DNA of 64,000 nt, taken from positions 310,001 through 374,000 of the forward strand of contig JAHLTZ010000018.1 in assembly GCA_025786725.1 (NCBI GenBank), read 5' to 3'. The DNA is from Syncephalis fuscata S228 (taxonomy: Eukaryota; Fungi; Zoopagomycota). Within the stretch, counting starts at the first letter, position 1. Every line of letters begins with the position of its first letter. Below, one piece after another: positions 1 through 64,000 of the stretch. A program made the position numbers and the translations under genes. The notes below the pieces were generated by a model. It was not told the DNA's origin. It made no database searches and saw only the letters and a program-made list of their open reading frames with translations.

Positions 1-87
1 TGTATTTACATTATTAAGTAGTAAAGTATAGTTTCTTTTCTTTTACACTTTATATCCATTAGTACTCTTTGCTAGTCTTTTGCTAAT

Positions 88-1852
88 ATGTCCTCGCGAT
101 TACCTACTAAAAATACTTCAGAGCGTGATCGTCCAGCTGAAAGAGGTAGAGTGGCGCGTTATTGGCCAGGAAGGGCGCCGACCAACCAGACGAACGAGTT
201 AACGGATTCCGAGTCTGAAAGCTCTGCGGATGAAGAACCAACAACGAGTAATGTACGCAGACCGGGACATAATATCAAAGTAGAAGTGCATGCTATACAG
301 AGTAGAGAACTAGCGCCTATTGAAGATCGTGCTCATTTAGTACGGGCTAGACGACGACAACAGCAACAAAGAGGTAGGTAGTATTTGTCAATAAATTGTC
401 CCATTAATATTTAAAGTAGAGGAAGAAGAAGAGCAAGAAGAAAATGATAAAGAAGAGGAAGAGGAAGAAGAAGGCGATGACGATGATGATGCGGCTCAAG
501 CACGGCGTCGTCAATTACTTAGACAACGTTTATTACAACGACGCCGAGAAGAACAACAACAACAAACTGAATCAGTAAAAGAGGAAGAGGAAGAGGAAGA
601 GGAGGAAGAAGAAGAAGAACCAAAGAATGTAGAGGCACAAGATGAGGCAAGTTAATGGTATAACAAGTTATTTATATCAATATTAAATGTGTTTATAGAA
701 TGAATATACAACGGAATATGAAACAGAAGAAGAGAGTGAAGAGGAAGCTGTTCTATTAAAGCCAGTATTTATACCAAAGTAATTATTATAACTAAATTAT
801 AATTGATCACTTATACCACCACTGTATAGAGTAAAACGTCAAACCATTGCCGAGAAAGAGCAATTGGCACAAGAATTGGAAGAAGCAGAAGCAAAACGAG
901 AACAGGAACGTGAAGAACGTCAAAAGGCTGCCCATCAAATGGTAGCTGATTTAATTAAGCGAGAAATTGAAGGTAGTATTTATAATGAATTAAATGGTAT
1001 ACATTATTTAACCTATTGTATTGATAATTAGCACCATTACAAGAAACCAATGTTCTTAATGATATCGATGATACAGATGACTTGAACCCAGCATCAGAAT
1101 TAGAAGCATGGAAATTACGTGAATTAAAGCGTATTCAACGAGATCAAGGAGAACAAATGAAGTAAGCGATTAAACACGCAAATGAATAAGCCTCTATATA
1201 TATTATATCGTATGTTAATTTTATTTTCTTTATAATAGACGTGAAGAAGAGGCAAGAGAGACGGAACGACGACGTGCTATGACAGATGCTGAAATCCTTA
1301 AAGAAGATGCTGAAAAGCTAAAAGCTGAACGAGAAGGCAAAAAGAATCATCAATTTACATTTATGCAGAAATATTATCATAAAGGAGCCTTTTATCGAGT
1401 AAGAGTTATAAATAATAGATTATTTAATAATAATAATAATAATAATAATATGTATTTGTATAGGAGGAGGGCGGTGAATTAATGGGACGTGATTATACAG
1501 CACCCACTCTAGATATGCCTAATGTTGAACTATTACCCAGTGTTATGCAAGTACGCGATTTTGGTAAACGTGGTCAAACCAAATGGAAACATTTAACAGC
1601 CGAAGATACATCAAATGTAAGTATATGGTTATTACTATGATCATCCTCATTATATATAAACTATAATATATTAATACATTTATCTATTTATCTATTTATC
1701 TATTTATCTATTTATCTATTTATCTATTTATTTATTAGAGAGAGGCGGGCTGGTCACAATCAAGTGATGTTAATCGACATATGCAAAAACGAATGGGTGG
1801 CATGAAAAGAACCGCCGAAACATCATCGGGTGGTAAAAAAAGACGCACGTAA
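88..1852 (+). CDS. MFAP1: MFAP1/Spp381-family spliceosomal B-complex protein (multi-exon)
   Basis: The N-terminus has RYWPGRAP, followed by an acidic Glu-rich middle. Spliced C-terminal motifs are LKPVFIPK, DDTDD..ELEAWKLRELKRIQRD, FMQKYYHKGAFY, LPSVMQVRDFGKRGQTKWKHLTAEDTS. Stop TAA is at 1850-1852. Confidence 0.9.
1678..1735. repeat. Intronic (TTTATCTA)n minisatellite
   Basis: About 7 tandem copies of tttatcta in the last MFAP1 intron. Confidence 0.85.
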
Positions 1853-1988
1853 ATGTTATTACACACACACACACATATATATATATACGGTTTAAATGAT
1901 TGTTTATTAATAGATTTGGGATACAACACGTTTTATGTATCATGCTATAAATTGTGTTTATTTATATTGGTGTATGTGTGTATTAGCA

Positions 1989-2916
1989 TTAATTATGAGA
2001 ACCAAATAGTGCTATGCCATCAGCAAATGCTTGTAAACGTGCATCCACTGCCATACCTTCATCGATATAACCTAGACAATATTAATAATGATTATAATTA
2101 ATATTAATATTTATGTATTATTAGTTACCTTTTAATGTTTGTGAGAGTGTTGCTAGTGGCACGGTGACCACTTCGATATCCTCGCCTAATTCAAGCATGG
2201 GTGTAGGATTCTTGTTCTCTGGTCGTGTAGTATCGATTTCCATATAGACAAGTTGCATATTGGCCCCACTTAATCCTGGGTCACTATAGACAATAGGTGA
2301 TACATGAGTAACTTGACCGCTATAGCCTGTCTCTTCTTTAAGTTCACGTATCGCTGTTTGTTCAGCTGTTTCATTTGGATCAAGTAGACCTATTAAGAAT
2401 AGATGTTTACTATCGATGATTACGATGTTGCTTAACTATTACTAACCAGCAGGAAACTCGACACAAATCTTGCCAACTGGTGGTCGGAATTGGCGTACCA
2501 ATACAGTACGTCTATCTGATGGATTTGCTGCCTTTAGAATAGGTATAATGGCAGCAGCTAGTTTATTAATACCATTACATTAATATCAATAAAATAAGTA
2601 GTAGATTAATGAATGAATATACGATATAGACTAACTAGTTTACTTACCATCACATACACCTGTGCGTGTTCTACGATTAGCACTCTCCCATATCTATAAT
2701 TATTATATTATAATAATTATAATAATTATAATAGTATAATATTAGTCTATTAATTAGAATAACTAACTCTAGACTAAGTGGTAAGCATATCATTGTACTT
2801 ACGCGTTCGTTACCAGCGCGATCTTTGTATACAAGACGTCGGAGTGAAATCCATTTAGCGTCCGCGTCATTCAGTGGTTCACTACGTAGAACCTGTGCTT
2901 TATGTTGTTGCGACAT
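1989..2916 (-). CDS. ADP-ribose pyrophosphatase, Nudix family (NUDT5/Ysa1-like)
   Basis: Starts MSQQHKAQ..AKWISL. Spliced exons give VRQFRPPVGKICVEFPAG, the Nudix box LLDPNETAEQTAIRELKEETGY, SDPGL and VDARL. Ends GSHN*. Confidence 0.88.
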
Positions 2917-3257
2917 AAGACGACGAGATACTTGTTGATAAACTAGTGTAGAATAGACAAATCTAGCACGGAATGGACAACAGTAACAAAGAGAACAACG
3001 AGATAACAATAATGGTGACGCAATCAATAGTTTGTCACAGTTACTACTAATACTACTAATTCTCACCAAACTTAACATGTATTGTATATAGATATAGACG
3101 AGTATCGATGCAATATCAATCAATCAATCAATCAATTGGTAAAGAGGAGAAATAGATTTAATTTGGTTTATTCAGTGTCAAGCATATCAACGATCTATAA
3201 TTATTTGGTCTTTGTTGTATAAATGATCATTGTAACTATGACCTAATAATAGGAATA

Positions 3258-3608
3258 TTATTTAATTTTTGCCTCAGTAAATAGTACATGTTGGCGCACT
3301 AGAATACACATCGTCAAACATCAATTATGATATACATTATAATAGTAGAGTCAGTAGGTTACCTTTAGGATCGTATTTCATCATAGATAACTTGGGTGCA
3401 AGACGTGGACGGGAACGAGCATAGAAGAACCCAGTATTGGCCGTACTAAGTAATTTGACGAGAATCACGCTAGAATACACATTAATCTATGTTCGCGTCA
3501 CTCTCGCTTACTACTTACCGAGCCTTTGCCTTTTTTGCCACTACATAGTTGAAAAAGGTTGTAAAATAATGAGCTGTGACCTATTGTCGCTTATTGATAT
3601 TACTTACT
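3258..3608 (-). CDS. MRPL39: Mitochondrial ribosomal protein bL33m (MRPL39-like), 4 exons
   Basis: Exons 3608 (A), 3540-3519, 3469-3363 and 3298-3258 splice to MAKKAKARVILVKLLSTANTGFFYARSRPRLAPKLSMMKYDPKVRQHVLFTEAKIK*, which carries the L33 KYDP..V..HV.F.E.K signature. Confidence 0.9.
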
Positions 3609-3720
3609 TGTTAGTATAGAGCAGAGATCAATAGAATGTTAAAAGAAAAAGGAATCGTTAATAATTGATCTAAATACAACACGTCTTTTCATTTTCACTT
3701 TCTATCGTTTAACTAAAAAC

Positions 3721-4732
3721 ATGAACAACACTAACCACACTTCTCAAGAAGTATTGCTGGACGCGTTACCTTGTAGGTCTATTACAACGCTATAGATTAC
3801 TATTATTATTATTATTATTTAACATAGATGTTATATAGATGTTGACCGTCAACTAGATGAAGAAGGTAACTATTGTTTATACGCTTTAAAAGCAGTATTT
3901 ACTGATGCTTACTAACTGACCTGTCATTATACGACTATATACACTATTAGGTGTACGTGAATCGGTAGAAAAGATGATTGAAGATGAACTAAAGACGTTT
4001 TCATTTGAGGAACGCGATCGATTGCCAGTATTCTCGGATAAAGCATTGGTGAGTGGCATATAGACTGGCTATACTACCATCCTTGTTAATAGTATTATGT
4101 TGTAGGCACCCTCTAAAGAAGGCGCAGTATGGAAGGCTACCCTGGATAGTATGACGGATAGTAAACAAAAGCTGAATGCATTGGATACACTACGTTATCG
4201 TATGCCTACCGAGCCAGATGATAATGATAATGATGTTGATCTGGCAACATGGCAAGCATTATGTGCATCCACTGAGACACAGTTACAGCATCAACATTTA
4301 AGGTAGAGTACTGTATAATAAAAGTTTTATATTTGCTAATAATGGATTTAATTGATTAGGCTGTGTAATCTTGAGTTGTTGCAGAAATTTGGTGGCAATG
4401 CCTGGCGTTTGCACAATTATCAAGTTGAAGGACAAGTTGATGCTATGAAGCGAACACTTGAAGCGGAAAAGGCCAAAGTTGTGACTGTAATCAACAGCGT
4501 AAAATGATGCAAGTAAGTGTATTATTGAATGAATAGTGACAGTTGTATAAATGCTAATTAATTAACTAATTATCATGTAGTTGGATGCTGGAGAGAAATT
4601 ACGTAAATTGGAAGAACAATGGCAAACATTAATCGGTCAGAATGCACATTAGAAGTGGCTTGTGCAGTATTGGAGAAAGAAATTGGCGATTGGCAGAAAT
4701 ACAAAGAGACTTTAACACAGTATCAAAAATAG
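3721..4732 (+). CDS. SPF27: Pre-mRNA splicing factor SPF27/BCAS2 (Cwf7); two apparent 1-nt deletions near 4490 and 4648
   Basis: Motifs LDALPY(V)D, LDTLRY, QLQHQHLRLCNLELLQKFGGNAWRLHNYQ, AGEKLRKLEEQW and LEVAC across GT-AG introns. Confidence 0.87.
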
Positions 4733-4856
4733 TAACAACAACAACAATAATAATAATAAGAGCATTAAGAACCGCGGTGTTAAATGGTATTAAATTGATC
4801 GAATGGATTTGTGTAATTGATCTATTAAAACTGATATATTCGAAATAAATGATTGT

Positions 4857-7800
4857 CTATTCCGAACGAGCAGTGCTTATTTCTTCTAAATTCTTTTTAC
4901 GAAGTGGTGTATCAGAGAATAGAGCACACAACAGAGTGGTTAATTCATCCAAGGAGAATACATCAAGTAGATGGGCCGGAATCGTTGCATAATATCGGCA
5001 AAGCTTAGTTCTAATAGTTCAACTAATTGACGGAACTTGGTCCAACTTGGTACATAATGAGGTGGTGGTGTCTATGATGCAAATTGTTATAATGTTATTA
5101 CACTAACCACAGCTGATTTATTAAACTATTTAACAACTTACCTGATGATGTTCTTTTGTTGTATCAGTCACAAATAGATTAGCTAGTTCAAATAACATTT
5201 GACATGCTTTATGCAACTGATAAGATTCATTAGCAGATATATCCGCTAATTTGAGAATATCATTGGTTATTCGCATAAGTAGACAATCGATTAATTGACC
5301 AATGGCACGATCATGTAATGGACGGGGTAGAGTGGACTGTTAACTAGCTATTAGTATAATGGCATTTAATAAACTTGCTAAATATGTTACTTACTTTCCA
5401 AACATCACTAAGTTTACGTAACTGATAGACAGTTTGTAGGATGGTTTGTTGGATCTTTTCATATCTTTCATTCTCACCCGCATCGTGTAGTCCATTCAAT
5501 TCATTATACGCTTCAAATAAGGCTTTTTGTTGATATGTCTATTAATTCGTATATATATATATATATATATATTGGTTAGTAATATTTAATGATTATGCTA
5601 ATCTATTAACAATTACCAATGTTCGATTAAAGTAAACTTGACCCAATTGACGAAGAAGTGGTACTAGATCGGTAAAATGAATGGCCAGTCGTTCTGTATC
5701 AGTCGGTAGATAAGAGCGATAGGTAAGATCAAGTACTAGCATTAGATGAGCTAGTAGCATGCAGTCATTGTGAAATTGCATAGCCAGTGCCGGTACACTT
5801 TCTAGAATACGTGATTGTTGCTGAGGTACAAGTGCTTGAAATAGCTCAGCCATTTGACGTACAGCAAGCAGTAATTCTTTAGCACTGCATAGCATCTTTT
5901 AGTATAATTCATATTAAGCATAGTTGTAATTACCCGTCAGGTGATGCTAGTTGACATGCTTCTTCCACAATCGTTTCAATAGCTTGTTTCAATTGAATGA
6001 TGGATGTGCTGACTAGGCATACCGGCATATTGAATGGATCCTGCGGTAGACATAATGTTCCCGGTGTGTTGCTGGCACGATTCTCAGTCAGTACCACAGC
6101 CTTAAACGAGTCTTCATTTGTATATCGTACTATATATACATATATACTAATTAATTAATTGTCAATAAATTATAGCCAACTTACATTGCCAAACTACATC
6201 TTTTAACTTGACACTTGTAAAATCATAGGTCGATAAAAGCTTTCGTGCTTGTTGCAAACAATGACGATGCTTTTTTTGTGCATAATACTTATCATTTTGT
6301 TTTGTAAACTGTATTAATTGACTATTTGGTCCAATATTAAATCCTATATAATAGCATGTTAATAAATATAATAGCATGTTAATAAATATAATAGCCTATT
6401 ATTTATAACTAATAATATACCTAATTCTTTAAAGCTATTTTCAAATTGGCGTGTTTGCTGATTAATTTTATCAAACAGTTTCAGCGATGCGCTATCTACA
6501 GGCAGTATGGCTTGCAGATAATCCGATACTAACAGTTCATAAAGAGGATTCACAATAGCAGTGCTGAATAGCAATCTAATCTGCCGCGATACCTCCTCAT
6601 TTTCTGATCTAGTCAATGTATTTAATATGAATTCAATTATCTTTTGTATATTTTTATACAATGTATCTATCATTTATGTTAATTAAATAGTATATAGCTC
6701 AATTTATAACCAACTATACCTGATTGCTCCACTACTTTATCAAATGCTAATGAGTTTAAAGATTCATCATTTAATTGTAAAGTTAAAACGTGTGTTTTGG
6801 CGTTCGATTGTTCATTCAAGCCACTGTTCTGTCGATGTAATAAAGGCTGAATCATATTACGTAGCAAAAGACGTACAATTATATCCATTCGAGTGGGTAA
6901 TGCATTCAAACGAAATAGAGCGTAAACAGTGTCATCAAGATGGCCTTTAATTGATACATCATCATCATCATTATTATTATTAAAAATAATTTAACACTTT
7001 TTAGTAATCTTAATTTACCTTGTTTTTGAATGTCTACAATTAATTCAACGCTCTTTCCTTCCGTATTGAAGCGAATCATTTTTGTAAAAGCCCCTTCAAT
7101 TTCATTCACCAAATTGTTATGTAATTGACGAATACGATCCTGACAATACCAATTAATTACTATACTTAATTCACATCTATCTACTTACTCGACATAGTGA
7201 AATGATATCAATTTGATCAATAGTATTGGCTTGAGAAAGAATTAATTGCTAATCATCATCAAAACAGTTATTATACAGCTAAAAGTGATATGGATAAAAT
7301 AACAATAGTAGCCGTTACAACTATTGCACTCTTACCATGGCATCCAAGCTATCGAGTGCATTACAAAACTTCATAGCGGTTCGAGCTATTTGAAATTGTT
7401 CTAATTGCTCTTGAAACTTTGATATAATAGTAAATTATTTGTAATTATTTGAGTTTTTGCTGTCGTTTACCTTGGACAACAATTGAAGCATTTGAATAAT
7501 GCTATTTTCCTGTTCAATATCCTTTTCAAGCGTTGTTTGTTGTTGCAACACTTGGACAAGTTCATTTTTGATTCCATTCTAGAACATTAATAAGATATAC
7601 ACATAAATAGACGCTTATTTGATTTATCAACATATTTACCGTGCCATCCAATGGTAAAGCAAGTGTATTTGCTTGTCCAAATAAATCGGCCAGTTCCCCA
7701 GCCAATTCGGTCGATGTACTTAGTAGCTGCTGTAATGAGTCAGCATTATTGCTAATTAGACCAACCAGCTGATCCTGCAATATGACGTGGTGAATAAGCA

Positions 7801-8001
7801 ATAGGATTCTATTACTATTGGGTGGTTTAGTTAGAGTCTACTTACTGAGATCTCTCCCATTTCAACGTTAATCTGAGCAATACAACTCAGTAACGAGGCA
7901 CGGTCAGCCGTCTGGCCACTAAACGACGAGTCATCACTGGGAGAAGACGACTGCAAGAGATGCGTGACAAACTGTTGTTGTAATTGCGTATTCGCTGGCA
8001 T
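4857..8001 (-). CDS. ZW10: ZW10/Dsl1-family kinetochore and ER-tethering protein (many exons; apparent 1-nt deletion near 4976)
   Basis: Motifs VPALAMQFHNDCMLLAH, ILKLADISANES, VPSWTKFRQL and C-terminal ALFSDTPLRKKNL. ATG at 8001. Confidence 0.8.
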
Positions 8002-9584
8002 TATGAAAGAAAGTCACCTGTGTTCAAATAGTTCATGGTCTTCCCTTTTATGTTTGATGAGATCATTGTTGAAAACCTGATTCAATATAAATTTGATTTT
8101 ATATTATTTTGTTTCCATATCTATTGTTTAAGATGCATAGATAAGTGTAGTCTAGTAAACATAGAACACAGCTTATTGCAATTATTAATAAAACAATCAA
8201 TGTTTAATAAGATTTTATACAGCGTCGTAAGCAATTTACAAAGTGGCTGGTTAATATTATTAAGTAAATCAATAAGTCCTATTGAACAACACGTGTATTG
8301 ATATTCAATACATATAAAATATATTTCAGTAACCAATCAATAATTATACACGGATACGGATATAATGATAAATATAGATACAATGTCAATGCCAAATACA
8401 TTTAAATATCGCTTATTTCCATGCTATCCAATAAATAATATCAATGTATACAAGTATAACAGAAGACAAACGGTAAATGATATAACCAGTGGATAATATT
8501 GCTAAAATAGGCATACATTGTTTAATATACTGTTGGCTTTGAATTAAGAATTTGCAAACGCAACTCGATGCGCTAACACAATTCAAAATCCCAAATGTCA
8601 TTTTCATCAAATTAATGTCATATAATGCATTTTTACAACAGGATTATCTCTGATTATTATGTCGTATTTTATTTATCTACACTGAAGCTAGATATACAAG
8701 ACTGGTATAACCTAGCGAGCACAATCCAGTATTTTGCATTATTCTATAAACAAAGAATTAATAAAATTGATGTTCAAACCCCATGATTTGTTATCGGGAA
8801 TGTCGTTATGCAAAGGCCAATTGCTAACTGTGATACCTGCATCAGCATTTGGTAGTACCGTGTTAAAATGAATAGTCTATTTTATTAAACAATCTGTAAT
8901 GCCGAATTTAATGTATATGCAAATCAATCAATATGATTTATAGCTAAGTAATTGCAGCCAACTTATCTATAGCATAAAACACTTTTAAAAAGACGCAAAT
9001 ATACTAGATCAAAATTGATAATATACTGAAGCTATATGTTACTTTGAATAGCATACATGCAGATGTTGGGGCAAGTTTTTCGGTAAAAGCGACAGCAAAG
9101 GCGCAAAACAAAACAATAGCAAAGGCACAGTAATTCATTGCCATTGTTGTAGAATCAATAAATTTAGCTTATATTGTATGGCCTAGTTGTGTAACAGCAT
9201 GGTGAAAGCCGATATATAAACCTTTACTGTATAAATACCAGATTATTGGTGTTACCAGCTTGTCTGTTTAAATGTTAAACAAATTAAAACAAAGAGCTAG
9301 GCTGCATATCATCACGTTATCAGTGTGTTGGTATACGTGTGCCTCAAGTCATCATGTGAATGTATCGCTATTGGCTCACACTACATTTCAATGGTATAGT
9401 CCATACACTACAGCCTATTGACATTTCAGCATAACCATAGGCTTAAATAGACCACGCAATACACACAGCTAACCATTGCACCACAATTGCACTCTCTTTC
9501 TCCAAGTATTCACCACTATCTACTTTATACCAATTATATTCTATTATCTGTTTTATTTGTTTGTTTCAACAAATCAGAATCAAC

Positions 9585-10664
9585 ATAAAGCGTCCTATTG
9601 CTGTCGTCTGTACCATCGTCGTGGCTTTTGTGGCCAACATAGCCATGGCAGATGCTAAGCCAATGCTAGTTCGTCGTGGTAGGTTGCAACTACGATGCTC
9701 AATTAATTAGTTACTCAATCAAATACTTTTTGTAATACCAAACTGAATTTGATAGCCTGTAAGTGATTTTATAAATCCTTAAACATGCTAAATACATATC
9801 GCCCACTATACGTGTTTAGTAACTTATATTGATAGTTTGTAAGTAGCTCCATCTATTAATTAGTTATATAATAACCATATGCCATTCACCTTTTTGTGAT
9901 TAATAATTTGTATTAATAAAGAGTAAGCAGCGTTGTATATTAATTTAATTATATACCAACAATTTTGCATTTACTTTGCGTGCTCAATAATGTGCATTAA
10001 TAGAGCGTAAGTAACGTTTTACATTAACTAATTATATACTAAATTTATGCTGTTTACTGTGTGTACTCAATAATATGTATTAATATTTTGTAAGTGGTGG
10101 TTTAGCTTAACTAGCTATATGCTAAGATATTTCATGCACCATGTGTGCCAATGATTTGTATTAATAGCAGGTAAGTGGCGGTGTATAGTAATGGGCTATA
10201 TATTAATCATGTTTCATGCGCTGTGTTTGTTCAATAGCCTGTATTAATAGGCGGTAAATAAGATCGTATATTGATTAACTATCATTAGCTAATCCGATAT
10301 TTGTACGTTGAATGGTTTTTATTGATAGATGGTAGGTGAGACTGCATATTAAGCTACTATGTTCTAATCATAAACCATGCATTGTGCGTTTTTAGTAAGA
10401 TATTTTTATAGAATGTAAGTGGAGCTGTATGGAAATTGGATAAATGTTAATTATATATTATACATAGTATGTAGCTAGTAATTTAATGCTAACAAACAGT
10501 AAGTGATATTTCACACCATCTAATTATGTACTAATCATATACTGTTACTGAACATTTTAATGGCATTTGCCGATAGATGGTGAGATAAACTGCATAATAG
10601 TTAGCTATATACTAATTAAACGAACTTTACTGTATACATCTATACCATGAAATAACTAGCATAA
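9585..10664 (+). other. Micro-exon gene, possibly a pseudogene, for a small secreted prepro-peptide: one 94-nt signal/pro exon, eleven 3-nt exons and a terminal CA-TAA exon
   Basis: Exon 9585-9678 reads (ATA)KRPIAVVCTIVVAFVANIAMADAKPMLVRR+G. AG|NNN|GT units follow at 9756 CCT, 9836 TTT, 10004 AGC, 10168 CAG, 10251 GCG, 10329 ATG, 10412 AAT and 10577 ATG. Homologous units with non-AG acceptors lie at 9920 AGA, 10087 TTT and 10496 ACA. The final acceptor at 10659 gives G|CA TAA in frame. Confidence 0.75.
9679..10659 (+). repeat. Degenerate tandem array of 12 intron-like units, period about 78-84 nt
   Basis: Each unit begins GTAAGT, GTAGGT or similar. Most share tatattaatta..tatrctaa in the middle and end ..tgtattaatAG or ..ttgatAG. 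Intron lengths are 77, 77, 81, 81, 80, 78, 80, 75, 80, 81, 78 and 80 nt. Confidence 0.85.
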
Positions 10665-11279
10665 TTTAAAACATTAGCATGTATAATCATTAGGTTACCG
10701 TTTCCACTACGTTAGATATATATATATGGCAAGAAGCAAAATCATTTGACAAATGCCGTTTAGTCCATTCACATATCAAGCTCCAGCCAATGCTCCGGGT
10801 TATTCATATTTCAATCAATGATATTATCATATTACAAACAATTTTACAATTAGTCGTGTATATATAGCTATGTAAACTTGTAGTAACAAACATATAGTCA
10901 TATCTATGCTTATGCTTAATTTGCATCCAATTATTGAGAAGCACTAGTCAGTAAATATATTAGCATTGTATTTGTACAAATACAATTTATTATGTCGACT
11001 TGCGTGATGCAGGGCAATGTTAATGATTAAGGATGTACAAACCAAAACTATTAAAATCCAAAGTAAGCCACATTAAAATGAAACTGAGGAATTAGAATTT
11101 AGCAACAATGTTAATACTCTATCATTAATATTAACTTTAAAAACAGTCTTTTTATTAGCAACAGCCTTTCAGTAAATAATAAACATAAGATTAAACATAA
11201 CATTATCGTAAAGCTTTTAATCTTCATTACTATTTGTTGACATGCTTTTGTAAACAATTATAGCATTTCGCTTTTTTAA

Positions 11280-14200
11280 TTACGTTTCATAAGCAAGAAT
11301 AGGACGAAGCCACTTCTCTACTTCATCTACCGATACCGATTTACGCTCGGCATAGTTTTCAATCTAGTTGTAAATGAAATACATTATTAGTTGTCTATAC
11401 AAACAAGCTTATCGTTTCTACTTACTTGATCCTTTTCAATCTTGCCTACTGCAAAGTATCGTGACTCTGAGTTGGCAAAATAAAGGCCGCTAACCGATGC
11501 AGCTGGCCACATGGCAAGTGATTCAGTCAGTTGAATATCCGTTTCTTGTTCGATATTGGCAAGCTTCCACATAACACGTTTCTCTGTGTGGTCTGGCTGA
11601 CTTGGATAGCCCGGTGCTATATAAGATACCATTATTTGTTAATTAATCTACCTACTATAATTAAAATGTTATTAAATACCTGGTCGAATGCCCTATTTTT
11701 ATACAATAAAATACACGTTATTAGCAATAAATTGCATATCCATCAATATGTCACTCACCTGATATTTCACCGACAACATGGCTTCAATATCCAAATTTTC
11801 ATTCTTGTTATAGCCCCAGTATTCCTGTAAATCATTGATGGCTAATTAGTATGTTCCATCTACTAACTTAGCAAAATGGCTATTTTATTTACCCGACGCA
11901 GTTCAACATGGAGTGCCTCGGCAAATGCTTCGGCCAATCGATCGGCCAACGCTTTAACCATAATTGAGTTGTAGTCATCAAACTGCTTTTCATAGCTCGC
12001 GGCAAGTTCATCGGCTCCAAAACCAGAACTAACGGCAAAAAGACCAATATAGTCTGCAATACCGCTATCTTTGGGTGCAATAAAGTCGGATATGCACAAA
12101 TATGGATCTTGAGATTCTTTATCCTATATAGAGATGCATTAGCCATTATTTCTATGCTGTATAGCAATGTACTTTTTCCGCTTGTTGTCTAAAATATAGA
12201 ACAAATAAGTATTTATAAGCAATTAACCCTGTATGCTTATCATACCTTAATCCACAGAATTTTGCTGAAACCGTTTGACGTGTCTCATCGGTGTAAACCT
12301 GCCATTCAAGTATTTAACAATTTTATACAAAGTGGCAGTATTAGATTTATTACCTCGATATCATCACCTACGCTGTTGGCTATACAATATCATTAGATTT
12401 AATTATAATATTTAGCAACCCTTACCTGGATATAGACCAATAATACCCTTGGCTTTTAATAGCTTTTCATCTATAATACGTCTCAACAGCACTTGTGCCT
12501 CGTCGTATAGTTTCTTGGCTTCAGCACCTATTAAATCACAATTAGATTGAGCCATGTCTATAATTATTCAACAACCTACCAACATTCTCATCCTTAAATA
12601 TCTTGGGATAGCCACGATTTGGATAGCGACCTCGTAGTTGCCACACTTGGAAGAATGGATTCCAGTCGATATATTTAAGCAGTGAATTCAGATCATAATC
12701 TTTAAACACCTATAATTGAAATATCAATAGCAATTATATGTAATTTGCCATTTATCTACCTTCACACCCAAAAATGATGGCTTAACGGGCGATGATTGTG
12801 CTGCCCAGTCGATTTGTAAGCCTTGTTCGCATGCCTTTGGATATTTTAAATATTTACGATCCTTTAAAGAATCATACTAATCAAAGCAATTACTTGTTAC
12901 ACTCTCCACCATTATTAAAATCAAAAGTAGCTACTTACATGATCCTCGCGTACCTCTTCATACTCCTCTCGGATATCCTCAGCAAAGTCTTCCTTTGCTT
13001 GTTCATCAAGTAGATTTGAAACAACAACAACACTAGCCATTTAACTATTAATAACTGCAATATCGATCGTTTTTACAACGATTACCTTCTAGAAGCATCT
13101 AATACATGAATTGCCGGTACAGAGTAACGAGGAGCAATCTTCACTGCTGTATGTGTTTTACTCGTTGTAGCACCACCAATTAAAAGTGGAATTTTTACAC
13201 CTCGTCGCTCCATTTCTCGAGCCACGTGGATCATTTCATCCAATGAAGGCGTAATTAAACCAGACAAGCCAACAATGTCGGCCTGTTCTGCAATGGCCGT
13301 CTCGATAATCTTTTCAGCCGGAGTCATGACACCCAAATCAATAACCTATAATTAAGGGTTAGTTACGGTATCAATTATATTGATGTATCTATCTATTGAA
13401 CATACTTTGTAATTATTACAGCCTAGTACAACAGCTACAATATTCTTGCCAATATCTGTTTATCATCCATTGTTAATAATACGATTACAAACATACATAC
13501 ACATATATATATATTCAACTATCATACCATGAACATCTCCCTTGACCGTAGCCAATACTAATAACAATGTTTAATGATATGTTTACATTATCATATTCCA
13601 CTTACCAATTGTGCCATTGTACATCGATTGACTGGCATCAGTGTTGGCAGTCAGCTGTTGCTTTAATCGCTCTTCTTCCATAAATGGAATTAGATGAGCA
13701 ACAGCTCTAATAATTAAATGCTTGTAATTCTATACTATTAATAATTTGATCGTTTAACTTACTGCTTCATAACACGTGCACTTTTAATTACTTGAGGTAG
13801 AAACATTTTACCTGCACCAAATAGATCACCAACAATATTCATTCCGTCCATCAACGGCCCTTCAATGACATGTAATGGCCTTTCAAACTATCATTGTTGG
13901 CATGTATCAGTTTTGTTTATATAATCACTATTGTTTGATAATTACCTCTGGCGATACACGGGCTTCTTCCGTATCTTCGATAATATACTTGGTAATACCT
14001 TTAACAAGCGCATAGGACAGTCGTTTCCTTACTGGATCTTTTCGCCATTCTTCTTCGTTCTCCTTCTTCTCACCTACTTTTCCGTGTTGTTCAGCGTATT
14101 TAAGTAGTTTCTCTGTTGATTCGGGATCTTTGTTGTGAACTGCATTTTCACAAATCTCAAGCAGATCTTTGGGAATATCGTCGTAAATGGTAAGAAATCC

Positions 14201-16869
14201 TGAATTAACAATGCCCATGTCTAGACCAGCTCGAATTGCATGGTACTATCAACGTCTATTAATAGACATGTCTATACTGTTTAATAAACGACTTACCAGA
14301 AACACGCTGTGCATTGCCTCTCGTACGACATCCTTACCACGGAACGAGAATGAGACATTTGAAACACCACCGCTTACCTAGATCGATTCATTTGTAAACG
14401 TGGCTTTAATTCGTATCTATTTATACTTACTTTTGCACCAGGGAGCTCTTGTTTAATTCTACGCGTTGCTTCGATGAATTCAACTGCATAGTTATCGTGC
14501 TCCTCTAAATAGACCATTAATATATAGACAAAAAGTATAGACTAATTACTCACCCATGCCAGTACAGATGGTCAAAATATTTGGATCAAATACAATATCA
14601 TTCGGATTGAATCCCACGACTTTGGTTAATAAATCATACGATCGTTTACAAATCTCAAATTTACGATCCTTTTCTGCTGCTTGGCCTTGTTCATCAAACT
14701 AATACAGAACAAGATTTAGAATTGCTAAATAGCATAATACAAATTTACTCACAGCCATAACAATGACTGCAGCACCGTAACGTTTGACAAGACGTGCTTT
14801 GTGTAAAAAGTCTTCTTCACCTTCCTTCAAACTAATACTATTAACAATGCATCGACCTTGATAACATTTGAGGCCCGCTTCAATAACATCGAAGTTGGAC
14901 GAATCGATCATTAAAGGAACCTATAATATTGGTTAGCGACATCATAGTATCACTAATAGTAATATTGGTGTTTTAATCATTACCTTGGCCACATCCGGTT
15001 CAGAAACAATTAAATTAACAAATTTTGCCATGGCCGTCATACCGTCCAGCATACCATCATCCAAATTAACATCTTAATTATAACAGTAATATAATTAATA
15101 TAACATAGATGACAAAATGCCACTAATATACTTACCAACAATCTGGGCACCATTCTCCACTTGAAGTCGAGCAATAGCCAGACCTTCGTCGTACTGATTA
15201 TCTCGAATATGTCGTGCAAACTTACGTGATCCTGAAACATTGCATCTATAGCCATATAGTCAATATTGCCATCTATCTATGTAGGATTGGTCATATTTAC
15301 CTTTCGCCTACATTCACAAAGTTGGTACGTTCGTCGATTGACAATGGCTCCAGACCCGATAACAACATTTTATTTAATGCTTCATTGGCGGGCGGCACTC
15401 GTGGCTTATACGGCAGGCATGCGTCGACAACAGCCTTGATATGTTTCGGCGTAGTGCCGCAACAGCCGCCTACAATATTAACAAGGCCACTTTTGGCAAA
15501 TTCAGCTACCTGTTGTGCCATACTTTCCGGTCTATACTCATTTAGTGCATGTTTAACCATTAGTATAAAATGTATAGACTGTGCTGCTATTAAATCATTA
15601 CTTACGATTGGTCATATTCACCAAATGTGTTAGGTAGGCCGGCATTTGGATAACATACAACATAGGACGAAGTAAAGTTGGCAATATTTTGAATAAACGG
15701 TCTCATTTGATCGGCGCCAAGAGCACAGTTAAGACCAATGGCTAGTGGACTGGCATGGGAGACACTAATAACAAAAGCTTCTCCTGTTTGGCCAGACAGT
15801 GTTCTAATCGTAGATATTGGTTAGTATATACATACATATATATATATATTAGTATAATCAATCGCTTCTTATTACTAACCGTCCACTTTGATCAACAATA
15901 GTACCAGAAATAAAGATAGGAACCCGTTCATAGCCGTCTTCATCGTCAAAAATCGAATCAATGGCAAAAAGAGCGGCTTTTGCATTAAGTGTATCAAAAA
16001 TTGTTTCTACAAGCAAAATATCCGCTCCACCATCAAGTAATCCACGTGTTTGTTCTTTGTACGCATCAACCAATTCGTCAAATGTAACATTACGATATGC
16101 AGGATTTTCGACCGATGGTGAAATAGAAGCCGTACTATAATGACTCATTAGCAGTCTATTCGGTCAGTTCAGCTTAGTACGCACCGATTGGTTGGACCTA
16201 TAGATGGTGTTGATAGGCAGACCATCGTTGTTATGCAACGGCCAACAATGTATTGCTGTACTTTAACTTACCTATAGCACCGCATACATAACGCGGTTTA
16301 TCCGGCTGTTCCTTAGTGACCTCCTCACAGGCTTGTCGGGCCAATTCAGCAGCTACTTTGTTAAGTTCGTAGGCCAAAGGTTCTAGGCCATAATCAGCTT
16401 GGGCAATACATGTCGATGAAAAAGTGTTTGTTTCGACAAAATCTGCGCCAGCCAATAGGTATTCCTTATGGATATTAACTATGGCATCTGGTTTAGTAAG
16501 TACAAGTAAATCGTTATTGCCCTTTAAATCCTTGGGATGATCAGTAAAACGTGTGCCTATAATAATAATAATAGTGTAAATTTAATAATGTTAAGTAAAT
16601 CGACTATATTGAAATCAAAAATTATTCACCTCTAAAGTCGTCCTCGTTTAAGTTTAGCGTCTGTATCTGCGTGCCCATAGCACCTTTTATCATATTGTGT
16701 TATTTTATCATATACTGTTTTTTATGACGGCGGCCAACTTACCATCTAGAAACAGTATACGCTCTTTCAACGCCGACGCGATATAGTCTAGATAGTAGCT
16801 GGAATTAACATGTAATTCCGCTTAACCATAGCAGTAGCTACCTTTCAAAGGAGGTCTTACACTTGACAT
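11280..16869 (-). CDS. metH: Cobalamin-dependent methionine synthase (MetH/MTR), highly fragmented into exons
   Basis: Hcy-binding domain: [42 protein letters not shown]. Pterin domain: [25 protein letters not shown]12 domain: [36 protein letters not shown]. Activation domain: [28 protein letters not shown]. Confidence 0.97.
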
Positions 16870-18881
16870 ATTGTTTTAATCGTACGTACTAATACTTGTT
16901 GTTGGTTACGGGAAATACACACGACTACAAGTTGATATTGGGGAAACTATGAAAAAGCCAATGAAAAAATGCTTTATCTCTATGATTAATCACGACATTT
17001 TAATCTCGATGCTCATTGGCTCGTATGAAATGATCTCAAAAGACGAGGATTTTAAACACCGAATTTCGTAACTTGTTAATTAATTAACTATCCATGCTAC
17101 AATTACGTAAATTATCATTATTGTAAAAGTAAAAGTTTATTTAATAAAGTTTTGGTATTTAATTGGCATTATAAGTGATTTATTAAACCAATTTATTATT
17201 AACTATTATAATTGTTGTAATTATTCTATTAATATATACTAAAATAGAGTGATCTGTTGACGGTATATTAGACATTAATTAACAACGACTATTATATTGT
17301 TATAAATAAAAACTGCCAATCGTTTCATTGCCAACTTAATTATTCATAATAGTAATTATTCTGGGTATTCATAGCCGTACTAAATGATTTCTAACCAAAT
17401 TAGTATACTAATATTAGTGAATTGAGTTTTGTTGATAATCACTACCAAATATGCAGTAAATTAATCACTCTTTGATCATAGCAACAACAATAGTGTAATG
17501 GTAGTCCATCAATGGATATCAACGATAAAACATCATTAGGAAAATGAGACTTGACAACGGTAATTCCTCACAACCATTGTTACACTACTCCTTTTAAACT
17601 TTGTCTATTATCGATTGGCTATTTATGTTTCATTGATGGCCCCTTTTCTATTTCACTCCACACATACATACAGAATGCACCATATATACATATTTATAGG
17701 CATCGATGCCTAGAATGTACCATATATATGTATGTATCACCAAAGAGAGATATACATATATAACTATCAACCAATCTCCTGCTTGTCGTCAGTACATAAA
17801 TAAAACGTCTCCTGCATTTCGATAGTGCAAATACCACAAGGGACCATAGTGTCATTCTCCGTCCATACACATCATCTATTCATACACATTTACATACAAT
17901 TCACCGCTTTGCCGTCATTCAATCTTTGTCTCTAGTTCAATTCTTTTTTATTTTGTATCGTCTTAAACGGTAAGTTATACGTCGATTATTCCTAAACCAT
18001 TGCCCTCCAATGATTGTCCCATTGAAGATGCGTGGGTGAGTGAGTACATGTCTATGTATCATATGCATCCGTTCTTGTTCGCTAGTTTACTTACCCTATT
18101 TAGTCCCTTGGCTACAGATGATATCTTACTCATTTAGTGGTCACTCACTCGCTTAATGGCCGATACACTCTTACACATTATAGCCGCCCTTTCTACTGCT
18201 ACTGCTGCTCCTCCTACCATTACCGCTACTAAGACTGCTGTCCTTCCCCCTTTGGTTAGATGCATTCACAGCTATATCAAAATTGATTACTTTCTTATCC
18301 CATTCAAAAGAATACTTTATTGCTCATCATAGCATTACATCGGTTTTTCTTTTGTTGTTCATTCATTCTGTCGTTTCTTTGTCTTTTTATCCGTTTGCTT
18401 GGCAGTTGCTTAGATGTTTGTTGCCTGGGCTTTGGCATTATCGCTATTTTACTGACCATTATCGTTATTATCATTGGCAGCATCGCGCTGGACACTGACT
18501 CGTCAGCTACACAGTCACACTTTTGGGCCATTAACGACGCGTGTGCTACACTACTCGTCATTCTTATTTCTGCCATTACGATCTGTCACTTTGTTCTCTT
18601 TAGAACTTTGCCAGGTGTGCTTCTTGCTACAACTTGCCTTTTTGTCGCATAGTCACGATACTAGTTTCTCTTTTTATTAAATACACGAAATTAACTGATT
18701 TTTTGACGATTATCATTCATAGCTATTTCTTCTACTGTGTCCATCCATCGTTTTTGTATTCTGCTAGAATTTAAGGTAAGCATTTGATACTTTAACACTT
18801 AACACTTTACTTATTCAATTAACTATTATCCATTGCAATTACAACTAAAGTATATAGTACTTAATTCTACCCAACCCCATT

Positions 18882-21205
18882 ATGCCTAGCTCTCGACAAA
18901 CATTTGCAGTCCCCGGAAGCTTTTTATTCCTTCCACAGGATAAGCGTCGCGCGTACAATTCTCATCATGAGCAAGATACCAAGAGACAATTGTTAACAAC
19001 AACCGCCTTGTTGGCAAAAGGGGCTAGCAATGTTGACGATACCCCGAAGCATCATCACATATCGAATGTTCCCCTTGAGCAAAACTATAAACTATTGACC
19101 GAGATTGGCAAAGGAGCGTTTGGAAAAGTATACCGCGGTATTCATCTTGCTACAAAAGATGAAGTGGCAATCAAGGTTATTGAACATAAAAATCTAAAAA
19201 CCGCTCGACAACGTCGTAATGTTGAACGGGAAGTACGCATTATGAGCTTGCTACACCATCCAAACATTATACCAGTGCGTGAGGTAATTATCGTACCCGG
19301 CCGCTACACTGTAGTCATGAACCAAGCACGCGGTGGTGAATTATTCGAGCATATTAGCAAGTCTCGCCGCTTAAGCGAGTCCTCTTCACGCCGATACTTT
19401 CGACAGATTGTATCTGCGTTACATTATTGCCATGAGGTAAGTTATTTATGCAAAGAAGAAAAATACAATTTCTTCTAGTAGCACACATGTACTAATACGT
19501 GTGATGTACAGCATTCTATTATTCACCGAGATTTAAAACCGGAAAATATATTGCTTGATGAGACACGCAAACGTGCTTTTATCATTGATTTTGGTTTTAG
19601 CAACACTTATCGTGCAGACGGTGTCATCAACACGTTCTGCGGTTCTCCATCCTATGCATCACCCGAAATGCTTCGCGGGGTACCATATATTGGACCTGAA
19701 GTAGATATCTGGAGTTTGGGTGTCATTCTCTATGTGATGCTGACTGGTAATCTGCCTTTTTCTGCAAAAGAAGGTAAACAACTCTGTGCTCAAGTCTCGC
19801 TCGGTCAATTCCGCATTCCCGACTATGTCTCGGCGAGTAAGTTGGCAAGCCGTTACTACCTGCATAGCCATTCAAGCATGCTAACATGTGATATTTAGGT
19901 GCAGCGGATTTATTGAGAAGAATGCTTAATGTGGATTCATACAAACGCGCTACCATGCAAGAAATCATTAATCATACTTGGACAATGGAAGGCTACTCAC
20001 ATCCCGTAACGCGTATCCATAAAAACCGACCGTGCCTCGTGACAGATCCTAATGAGGAAAGTATTCAGCAACTTGTATCCTATGGATATAAACGCGAAGA
20101 TATAATCAAGTATCTACGTGATACACGAATAGTCAGTCATCCAATTATAAGTTTATATCATCTTTGTGAAGATGGCCGATTACGCAGAGAGATTGCTGCT
20201 CGTCGTACCGAGCTTGAAAAGAAAAAGCTTATTTACCATGGCCGCCGTTCCTACTCGTTGGTTGGACAGTCGAATTTCTTCAATACCAGCATCGAAGGAA
20301 CAGTGCCAATAGAGCAATATGACCCCACATGCCACATGCCATCACCACTGGCCATCGAGGACTATTTGGCACGTGCAACTGATAAGTCAATTAGTGGTCA
20401 ATTAGCGGTCAAACGGCAATCGACAGCACCGGCCAAAATGCCCCATACTGTAGCTGATACGATAGCCGATATGACTGTTTGCGGGTTATGTCACAATGTT
20501 GATGGTGATTGTGACTGTTTTGTCGTCGAATCAACATCAGGCTCGACTCATCCACGGATATCCGAAGAAGATCGTGAACGATTCTACACACCTGAATTAC
20601 CACCGGCCGATGATAGTGGATGTGCCAGCAGTGCCGGTCGAGCATCAAATCATAGCGCTCTTTTGGCTCTTGAAAGCATTAAAGACGGCCATTCACTGCC
20701 GAATAAAAGTGTTTCACTGATACATGATTACTGTAGAGCTTCGTCAGGCATGGCATCACCTACCGATGCTACCTTTGGCTCTGAGATTGAATCAGCTCAA
20801 TATTTGCCACAAAAAGAGTACAGGGCCCGCTTTAGAAATATACTCAATAGAAAGACGGCGGTGACCACGACAACGACGCCGCGGCTTGGCTCATCAGCAT
20901 CTTCAATCGTTAATGCAAATAGATTGCCTGCCACTGTTCAAACAAATCCACCATTATACGATTCTCATAAATTTACATGGAAGAAGAATGCCCAACACTC
21001 CAATGGTACAAATGTACGGCAATTCATGGGCCAATGCCAGTTATTAGTCGTTTATCGTAAATTATATCGCAAAATGGCTCGTTGCGTTCGACGTAAACGT
21101 AGTTGTAACAGCGCAACTCCTGATTCTTACGTATCAGCTCCTCCTATTGCACCAATCACATTTCCACATACACACATCACAGCTGCCAAGCGAAAGGCTG
21201 TATAA
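18882..21205 (+). CDS. CAMK-group Ser/Thr kinase (AMPK/MARK/Kin1-related) with UBA-like segment and long disordered tail
   Basis: Motifs IGKGAFGKV, VAIK, HRDLKPEN, DFGFSN, TFCGSPSYASPE and DIWSLGV. Introns at about 19437-19511 and 19836-19898. Confidence 0.92.
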
Positions 21206-21791
21206 GCGCTTTTTGTCATCATGTATGTTTTAAAAAACATATATTCTATTTCGATACTGTATCATTTATATATATTTGCAATGAATAAATCGTGAACCAT
21301 TTTTTGAAAATCTATTAAAATTAATTTGACTAAATGTTGTCGAAAATACTGTCTTTGGAATAATAGTAAATTAAAAGAATAATTTGTTTTGTCTATTCGT
21401 ATGATAAATAAAGTAAATTAAAGTGTACATAAATGCGCTACCTTGACATTCAATCTCTATTGGCTTGGTGGATGAATGGTGGGAGTATTGTCAGGCAAAA
21501 TATTCAAACTCCGGAATTGAACATTTTTGTAATAATTTCTAATCTTTAATCTTTCTATGGACCATCATTGCATCTATACTAATATAGCAGTCCTAACGAC
21601 GTTGCAGATACTCAACTTTGATTGGATAGAAATGGCGTATGCTTGGGATGAATTTTGTAATTTCTCTTTCCTCTTCAAGTTCTTCATTCTTACACTAGTT
21701 AGCATTGCTTTCTTTTTTATTCCAATTGCATTCCTCATTTGTTTTTGAATTTAGTTTTTCATACCAGTAACACTTGTAACGACCTTTGAAA

Positions 21792-23471
<1,680 letters not shown>

Positions 23472-23821
23472 TTTTACAGGCATAATGGGCAGGCCTAGTA
23501 ACACAAATCATGCTACCCTTGTCCACTAGAATCATAGGATACCCAATCGCCTGGCGTAAATGAATTCTAATGTAGTACAATTTAGTAGAGCATGTTTGTT
23601 CACACAATACTATTCTCGCTTCTGTTTCATCATTTTGTTTCCAATTGATTATTATTGAACATCTGTGTTGCCCATACTATCTTCATTCATACACGCACAT
23701 ATACATATACATATATATAGTGCTACGTTTATCCATTTCAAATAAATTATCATAACATCAAATCGCACTCATTACTCGCTATTTATCTATATTGCAACGA
23801 CTCTATTTAACTGCCTCCATT

Positions 23822-24910
23822 ATGTCTACCGCTAGCCGATACACTACCTGGCGTCAACGCTACCTTCGCGACGAACCAAGTCTCGGCTCAGGACAGCCGT
23901 GCCGATATGTCGCCTACAACACAGATGGCTCCAACGGTGATGCCATCACTACTAGTGAATCTTCTGGCTATGGTTTGCTAATTTCCGTTCTAAATAATGC
24001 TCGCGAAGACTTTGATGCTATTCTGCGTTTTACCGACCACTTCATGAATAGCCGTGACCTACTCGGCTGGCAGCAGAGACGTGAACAAGGTTCAGGCCGC
24101 ATACTTCCCGGTAACAACGGCGGTGAAAACTCGGCTACCGATGGCGATCTTGACTGTGTAGCTGCACTATGGATGGCCCACAAACGATGGGGCAACAACC
24201 AGTACGCCGACCGTGCACGCAGGTGGGGCAATGCCATCCTAAACCACTGTATTAATTCAGATACTGGTGCTATTGTTCTTGGCGACTGGGCCAACTTCAA
24301 TAAATGGGATGATAAGCGATGGCTTACCCGTCCATCTGACTATGTTCTCGGTCATTTAACCATGTTTTCACGCAAGCATACCGATCGAAGCGATGCCTGG
24401 AACCGTGTCATTAACGCTACCCGTTCCATCATGAATAGCCAGTACAAGCTTAATCCAAATACTGGTTTGGTTGCTGATTTCTTGAAATGGGATTCAGGTC
24501 GTAACATGTACATGCCAGCGAATGGCTTTGTTCAGGAATCATCGCACGATGGCGACTTTAACTGGAACGCATGCCGAGTTCCATGGCGTCTAGCCCAGTA
24601 CTACTTCTATACTAGGGACTCTTCTGTCTTGCCACACTTGCAAGCACTTGTCAGATTCTTTGAAGCTAGGTGCAGCAACGGCTACGTACTTGCCGGCTAC
24701 CAGCTAAACGGTCAAGGATATGTCAACTATACAAACTTGGCATTCCTTGCTCCAGCTGCTTACTGCCTCAAAATCATGAACAGCCCGTTGGCCAACACTG
24801 TCTTTGGTCAAATGGACCAAGCTTATCCTAGCGCTACTTACTACGGTGAAACTATTTCTCTCATTACTCTATTGCAAGCCGAACGAAGCTCGCTTGACTT
24901 GATGAACTAA
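23822..24910 (+). CDS. Glycoside hydrolase family 8, GH8b-type (chitosanase/licheninase-like), intronless
   Basis: Motifs TTSESSGYG (catalytic acid Glu), SATDGDLD, LGDW, TRPSD, TGLVADF, QES..DGDFNWNACRVPWR and YYGETI. First ATG at 23822. Confidence 0.9.
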   Translation: MSTASRYTTWRQRYLRDEPSLGSGQPCRYVAYNTDGSNGDAITTSESSGYGLLISVLNNAREDFDAILRFTDHFMNSRDLLGWQQRREQGSGRILPGNNGGENSATDGDLDCVAALWMAHKRWGNNQYADRARRWGNAILNHCINSDTGAIVLGDWANFNKWDDKRWLTRPSDYVLGHLTMFSRKHTDRSDAWNRVINATRSIMNSQYKLNPNTGLVADFLKWDSGRNMYMPANGFVQESSHDGDFNWNACRVPWRLAQYYFYTRDSSVLPHLQALVRFFEARCSNGYVLAGYQLNGQGYVNYTNLAFLAPAAYCLKIMNSPLANTVFGQMDQAYPSATYYGETISLITLLQAERSSLDLMN

Positions 24911-25018
24911 TTAGCTATTGCTTAGCAGCAGTTTGCTAACACTTAATAAAATAATATTTTATTATTTTAAATATATCTCAATATTTTATAATTTACAACT
25001 GTTTTATTAATTAAATAA

Positions 25019-25599
25019 TGATGATTAATAACCAATATGATTGTGGGTCGAATGTCTACATTTAATAATATTCGTGCAATTAACTAAACACTCTGAATAT
25101 TTTAATAAAGCAATAAATTTATGCATGCCATATTGTTTGCATATTTATCTGTATGTGAATAAACGAAATTGATCAAAGCTTGTTGGTAATTGAACTAGAG
25201 ACAAACGGACAGCAGTCACGAATATTATGTGGCTATTACAAGATCAACGGTATAGAATAGAACAAATATAAAGTGGAAAGTGTATGATTAGTAGTGTTAA
25301 CGTTACAATTCATAAAACCTTACCATTGATGCACAATATTTATACGCATTGTAAAATAACATTATTTGTTATTCTAAATATATAAGATTATTGTAGAAAT
25401 GCAGTATTATTATATCTGACAGCTATGATTACAACAAAAATATCTTTTATTTATTAAGAATAGCTTAAAATACCAATAAGCTTTATTTTATAAATTTAAT
25501 CGTAGAAGCATTGCATTAATGTTATGCCAGTATTTAGCAGTATTGAAAAGTAACTCTAATGCAATTAGGTGATAAAAGATACCGTTTAATTTAAAAAAT
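25019..25599 (+). repeat. Dispersed ~580-bp non-coding repeat, copy 1
   Basis: Same-orientation match to 51995-52574, with only about 6 differences seen by eye. Confidence 0.95.
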
Positions 25600-26752
25600 C
25601 TGTTGATATTATTTGCCATTTGGTCCTATGTTTAATAGAACGAACGTTTAGTTTAGTTGCACAAATAATAGTAAATATAACTATTTAGTACCAAATCATA
25701 CCAAATCATTAAAATATTACTTAATAATATTGAATTATATCATGTTATGTAATTAAAAACAATAAAAAATATTTGCCTAATCATGTAGTTTCATCCTATT
25801 TTCTGCCCTCAATATCAGTTCATCTGTAAATATTCTGTGCACGATATGTATCTGGCAGTATTTTCTCGCTTTATTTACACATAGTCATATTATAATTTGT
25901 TTAACTTGCTAAGTAATAGACCATAAATATCAGCATAATAGTGGTAAATTAACTTCTTGGTTTAATTTACATTCTAAATAATGCACATATGTATTGTCAT
26001 GCATTGTTAGTTTTTCTACTGTCCAGCTTTTTAATATTTAATATACATTTTTAACACTTGATTTAAAATAACACTATAAGCTTGTCTATGACACTAAATC
26101 GCATAACACACGCACACATTAACAGCCATCAATACCAGCACTAGATTACAATCATTACACGCCGAACCTTCTATTGCTGCTTGCAGAACTTGTACAAAGT
26201 CTACCATGCAGCTTCCTTGCATAAAGCCAAAGTTACTGCATTTCAAAACTCCATGCTGTCTTACAATGTCTTGTAGTCGTCTTGCGACAATCAATAAGTA
26301 TAGCTTCCTCATTATTTATAACAGTGTAATTAACTGCAACTAGGCTATATCTCTACGCTGTGCAAATTCATTTATTTTTAGTACATCAGTACATGTCTTG
26401 CATTGTAGTTATGAATAAATTTATAGTATAGACTTGCCTTAACAATTGGTATCTCAATCATAGGTGAAACCAGTTGCTGAAACGGTCCAGTCCACTCATG
26501 TGTGGTGCCACAATGTTTACTGAACAACAGTGTGTTTTGTGTGTGTGTGTGTGCTTGCGTGTACGTGCGCATGTGTGGGGCAAGGCAAAGGCAATCGACT
26601 TATCCCTGAATACACTCACTCATCTATGTTTTCGCTGCTAGCTATTGCAAAGAATAGTAGAGCTCGTCTTTTGTTATATATAATACATAGTTACATCTAT
26701 CTATACCTATATCTATATTTATATAGGTTATTGTTTATTGAATCTTTGACTA

Positions 26753-29459
26753 ATGGGCGATAGTAACAACTGTAGTACCAATAGCTTTCCTATAGGACAA
26801 TTTTGTCCGTCCACTACACAAGCGTCTCCTTCCTCTTTCTTACCAGAAGAGAATTCTAAAGAACTATCTCAGGGTCGTCCGTTACGTAGACCGCGACAGT
26901 TGTCACTTACCGAATGCTCAGCTCCATTGCAGTTAGCAAAAACTGGACACCAGCGCTCTTGTTCACTTTCAGATTCCACAACAACAACAACAACTTTATA
27001 CTCCGTTTCCTGGTCAACTAACAACAACAACGACAATAGCACCAATAACACCAATATTATTATCAATAATAATAGCCATAGCCATAGCAATATTAATAAT
27101 AACTATCAACATCATAGTAGTATATCAGAAATGGCCACAGATGAGCCAGATGTAAAAAGTATGGATCATGAATTGGCCACTTTATCAACATCAGCTCTTC
27201 ACCAATAACACCAAATGATCCAATGGCTATGGATCCCATCTCATCACATGAAAGTGAAAATAGATCCGAAGGACTTGCTATGACTGTACCTAGTAAATCT
27301 GAACCATTAATCAGTTCAAGTAACCGTGGTCACCATTATAATAGTAGCAGCAGCAATAACAGCAATAATAATGGTAATAGTGGCCATACTTCCAACTCTG
27401 CTCCAGCGCCTCTACATATGTCTATACGTACAGGAAGAGAGTTACCGATACATCAGTCTACTTCAATGATATCGCCACAGTCTATTCTACCAATGCCTAT
27501 TCCACCAAGACCATCGTCACCGCCTAATATGACATGGAATTTGGCCCGTCGTAAACGGCGAGCTACTTCGGCATCACCTGGACCGCAGCCGCATCGGCGT
27601 TTACGATTGCGCTCCCCACCAATGGCCCACCCGTATAACAACTACCATTCACCGTGTGGATCACCAACTACGGCAGGTTATCGGCTGGGTACTGTGCCGA
27701 CAATTGCAGGTGATCCAGCAATAACAACATTCCCGCCACCATTCTTTCCTAATAGCGTTAATGCTTTTCTATCTCCGGCTACCTTTTCCACTATGGGAGG
27801 ATCCTCACTTCTCAGTGGCAGTAGCAGTAATAGCAATAATAGTGGTAGTGGTAGTAATAATGGAACAGCACCTAGGTCATTGTTAAGCGGACGGGAAATT
27901 GCTATTCCACGACGTGGTCGTCAGCGAGCTGGCTCATTAACACTACTGTATGGTGCAGCCCATGCAGCAGCAGTGGTAGCTCAAGCAGCCCGTCGATCCC
28001 GTGGCCAGTGTGTATCGCAAGAGGAACATTTATTGATGGGAGAGCGCAGTTCTGCACCTAGTGCAACCAGTACACTGACTACTTCATCTTCATCTTAAAT
28101 GAAGCGCCATCCTCTTCATCTTCTTCATTATCTGTATCTCAATCACCTGGATCGTTAAATGGCAGTGAAGGATCACGTTCAGCGTTGAATCAATCAGGTT
28201 CACGAATGATGTCGCCAGCTGCATCAGGTAGAAAGCTATCAGCTGCCCTTGTTGAAGGCAAAGTAAGTTATCACTGCCAATAGACGATATGTTTATTAAC
28301 AATGATTACAATAGCTACGTCCTCGACTATTAAATCGGGTACAATCCATGCTTGAGGTAAATATAACAATGAATATATGAATATATTATACAAATCTGAT
28401 ATAAATTGTATTTAGTCGGAATCGCGTCCTTTAGAACAAGAAGTAGAACGTGAATGTGAATTACAAATGCAGTTACGGGAATTTGAAGATTCACTTGGAG
28501 TCGATCCAAATATTATGGCATCAGAATCTAATATGCGATTAGTAAGTTAATGATTTAATGGTTTAATATTTAATTAAAAGTATTTAACTAATAATAATAA
28601 TATAGCCATGGCTTACTGAGAATGATGGAGTCGATAATACAAATGCTGCAATGGCTACTAATTCTAGTACATTCTTTCGATCAAAATTAAATCCTGAATG
28701 GGATGTAAGTAAAATAAACAACTTTAATTATTATTAATATATTAATGATTTATAATATAGTTTTTCCGTGGAGATCCTTCACCATCACCTTCTTCATCGT
28801 GTATGTCTTCACCTGGTCTCTATCCAATACCTCCAGGTGGTGCTGCATCGCTCTGGAGCACTAGTTATTCAAGTACTACTGGTGGAAATGGTAGTACAGG
28901 TGGACCACGTCGTAGCAAACGTAAAGGTATTAGTAAATAGTATTTATTAATTAATCAACTAACACATAATATAGCATCTTGTGATCGTATGGATCCTTAT
29001 ACTTCATCGTTTTATAAACGACGTGCCGGATCACCAAATATTTCATCTGGATCGCCGCGTATTTCATCGGGTACAGGTTCACCTCGAACGTTATTTGGCA
29101 ATAATCTTTGGTTATCTGGATCGTTAAATAGCCTGCCAGCCAACTCATCTTTATCTTTACCATCGCCATTATCTACAACCGCTGCTCAGTCATCTTCAAC
29201 GGGTAGTCATGGAGAAAGCTGGCCTCTTAGTGGCCTATCACTTGGTCCACCACTACAGCCGTTACATTCACCGTCAGATCCAATAATGATTAGTCGAAAA
29301 GACTCGTTAATTAATATACAAGAAACAAATATGACCTTTAGTAAGATGTCACTGGACGATGAGTCGATAGAGCCATCTATTACTGCCAATAATGGTAATA
29401 CTACAGCAACTACGGCAATTACGCAACACAATAAGCATGGCGAAAACAACGAATCGTAG
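26753..29459 (+). CDS. Ser/Pro/Asn-rich protein of unknown function (multi-exon; apparent 1-nt deletions near 27197 and 28096)
   Basis: Consecutive ORFs are joined by single-base shifts and GT-AG introns. Ordered-looking islands include RVQSMLESESRPLEQEVERECE and RMDPYTSSFYKRRAGSP. Confidence 0.7.
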
Positions 29460-31080
29460 TTTATAAGCATATTCGCTGTTACTGTTTTCTTGTATTTCAT
29501 AAAAATCTATTAGTATTTTGTGTCTATGGATGATTTCATATTTATTGCAGTTTATTTAGCTATTTATCTTGTTTGCTTTGTATTTGATATAATACAAGTA
29601 TAATACATTGCTTTACTTTCTTTTGTTTTGCTCTAATAAAGATTTAATACACTATATAGCTATTTAAGGACACAGTTATAATATTGTTTAAATTTTTGTA
29701 TTGAGCACAGCAATGGCTGTGCAAGCACGATTATGCAGACAAGCAAGCGTAAGAGCACGCATCTACACAAGCAAATGGGACTAGGGCGTTGACGGATATA
29801 AACAATTGCGCGCGCATAGACACGTAAAGTGTGTAGATGCACGTGCGCAACGCTTGCAAAGTGCGAATGCATAAGCGTGCGCGTCCGTCGAAAGTTCAAG
29901 GGAGCGGACCAGTGCGCGGTTAAGCGCTATACTTTACGTAGAGAGCAAAGGTAAAGTAGAAAGAACGTATGTATGCAGATCACCAAGAAAAGATGAGTGC
30001 AAGAAAATGGTGTACAAAAAGACGGCAGTATGAACTGCGCAGTACAAGTACAGTGTATAGTTGTAGAAGATTGCGTAACAGTGACGGCGGCATGTAATGT
30101 AAGCGGCGGTCAAAGTAGTGTGCAATGGTGGTGCGCAATTCATGTTCTATTTAAATAAAATAATCAATCGTTACGTTTACACGCATTGTGTGTGTGTATG
30201 CAGTGTAGAATAATGAAAGATAGATGATAATTAAATAGATGCATGGCAAACGGCACGGGTGGTTCTATCTGCATTGACAGGGCGGCGGCGGCGGCGGCGG
30301 CAACAATAGGGGCGGCGTAATTTATGCGGCAACCTATGTTATATAAATGCGGCGGCGGCGGCGGCGGCAATAATAGAAGCAAAGACGAACGGCGCAATTA
30401 TGGCGCGGAACGTAAGGTGTAGCAGGGAACCACGGAAAGGTGCGGCATACTTATACTAAGCAGAGGCGGCAATTTTTACGCAAAAATTATCTATGCGTGT
30501 ATGTGCTTGCTAATTAGATTATGTTGATGTTGATGCTTATAACGTTAAAAACAAAATGCTTGCTATAAAGAAAAAAGAAAATGCGCGCGTGTGTGTGAAC
30601 GCAAGTAAAAAAAAACAAGAAACCGCGACTCTATGTGGAGACATCGTCAGTGAATATGCTTGAAAAGCAATTAAAGAGAACGTCTGAAAAAAGGTGTATA
30701 TATTCCGATGCACAGCGTGTCTACAGTACGCATCAAGCATAGCTGTTATTGTACTCGTGTGTATATGCACCTTAACAACGACCAAGCGCTGTGCTGTATG
30801 TATGGAAAAGGAAAGGAAAAGCTAGTGGTAACCATAAACTAGCTAATCAATGCCGAATTGAGACTGGAATCCAAGAATAAGAGATGCATGCATATTGACC
30901 GGCATATAAGGTGAGTGAGTGAGTGAGTGGGTAAGCGTGTGTGTGTTGCTGTAGTGTACGGTCAAATATGGTTGACATTTCTAAACGCAAATGTAAATGC
31001 TACGAAAGGAAATGGCAGTAATGACGACAGGAAAGAAAAGTATGCAATACTTTTACAAACCAAGTCACAAATGAATTAAC

Positions 31081-31926
31081 TTAGAATTGCCATTCCAAGT
31101 CCATCCATGGATCCTCAACGGCAGCTGGAGCTGACGTGGGGCGGCGTGTAGAAGAGAAGAGAGTGATGGCTTGTTCGGAAGAAGTGCCGGTGGTGGGGGC
31201 ACTGATTGGTGATTGAGGTAGCATGTCTGGCTCAGCAGCTGATGACTCTTCTTTTGAAGAGCCATTGCGGCGCAATTTGCGGCTGGCAGCAGACATCTTG
31301 CGCTTCATTTGACGCGCCATACGCACAAAGCGACGACGCAAGCGCTCGCTCGTTGGCTCGCGGATTTCATCCTCAAGGCCGGGGTAGCTGAGCGATTGGT
31401 AGGAGTGGTAGCTACGGTTTGAAGAAACAGAGTTGCGCTTGTTGGTCGGGTAGGCCACGCTCGATGTAGCAATAGGTGTTGATGCACCCATAGCTACAGT
31501 GGTAGCGGCGAGCATTTGTGGACGGCTACGACGACGGTATGGGGAACGTGCATCCATAGTTGAAGGATCGGAGAAGAAAGGTGATGCCACTAGCGAGACG
31601 GGTGATGCGGGAGAGAGAGGTGGAGGTGTTGGCAATGAGTTGGAAGCCGAGGATGATGTAGACGCAGTCGTAGAAGACGATGGTGAACGGCAGTACGTGA
31701 CTGGGGATGGTGCACGAGCGCCGTTTGACGCAAAGTAGAATGGATGTGATGGGTAGCTGGGTGTAGATGGTGTAGATGGTGAAGAGATTGAAGAAGCAGT
31801 GGAGTAAGCAGAGGCTGCAGAAGCGCCAGATGCTGAGCGAAGATGAGATGCTACGTCTTTACGGAAGATTTGGCTCATGCGACGAACAGTATTAGCGCAT
31901 GGCGTGAATGGGTTGAAGTGTGGCAT
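31081..31926 (-). CDS. Hypothetical 281-aa Ser/Pro-rich protein
   Basis: Uninterrupted GC-richer ORF with a plausible 5'UTR intron at about 31971-32030. It has a basic helix RLRRRFVRMARQMKRK and ends DPWMDLEWQF. Confidence 0.7.
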   Translation of the reverse strand: MPHFNPFTPCANTVRRMSQIFRKDVASHLRSASGASAASAYSTASSISSPSTPSTPSYPSHPFYFASNGARAPSPVTYCRSPSSSTTASTSSSASNSLPTPPPLSPASPVSLVASPFFSDPSTMDARSPYRRRSRPQMLAATTVAMGASTPIATSSVAYPTNKRNSVSSNRSYHSYQSLSYPGLEDEIREPTSERLRRRFVRMARQMKRKMSAASRKLRRNGSSKEESSAAEPDMLPQSPISAPTTGTSSEQAITLFSSTRRPTSAPAAVEDPWMDLEWQF

Positions 31927-34900
31927 AATAAATTGATCCTTGCCGGCCGAGCGGCTAGCTTTCGTGTATCTGAGTGTAAAAGTAAAACGTTAGTTAGAGA
32001 TGGTTAGAAAAGCAAGTAGGCGGTGCGCACAGATCCAGTTTTCGTTTAATCTTCGGCAGCGAATCACCGTGAAACACGGAGCTTTCGTTTGTATATGGGA
32101 TGTGTGTGTGTGTGTGTTTAAGTGTTTGTGTGAGATTGTATGAATTTAAAAGTGTATAGATGTCCTTTGAACAACAGTCGGCGATATTATTTAGGCCATA
32201 AAGCAAGGGGGCGTATAGTGAAGGGGGAAGGTTAATTAAAAAAAATAGTCATTGTCCTTTACGGGTCAGTTTCCCTGTGGGCTATTTGAACAATAATGGA
32301 CAAAATTGGCATTCGCCAAGTGACATAAGAATATGTACCATGTGGATTGACACAAGGAAGGAAGGATGAAGGAAGGAAAGAAGGATGAAGGCAAGTGAGT
32401 GAAGGAGGACAAGGCGGGCGGCATTATGGATAAAGATAGGGTGAACGTTTCAAAATAGCTGCACATGTATCGCCGCCAAGTTCGGTTGATGTGAAACACT
32501 CTGGCTCGTGCCTCAAGGCGGCTAGAGCCGAACACACACAAATAGCATCATACACATACATGCACAATGGGCTTGTAGCGACAATAGAGAAAGAGAGTTC
32601 TCAATCAATACTCGATCCGTTGTGCACAAATGTAATTATAGTTTTATCGTTCCCCAATGACTTACCAATGAAACAGAAGGACTATGGTATACAGTTATTG
32701 GTAGATGACCGTGGTACACTACCAAAACAAAGCGTTCCGAGAATAAAAGTCGTTTCAGCGTGGATAGAGTTGAGACTGATCGAAGGATGAATGAATAGTA
32801 GTTGTAGGAAGCGCTGTCGGTTTGTATAAGTCTATAAAGCGGTGGTGTTGGTGGTTTAAAGCGTCGGCGCTTAGTTGTAAAGTTAAGGCGCGCTCGGTTA
32901 TATGGCGTAAATATAAATACGCAGAAATAGGCAGTGAAACAACTATAGAATAGTTCAAGTTAATAACCACACATTCAGTTGATTAATAAGTGTTGCATCA
33001 GAGCCACACGGTTCTTATCGCAATGGATAAGACGGTGCTGTGCCACATGAGCAAGCTTTTCAAAAAGAAAAGGGGATTATTGCACAGTTCAGGATCGAAG
33101 GCAGAAGATGTGTGTGCAGCACGTGGAATAACTAACTGCGGCACCAAGTAGTACCGAGTCAACGATGGATAAAAGGCACTAGTCCAAATATATATAAAAA
33201 TAAACTACGTTGATTGTAGCTTTTAGAAAATTTACTAAGACACAATCGGATCGATTGTACAATAATAGATCTATCACTAATAATAAACTACTACTATTAA
33301 CAATAATAATAACAATAATAAGAGTGACGATAGCGATGTATACAGTCTATAATCGATCGCTTCGTGCGTGTATACTGTAAAAAGCAAATAAACTGTTTGC
33401 GGCTAATAAGCGGAAAACAGCCAAACGGTTTCAATCAAAAAATGAATAACCAACTATAAAATGATACTGTCGAAGTAGTAGGAATAACAGGAGAACCGCG
33501 CGCTTTGGAGGGTTCAACAATGTTAATAGGATAAGAAGAAAGGGGCGTTTTTAGGCGTAAACCATTGAGACAACGGCTAGTAGTTTAACAAAAGCTGTTG
33601 TTGTAGGAGAAAGCGGACGAGAGAGAGAGAGAATAACAGATTGTGTATACAACAAAGAATGGAAGGAGCGTGAAGGGGCGATATGGTAGTAATAATGGTG
33701 ACTACAAACAATAACGATAGGATAAAAAAGATAAAATCGACAGATCGAAAGTTACAGCAGTCTAAAGAGGAAAAGTGCTCTCTTTAATACATACGCACGC
33801 GCCGTTCCACAAATGAAGACTGCACGTGCAGACGGGCTTTTGGGGAAGCAAATCGCGTGGCGCGTACAGGCACACCCACACAGCCACACACACACACACA
33901 CACACGGGTACACACACACACACACACACACAAACAAGCTGGATATCATTAAGCTGGATATAATTGCTTAATATGTGCATCTGTTAATGATAAGCACGCC
34001 ACAAAGTGACAAAAGGAGAATATTTTGATAGTAGTGTGTGTGTAGTATGTGTCCTCCCTTACAGCAAATAAATCATTTGCTACAATGACAAGTTTCAAGT
34101 ACCCGACTCTATTTCATGTATGAGGGCGCAGATAAGGATAGAAGCAGCAACAGCAGCAATAGCAATAGTAATAGTAATAGTAGCCACTATTAGTACTAGA
34201 CCACCTTGTTGGTATGTCTGGGCCAATAAACATCCACCCACCCACCTGATACACTGTGGCCTATCGCCACTATGGCGAGTAAAGGCAAGAGAAAAACAGG
34301 TACAAAGGAATGGCAAGTTTCCGATAAATTGTTACACACCGCCTTAGAATGAAAGCATGCACTTGTATCAGAAAACTAAAGACAGAATCGATACGTAGCA
34401 GTGCAAAGGACAATGGTGAACTATAGAGTGCTGCACGTCATCAATGTAGTATTGATCAAAGATAGCTACTAAACGAAAACAATGCCTGCATACCGAGTAT
34501 ATTATTGTTATGTTATTATTCAACGAATAATCACCCAATAAAGTAATCAAGGCGATTTGTTATCATTATAATAATAAAATAATAATAACATTAAAAATAA
34601 AATAATAACAAATTCTGGGTTGGCAACAATGTATCACATGTAACAGGAAAGGAGAGTAGGACAAGTATAGCCAAGTGCCATTTCTGCACCATGGATGAAC
34701 AAGGCATCACAGTCTGTGCACACGTCCAAGGTAGACATGGAAGAATACCAGAAAGATTTGCATGCACCTGGCACGCATGCCTTAATTATTCCCAATTTTG
34801 TATCACCACTCTATGTCTCAATAATAGAAGGCAAGGGAACAAACGATTTATACTATTGGCGCAATAAACACTTACCAAGGTGTATTAGCGAGAAATTTTG

Positions 34901-37900
34901 ATATTAGCGGCTGTATAATAAAAGTAAAGTACGAAAATCGAATGTGTATCGGCACAATCTGATGACTAGTAGTAGTAGTTGTGGTGGTGGTGGTAAAGGA
35001 AATGTAAACTGATGAAAGGGATATTTAGGAGCGCAATAAGCGGGTATATAACGTGCGCAAAGAACGACAGGCGAATAAACGGAAAGAAACGAAAGAGAAA
35101 ACAAGCAGCAAACGTGATGGAAACCAAACTCGAAATATGTGGGCAGTTAAAAATGTCGGTGTTTATATCAAAATACCGCATGCTTTTCTTGTACTCGCCG
35201 GAGATATTTTCGCTAAAGAAAGGTGCAGATTACGATGGCCCTTGCCTACTTGGTAATGATGGGAGGCAGCTTTGTGGTCGAGGGATAACATGTGGCATTC
35301 TAGTCTGACGAAAAGGGAATGCCTTGCGCTACAAGGATGGCTTCGTCTGTGCGAACATTGCGGGCATGCGCTTGATAGGACCTATTTCCGGTCGGCTACT
35401 CTCACCTCGACTCACAACAACTCCTGACATTAGCTGCCATGGATGGTCATTATTACTGTTGCTATTGTTATTATCGGTGCCAATGACCTCGATGCGTGCG
35501 GATGATGAAAGCACATGATTCTCACAAACTCCGCCGAAATGAACCAACAGTGTTGCTCTAGAACACCACATGACAATACAGCGAACATCTATCAGTTTTA
35601 CATCAAAGCGCATGGTTTGGCTGTGCGAAACATTGTCAGAAAGCAGCAATGGATAGAATGGTGACTTTGATTGTTGTATTAATTTAGTAAATGTAGATAG
35701 CTACCAGTTGTATATACACATGTGTCCAAGTTTATTTGTTTTTAATTAAAATTGTGTCGCCGCCACTGCACCCCTTTCCTTGTATGGCTTGATCATTGTT
35801 TAGCAACGACCATTGCTCATTTTTATTTAACTAAGCTGTTGTCCTAGGAAACGGTTATCATAGACTGCGGATGATCGTAAATGTGCGTTTGTGTGCTGTG
35901 GCGCTTTACTTTCCATAGATACTAAAGAGTAAATACTAAATTTGGCAATTGCCATTAATTTGCTGTCTAAATTAACGGATAGAGTAACGAGAATGGTCGT
36001 TCAAGGCAAGCCGCATGGCCAAAATATTCCCCGTGTAGCGTGACGCCAACACAATTGCCATGCCGCATGGAATCTATAATTTCCACTTGCTTGGCCGTGA
36101 TGCATGTGACAGGCATTATAGGATCGATAATAGAAGTTGGCTGTTAAGCCATGTGCGCCAAGGCTTTGACCACTCCAGAATCTTAACTTGACCAATAGCG
36201 ATATCAATTGTAATTGAATGTGCGAGATGGATCCAGTATTCCATGTGCCGCAAGATCGATGAACAATATTTGTCATACTACTGCTGAAAACATTTGTTTG
36301 CAACGTGGCTTTGAACAGATCGTGGCTAAAGATGGCCATCGAGACAAGGCCAGCGGAAGGCCTTTGGCATGAAGGGCTGTTGTAATGTTGTTGAAAAAGA
36401 AAAGTGTGTATTACACACATATTGTGCTATAAAGAAATGTACGCCGAAAATAGCGCTGTTGTATTAATCAAGACGAAATAGATCCCATGAATTATCGGTA
36501 ATGGCATCGGCATTACTTTGTAAAGTAGGACTCGGGCCAAGTCCTAGATTGTCGAAATATACCAATGCGTTCAGTAGCCATTTTGTGCTATAACGTTACC
36601 ATTGGCGTCTTTAAAAAATAATTTTATTTGCTTAAAATGGATAGATTCATGCATTTTTGTTTAACAATAGCTAACAGGTTATTTCAATTAAGTAATAACG
36701 ATGTACTATTTGAGTATGTTTACTAATCTAGTTATGTCCAGCAACAAATAAATCTACTAACTTTAGCTAATATCTAAAATAACAATTTTAATTATTTAAT
36801 GCTTTAAACATGCATGCATGAATATTTGTATAAAGTCTTTATTATAACATTATATTAATTCAAATTATTTTATATCACTTATTTAATAAATATTGTAGTA
36901 TTGTTAGATTTACCAATATTTACAGCACAATACCCGAGCTATAAACATGTTGTAATGATAAATTTGTAAATTTAAACCATCAAAAGCTATAAATAAATTA
37001 GTAATAAAATGTTCCAATAATAGTTATGATTAAAAAATGGATCAGTCGATTTTATGATAGATCCCACGCAAAAAGCGTGATCAAGCGGCAATGTAGTGGA
37101 TTATAACGTTAAATATATTTTAGTCAAAATCATCTATTCAATCATGAGAATAGTTGATACACTTTGCTGCACGAGCAGAATAGTTATAAACTATACATGT
37201 GATAAAGAGCAGCTAGACCATGCAGTCCGCATTTGTTATTAGACAGTCTGTCATGTGTGGTGAGTGATCCATCACATTTAAAATTATTTAAGCAATTAAA
37301 TACATCAAAATGATAGCAATAATAAAAAAGATTGGCTGTTATACTGCTACACAAACTACATAGTAATCATAAAGTGCTCTACATAAATAAACTATGATTG
37401 AGCTACAATCTTTTAATAAATACAAGTTTTAATATAAGTAATAATTGACTTTAACATCATATCTACAGCTCTACCTCATCACATGTATCATCATGCTAAT
37501 GGCGTTTACTTCAGTTCCCAAGCTTTATTACTATTGCTAGTAATCCCATAAGCATTGCTTACGATGGGGTCACATGATAAAGTCAGGCACTAATGCTACA
37601 GCCATTGTCTTACAGTAGCACAAGCCATAAAGATAGCAGCAAGAAGCAGAAGATCAGAATAGAAATGTGTACCAATAATGGACTAGAACAAAATGGACAA
37701 CCAAATTGCACAGACTACGATGTAGATAGAGAGAATGTTTGTGAATAAACGTCCATGGAAGATGACGACTATTCATATTGATATTGGACCACGCATGGTA
37801 ACACAATGCTGTCAAAGGCCGTCTGTCCATTGATCCTTGCTATACCAAGCCCAACCACCAATTTTGTCCATTAACACCAATCAGCGCTATTTTATTGGCA

Positions 37901-38710
37901 AAACATAAAAAACATTCAACCTACATTGTTGAACCATTAGCACCAATCATTGTAATACATCATTAAGCAAATTTTTAACAAAAATGGTTGCTACTTTTGC
38001 TGCTGCTACTTGTAAGGGATTGCACTGTAATTGAATTTATGCCGGAATATTTGCATGCTATCTAAAAACACCTGGTTACACCATAAGCATCTGAAAGACG
38101 CGCGGTTGCACCACTAGTTTATATGGGACAGATGACAAGTTCTCTATCGGGTGCCGAGCATACCAAGCAACTTCTAAAAGGCAGCACCAAAGTCGATGAC
38201 TGGTTTGGTCCTCTACTCATGTGAGGGTGCGTTTTGGTTTATGAAGGGGAATTAAGCACTATAAGTCTATGCCCTGCTACTTTTAGTTGGGATGCTGCAT
38301 ACAAGCATGACGCCTGCCTATTCAAGCTACTTGTCAGGTGTTTGGCGTATGTACATCCACTTGTATGTGTGTGTGTGTATCCGTGTGGGTATATCTGTGT
38401 GGGTGCGTGTATAGCTGCGTGGTTATGTATGTCCATGTATTTGTGTGTGTAAGTTGAAATTCATCGCCTGTACCATTTAAAACCATTTAAAACCGAACTT
38501 TTTACCACAAGGGAACTATCTTGTATCAGTAATTCGTTTTGTTATTTAGCTACCATCAACACACACACGCACACACTTATTCTGTTACTTATACCAGTAT
38601 TCTTTTCTTTCTTAACCACCTTGGTCGCTGTCCACTCCTTTCCTAAGTTTTCTTTTTATTTCTTTTGTTCACGAGTGATACTACCAAATCCACTACTTTG
38701 TTATATCATT

Positions 38711-38938
38711 ATGTATCAACCAGTTATCACTCTAGCCAACGTTTTAGTTCGCTCAGCCTCTTGGACCAAAACCAAAGAGGATGCACTAGCAAACGGCTCT
38801 CGTTCAGGCTCGAGCAAATCAACACGATCAGGTTCTCGTCGCTCTAAGAAATCATCGCGAAGTGGATCTTCCTACTCGGGCAAATCAGCTCGATCCCTAT
38901 CGCTAAGCCTTAGCAGTTCAATGGACAGTATAGCATGA
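38711..38938 (+). CDS. Hypothetical 75-aa Ser/Arg-rich small protein
   Basis: The ATG follows a pyrimidine-rich UTR-like tract. The ORF MYQPVITLANVLVRSASW..SRSGSSKSTRSGSRRSKKSS..MDSIA* has coding-like composition. Confidence 0.45.
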   Translation: MYQPVITLANVLVRSASWTKTKEDALANGSRSGSSKSTRSGSRRSKKSSRSGSSYSGKSARSLSLSLSSSMDSIA

Positions 38939-40227
38939 GCTATTCTTTTCTTTCAGTTTAAATATTTCAATTGCAGCCTAGACTGCATTATTCAATCAAT
39001 ATGAACCAGCGTTTTATTAAATGAAAAAATCGGAGTATACAACAATAATCGGCTGAAACCATGGACCACTGCCATGGCGATAGTTTAGTTGACCGTCACA
39101 CTGCCCATTGTTCATTGTATACCACCTAACAACTCCTTTAACTTGTCATTCGACTCCTTAAAGACTTTTTTCAAAGTCGGTTGCGTACCATTATGTCTGT
39201 AAAACAATAAATCAGTCCTTTTTTCTTTTCAAAAATACTGTGTTTTTATTGGTGTAACTGCTGCTTCTTTGATAGGTTCATTGCGACAGTGTCTAAATCG
39301 TTCATTTTGCTCGTTTATTTTGTGAATAGATTATTAATACAACTAACTAACTCACATACTATACAAGATATATAGTATAATTTTAAATAATATTTATTTT
39401 ACAGTTCATTGTCTTTCTATTTATTGATACATGATTACTTAACGACCTTTGTATTTGCACATTAAGCAAGAATCCATGACTTCGTTTGTGACTTAGTTAC
39501 TTTATTAAACAAACATAAATACAATACAAAAGTACATTAAAACAAAAAGAGCAAATAGTTACTTTATAATAGTCATATATAGTTTAGAAACCTTTATATA
39601 AATAGTATTTTATTATAATGATAAATCGATATTTTAGATATAAACACTTATACTAATTTCACGCTATCTTGTGTAAAGTGGCTTATTGTTTGTATTACAA
39701 TTAACTAATAGCCTATTCTATATCGTATTACCGCCTATATCTATCAAGAAGATGTGCCAACCAATATAAACAAGTCAAAGTCATGCCTACTGGCATATGA
39801 TCAAATCAGATAGCTGACTACGAAAAGAAGATGAAAAGAACGAGTGGATTAAGTGTGTCGTCATTTGCGTCTTCCGTTTCCGTCTTTGCTATTCATACTC
39901 TTTTACTTTTTATCAACTCCGCATTCATCGGTTGTCATTCGTTAGTCTTCGTTTATTTTTATTACGCATTGATTCTTGTTTGTACAAGTGACGCGTACGT
40001 GTAGTATACACGTTTATATGTGCCTGTATATGTGTGATTATACGTACTTTTTTCTAAGATTGAGCTATAACACCACTCCTCTCGTACAATTGTCGGCGTG
40101 TATATTACAATCAACACGTTTATAGCTTGTTAATTGGATCAACTGGTTCACAGTATACAAGCAGCTATTAAACTGAAGTCAAAAAAGTAACACCATTGCA
40201 GTAAACTAGCTGTCTACAAAATAAAAT

Positions 40228-43200
40228 ATGCAACGACCATCCAATACCAAATCGTCAAACAATGTGCCTAACCGGCGTCGTCAACAACAACAACAGCAGC
40301 AGCAGCAGCAGCAGCAACCCCAACAACCACACCTACCACGTAATCGTGCACGTCCAAGTGCCACTGGTTCTACATTAACATCGCCATCAGATACAGTTGG
40401 ATCTACGGGTATTGGCGGCATTACTGAAGTATCCAATACAAGTCCGGCCAACACATCCATTCAGTTCTCTGACGATGTAAGACGCACCAACTATTCAGCA
40501 AACAAGCCACCGAGTATGCAGCCTGTCCCAGAAATACCCCATCCTACTGACACGGAGATGGATACAAATGACGAGTCTGAAACTGCTTCACTATTGGCCG
40601 CTTCCTCTTTAGTCTCTAATCGTAGTCGACAGTATGGCGGTGGCTATCGATACGGCCATGGGAATAGACCGCCACCCGGTGCAATGATATCTAATAGCCA
40701 TGCACTACCTTATGTGGACGATGAAGATGACGAAGAAGAGGACTATATGTAAGTATAATACTAATGCTAATACTAATATTTATTAATATTTATTAATATA
40801 TATACGTAAAAGATATCGCGGCAATCCTAGTGCTATGGATCAACGCCGTCAGACATGGGCCCAACCGGCATCATTCCAGAATAGTCCCTATGCCGGTTCA
40901 GTGGATACATATAATGGTGGGGGCGGTCAAGGTGCACCAGGTGCTATGTACGCTGAGCCTAGTTCTTATGTCAATCCATCCGATATGGGCAGCGGCCATC
41001 CACGTCGTCATTGGGGCACACCTAGTACACCTGTTTATCTAAGATCTCGTACGGCTGCTAAACGGTGGTTACGACGACGCAGTGGTACTTACGATGAAGT
41101 AAATCATGATTTAATGCGTGAAAACAACGGTATTCGTGTTTGGTATGCCGATTACACCACTATTGGTAAATAGCTATAATAACACTATTCGTAATAATAA
41201 TCTTGTTATTCTGTAGATTGGATTCATGATTTTGTTAAAGAACGGGTCCGTCTACGTAAACTACGGGCCATTAAAGGCGTACGGGGCTATTTTGCTAATG
41301 GACTGGATGCGATGCAAGGCTGGATACTTATGTTAATTATTGGTATTATTTGTGGTTGTGTTGCGGCGGGTATGGATATTTCTTCACGTTGGTTATTTGA
41401 TCTTAAATTTGGATTCTGTACCACAAATTTCCGTTGGAATCGTCAATTTTGTTGTTGGAGCAGTAACGGTAATTAACAAATGTATATGAATACAATTTAT
41501 TAATTATGTTATTACTACTACTATTATTATTATTAGATAAGGAACAGTGTTCAGATTGGGAGCCATGGTCCGATACTATTCCATTCTTTTACTCAGATCA
41601 TAAAGATACTTTTTTTAATTGGCTTTTTTATATTTTAATATCGGTAAATATCTACTAGATTGGCTATTAGAGTCATTATTTATGCTATCATTAGGTGGGA
41701 TTTGCTACTTTGGCGGCCCTTCTTGTTCACTATGCCGGTACACTGCCCACCACCAAGAAACTATCCAACGCCCAACCACTACGCCCTATTCCTCTCCCTC
41801 ATCCATTAACGGCCACGGGAGCAGAGTTTGAGCCAACCTTTATTAGTTACCAAATGGGTGGACAAAACCGTCCACGGACCGATAGTCAACCCCAGTATGA
41901 TCCATTAGGAGCCGATGCTATGACGGATATCAATACAAATGGTCCAGCATATCAAAAAGTGAAATATTTTGCTGCTGGTAGTGGCATTCCTGAAGTAAAA
42001 ACAATTCTTAGTGGTTTTGTTATTCGTGGTTTTTTAGGTATTCAAACCTTATGGGTCAAAGTAGTCAGTCTAGTAAGTTGTTGTTGTTGTTGTTGTTGTT
42101 GTTGTTAATACCATATTTATTGATTAATTGATCATTAGACACTGGCAGTTGCTTCTGGGTTAAGTATTGGTCGACAAGGGCCATTGGTGCACATTGCTTG
42201 TTGTGTGGGCAATATTGCCTGTCGCCTATTTAACAAATATAACAAGAATGAAGGTAGATGGCTACTTATTAGATGGAATATAACTGTTTATATTTATTTA
42301 TTTATTTATTTAATAGGAAAGCGACGAGAAATACTATCAGCATCGGCAGCAGCTGGTGTGGCCGTGGCTTTTGGTGCACCTATTGGTGGTGTTCTATTCA
42401 GTTTAGAAGAAGTCTCTTATTACTTTCCAAGTAAAACTATGTGGCGTAGTTTCTTTTGTGCTCTTACAGCGGCATTTACACTTAAAGTAATTATTGTTGT
42501 TGTTGTTGCTGTTGTTACTCTAATATGCAATAGGTCAGCTAATGAATAATATTAGATGATTAATCCATGGCAAACAGGCAAAATGGTGCTATTTCAAGTT
42601 ACTTATGACCGGGACTGGCATAATTATGATCTTATTGGATTTATTATACTAGGATTAGGCGGTGTAAGTAATTATAGCTATATAGGTATATATATAATAT
42701 AAATTATTGATCATAATCATACTAGGGCCTATATGGAGGTTTATTTATTCGTATGTTCAAAACATGGATTCAATCAAAGCCACACGACATTCTTGCTCGT
42801 CATCCAGTGCGTGAAGTAGCATTGGTTGCCTTATGTACTGCTCTTCTATCATGGGGTAACAAGTTTTGTCGGTAAGTGGCTATTACACTTCTATCTAGCA
42901 TTACTAATGATCTATTATGACTAAATAGATTGGATGCATCAGGATTTGTAGGTGATCTATTTAGTGAATGTACACCGGAAGACAATTTAGGCGGATTATG
43001 CGCGTAAGTGATGATGTGTTAATTCGTATAATGTAACGATTGACTAGTAATGACATTTAGACGCACAGAATATGAATATTATCATGTAGCAAAATTATTA
43101 GTGCTGGCTATGTTTATCAAAATGGTTACTACAGTTATTATTGTTGGTGCAAAGGTATTAATAGAGTAATGTACGTATTTATATTATTCGTATTTAACAC

Positions 43201-44368
43201 ACCCTGTTCTAGGTACCAGCCGGTGTCTTTATTCCTCACATGGTATTTGGTGCAGCATTTGGCCGAGTGGTTGGCATGACAATGCAACACTTTTATCGAA
43301 TCTATCCCGATACATCATTCTTTTCATCTTGTGTAGCCGGTGATAGTTGTCTTATGCCTGGTGTATATGCCATGGTTGGTGCTGCAGCCACTGTAACTGG
43401 CGTTACTCGTATGACATGTAAGCGATTGCTATTACTATTACCACCATTATTACTAGTTACTGATATAATGACGATGATAGTATCTATGTCGGTGATTATG
43501 TTTGAATTGACCGGCTCGTTAACTTATATGATTGTATGTAACCAATAGCAAGTATATTATACTCCTACTAATGAATGTATTTGTTATGTGCATATAGCCG
43601 GTAATGATTGCGGTTATGATTGCTAAATGGACTGCCGATGCCGTACACCGCGCCTCATTTTTTGAAGTAATGATTGAACGCAATGGCCATCCTTATTTAG
43701 ATAACAAGAAAGACTTTATTCGGGTTGGTTCAACGGCCGAGGTTATGGAACGAGGATTTGAAGTGATCGATATCGATGACACAAATACCGTAACTGAATT
43801 AACTGAGAAACTCGACCGTTTAGGTAAATAGCATTAGCAAGTTGTACAATAATATGCTTAATCTATATTTAGTACGTAATGGTTATCCAGATGGTGGATT
43901 CCTATTGTAGAGGCTGATGTACTTATTGGGTATATTGCTTCGTCCGAACTAAACCATGCATTAAGTAAGTTGTATTTGATTATTAGTATATTATTATATT
44001 GGCAAAATTGTTGTTAATTTAAACGATTAGATAAAGTAAAACATAAAGGTGAACATGTTCGTTGCTATTTCAAGCGTATCGGTGGTGGTGGGGCAACTGG
44101 ACAAGTACACGATAAATTAAACGATTTTACCGCTTATATGGATCGAGTAAGTGTTTATATTAATAGTGTTGTTTGTATTAATAATATGTTATAATTGTAG
44201 GCACCTCTATCTGTATCACAATCAGCTTCTATGGAGCTTGTTATGGAATTGTTTGCCAAGATGGGTGTCCGTTACTTGTGTGTAGTGCGACATGGTCGAT
44301 ATGTTGGCATGATTCACAAGAAACGTTTACTTGCCTATTTGCATCAATTGGAAGAGGAGACAAGATGA
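40228..44368 (+). CDS. CLC-family chloride channel/transporter (Gef1/ClC-3-like) with CBS domains; apparent 1-nt deletion near 43901
   Basis: Motifs [65 protein letters not shown] and [14 protein letters not shown], plus C-terminal CBS repeats. Confidence 0.93.
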
Positions 44369-45035
44369 ACGTGATTCTCAATTGAATTATTATATTAATT
44401 AAAATCTATATTCATTATCACGATTACATAAAATCATGTGTATGTAAGTGTGAGTACAAGTATATATACATATATATATATTTATGTGTGTGTGTGTAAG
44501 TGTGACTGGTCTGACTTGATTTATGTAAGTGTGGTCACTATCCTACCACGTGGATGCATATATGGTAGATCTCCTTTTATTCTATATTACTATTGCTTTG
44601 TCTCTTCTTCATCTTTCTTTTTTCCATCGACAATCTCGTTTGTTTATTTGTCAATTGGTCGAGAACACCTATAGCAACCTGTTTATCAAAACTGCTTTTG
44701 CATAATAATACTATTAAATAAGTATACTTGTGCTTTAGATTAGGATTGTAAGTAGTGAATATATGCTCGTTAAAGCAGCGAGAACAGCATCGATAGCCAG
44801 CATTTAGATGGCATCACTATAGATTAAAGTTAACACGTCGACTTGCTCTAGTCTATTCTCTATTCGATACTATTCTAGGCGTGCTACTACTATTGTTAAT
44901 TGTACTTTTGATAATTACTTGTGGTGTAGAGAAAGAACACCAATACTATTCGAATACAATTAATTTAAATAGTGTATATGCACTCATTAAGTATTGCTTA
45001 CAAGTCAATTATCTATACCGCAAGCTATAAAGGAT

Positions 45036-47509
45036 ATGACATTTGAGCAAATGACTAGCATACATAGTGCAATGGCCTCACTTACTATAGCGAGCAATGC
45101 TGGTTCAACGAGTTCCATACTTAATCGTTCATCACTACACGATAGCCATTATACTAACCATAAAAATGGAGAGAATGAAGAAGAAGAAGAAGAAGAACAA
45201 AATCAAACGATGTTAAACACGCATTGGCATCGTTTATCTGAACAATCCTCGCCTACAACTGGCTCTCATTTAAATTTACCTGAAGCGGATGATAATGATG
45301 CCATATCTGACATTGAGGATCCACATGGTGATGCAGAACTTACGGATCGCGATAGAAAAGAATTTATAGGTGAATTGAGATTTGCACGACAAGCTTCTAT
45401 AGATATGACAGTGTCAGCTAAGCAGAACGGCTACATGGCCAGTTTATATACGTCGGATCAGTCTACTATTGATGCTACAACAATACCTGTTGAAACAACA
45501 ATAACAACAAAGATAACAACAGCAGCAGCAGCCAATAATATAGCGCTACCGGATGTTCATGTTGAATCGACTATATCTCATGAGCGTACATGGAGCAATA
45601 CAAGTGTTACAGCGGCAACTTCAACTGCTTTACCGCATCTTACATCAATAGAACGATTGCCCAATGAAGTTATTGTTCAAATTCTATTTCTAATCAGGCA
45701 TCGACCGTCATTATATGCTTGTTTAATGGTATCACGTCGATTCTGCCAACTTACCGTCGAGTTACTTTGGTTAAAACCATCCTTTGCCAGCGAACGACAG
45801 TTACACCGAATGTTTTCAGTTTTAGGTCGATTTCCTTCAGCGATGTATTTTAAATATCCGTTATTTATTCGTCGTTTAAGTCTACAACTATATGCGATAT
45901 AATTAAAGATAGTCTACTGGGCCGACTTAAGGAATGTCGGCGATTGGAGCGAGTTAATTTGGCCGGTTGTCGTTTGATTACACAAGATATGATGTTTGCG
46001 ATCATTCCACGATGGCAATCACTTATTACGCTTGATTTGACAGGCTGTAAAGTAGCCGTTGTTGACTCGGTCATTGAAAAGATTGCGCAGAACTGCCGCG
46101 GTTTACAAAATATCTACTTGGGACAGTGTCGGCAACTTACCGATGAATCTATAACAACACTAGCCAATATGTGTACAAAATTACGACGTGTAAGTAGCAT
46201 TAAAGAAAGTGAAATAATATTATAGCTAACTAACTATTAACATATTAATTAATTAGATTAATTTAAGCCATTGTGATCGTGTTACAGATGCGGCTATTTG
46301 CGCACTTTCCAATAACTGTCCTGTATTAACTGAAATTGATTTATCACACTGTTATCTTATTACAGATGATTCAATGCTTGCATTATTACCAACCCGTCCG
46401 CGTCTTCGTGAACTTCGAGTTAATAGCTGTTTACTGCTAACAGATCAGGCATTTTCTGCTTTGCCTCACTTAAACGAGTACATGCGCGTACTTGACTTGA
46501 CATCGTGCCCATTAATTACAGATCTAACAGTACAAACTGTTGTGGCACGTTGCCCACGACTACGAGCAATTGATTTAGCCAAATGTCCCCAACTCACTTC
46601 ATCGGCAGTACGTGCTTTATTGCCACTTGGTCGATCATTGCAATATTTGCATTTAGGTCATTGTTCACGCATTACCGACGCGTCTATCTTCCAGCTGGCA
46701 CGGCATTGCACTCGTCTACGCTATTTGGATTTGGGCTGTTGTACGCGAATTACCGATGCATCGGTACGAGAACTTGCATCGCTAACACGTCTACGCCGAC
46801 TTGGTCTCGTTCGCTGCCTATCGATCACTGATGCAGCATTAAACGAAATTGTTAGAGTAGGCCGTGCCACGGCTACACTCGAACGCATCCATCTAAGCTA
46901 TTGTGCTCAGCTGAGTACAAAAGCCGTTCTTAATCTTATGAACACGTGTCCTGGCCTTAATCATCTTAGTGTCACGGGTGTGCCGGCTTTTCTGCACCCT
47001 GACATTCAAAAGTACTGTCGCGAGCCGCCAAGTGAATTCAACGTTTTACAACGCGAATCGTTTTGCGTATTTAGTGGACAAGGCGTACGTGATGTACGTG
47101 ACTATCTAAATGCACGTCAGCAAAAGGAGGAAAGCATACGTGAAATAGATGGCGCAGTCTGGAGGTCGAGCAATACAACTGTATCAGCTATTGCTCAAGC
47201 GAATGTTGCCGCGGCCATGTACAGTCAAAATACATCGCCTATCTCACCACAAGCATTAGCCGGTTATTGCAGCCACCTACACCACTACTATCATCACCAC
47301 CACCATTTTTATCATCCAACACAGCGCATGAAAGCTTAGAGACTAATTCTACTGACTTGCCTGCAAACCCGGGTGCAGGTACCCTTTCTACAGCTACTAC
47401 TACTACTACTACTACTGGTTCTACTGCTACTGCCAATATGCATGAACAATATCATGCAGAGGCGAATGCAGAAGCAATATTACCCGCACCCGGCTCACCG
47501 CAGCTATAA
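45036..47509 (+). CDS. GRR1: F-box/LRR SCF substrate receptor, Grr1-like (apparent 1-nt deletions near 45885 and 47263)
   Basis: F-box IERLPNEVIVQIL..CLMVSRRF..VELLW.KP, about 12 Cys-containing LRRs (LHLGHCSRITD, LERIHLSYC), and the Grr1-type C-cap HLSVTGVPAF..YCREPPSEFN..QRESFCVFSG. Confidence 0.88.
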
Positions 47510-48395
47510 TATTTGCTTTTAGTTCATAGCTTTGTCGTAGTATTATGCCTTCCTTTATTGCAATGTATTCCATTATTCCACCAAATCTTTATTATATAAA
47601 ACATTACTAAATCTAAAATGCGTAGCTTTATCAATGGAATTAAATAATGCTATTTTATACACTTAATTATATAGTAATTAACATTTTACTATACCATTTT
47701 ACGCAGCTTTCATTTAAATCACGTGAACATTTGCCATTTAAATGATATGTATTCAAATGTGATGATATTCACTGTTCCATTCGGTCAATGCACATTACTC
47801 TATAATGTAGCGGTCCGAATACTGCTAAATGTTACCTGTGCATAATTTTACAAAATCCTTATGCAGACTTTACAACCACACGAGGTTACATGCATCGCGT
47901 CGCATTTCCCTACACATTTACTTCTTCCTTTGGGCCGAAAAACAGTGACGACGCGACGACGACGGCGACAACAATATGCCATGTTTTTTCTCCTACTTTA
48001 ATTCTATATAATAAACCTATTGGAACTTACTAACTGATTAGAATATTCAAATCATTTTTAGTATTTATCTTTATGTACGATTGTACTCACTGATTCTAGT
48101 GGTCTTTGTGTATTCACGTGGTAGCTTCCCCTTTGCCTCTTATTAGCACATAGGTTGCTAGTTATTTATAAGTGCCTCCTCCTGACACTCTATACCAACA
48201 GCAGTTCATCACCTTACCAAATTATCCTTGAACTTGAGTCGGGCGTTTTGCTGCAGAGGATGCCATGCCAATAATTGTGCTTCTTTTGTACCATACATAG
48301 CTATTTCTTTTATTTACTTCGTTTACTGTACTATACAACTATATTTATTTCGTATTTATTTCGTATTTATTAGTTAGACTTTTATTGATACAACT

Positions 48396-49487
48396 ATGGA
48401 TCTAATGGAAGCATTTATTTGCTTTTCAAATAAGCAAAACTTTCACATAGGCACTGAATGGATTAAAAACGCCAGCACTACACTATGGCGAATTCCGTTA
48501 CATCCTTCTGGAGAAGTGCTATTAGCCACTTTCTAAGTGAAGACTTGAACGATATAAAACTTACACGAGCACGATTAGTAGCAGTTATGCCGCAGCTAAT
48601 TATTAATTTACTGATTGGTTGTTTTTTTATACGTAATCTTACTATTGCTTTCAAAATGGTATTTGCACATCCGCGCTATCTTTCGAACTGGTGCTGTCTA
48701 ATCCCCTCGATACTTGGCACTTGTGGATCTATTATGACAAGTGCTATTGTCTATCCAATCAGCGGCATTAATTGCCGTATACTTATATGGTATTTTGAAT
48801 TTAGTATTTCCATATCCAATCTTTGCAGTGGTACCATTGTGTTGCAAAATGCTTATTTAATTATGCGTAAGCAACGATGGATCCTAAAGATTGGCATTCC
48901 TTTTATGTTGCCTCAACTTGTTATGTTCGCCGTGACATGGTCGGTTTGCCCCGTTACACTTACTACGCACAGCGGCTGTCAAGTCAACTATCCCTCGTTG
49001 GTGCTCTGGATATGGTTTATTTTATTAACGCCTATTAATACGTTCTTTTCGATCATATTTATCTATGTAGTGCATAAACAGTATCGCACATTTGGCTCTG
49101 ATGCGTGGAGACATCTTGCCCGTAATGGTACACAGATTATGACATTTGTCGTCTTGTGCAATCTTTTTTGCGCCACTACAATTCTATTTAACTTTAGTGG
49201 TAGTTTTTCTGAATTGTTTTTCCTCATAGACTGGTAAGTGCTTATTTAACAGCGTGTAATTTTTAGTTTTTCATTTTTTCTATGTTAGGATAATTACATC
49301 AACATTACTTATTATGCACTGCCAAAATATAAAACAAGCGGTTCATATGTCAACACGCCCAAATACTAGATTTATGGTTCATGTTTCGCAGATTGAGACG
49401 GCACAAACACCAAACAGTCAATATTTAGAGTTGCACCTTCCTTTAAGCTCTAATGCGACGTCTCGTTCTGATATAGAAGATAATTAA
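48396..49487 (+). CDS. Multi-pass (about 6-7 TM) membrane protein, GPCR-like, unknown function; apparent 1-nt deletion near 48516
   Basis: Several hydrophobic segments with Cys residues after TM2 (INC) and in the next outer loop (CPV..GC). One intron at 49234-49287. The upstream ATG frame MDLMEAF..WRIPLHPSGE joins the main ORF if one A is added. Confidence 0.7.
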
Positions 49488-49810
49488 TTGTACAATAAAT
49501 ACTTACTTGCTAATTAGATATGTTTATTACTACATTGTAAACATATTACAAGCTGTAGAATACATGTTGTCTTTCCACTATGTTTTTGTTTTTACTTTGA
49601 ATCCATCATAGCATATTATAATTTAATATTATTTCTATTATTGTTGCTATCATCTTGCTATGTCTAATAGTTGTTTGGTAATATTTAAAAGACACAATGA
49701 TTTGAATCTATTGATTTATGTTGATTAACTAAACAATTATCAATATTCTATTAATATAAAATTAATTGGGCATAATCATTATCAAATATTATGCAAACGA
49801 CATAAACTAT

Positions 49811-51167
49811 TTATTTAGATGGATTACCAAACCATCCAGATACAGCACTTTTAGCTTGGCTAATATAGCTAACGGATGGTTTAATTTTGTCCCAATATTG
49901 TGGTGGACTAGGACGCAGAGCCGGATTAGCCACCAAAAGATCTTTGATAATGTTGGTCAATGGCTCCGCCAACGAATCCGCTAACTGCCTATCCGATGGG
50001 CTAAGTTCCCTATTACGGATAAACAGATTTGTGTACGCTGCCCTGCTTACTCCTTTGCGATAGATACCTCGAAGTCCTGTTTCAAAATCGTACTGCGCAT
50101 TAATCAAGTGTGTGCCGGTGAGCAAAAAGCGAAGCGTTGCCGCAATAGACCATGAATCCTTTTTGGTAGGATCTTTAATATCCTCTACAACGACCTCAGG
50201 CGCAAGATAGGGAAGAGTACCCGAGTAAAAATCTGAAGGGTCAAACCGGCCATTTGAATTCTTCAATGGCATGGCAATATCAAAATCAACCAATGTAGCC
50301 TTTGGTTCTTGACGGTTCTTGGGATTTGGGAACGATATCATGATATCTGCATGCCATTAGCTATAATAGCAAAACCGATCAAATTTACTTACTTTCCGGC
50401 TTAATGTCATTATGAACTAATCCTGCGTTGACGATGTAGGCCGAACCTAATTTCAAGTAATTGTTAGTAATGCTGGCAACTATTAAATGCCTAATATAAG
50501 CACAAACCATTTATAATCTGGTAAATAACAATCTTTAACACTCTGATCTTTTCTTTAATATCTTTTATACGGTCTATATATTCCAGAAGATTTATTTCAC
50601 CGTCGTATGAGTACACAAAGCAAGTATCCTTTTTATAATCGAAAAAGGTATAGGGTTCAGAAACATATCGTCGCCCACTTGCTTGCTCTCCATTTAGAGT
50701 TTTTAGTGCACTGTAAAGCATCTATTATACAAAATATAAGTTATTAAATGTGCTAAATGGCTATTTACGCTATAATCTTACTCCAAATGCCATTTTCTCT
50801 CTCTGTACTGCTTCCAGATTGGAGCTGTCTTTTTCTGTTTCTCGTCTGTCAACGCACTTGATAAAAGCCATGCGTCTATTGTGTTCACCGATGGCCAGAT
50901 TTATGCCTGTTTTATCACTACTACCTAGTGGTTTGTAGATAGATAGACCAGGTTTGCCAAATGCACTTTTACCGTTTAGGGTTTGGCCCATAAATTCATT
51001 AGCATATCCATCTAATAGTAACAAGTTAATTATAGTTTAGTAGATTATTTGGGATTTACCTATGCTTATTTGACCATTTAATGGAGTTGCAGTAGCAAGA
51101 TATGCAGTGGTAGTGATGATGCATAGCATCGCACTAAGCATGGCTACCAAAGAGCCTTGAGGAATCA
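49811..51167 (-). CDS. Divergent protein kinase-like protein with N-terminal signal peptide (5 exons)
   Basis: Exon 1 reads MIPQGSLVAMLSAMLCIITTTAYLATATPLNGQISI. Later motifs are AFIKC, LVHNDIKPE(N)IMI, LVDFD, SGTLPYLAPE, DSWSIA and NPALRPS. Confidence 0.82.
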
Positions 51168-51994
51168 TTTTAGTATTTGTAAGTTCTATAGGTTTGAAAA
51201 GGAAGAAAATATGAGGCGAGGGAAATATAAGGCAATCTAGTATAAAAATTCAGCACGTTTAAATAGTATTTATTGAGCTTTCAGCTAGATAAAAACGTGC
51301 AGAATGTGTCGTTAATTGATTTATTAATATAGAAATGTAATAGCTCCGTTCAAAGCAATTTAGAAAGAGCTGATTTCAGTATGACGTCAAAATAAATGGT
51401 TTTGTGCTAAAACCCCGCTTTGTACAAATAAGTACATTGTAACATAACATATATGGCAACGGAATAACTTAACAACGTGTGGTTGTTTTAGAACAATCCA
51501 TTTAGTTGCAAAAAGAAATTGAGCTTATATTGTTACTTTTATTTAAAAAAGAATTCTTGACATTGTAATAATGCCTTTTTTAGCAGAACATTTATCTTGC
51601 TTATGCCAAAATAGACAACGGATCTACATGGAAAATCTTTTACACGACGTAATATTCCATATACAAAAGGTTGTATTGTTACTATTCTGACATTATGGTC
51701 ATGTTGCTATAACAACATAAGTTCCAATTCATTTTTTACTTCTAAATCGTTGTCAGTTTTTTACTAATGAAAGCGTAATTTGTTGAAGCGACGCTGTGTT
51801 AACTTCGCTAAATTCAAGCGGAGATAAGCCAGTTGGCGCTATTTCCAATATTCGCCTATAGCATTCCCATTGTATACTCATACTAGTATATGCTGATCAA
51901 ATTCTATTTACTATGTACTTTAACATACACTACTAGTTTACTTATTGCGCTATAGTTTATTATAGTTATTTGAATTTAATTAATGAGTTGTTAG

Positions 51995-52574
51995 TGATGC
52001 TTAATAACCAATATGATTGTGGGTCGAATGTCTACATTTAATAATATTCGTGCAATTAACTAAACACTCTGAATATTTTAATAAAGCAATAAATTTATGC
52101 ATGCCATATTGTTTGCATATTTATCTGTATGTGAATAAACGAAATTGATCAAAGCTTGTTGGTAATTGAACTAGAGACAAACGGACAGCAGTCACGAATA
52201 TTATGTGGCTATTACAAGATCAACGGTATAGAATAGAACAAATATAAAGTGGAAAGTGTATGATTAGTAGTGTTAACGTTACAATTCATAAAACCTTACC
52301 ATTGATGCACAATATTTATACGCATTGTAAAATAACATTATTTGTTATTCTAAATATATAAGATTATTGTAGAAATGCAGTATTATTATATCTGACAGCT
52401 ATGATTACAACAAAAATATCTTTTATTTATTAAGAATAGCTTAAAATACCAATAAACTTTATTTTATAAATTTAATCGTAGAAACATTGCATCAATGTTA
52501 TGCCAGTATTTAGCAGTATTGAAAAGTAACTCTAATGCAATTAGGTGATAAAGATACCATTTAATTTAAAAAAT
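51995..52574 (+). repeat. Dispersed ~580-bp non-coding repeat, copy 2
   Basis: Near-identical direct copy of 25019-25599. Confidence 0.95.
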
Positions 52575-52963
52575 TGTTAATAACATATGCGAATAATTAT
52601 AAAAGTAATACATTTATCAAATAGTGATATACAACTAAGAATAAACATACAATTATTACGAGAATACGAGAATTAAATGACTGTTGATTGTAAACATATG
52701 AGCAGTAAAATGAAAAAAATGATTTGTTTTAATGATGAAATGCTACAAAATATTCATATTTTATTATTAGCTATATTTATCATACAACAATGTCTTAATT
52801 TAATACCAATAGATATTATTAGTCGTTATCATTTTATTGCTACTTGGTGCCATACAAATTATTCAGTTTATTATAATTAAACTGTAATAATTAATAACCA
52901 ATGAGGAATAAGTTTATTATCAAGTCAACACTAATTAATCAACAATTATATTCTGAGTGTTGA

Positions 52964-53145
52964 GAATTCATTGGCATGTTCATCTAATATTAATAAGTTA
53001 ATTAATAGTTTTAGTGGATTATCTGTAAATTACATATGCTTATTTGGTCATTTAATGGAGCTGCAGTAGCAAGATATGCAGTGCTAACAATGATGACGCA
53101 TAACATCGCATTAAACATGGCTACCAAGTAGGCTTGAAGAATCAT
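52964..53145 (-). pseudogene. Truncated paralogue of the secreted kinase (signal-peptide exon, intron 1 and the start of exon 2)
   Basis: MILQAYLVAMFNAMLCVIIVSTAYLATAAPLNDQISI aligns with exon 1 at 51167-51059. The intron and the first ~18 nt of exon 2 (..GCCAATGAATT) also align, and then similarity stops. Confidence 0.8.
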
Positions 53146-53460
53146 TTTGGTATTTGCAATTTTTTATAATTTTGAAAAAGCAATTTAGCATGAAGGTGTG
53201 GCCGATCGATACAGGTGTATTGTTACGATTACTAGAATGGCACAAGTGTAGTGATTTATGTGAATAAAATAAAATAAAAGTGAACTATCGTTTATTAGTA
53301 TGCAAATATTTATGTCTTTTACATCCGAGTAGCTTCTGCTGTCATTACTGAAGCTATTAAAAAATAAAAATAAAATGGAAATAAGAACATCGTGAAATGA
53401 CACACATGGCGATGGAGCAAAGTAACATTGTGTAGCTGTTTTAAAGAAAATTTATTTAAT

Positions 53461-55095
53461 TCAAGCGTGTGACAGAGCAATGGCATTGATATTATCCTTG
53501 TTTTTTGAGTTGGCTCGCAATTGAAGTATCCAATGGAGCTTTATAACATACCAAATTAACAAATATTTAATGTATAGTAGCAAAACTAACCTAAATGTGA
53601 ACTAATTTGAGTGACAAAATCAAGTGCGTGTGTATTATCCACACAAATCGTCTAAATATATAATAAGTAGTTGTATGATATAGTATCTATTGATATTATA
53701 CTACGTACATTAGACTGCTCACTCAAACAAAGCATTGTAGCCTCTTCTGGCTTAGTTTCATTCAATGATACCCAATAGTTGCCTTGAGTATCTACCGTAG
53801 CACTTATTGGGGCACCATGGCATGGAATAACTTCTACGTTATCCAAATATTGTTGCTGTTCTTCAGACCAGTGTAAAATTAATAAAGCGCGAACACTATT
53901 GTGTATTATTATTATTATTATTATTATTATTGTTATTATATTATGCTACTTATAATTAATCTGTATATTACTTACGCTTCTAAGCAAACCAGTGTTTTCT
54001 TTGACGGTAAACTTAAAATATGTCGAACAGCAAAATTATCCGAGTAATTATGAGTGGTTGCATCTTTATCCTAATGTAACAGAATATAAAATGCATTATA
54101 CATTTGTTTAAACAGCATTTATGTAACTTACCCAGTGTGGTCGAGCTATCGATGCAATAGAAATCGACTGTATTGCTTGTGCCTGTCTATAATTCCATAC
54201 CATCAAATATCCATCACCACCGCCTGATACAATTATATGGTCGGCAAATGAAGGAATATGTAAGGCAGATACAAATCTAATAGTATCAATGACAATGTTA
54301 TTAAAAACAACAGCAAGGTAAATATAAAAGACTAATTTACCTTGAATGACCAAGCAAGAATGCCCATACACTATCTGTATTGGCAGTTTGTGTAATTCGC
54401 ACCTTTTCATCTCGATCAGCTGTCATTAAATACGCATCATCCGATGAAAGTGCCTAATTAAGCAAATGGTTAGTATTAGCAAATGCTATATTGTTGCTAT
54501 TGTTTACCATATCTGTAATCATTGAGACATGTCCAACAATTGGCTGTCCAGGCTTAATAGTCTCTTCGGTAAGATTCAATCTATTAAATATTATTTATAG
54601 CAATTAATTAGCTTTATTATCGTCATTATTGTAGCTTACCGATAAACATCGCCAAACTTATCTGCAGCATATAAGATATCTCCAGTTGTATTAAATGATA
54701 GTGCATTCACTCTTTTTGGCATATCACTATTTAATGATCATTTAGCTTTTTATGTCCATAAATCTTATTGTAACTTACAGCGAGAAAAGACATTGCCAGT
54801 TAGTAGTTTGCCAAATACGCAACACTTTATCGTCTGAAAACGTAGCCGCTTTCGCTCCATCATTAGTAAATCCCACTACGCTAATTGGTGCCTTATGCTT
54901 ATCAACAAGCGGATACTGAGCATCAATTTGTTCAAAGTGGCATGTGCCTGCTGTTATAGCTCCGCGACTCAACTGTAGTTTAGTACTGGATTCAACCGAC
55001 TAATTGGTCTTCTACCTGCTGCTTACCTTGTATCTAGCACTAGAAAGTCTGGACCAGAGACAGCAACAATCTCTGTCGATGTAGGACGTGCGTAC
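53461..55095 (-). CDS. TRM82: WD40 subunit of tRNA m7G46 methyltransferase (Trm82/WDR4)
   Basis: Motifs DDKVLRIW, PKRVNAL, AADKFGDVY, VGHVSMITD, LMTADRDEKVRI and FVSAL..VSGGGDG. The 3' end is approximate. Confidence 0.88.
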
Positions 55096-55322
55096 AAATG
55101 AGAAAAGGCCGGCATATTCTACTAAATGTCAAGACCAGTAAAGTGTTATGTATTGAATCCAATAAAGTGAATAAAATAAAAAACAAAAAAACGCCACTTG
55201 TAATTATTTAACTGTATACAGTAAAATTATATAGAAGATCAAATACGTACACGTCATCCTTTATCGCTTCTTCCTCGCTCTTTAAATTGTTTCAAACCAA
55301 TTAACACGCTACTACTACCATT

Positions 55323-56184
55323 ATGCTTATTGATAGTGATACTGAAGAGTGGCCGGTAGTTGGACTGGCAAGTGTCAAAAAGGTTGACTGGCCAGCTGAT
55401 GCACCTACCAGTTGTCGTCTACTTATTGTACAGCCAATGGCTGGCCCACTTTCTTTATCATCGGCAACTGATCTTGGTAAAGCGCGTATTCACGTTGAAT
55501 CGCGTGTAAGTAATACGAATAAATAGCTGCATTTAATATGTTTATTTTATAACTGATGTGGACACAATATAGCAAGAAGAAGAGGAAAAGCTACAAGAAC
55601 GACATGCCCGTCGAATGCCTATTGTGGCCGTTAACGATGATATTGTTATGTTATTTTGTGATGCTATTATTTGGCAACACGCCGATACACTCATGGCGGG
55701 TAGATTAATTGCTCGTTTCTCGCCCAAACAGTAAGTAATGTGATAGTTAGATGTTAACGGATAGTAATTAATATATTAACTAACGACTATACATGACACA
55801 GAGTAATACTCGCCGATTTCATTGATACAGGCTCTATCAGTGCAATGACCACAAGTCACGCTGTAAAAGTTGATGTCCAGACATCAGTTCATGTAGCCCG
55901 TGGATTACCAGCTGCTTTGCTATCTATTGTAAGTAGTAACATCTCATTCACCAGTCGTTCTAATTAAACAATTCTATTAATGTGACCAGTGTGAGATACG
56001 AAATGTACCCGCTTATTATCTTACACACGAACAAGCAATAGACATGACCATGAATCGAGCATTAAATGACGCTAATGCTGTACTCAATCAAGTGTCTACT
56101 CATACTGGGATACCGGCAGTTAAACAACTGCTGTTTGGAAAGCAAGCACAACCAGACATTGCTCATGACAATTTGTACATATAA
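55323..56184 (+). CDS. Probable proteasome assembly chaperone 1 (PAC1/PSMG1-like)
   Basis: Four spliced exons include GLPAALLSI(C)EIRNVPAYYL and end in DNLYI*, an HbYX-like C-terminus typical of PAC1. Confidence 0.55.
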
Positions 56185-56311
56185 GAGTTTTTATAACTTA
56201 TGAAGAAATACCGAATAAACGGAACATTCATATGAAAATAATATTTTGTTAACGAAAATAGTGTAGACTATAGCAATAACAGAAGAAAAGCGAGAAATAC
56301 AAAACTGGTGT

Positions 56312-57153
56312 CTACTTTGGTAGAGCATTGGTTTTTTTAAGTTTGGCTTCAAAGGCACTCATTAGACGGCCTTGTTTAAGAAGATTTAACACGCCTCGTT
56401 GTGATGTCTATTGATTAATGTTAATAATAATGATAATGTAATAATAATGTAATACCTACCGATCCCATAAAGGTCCATTGTAGATCATGACGTCCATAAG
56501 GCGAGTTAGATCCACTAAATAAAATGGTTAATATATTAATGCTTTTCTCGTTTGTAATTACTTACCTGCTTTGATCACCACAATCTAATAGATCGGATCG
56601 TAGTGCTGCAGTGCTGTTATGATTACTACTGCTATTGGCCGGGGTAAGAGCAGTAGCACTTGTAGTTATTTGTTGTTGTTGGTCATTAAGTGTAAAAGGT
56701 GTCATTTCATTGCCATTCATCATATCCGATAAATGGCCATTAGTGTTGGTGTCGTTTAAGGTTAGGGCGGAAGCCGGTTCGTCATCTATTTTATTAGTAG
56801 TTGTAATAACTTCGGTTTCATTCTTCATAAATGATTGCCACTCATTCATATTCAACGTCAAATCGTTCTTCTATAAACCATTGGTCATACACATAGTATA
56901 TATAAATAAATACATAAATACAATGTATAGACATTATTGAGTTAGCAACTATGGTAATAATAAATACAAATGCAATTATGAACGATAGGCGTACCATGTC
57001 TACCGATGCTGTCTCCTCTTTTTGTCGTTGATTCGATTGTAGCATCTCAGTAAAATCAACAGGTGCCACATCAAACGAGATTGTTTGCTTTTCCGTAGGC
57101 TGTAACAGTTTTACAGGGGAATTGCCCACCGAGCACACGTCGACGTCTTCCAT
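56312..57153 (-). CDS. Hypothetical protein (4 exons)
   Basis: Exons bounded by GT-AG splice in frame: MEDVDVCSVG..VDM | KNDLTLNMNEW..DQS | SGSNSPYGRHDLQWTFMGS | TSQRGVLNLLKQGRLMSAFEAKLKKTNALPK*. Confidence 0.6.
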
Positions 57154-57755
57154 TGTGTCGGCATCCACAAAGGTAACAGCTTGGTGATGATTAATCGCCT
57201 GGATGGAAAAAGAAGAAGAAAAAGAGTAGAGCCGAGCAGCCAAGCAAGGATATACATGTAATATGTGGATAGGCACAGATCAATGAAATACACAATAGAA
57301 GAATCGTAATCATAACGAAGCATAGTAATAGTAATAATAGCAATACAGATGTCAGCAACCATAATATACCAGCTGGTCAAGATGCTTTGTCCTACCAGTG
57401 GAATGGCAACATTAACTGTTGCCAATGAAGGTGCAGAGGATCTGCTGGGAACTTTACGTGAGCCGATGACTAAAGACGCAAATAAAAGAACAAAGTATAG
57501 TTTGAGATTCGATACAAGTAATAATAATAGTAAAAAAAGACACCTAACCGGGAATGATGTTGTCGGCAAAGGAGCGACACATGCGCGCGTTTATTGGACC
57601 TGAAGGTGCGCGACGCAGCGCAGCGACGTCCATCGCTAATGTACACTTGTCTACAATGACACACACACACACACACGCACGCAAAAATAGCAATAGCAAC
57701 GACAGCAAGAACAAAAACAATAACAATAATAGAAGCCAACATCTGCCGCCCCCGG

Positions 57756-60139
57756 CTAAGCGCTGCTACTACCTGAGTCATCGGAATCAGTCCCCGAGTC
57801 AGAGCTCCCACTTTCGCCAGATGTATCTTTTTCAATTTCTAAATAGTAATCGGCATTGTAAAATTGTTAGTTAATTTGTTAATAAAGTTATTTAGCACAT
57901 CATTTGTGCTGATTATAATTATAATTATCAACTTACCAGCCATTGATGGGTCATCAAATTGTCGCAATTTACTTTCAAGCTGGTTAATCTTTCGGTTTTG
58001 CTCCTCTTCTGAAATAAGACGCGATTTGCGCGAAATCTTCTTTTTTGTATTTTTCATAACAAAGCGGTACAGTTTACGTAGTGTTTTGGCATCCAATGAA
58101 TCGATATCCAGTTCAATTTCCTCTTCACCGGTGGCCTAATTAACCATATATATAAATATATATATAAATATATAAACGTTATTATTATTATTATTATAAA
58201 TACGTACATTTTTAAGATGTGGCACACTTTGTTGAATAATAGTAACAACGGTTGCCAGTTTATCGCCACTAAGCAAGTTAATATTCTCGCTTAGTTCACG
58301 CTTTTGATCCAGTGTAACTTCAGCCTGGTTATCTTCTTCACTGCTGCTATAGCTGACACGTGGACGCTTTGTACTTGGCTTACGCTTTGTACTTGGCTTG
58401 CGTCGAGCAGCTGGTGCTGGTGCTTCATCTTCCATGCCTGGATAACGATTACGCTTTGTTTTCAAATCAGCTGATGTCTTTGATTTACGTCGACGGTCTT
58501 TGCCCGTTGCCGTCTTCTTCATCGATTCAAGTTTACGCGACATAAACTCTAAATGCCGCTCCATCTCTGCAATCTCACGTTTCGTATCATCTAATCGTTG
58601 TATTGTACAAATAAATATCTATTAGTTAAATAGTCATGATGCATTCGATAGACCAACTTACCATCTGTTGTAACCGCATCGGAATCATTGGCAGTTATTT
58701 CCGTTACATTCATTGGATAACTGGGTGAAACTGATCCTTTAGAACGTGGTTTTGATGGCTGTGGCTGCGGCAACTCGGCCCATTTCTTTTCAAATACACC
58801 TTGTAATTTGCGGCCCATTGCATTCACTGGTGTTCCTTCTGGATTGTAGCGGTAGCAATTATCAAACATTAAACGAATATCTGCCTCAAATTCCGCTGCA
58901 GAACCATAGACATTATCTTCTAGCTTCTTTCGAATGGTCGATAAATCCATTGGATGCTTGATTACCGTTGGGTAATCGGGTAGCTTCATAGCAACCCAAT
59001 CGACTGGCTCAAGAAAGGGAAATGAATAGTCGATATGCGACTTTTTCAATAGTTCGCGTACTATCGATTGGCAGAACTTGAGCTGCACATCCGAGGGACG
59101 CGACATTCGCCGTGCTGGTTGTGCCGGTAAGTCACGTGCGGGTGGATGGATTTCTCGCTTGGGACGACTCTGCCGTGATCCCTGTATGAGTATTAATAAT
59201 CACTATACAGCCAATGCACCTGTATGCATACAGCCATCTAATTACACTTACCCCGGGTGAAAGCGGCATCATATCGTCATTCAATGACGCGCTATTCGGC
59301 GGATCAAAGGCGCCATTGGTTGAGATGGACGGAGTGATAGGAGAGAGAGCGGTAATAGCATGCTATTAGAGCGTAAATAGTAACACATTGTTAACATTAC
59401 AGCACTTAATTACAATTACAGATGTATATACTAAGCCTACCTGTGTGGGCATTTTGCGAATTTGATTATTAAACATCTCTTCAACATTATGTGCCATGAT
59501 GGATACATCTGACTCGCGTCCATTGTACAAGTAGCAATTTTCAAATATTAAACGGACATCGGATATAAAGTCATTTACATGGGTGTATTCTTTGTTGTTC
59601 AACTGTTGCTCCACCTTGGATAGATCCATAGGCCGTTTAACGATAGTTGGATAGTCGGGAATTTTAAGCGCAACCGGATCGACCGGCTGTAAAAAAGGCC
59701 AGGCATCACGATGCTTTTTAAGCTGGCGTACGATAGCCACTGAGTATCGATGCTGCTCTGGTGTCATTGTCGATGCATTTGCATTGGCCGTCGACGATAA
59801 AGTCTAGAGTGGTGAGTAGTCGTTAATATTTTAATCAACCAATCAGTACCAGTCGCATCATTCTTGCCAATTCGTATATAGAACTGGATCTATGCTTACC
59901 TGCTGCGTCAGTAGTGGTGGCGGTCTCGCTGGTGGATTATCCCTCGCAATCTGTGTGATCGCTAAAGGGGCAGCCGTGGTACTATTATGATGCTGAATAC
60001 CATTGCTGTTAGTAGCAGTCATCGACGTCGTCGTAGCCGTCGTCACCGTGCCAGCTTCCGTGGCATTAGCACCACCAGTGCGCGCAATGTCCGTAGCCGT
60101 CGTGTTGGTTGGCATGTTGCTGTGATCAGTATTCATCAT
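57756..60139 (-). CDS. BDF1: BET-family double-bromodomain protein with ET domain
   Basis: BD1: AWPFLQPVDPVALKIPDY..PMDL..NCYLYN. BD2: FPFLEPVDWVAMKLPDY..NCYRYN. ET domain: QKRELSENINLL..EIELDIDSLDAKTLRKLYRFV. Ser/Asp-rich tail. Confidence 0.94.
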
Positions 60140-61489
60140 GTCAATCTATCAAGGGATTGGACGATCATTAGCAATGTATGCCTATTTTGACTGTAAATTT
60201 TGAATAGACCTGTAGATGACACTATATGCCACCGTCCAATCTACCAAAATGCTTACCAGTACTTGGAAATGCCTGGAAAAGCACTCTTTTCCCAGTACAC
60301 AGCGCCGTTAATGGATGGATGGATAAGTTAGCCGTCCAAAAAGCCAAATAGATGCTGGATGAACGCACTATAGATGAAATCTTCGCGCGCTAGACATACA
60401 ACAAGTAGGGGCTGATGAAGGTCGAAGTGTATGGTACAGGGTAAAGCTGGGTGCCAGTGGCCGTTTGGGAGTTTTCCCATCCCCCTCGCTGCGCTCCACC
60501 AATCAGCGACCAGAAACAAAAACAACATTGTGCCATCCTGGTTGGCAGTATTTTATTTGAATCTATCGTGTATTTAACAATAGCTTACCAATAGGCAATA
60601 GGCAATTACGATGCATTAGTATTAGTTAGCTTACAAAACACTGATATGTAGATATATAAATAATAATAATCTACAATTAGAATAAATGGTTTTAATATTT
60701 ATAATAAATCCGTTTTATTGATAAAACACAGTAAAATACACGAATGCCAATAGCCAGAATAAAAAGAATAACAAGAACAAGAATAACAATAGTATTGGTA
60801 GTACCAATAGTACCAATACTAATAATAATGACAGCTACAATAACAGTAGCAATAGAAATGTATATTAGCAGCAATATTAGTATTTGTAGTGCATAGTTAA
60901 TAGTTGATTAGTTAATTAATTAGTTAATTAATTAAAAGTCCAAGTGGATTAATGGGTGTGCTGATGGGTGGCAATTTGTGTGGATGAGTGTGGGTGTAAA
61001 CTGTACACATTCAATAAAACTTTTAGGTGGAAGCACCAGACGGCCATTGCCTCGCCCTCTTCTCCGCAATATCCCAGGATACAGCGTCATCAGACGACTC
61101 CCTCACATAAGAAGGTGTGTATTAACGATTGGAATAAGCATGCATGCATCCATCCATCCATTCAACGCATGGTAAAATAAGAGATTAAACGAAGAAACAG
61201 ATGGATGGATAAATGGATTGATAGTTAGACGGATGGATGGATGATATATGCTGTGTGCAGTAGTGTGGTGATGCCGTCAACTGGACTTTACAATCCAGAA
61301 TAGACGATTGTGAATCGGCAATGGCAGCGACACTATGCTGCCACTGTAGACTATGATCGTTATATAGGTGGCATATAGTTACTGTCGTTGACCGATTCAC
61401 AGTTCTACTGCCTACTTTTTATTATATGCGTGGAATTGGTCATTGACGCGTACCATTCCTTCTATTTGCTGTCTATAGGATCTTGCAAG

Positions 61490-62272
61490 ATGCTTATTTC
61501 CAAGCAAAACCGTAAGCTCATTTATGAGAACCTCTTCAAAGGTATGTATCAACGGCAGCGACGGCAATAATACGTGTACTTTTCACTATGTATGCGTACA
61601 CCAGCCATCATACTATATTAAGCAATAAACTCACCGCGATAATACACTATGCACATACAGAGGGTGTCCTTGTAGCCAAGAAGGACTACAATGCGGACAA
61701 ACACCAGGAAATTCCCGTCCGCAACTTGGAAGTCATCAAGGCCATGCAGTCCTTGACTTCCCGCGGTTTGGTCAAGACCCAGTTCGCGTGGCAGCACTAC
61801 TACTACACCCTCACCAACGAGGGTATTGACTACTTGCGCGAGTACCTTCACTTGCCAACGGAAATTGTCCCAGCCACATTCAAGAAGACTGCCCGCCCAG
61901 TCGGTGTCCGCCCAGGTCGTCCTGGTAAGTATAGTTTATAGAAGTGGGAAGGGGGAAGCAAAGCAGCACTATGACAGTTTAAAGCGACAGAAATGCAACA
62001 ACAATAATATAATAATTACATTAATATTAATCATTGCTTTTATTGTTGTATTAGATGGTGAACGTCGTGAAGGTGCCTACCGTGCACCACGCGGTGACCG
62101 CGATGACTACCGTCGCCGCGATGACGGTGGAAAGAAAGAGGGTGCCGCCGGTGATTTCCGCCCAGAATTCGTAAGTTACATACATACATTTACGCATATA
62201 GGACAAATAATAATAACAATTGTAATAATTAAATAGCGTGGTGGATTTGGCCGTGGTCGTCGTCCAGAGTAA
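61490..62272 (+). CDS. RPS10: 40S ribosomal protein S10 (eS10), 4 coding exons
   Basis: [17 protein letters not shown]|[56 protein letters not shown], with strong codon bias. Confidence 0.97.
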
Positions 62273-62475
62273 GGCGCTACGTGCGATCCTTGCAGGGATA
62301 TATACGCGCATGCACGCATTTATCTCTCTTTCTCATATAACTATTTGAATAAAACGCTGTTCTCGTTTTATTAAAACTAATTATGATCCATTCATTTAAC
62401 TTGATTTATTTATTTATTTATAATGTCAATTCAAATATAATTGCTAACTGATTCAAAATAGCCTGCTTATTATTA

Positions 62476-64000
62476 TTATTTCTTGGTAGATCGACCTCGT
62501 TTACTTCCCTTTGCGCCACCACTTGCTTTTGATTTAAAAGTTGGCACTTTTTTGATCAAGTTGTCATCGGCCATTGTTTCTTCGTCTGAATCGATGGCAG
62601 CCGGTACTTCGTCGTCAACATCAAATGCCTCTTCCAAGTCAGGCTGTCCTCCTTGATCACCACCACCACCACTGACCGTATCACGTTTGGCTAGATTCTT
62701 AGTAATGGCCACCGTTGGATGTGTACTTTTATTGTATCTAATATATACACACAGTTCATTGATATCATTGCTATTAACACTAACACTAACCAGTATAAAA
62801 TAACTTACAATCGAGTAAAGGCTGATTTAACATTACTAGGAATTTGCTTTAGTAGCTGTTCTCCATTATTACGTCCAATACATAAATTAATAATTGTATC
62901 CCAATCTTCACGGGCTAAATAGTAGTCATCGAGTAGATCAATGACCGACTGTGCACCATCCTATAATAATATTGATTAGTGAAATATTCTAATTTAAAAA
63001 TAAATATAACTTACAGTACCCGCAGTCAATAAAGGATTAGTAAGAGCCTGTGATAGTAGAGGAATATAGGAGGCACGTATTTCATCTTTACCACACGCTA
63101 CACGCAATCGCATACGTGCTTGTACCTCGGCCAATTGACGATCTGCCTTGCCAGCCTTTGAATATTGTCCCAACCAACTATATTTATCATTGTTATACGT
63201 TGTAGTGTAATTGGTTAGTAAATAGTAGAATAATTACCTTGGAAATTGGTACAAGCCTTGCATGCCACCGTGCATAAAATAAGCTGGACGTACACATGAA
63301 AATAGAGCATGAGTAGGCATAAGTTCCCATTGTTGCTGTGTCCTATTTATTCATTCATTCATTCATATAATGTATGTAAAAGTTATTATAAATAACGTCT
63401 ACTAATCAGCTTTAAATTACCTATGAATGGCATGATCAACAAGATCACCCTGTGAAATAGATTCAGATGCTTTGGCAACTAGTTCAAGTGTACGCAAATC
63501 CATATCTTTAATCGAGCCACCTGCTGATCGAGCAAGCGATGGGGCCATACGAATATAGTTTTCCTATTAATGCTCATTATTAGTACACCTTTTTATTCAT
63601 ATCAGTATTACTACTACCACTCACTTGCATCATAAGTGGGACAATGCTATAGTCATGAAAGTATAAATCAAGTTTTTCAGCTAGATTTGTCGAATTATAC
63701 GCTTGATTTTGCAAGTATTTGCCAATAATATCAAATGGCCCCAATGCAATATGCTTCTCAGATCTTTCACCTCTATATACTACTTATTAGTAAATAGAAT
63801 AATGATATTATAATAAATAACTTGCAATAGTTTTGCCCCATCGTAATCAAGACTGTTATGGGCCAATTTCCATGCCGATAACTAGTTAATCAATTAGCTA
63901 ATTAGTAGACATTATATAATGTACTATAGAGTTACTTACAATATTTAGTATCTGACGGATATCCGAATGAGTAGATGCCACTAAATGATCAATAGCATTA
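62476..64000 (-). CDS. RFC1: Replication factor C large subunit, 3' part (runs off the window)
   Basis: Motifs SDIRQIL, YFHDYSIVPLM.QENY, ISQGDLVD, QQWELMP, FP.WLG..S, DDYYLAREDWD and KSAFTRLYNK, then an acidic and basic tail. Confidence 0.93.

What the first reader, a model, noticed from the sequence alone, without database searches (positions are those of the whole stretch)
9585..10664. Hidden micro-exon gene: a secreted peptide encoded by a train of eleven 3-nt exons
Seen in sequence: an exon encoding a basic-hydrophobic signal peptide plus a pro-region ending in dibasic LVRR stops in phase 1 at a GTAGGT donor (9679). Twelve ~80-nt introns follow, each separated from the next by exactly 3 nt: CCT, TTT, AGA, AGC, TTT, CAG, GCG, ATG, AAT, ACA, ATG. 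Eight of the eleven have a perfect TAG|NNN|GT context. The last acceptor (10659) supplies CA-TAA, which closes the frame exactly. Joining everything gives prepro-RR-A-F-*-K-L-S-G-D-E-Y-N-A-stop. Established: dibasic RR/KR sites are Kex2 processing sites, and Schistosoma micro-exon genes (MEGs) use a signal exon plus symmetric tiny exons to diversify secreted proteins. Inference: this is a fungal MEG-like system at the minimal frame-preserving exon size, possibly making peptide effectors or signals in a parasitic fungus. I do not know of a description of it, and gene finders would miss it.
Basis: partly seen in the sequence, partly recalled or inferred. Interest (0 to 1): 0.95.

Follow-up and report, generated by a model that had tools for sequence, protein, structure and literature searches.

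The report
One-codon-per-exon fungal peptide genes
A fungus that parasitises other fungi carries roughly 150-200 genes for small secreted peptides whose mature part is written three DNA letters at a time, each triplet cut off from the next by an 80-letter intron; gene finders miss almost all of them, and the copy in this window is a broken member of that family.

Summary
The array is real and belongs to a large unannotated gene family of Syncephalis fuscata (Zoopagomycota mycoparasite). The genome has 177 signal-exon/donor sites and 2,411 triple YAG|NNN|GTRAG units (control 0); trains reach about 80 exons. Three independent lines show that the triplets are joined: junction codons avoid stops (1 seen, 14.2±2.9 expected) and favour Cys; five complete models close on a stop with even Cys counts; and intronless retrocopies beginning at the inferred transcription start carry the joined sequence (14 consecutive 3-nt exons match 35/42 nt, mismatches mostly at wobble). 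This window's copy is a decayed member: ATA start, stop at the third mature codon, three dead acceptors, altered poly(A) signal, low RNA depth. No spliced micro-exon junction was seen directly in RNA. Similar 3-nt trains lie upstream of kinases in Glomeraceae. I found no paper describing either. Other first readers of this scan noted the same family elsewhere in this genome (unchecked).

The parts
9325..9449 (+). Promoter region shared by array genes: ATTGG (CCAAT-like) box at 9370-9374, TATA-like TAAATA at 9444-9449
   Evidence: Aligned with eight array paralogues; absent from both intronless copies; function inferred
9480..9584 (+). 5' UTR; 9480 is the position homologous to where two independent intronless copies begin (inferred transcription start)
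   Evidence: locus-identical RNA contig 9450-9637 at depth 10.9
9585..9678 (+). Exon 1: signal peptide + short pro-region ending in RR, phase 1; start codon position reads ATA (broken)
   Evidence: 177 such exon/donor sites in genome
9679..10659 (+). Train of twelve mutually homologous 75-81 nt introns separated by 3-nt exons
   Evidence: unit consensus
9756..9758 (+). 3-nt exon 1 of 11 (TAG acceptor)
9836..9838 (+). 3-nt exon 2 (TAG acceptor); its last base plus the next usable exon gives the premature stop
9920..9922 (+). 3-nt exon 3, acceptor broken (TAA)
10004..10006 (+). 3-nt exon 4 (TAG acceptor)
10087..10089 (+). 3-nt exon 5, acceptor broken (TAT)
10168..10170 (+). 3-nt exon 6 (TAG acceptor)
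10251..10253 (+). 3-nt exon 7 (TAG acceptor)
10329..10331 (+). 3-nt exon 8 (TAG acceptor)
10412..10414 (+). 3-nt exon 9 (TAG acceptor)
10496..10498 (+). 3-nt exon 10, acceptor broken (CAA)
10577..10579 (+). 3-nt exon 11 (TAG acceptor)
10660..10905 (+). Terminal exon: stop at 10662-10664, then the family's conserved ~240-nt 3' UTR; poly(A) signal altered (AACAAA, 10885-10890)
   Evidence: Alignment with six array tails and two intronless copies

Best explanation
The locus is a decayed member of a family of about 150-200 Syncephalis fuscata genes for small secreted peptides (signal peptide, pro-piece, Kex2-type RR site, then a variable mature peptide, often with 6 or 8 Cys). In intact members the mature peptide is encoded by 13 to about 80 consecutive 3-nt exons, each supplying the last two bases of one codon and the first base of the next, separated by ~78-nt introns that are copies of one another. 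Shown: the architecture, its scale, selection on the in-order joined frame, and intronless copies that hold the joined sequence and start at the inferred transcription start. Inferred: all exons are included constitutively, by intron definition and one intron at a time; the unit (intron + triplet) multiplies, is lost or is swapped by unequal recombination between the homologous introns without ever shifting the frame, so peptides are lengthened and rewritten a codon at a time; mRNAs are now and then reverse-transcribed into intronless retrogenes; the peptides act on the host fungus or on competitors; copies such as this one die (birth-and-death).
For: Family size. Perfect trains, e.g. 49 of 49 units in L025. 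Non-redundant set of 375 junction codons: stops 1 vs 14.2±2.9, Cys 33 vs 17.8±3.0 in 10,000 within-train shuffles; the phase-2 control frame shows no depletion. Five complete models close on a stop at or just before the terminal exon with 8, 6, 6, 6 and 2 Cys. Intronless L042 matches 14 consecutive 3-nt exons of L040 at 35/42 nt (z=10 against order shuffles), 5 of 7 differences at the wobble position; intronless P0014 begins with the peptide that L027 builds from 3+3+15-nt exons. Two unrelated intronless copies lose similarity at the same point, 107 nt before ATG and ~30 nt after the TATA-like box, and have a short A-run after AATAAA. Splice signals differ at 1.3% between close paralogues against 9.0% for intron interiors. 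Same-triplet units have more alike flanks in 6 of 12 arrays. RNA of the organism shows 10-nt and 16-nt exons spliced in the neighbouring methionine synthase gene and very deep family exon-1 signal. Decay of this copy: 3 of 11 broken acceptors against 5 of 498 elsewhere, ATA unedited in the locus-identical RNA contig.
Against: No RNA record shown to me spans two 3-nt exons; the only loose end after exon 1 most likely comes from an intronless copy on contig C268, so the high exon-1 depth may be largely from retrocopies. RNA contigs resembling intron units at depth ~300 show that unspliced or partly spliced transcripts are common. Only 20 arrays were read at length; many loci come as near-identical pairs (haplotigs or recent duplicates), so gene numbers are upper bounds. 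The A-runs are only about 6 nt and no target-site duplication was found. No peptide or functional evidence.
Confidence: 0.85

Rival explanations
1. MEG-type system: triplets are included or skipped in many combinations so that one gene makes a library of peptides; this locus could then still be active through skipping.
For: All exons are multiples of three and phase 1, so skipping keeps the frame; Schistosoma MEGs do this (PMC4350168).
Against: Skip-one and skip-two junctions contain stops at the chance rate; Cys spacing and even Cys counts need the full order; the retrocopy holds all 14 compared exons in order; in this locus the path through intact exons still stops at the third mature codon.
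Confidence: 0.08
2. Intron gain: intronless genes are ancestral and an introner-like element, or reverse splicing, has inserted itself after every third base; arrays may be poorly spliced relics while intronless copies do the work.
For: Introns are homologous (about 60% identity between neighbours); RNA seen so far traces to intronless copies.
Against: Arrays keep the shared promoter while intronless copies have unrelated upstream DNA from the inferred start site on; strict 3-nt spacing and same-triplet/same-flank pattern fit tandem duplication; arrays outnumber intronless starts about 4 to 1 and show purifying selection on splice sites.
Confidence: 0.04
3. Old minisatellite lying in an intron of a signal-peptide gene; the splice-like motifs are just the repeat consensus.
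For: The units are tandem repeats; no direct junction read.
Against: A repeat cannot explain coupling between triplets 80 nt apart (stop avoidance, Cys excess, wobble-like T/C bias at position 2), nor an intronless copy that spells the triplets in order.
Confidence: 0.02
4. This copy is functional because A-to-I editing restores the start codon and acceptors.
Against: The locus-identical RNA contig covers 9587 with no other letter; the TAT acceptor and the AACAAA signal are not A-for-G changes; G-to-A is the commonest kind of decay.
Confidence: 0.01

Closest known systems
Schistosoma micro-exon genes (MEGs)
   Same: Parasite; secreted products with a signal peptide; most of the coding region made of very small symmetric exons; hard to annotate; fast-evolving multigene family (bioRxiv 2023.06.21.545858; PMC4350168).
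   Different: MEGs: 35 genes, 10-20 exons mostly 15 nt (range 3/6-81), introns 0.1-5 kb, platyhelminth-restricted, diversified by alternative splicing. Here: ~150-200 loci, up to ~80 exons nearly all 3 nt, 75-83 nt introns that are tandem copies of each other, no tolerance of skipping, a Kex2-type site, intronless retrocopies; no sequence relationship found.
Scattered fungal microexons (Coprinopsis cinerea long-read annotation)
   Same: Shows that fungi splice exons of 1-3 nt between short introns (PMC12230235).
   Different: 27 three-nucleotide exons in 26 genes in the whole genome, essentially one per gene; here more than 2,400 in trains, up to 63 in an unbroken strict run.
Fungal small secreted cysteine-rich proteins / Kex2-processed prepropeptides; disulfide-stapled helical hairpins such as plant alpha-hairpinins (from own knowledge)
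   Same: Conserved signal and pro-region, dibasic site, hypervariable mature part with paired Cys (CX3C motifs); low-confidence model of one mature peptide is a two-helix hairpin (pLDDT 63); one member carries an SVWC domain (PF15430, E 4.7e-7).
   Different: No Pfam, Atlas or fold match for the others; mature peptides are of several unrelated types (Cys-rich, Ser/Gly-rich, Gln/Asn-rich) behind one shared leader; gene structure has no counterpart.
Processed retrogenes
   Same: Intronless copies start at the inferred transcription start, keep both UTRs, end near a short A-run, and have foreign upstream DNA.
   Different: A-runs short, no target-site duplication found; several are open, annotated and tandemly duplicated (L041).

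Membership tests
Schistosoma MEG | Signal peptide, secreted product | tested here: met
   Basic-hydrophobic leader conserved in all paralogues; read by eye, no SignalP available
Schistosoma MEG | Most of the coding region in very small symmetric exons | tested here: met
Schistosoma MEG | Long introns (0.1-5 kb), exons mostly 15 nt | tested here: not met
   Introns mean 78 nt, exons 3 nt
Schistosoma MEG | Protein variety made by exon skipping | tested here: not met
   Indirect: skip junctions do not avoid stops; direct isoform data not available
Schistosoma MEG | Sequence homology / platyhelminth distribution | tested here: not met
   Exon-1 profile finds only S. fuscata proteins among 1.84 billion representatives
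Protein-coding gene with spliced 3-nt exons | Selection on the joined reading frame | tested here: met
Protein-coding gene with spliced 3-nt exons | Joined sequence exists as a contiguous copy | tested here: met
   As DNA: intronless paralogue L042 vs L040; P0014 vs L027
Protein-coding gene with spliced 3-nt exons | RNA reads across micro-exon junctions | tested here: inconclusive
   One run, contigs only; none shown; loose end traced to an intronless copy
Processed retrogene (intronless copies) | 5' boundary at transcription start, no introns, poly(A) remnant, target-site duplication | tested here: inconclusive
   First two met, A-run only ~6 nt, no duplication found
Kex2-processed secreted peptide | Cleavage after the dibasic site, peptide found outside the cell | not testable with these tools
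   RR invariant in 11 aligned leaders; processing is inferred from established knowledge of Kex2
Functional gene (this window's copy) | ATG start, intact splice sites, open frame | tested here: not met
   ATA, three broken acceptors, stop at third mature codon

The most novel reading that the evidence does not exclude
One-codon-per-exon trains are a distinct DNA-level diversification device: homologous 80-nt introns serve as recombination handles that add, delete and swap single codon-equivalents without frameshift, with reverse transcription fixing successful products as intronless retrogenes; the device arose at least twice in early-diverging fungi (Syncephalis secreted peptides; N-termini of Glomeraceae tyrosine-kinase-like kinases) and hides a sizeable part of their proteomes from all current annotation.
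Probability: 0.45. Interest if true: 0.95.

Novelty: new variant of a known kind. Interest (0 to 1): 0.88.

Why it matters
It sets what looks like the extreme of exon-intron structure: genes whose variable part is 96% intron and whose spliceosome must join dozens of 3-nt exons in order. That gives a natural test bed for how adjacent splice sites 3 nt apart are handled (order of intron removal, fidelity over 50-80 steps). It uncovers what is probably the largest secreted-peptide family of a mycoparasite, almost wholly absent from the public annotation (about 19 models against 177 + 43 sites), and so candidate effectors or antifungal peptides. The same layout upstream of kinases in arbuscular mycorrhizal fungi suggests that aligners and gene finders have been blind to it across early-diverging fungi.

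Tried and rejected
RNA loose end after exon 1 as a splice junction: three split patterns found nothing, a contiguous match exists on C268, so it is not counted as evidence. Joined (spliced) models were not sent to any database search; searches used exon 1 by reference and stored protein ids, and joined frames were computed only inside scripts for statistics. Pfam, Atlas and fold searches of mature peptides gave nothing beyond one SVWC domain. One 21-kb sample of S. plumigaleata held no train (too small to mean anything). The 72-nt constant-triplet hits in metagenomes and bacterial genomes (L044, L050, L054, L063, L065, L070-L081) are cyanobacterial repeat-spacer arrays, most likely CRISPR, and were set aside. 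The raw excess of triplet over intron divergence (35-46% vs 9%) is inflated by mispaired units; with tightly matched flanks it is 11 of 99 sites, suggestive only. Ten literature searches found no description.

Full report
Observation. The sequence at 9585-10664 is as described: a 94-nt exon for a basic-hydrophobic leader ending in RR, a donor at 9679, twelve introns of 75-81 nt, eleven triplets between them, eight with a TAG acceptor, and a last acceptor followed by CA-TAA.

Organism. Neighbouring genes hit Syncephalis species best and database proteins that begin with the exon-1 peptide are all Syncephalis fuscata models, one of them on a contig of exactly this contig's length. Syncephalis is a haustorial parasite of Mucorales (own knowledge; Zoopagomycotina are described as mycoparasites and parasites or predators of amoebae and rotifers in PMC9391592).

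Family. Exon 1 has at least 40 scored and 144 candidate relatives in the 29.4-Mb genome. A pattern for its end plus donor finds 177 sites (control 1); 43 more lack the first intron. Three YAG|NNN|GTRAG units in a row occur 2,411 times (control 0). Every one of the 20 loci read at length carries a train; L025 has 49 perfect units, L022 about 80. A few exons are 6, 9, 12 or 15 nt. Introns average 78 nt, have near-invariant GTAAGT and TAATAG ends and about 60% identity between neighbours. Many loci come in near-identical pairs, so true gene number is lower than site number. Only about 19 database models carry the leader, and those checked in the mature part are intronless copies; others look like wrong ab initio models.

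Are the triplets exons? First, selection on the join. With phase-1 introns each codon is the last base of one triplet plus the first two of the next. In a non-redundant set of 375 such codons there is 1 stop against 14.2±2.9 in within-train shuffles and 33 Cys against 17.8±3.0 (full set). The other frame shows no depletion, and triplet position 2, the wobble base, is 78% T/C. Second, closure: five trains followed to the end stop at or just before the terminal exon with 8, 6, 6, 6 and 2 Cys, like the even counts of most intronless members. Third, fossil mRNA: the intronless copy L042 matches 14 consecutive 3-nt exons of L040 at 35 of 42 nt (z = 10 against order shuffles), five of the seven differences at the wobble position, all four Cys kept; intronless P0014 opens with the peptide that L027 builds from exons of 3, 3 and 15 nt. 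Array genes share 280-700 nt of upstream sequence with a TATA-like box; two unrelated intronless copies share it only from 107 nt before ATG, about 30 nt after that box, and have a short A-run after AATAAA, as expected of reverse-transcribed mRNA.

RNA. The single run on offer (contigs only) is from this organism: the neighbouring methionine synthase gene is spliced with no mismatch, including exons of 10 and 16 nt. Family exon 1 is covered at summed depth about 25,000 against 381 for that gene, but the one loose end after exon 1 most likely comes from an intronless copy, and intron-like contigs at depth about 300 show unspliced transcripts. So direct junction evidence is still missing. This locus itself has one identical contig at depth 10.9, with the ATA unedited.

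How variety is made. Stops are avoided only between neighbouring exons, not between exons two or three apart (1 vs 14.2; 15 vs 13.4; 13 vs 12.6), which argues for constitutive inclusion and against MEG-type skipping. Units with the same triplet have more alike flanks in 6 of 12 arrays, close paralogues differ in unit number and order, and triplets change faster than their flanks (inflated by mispairing; 11 of 99 sites with tight flanks). I infer duplication, loss and exchange of intron+triplet units by recombination in the homologous introns, frame-safe by construction, behind a fixed leader, with transposon-like insertions absorbed by the introns (L002, L023, L028).

This copy. ATA start, a stop at the third mature codon whether or not the broken exons are used, 3 of 11 dead acceptors against 5 of 498 in other arrays, an altered poly(A) signal and low RNA depth mark it as a pseudogene. 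A near-identical copy on C52 (6 differences in 2,016 nt) also has an insertion in intron 10.

Second lineage. The two-unit pattern found very AT-rich soil metagenome contigs with 3-nt trains at 90-100 nt period; phase 1 has 1 stop against 5.0±1.7 (p = 0.013) and runs in frame into a tyrosine-kinase-like kinase exon whose best named relative is from Funneliformis geosporum. That species' assembly shows the same unannotated train upstream of the kinase model. No sequence relationship with the Syncephalis family is claimed.

Comparison with what is known. Schistosoma MEGs share the secreted, symmetric-micro-exon plan but have 10-20 exons of mostly 15 nt, introns up to 5 kb and diversify by alternative splicing; this family fails three of five membership tests and is not a MEG, though it resembles one. 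Long-read annotation of Coprinopsis lists 27 three-nucleotide exons in 26 genes. Ten paper searches found no account of trains of 3-nt exons in any fungus; the library lacks most subscription journals. Four other first-reader notes of this scan describe the same family elsewhere in this genome; they are not independent support.

Limits of method.

Verdict. Interest 0.88.

Noticed in passing
L045, L047, L057-L061, L064, L066 (metagenome contigs WNFZ01/WNGA01/Ga0137367) and L068:1-1980 (Funneliformis geosporum GCA_946475005.1): Trains of YAG|NNN|GT units at 90-100 nt period running in phase 1 into tyrosine-kinase-like kinase exons of Glomeraceae; they would add an Asp/Tyr/Asn-rich N-terminus that the annotation lacks.
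   Followed up: partly
L041:165-1650 (G000:C212), L042, L043; G000:C1:523631-523882; C268:120100: Intronless family copies, some tandemly duplicated with a 1,273-nt period, each with its own TATA-like box just upstream of the inferred start; probably supply much of the family's RNA.
   Followed up: partly
window 11148-12600 (minus strand): B12-dependent methionine synthase 3' region with RNA-confirmed introns of 46-68 nt and exons of 10 and 16 nt.
   Followed up: partly
L002 from about 2100; L023 intron 2; L028 after unit 21; L021 at about 725: Insertions (LTR-like or tRNA/SINE-like by eye) inside the trains' introns.
   Followed up: no
P0028 (same contig as the window, outside it): Family leader fused to an SVWC domain (PF15430, E 4.7e-7), a domain known mainly from arthropods.
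   Followed up: no
G000:C2:225393 and C2:244785: Exon-1 ends with no first intron that are followed within about 600 nt by trains: possible partial intron loss by recombination with cDNA.
   Followed up: no
window 23792-24910: Intronless GH8 glycoside hydrolase (chitosanase-like) with paralogues in other Syncephalis species.
   Followed up: partly
L044, L050, L054, L063, L065, L070-L081: Cyanobacterial 72-nt repeat-spacer arrays (likely CRISPR) whose repeat happens to contain the acceptor-triplet-donor pattern; unrelated false positives.
   Followed up: partly
introns of the trains, about 44-45 and 17 nt before the acceptor: Two peaks of branch-point-like YTRAY (145 and 115 of 375 introns); which is used is unknown.
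   Followed up: partly
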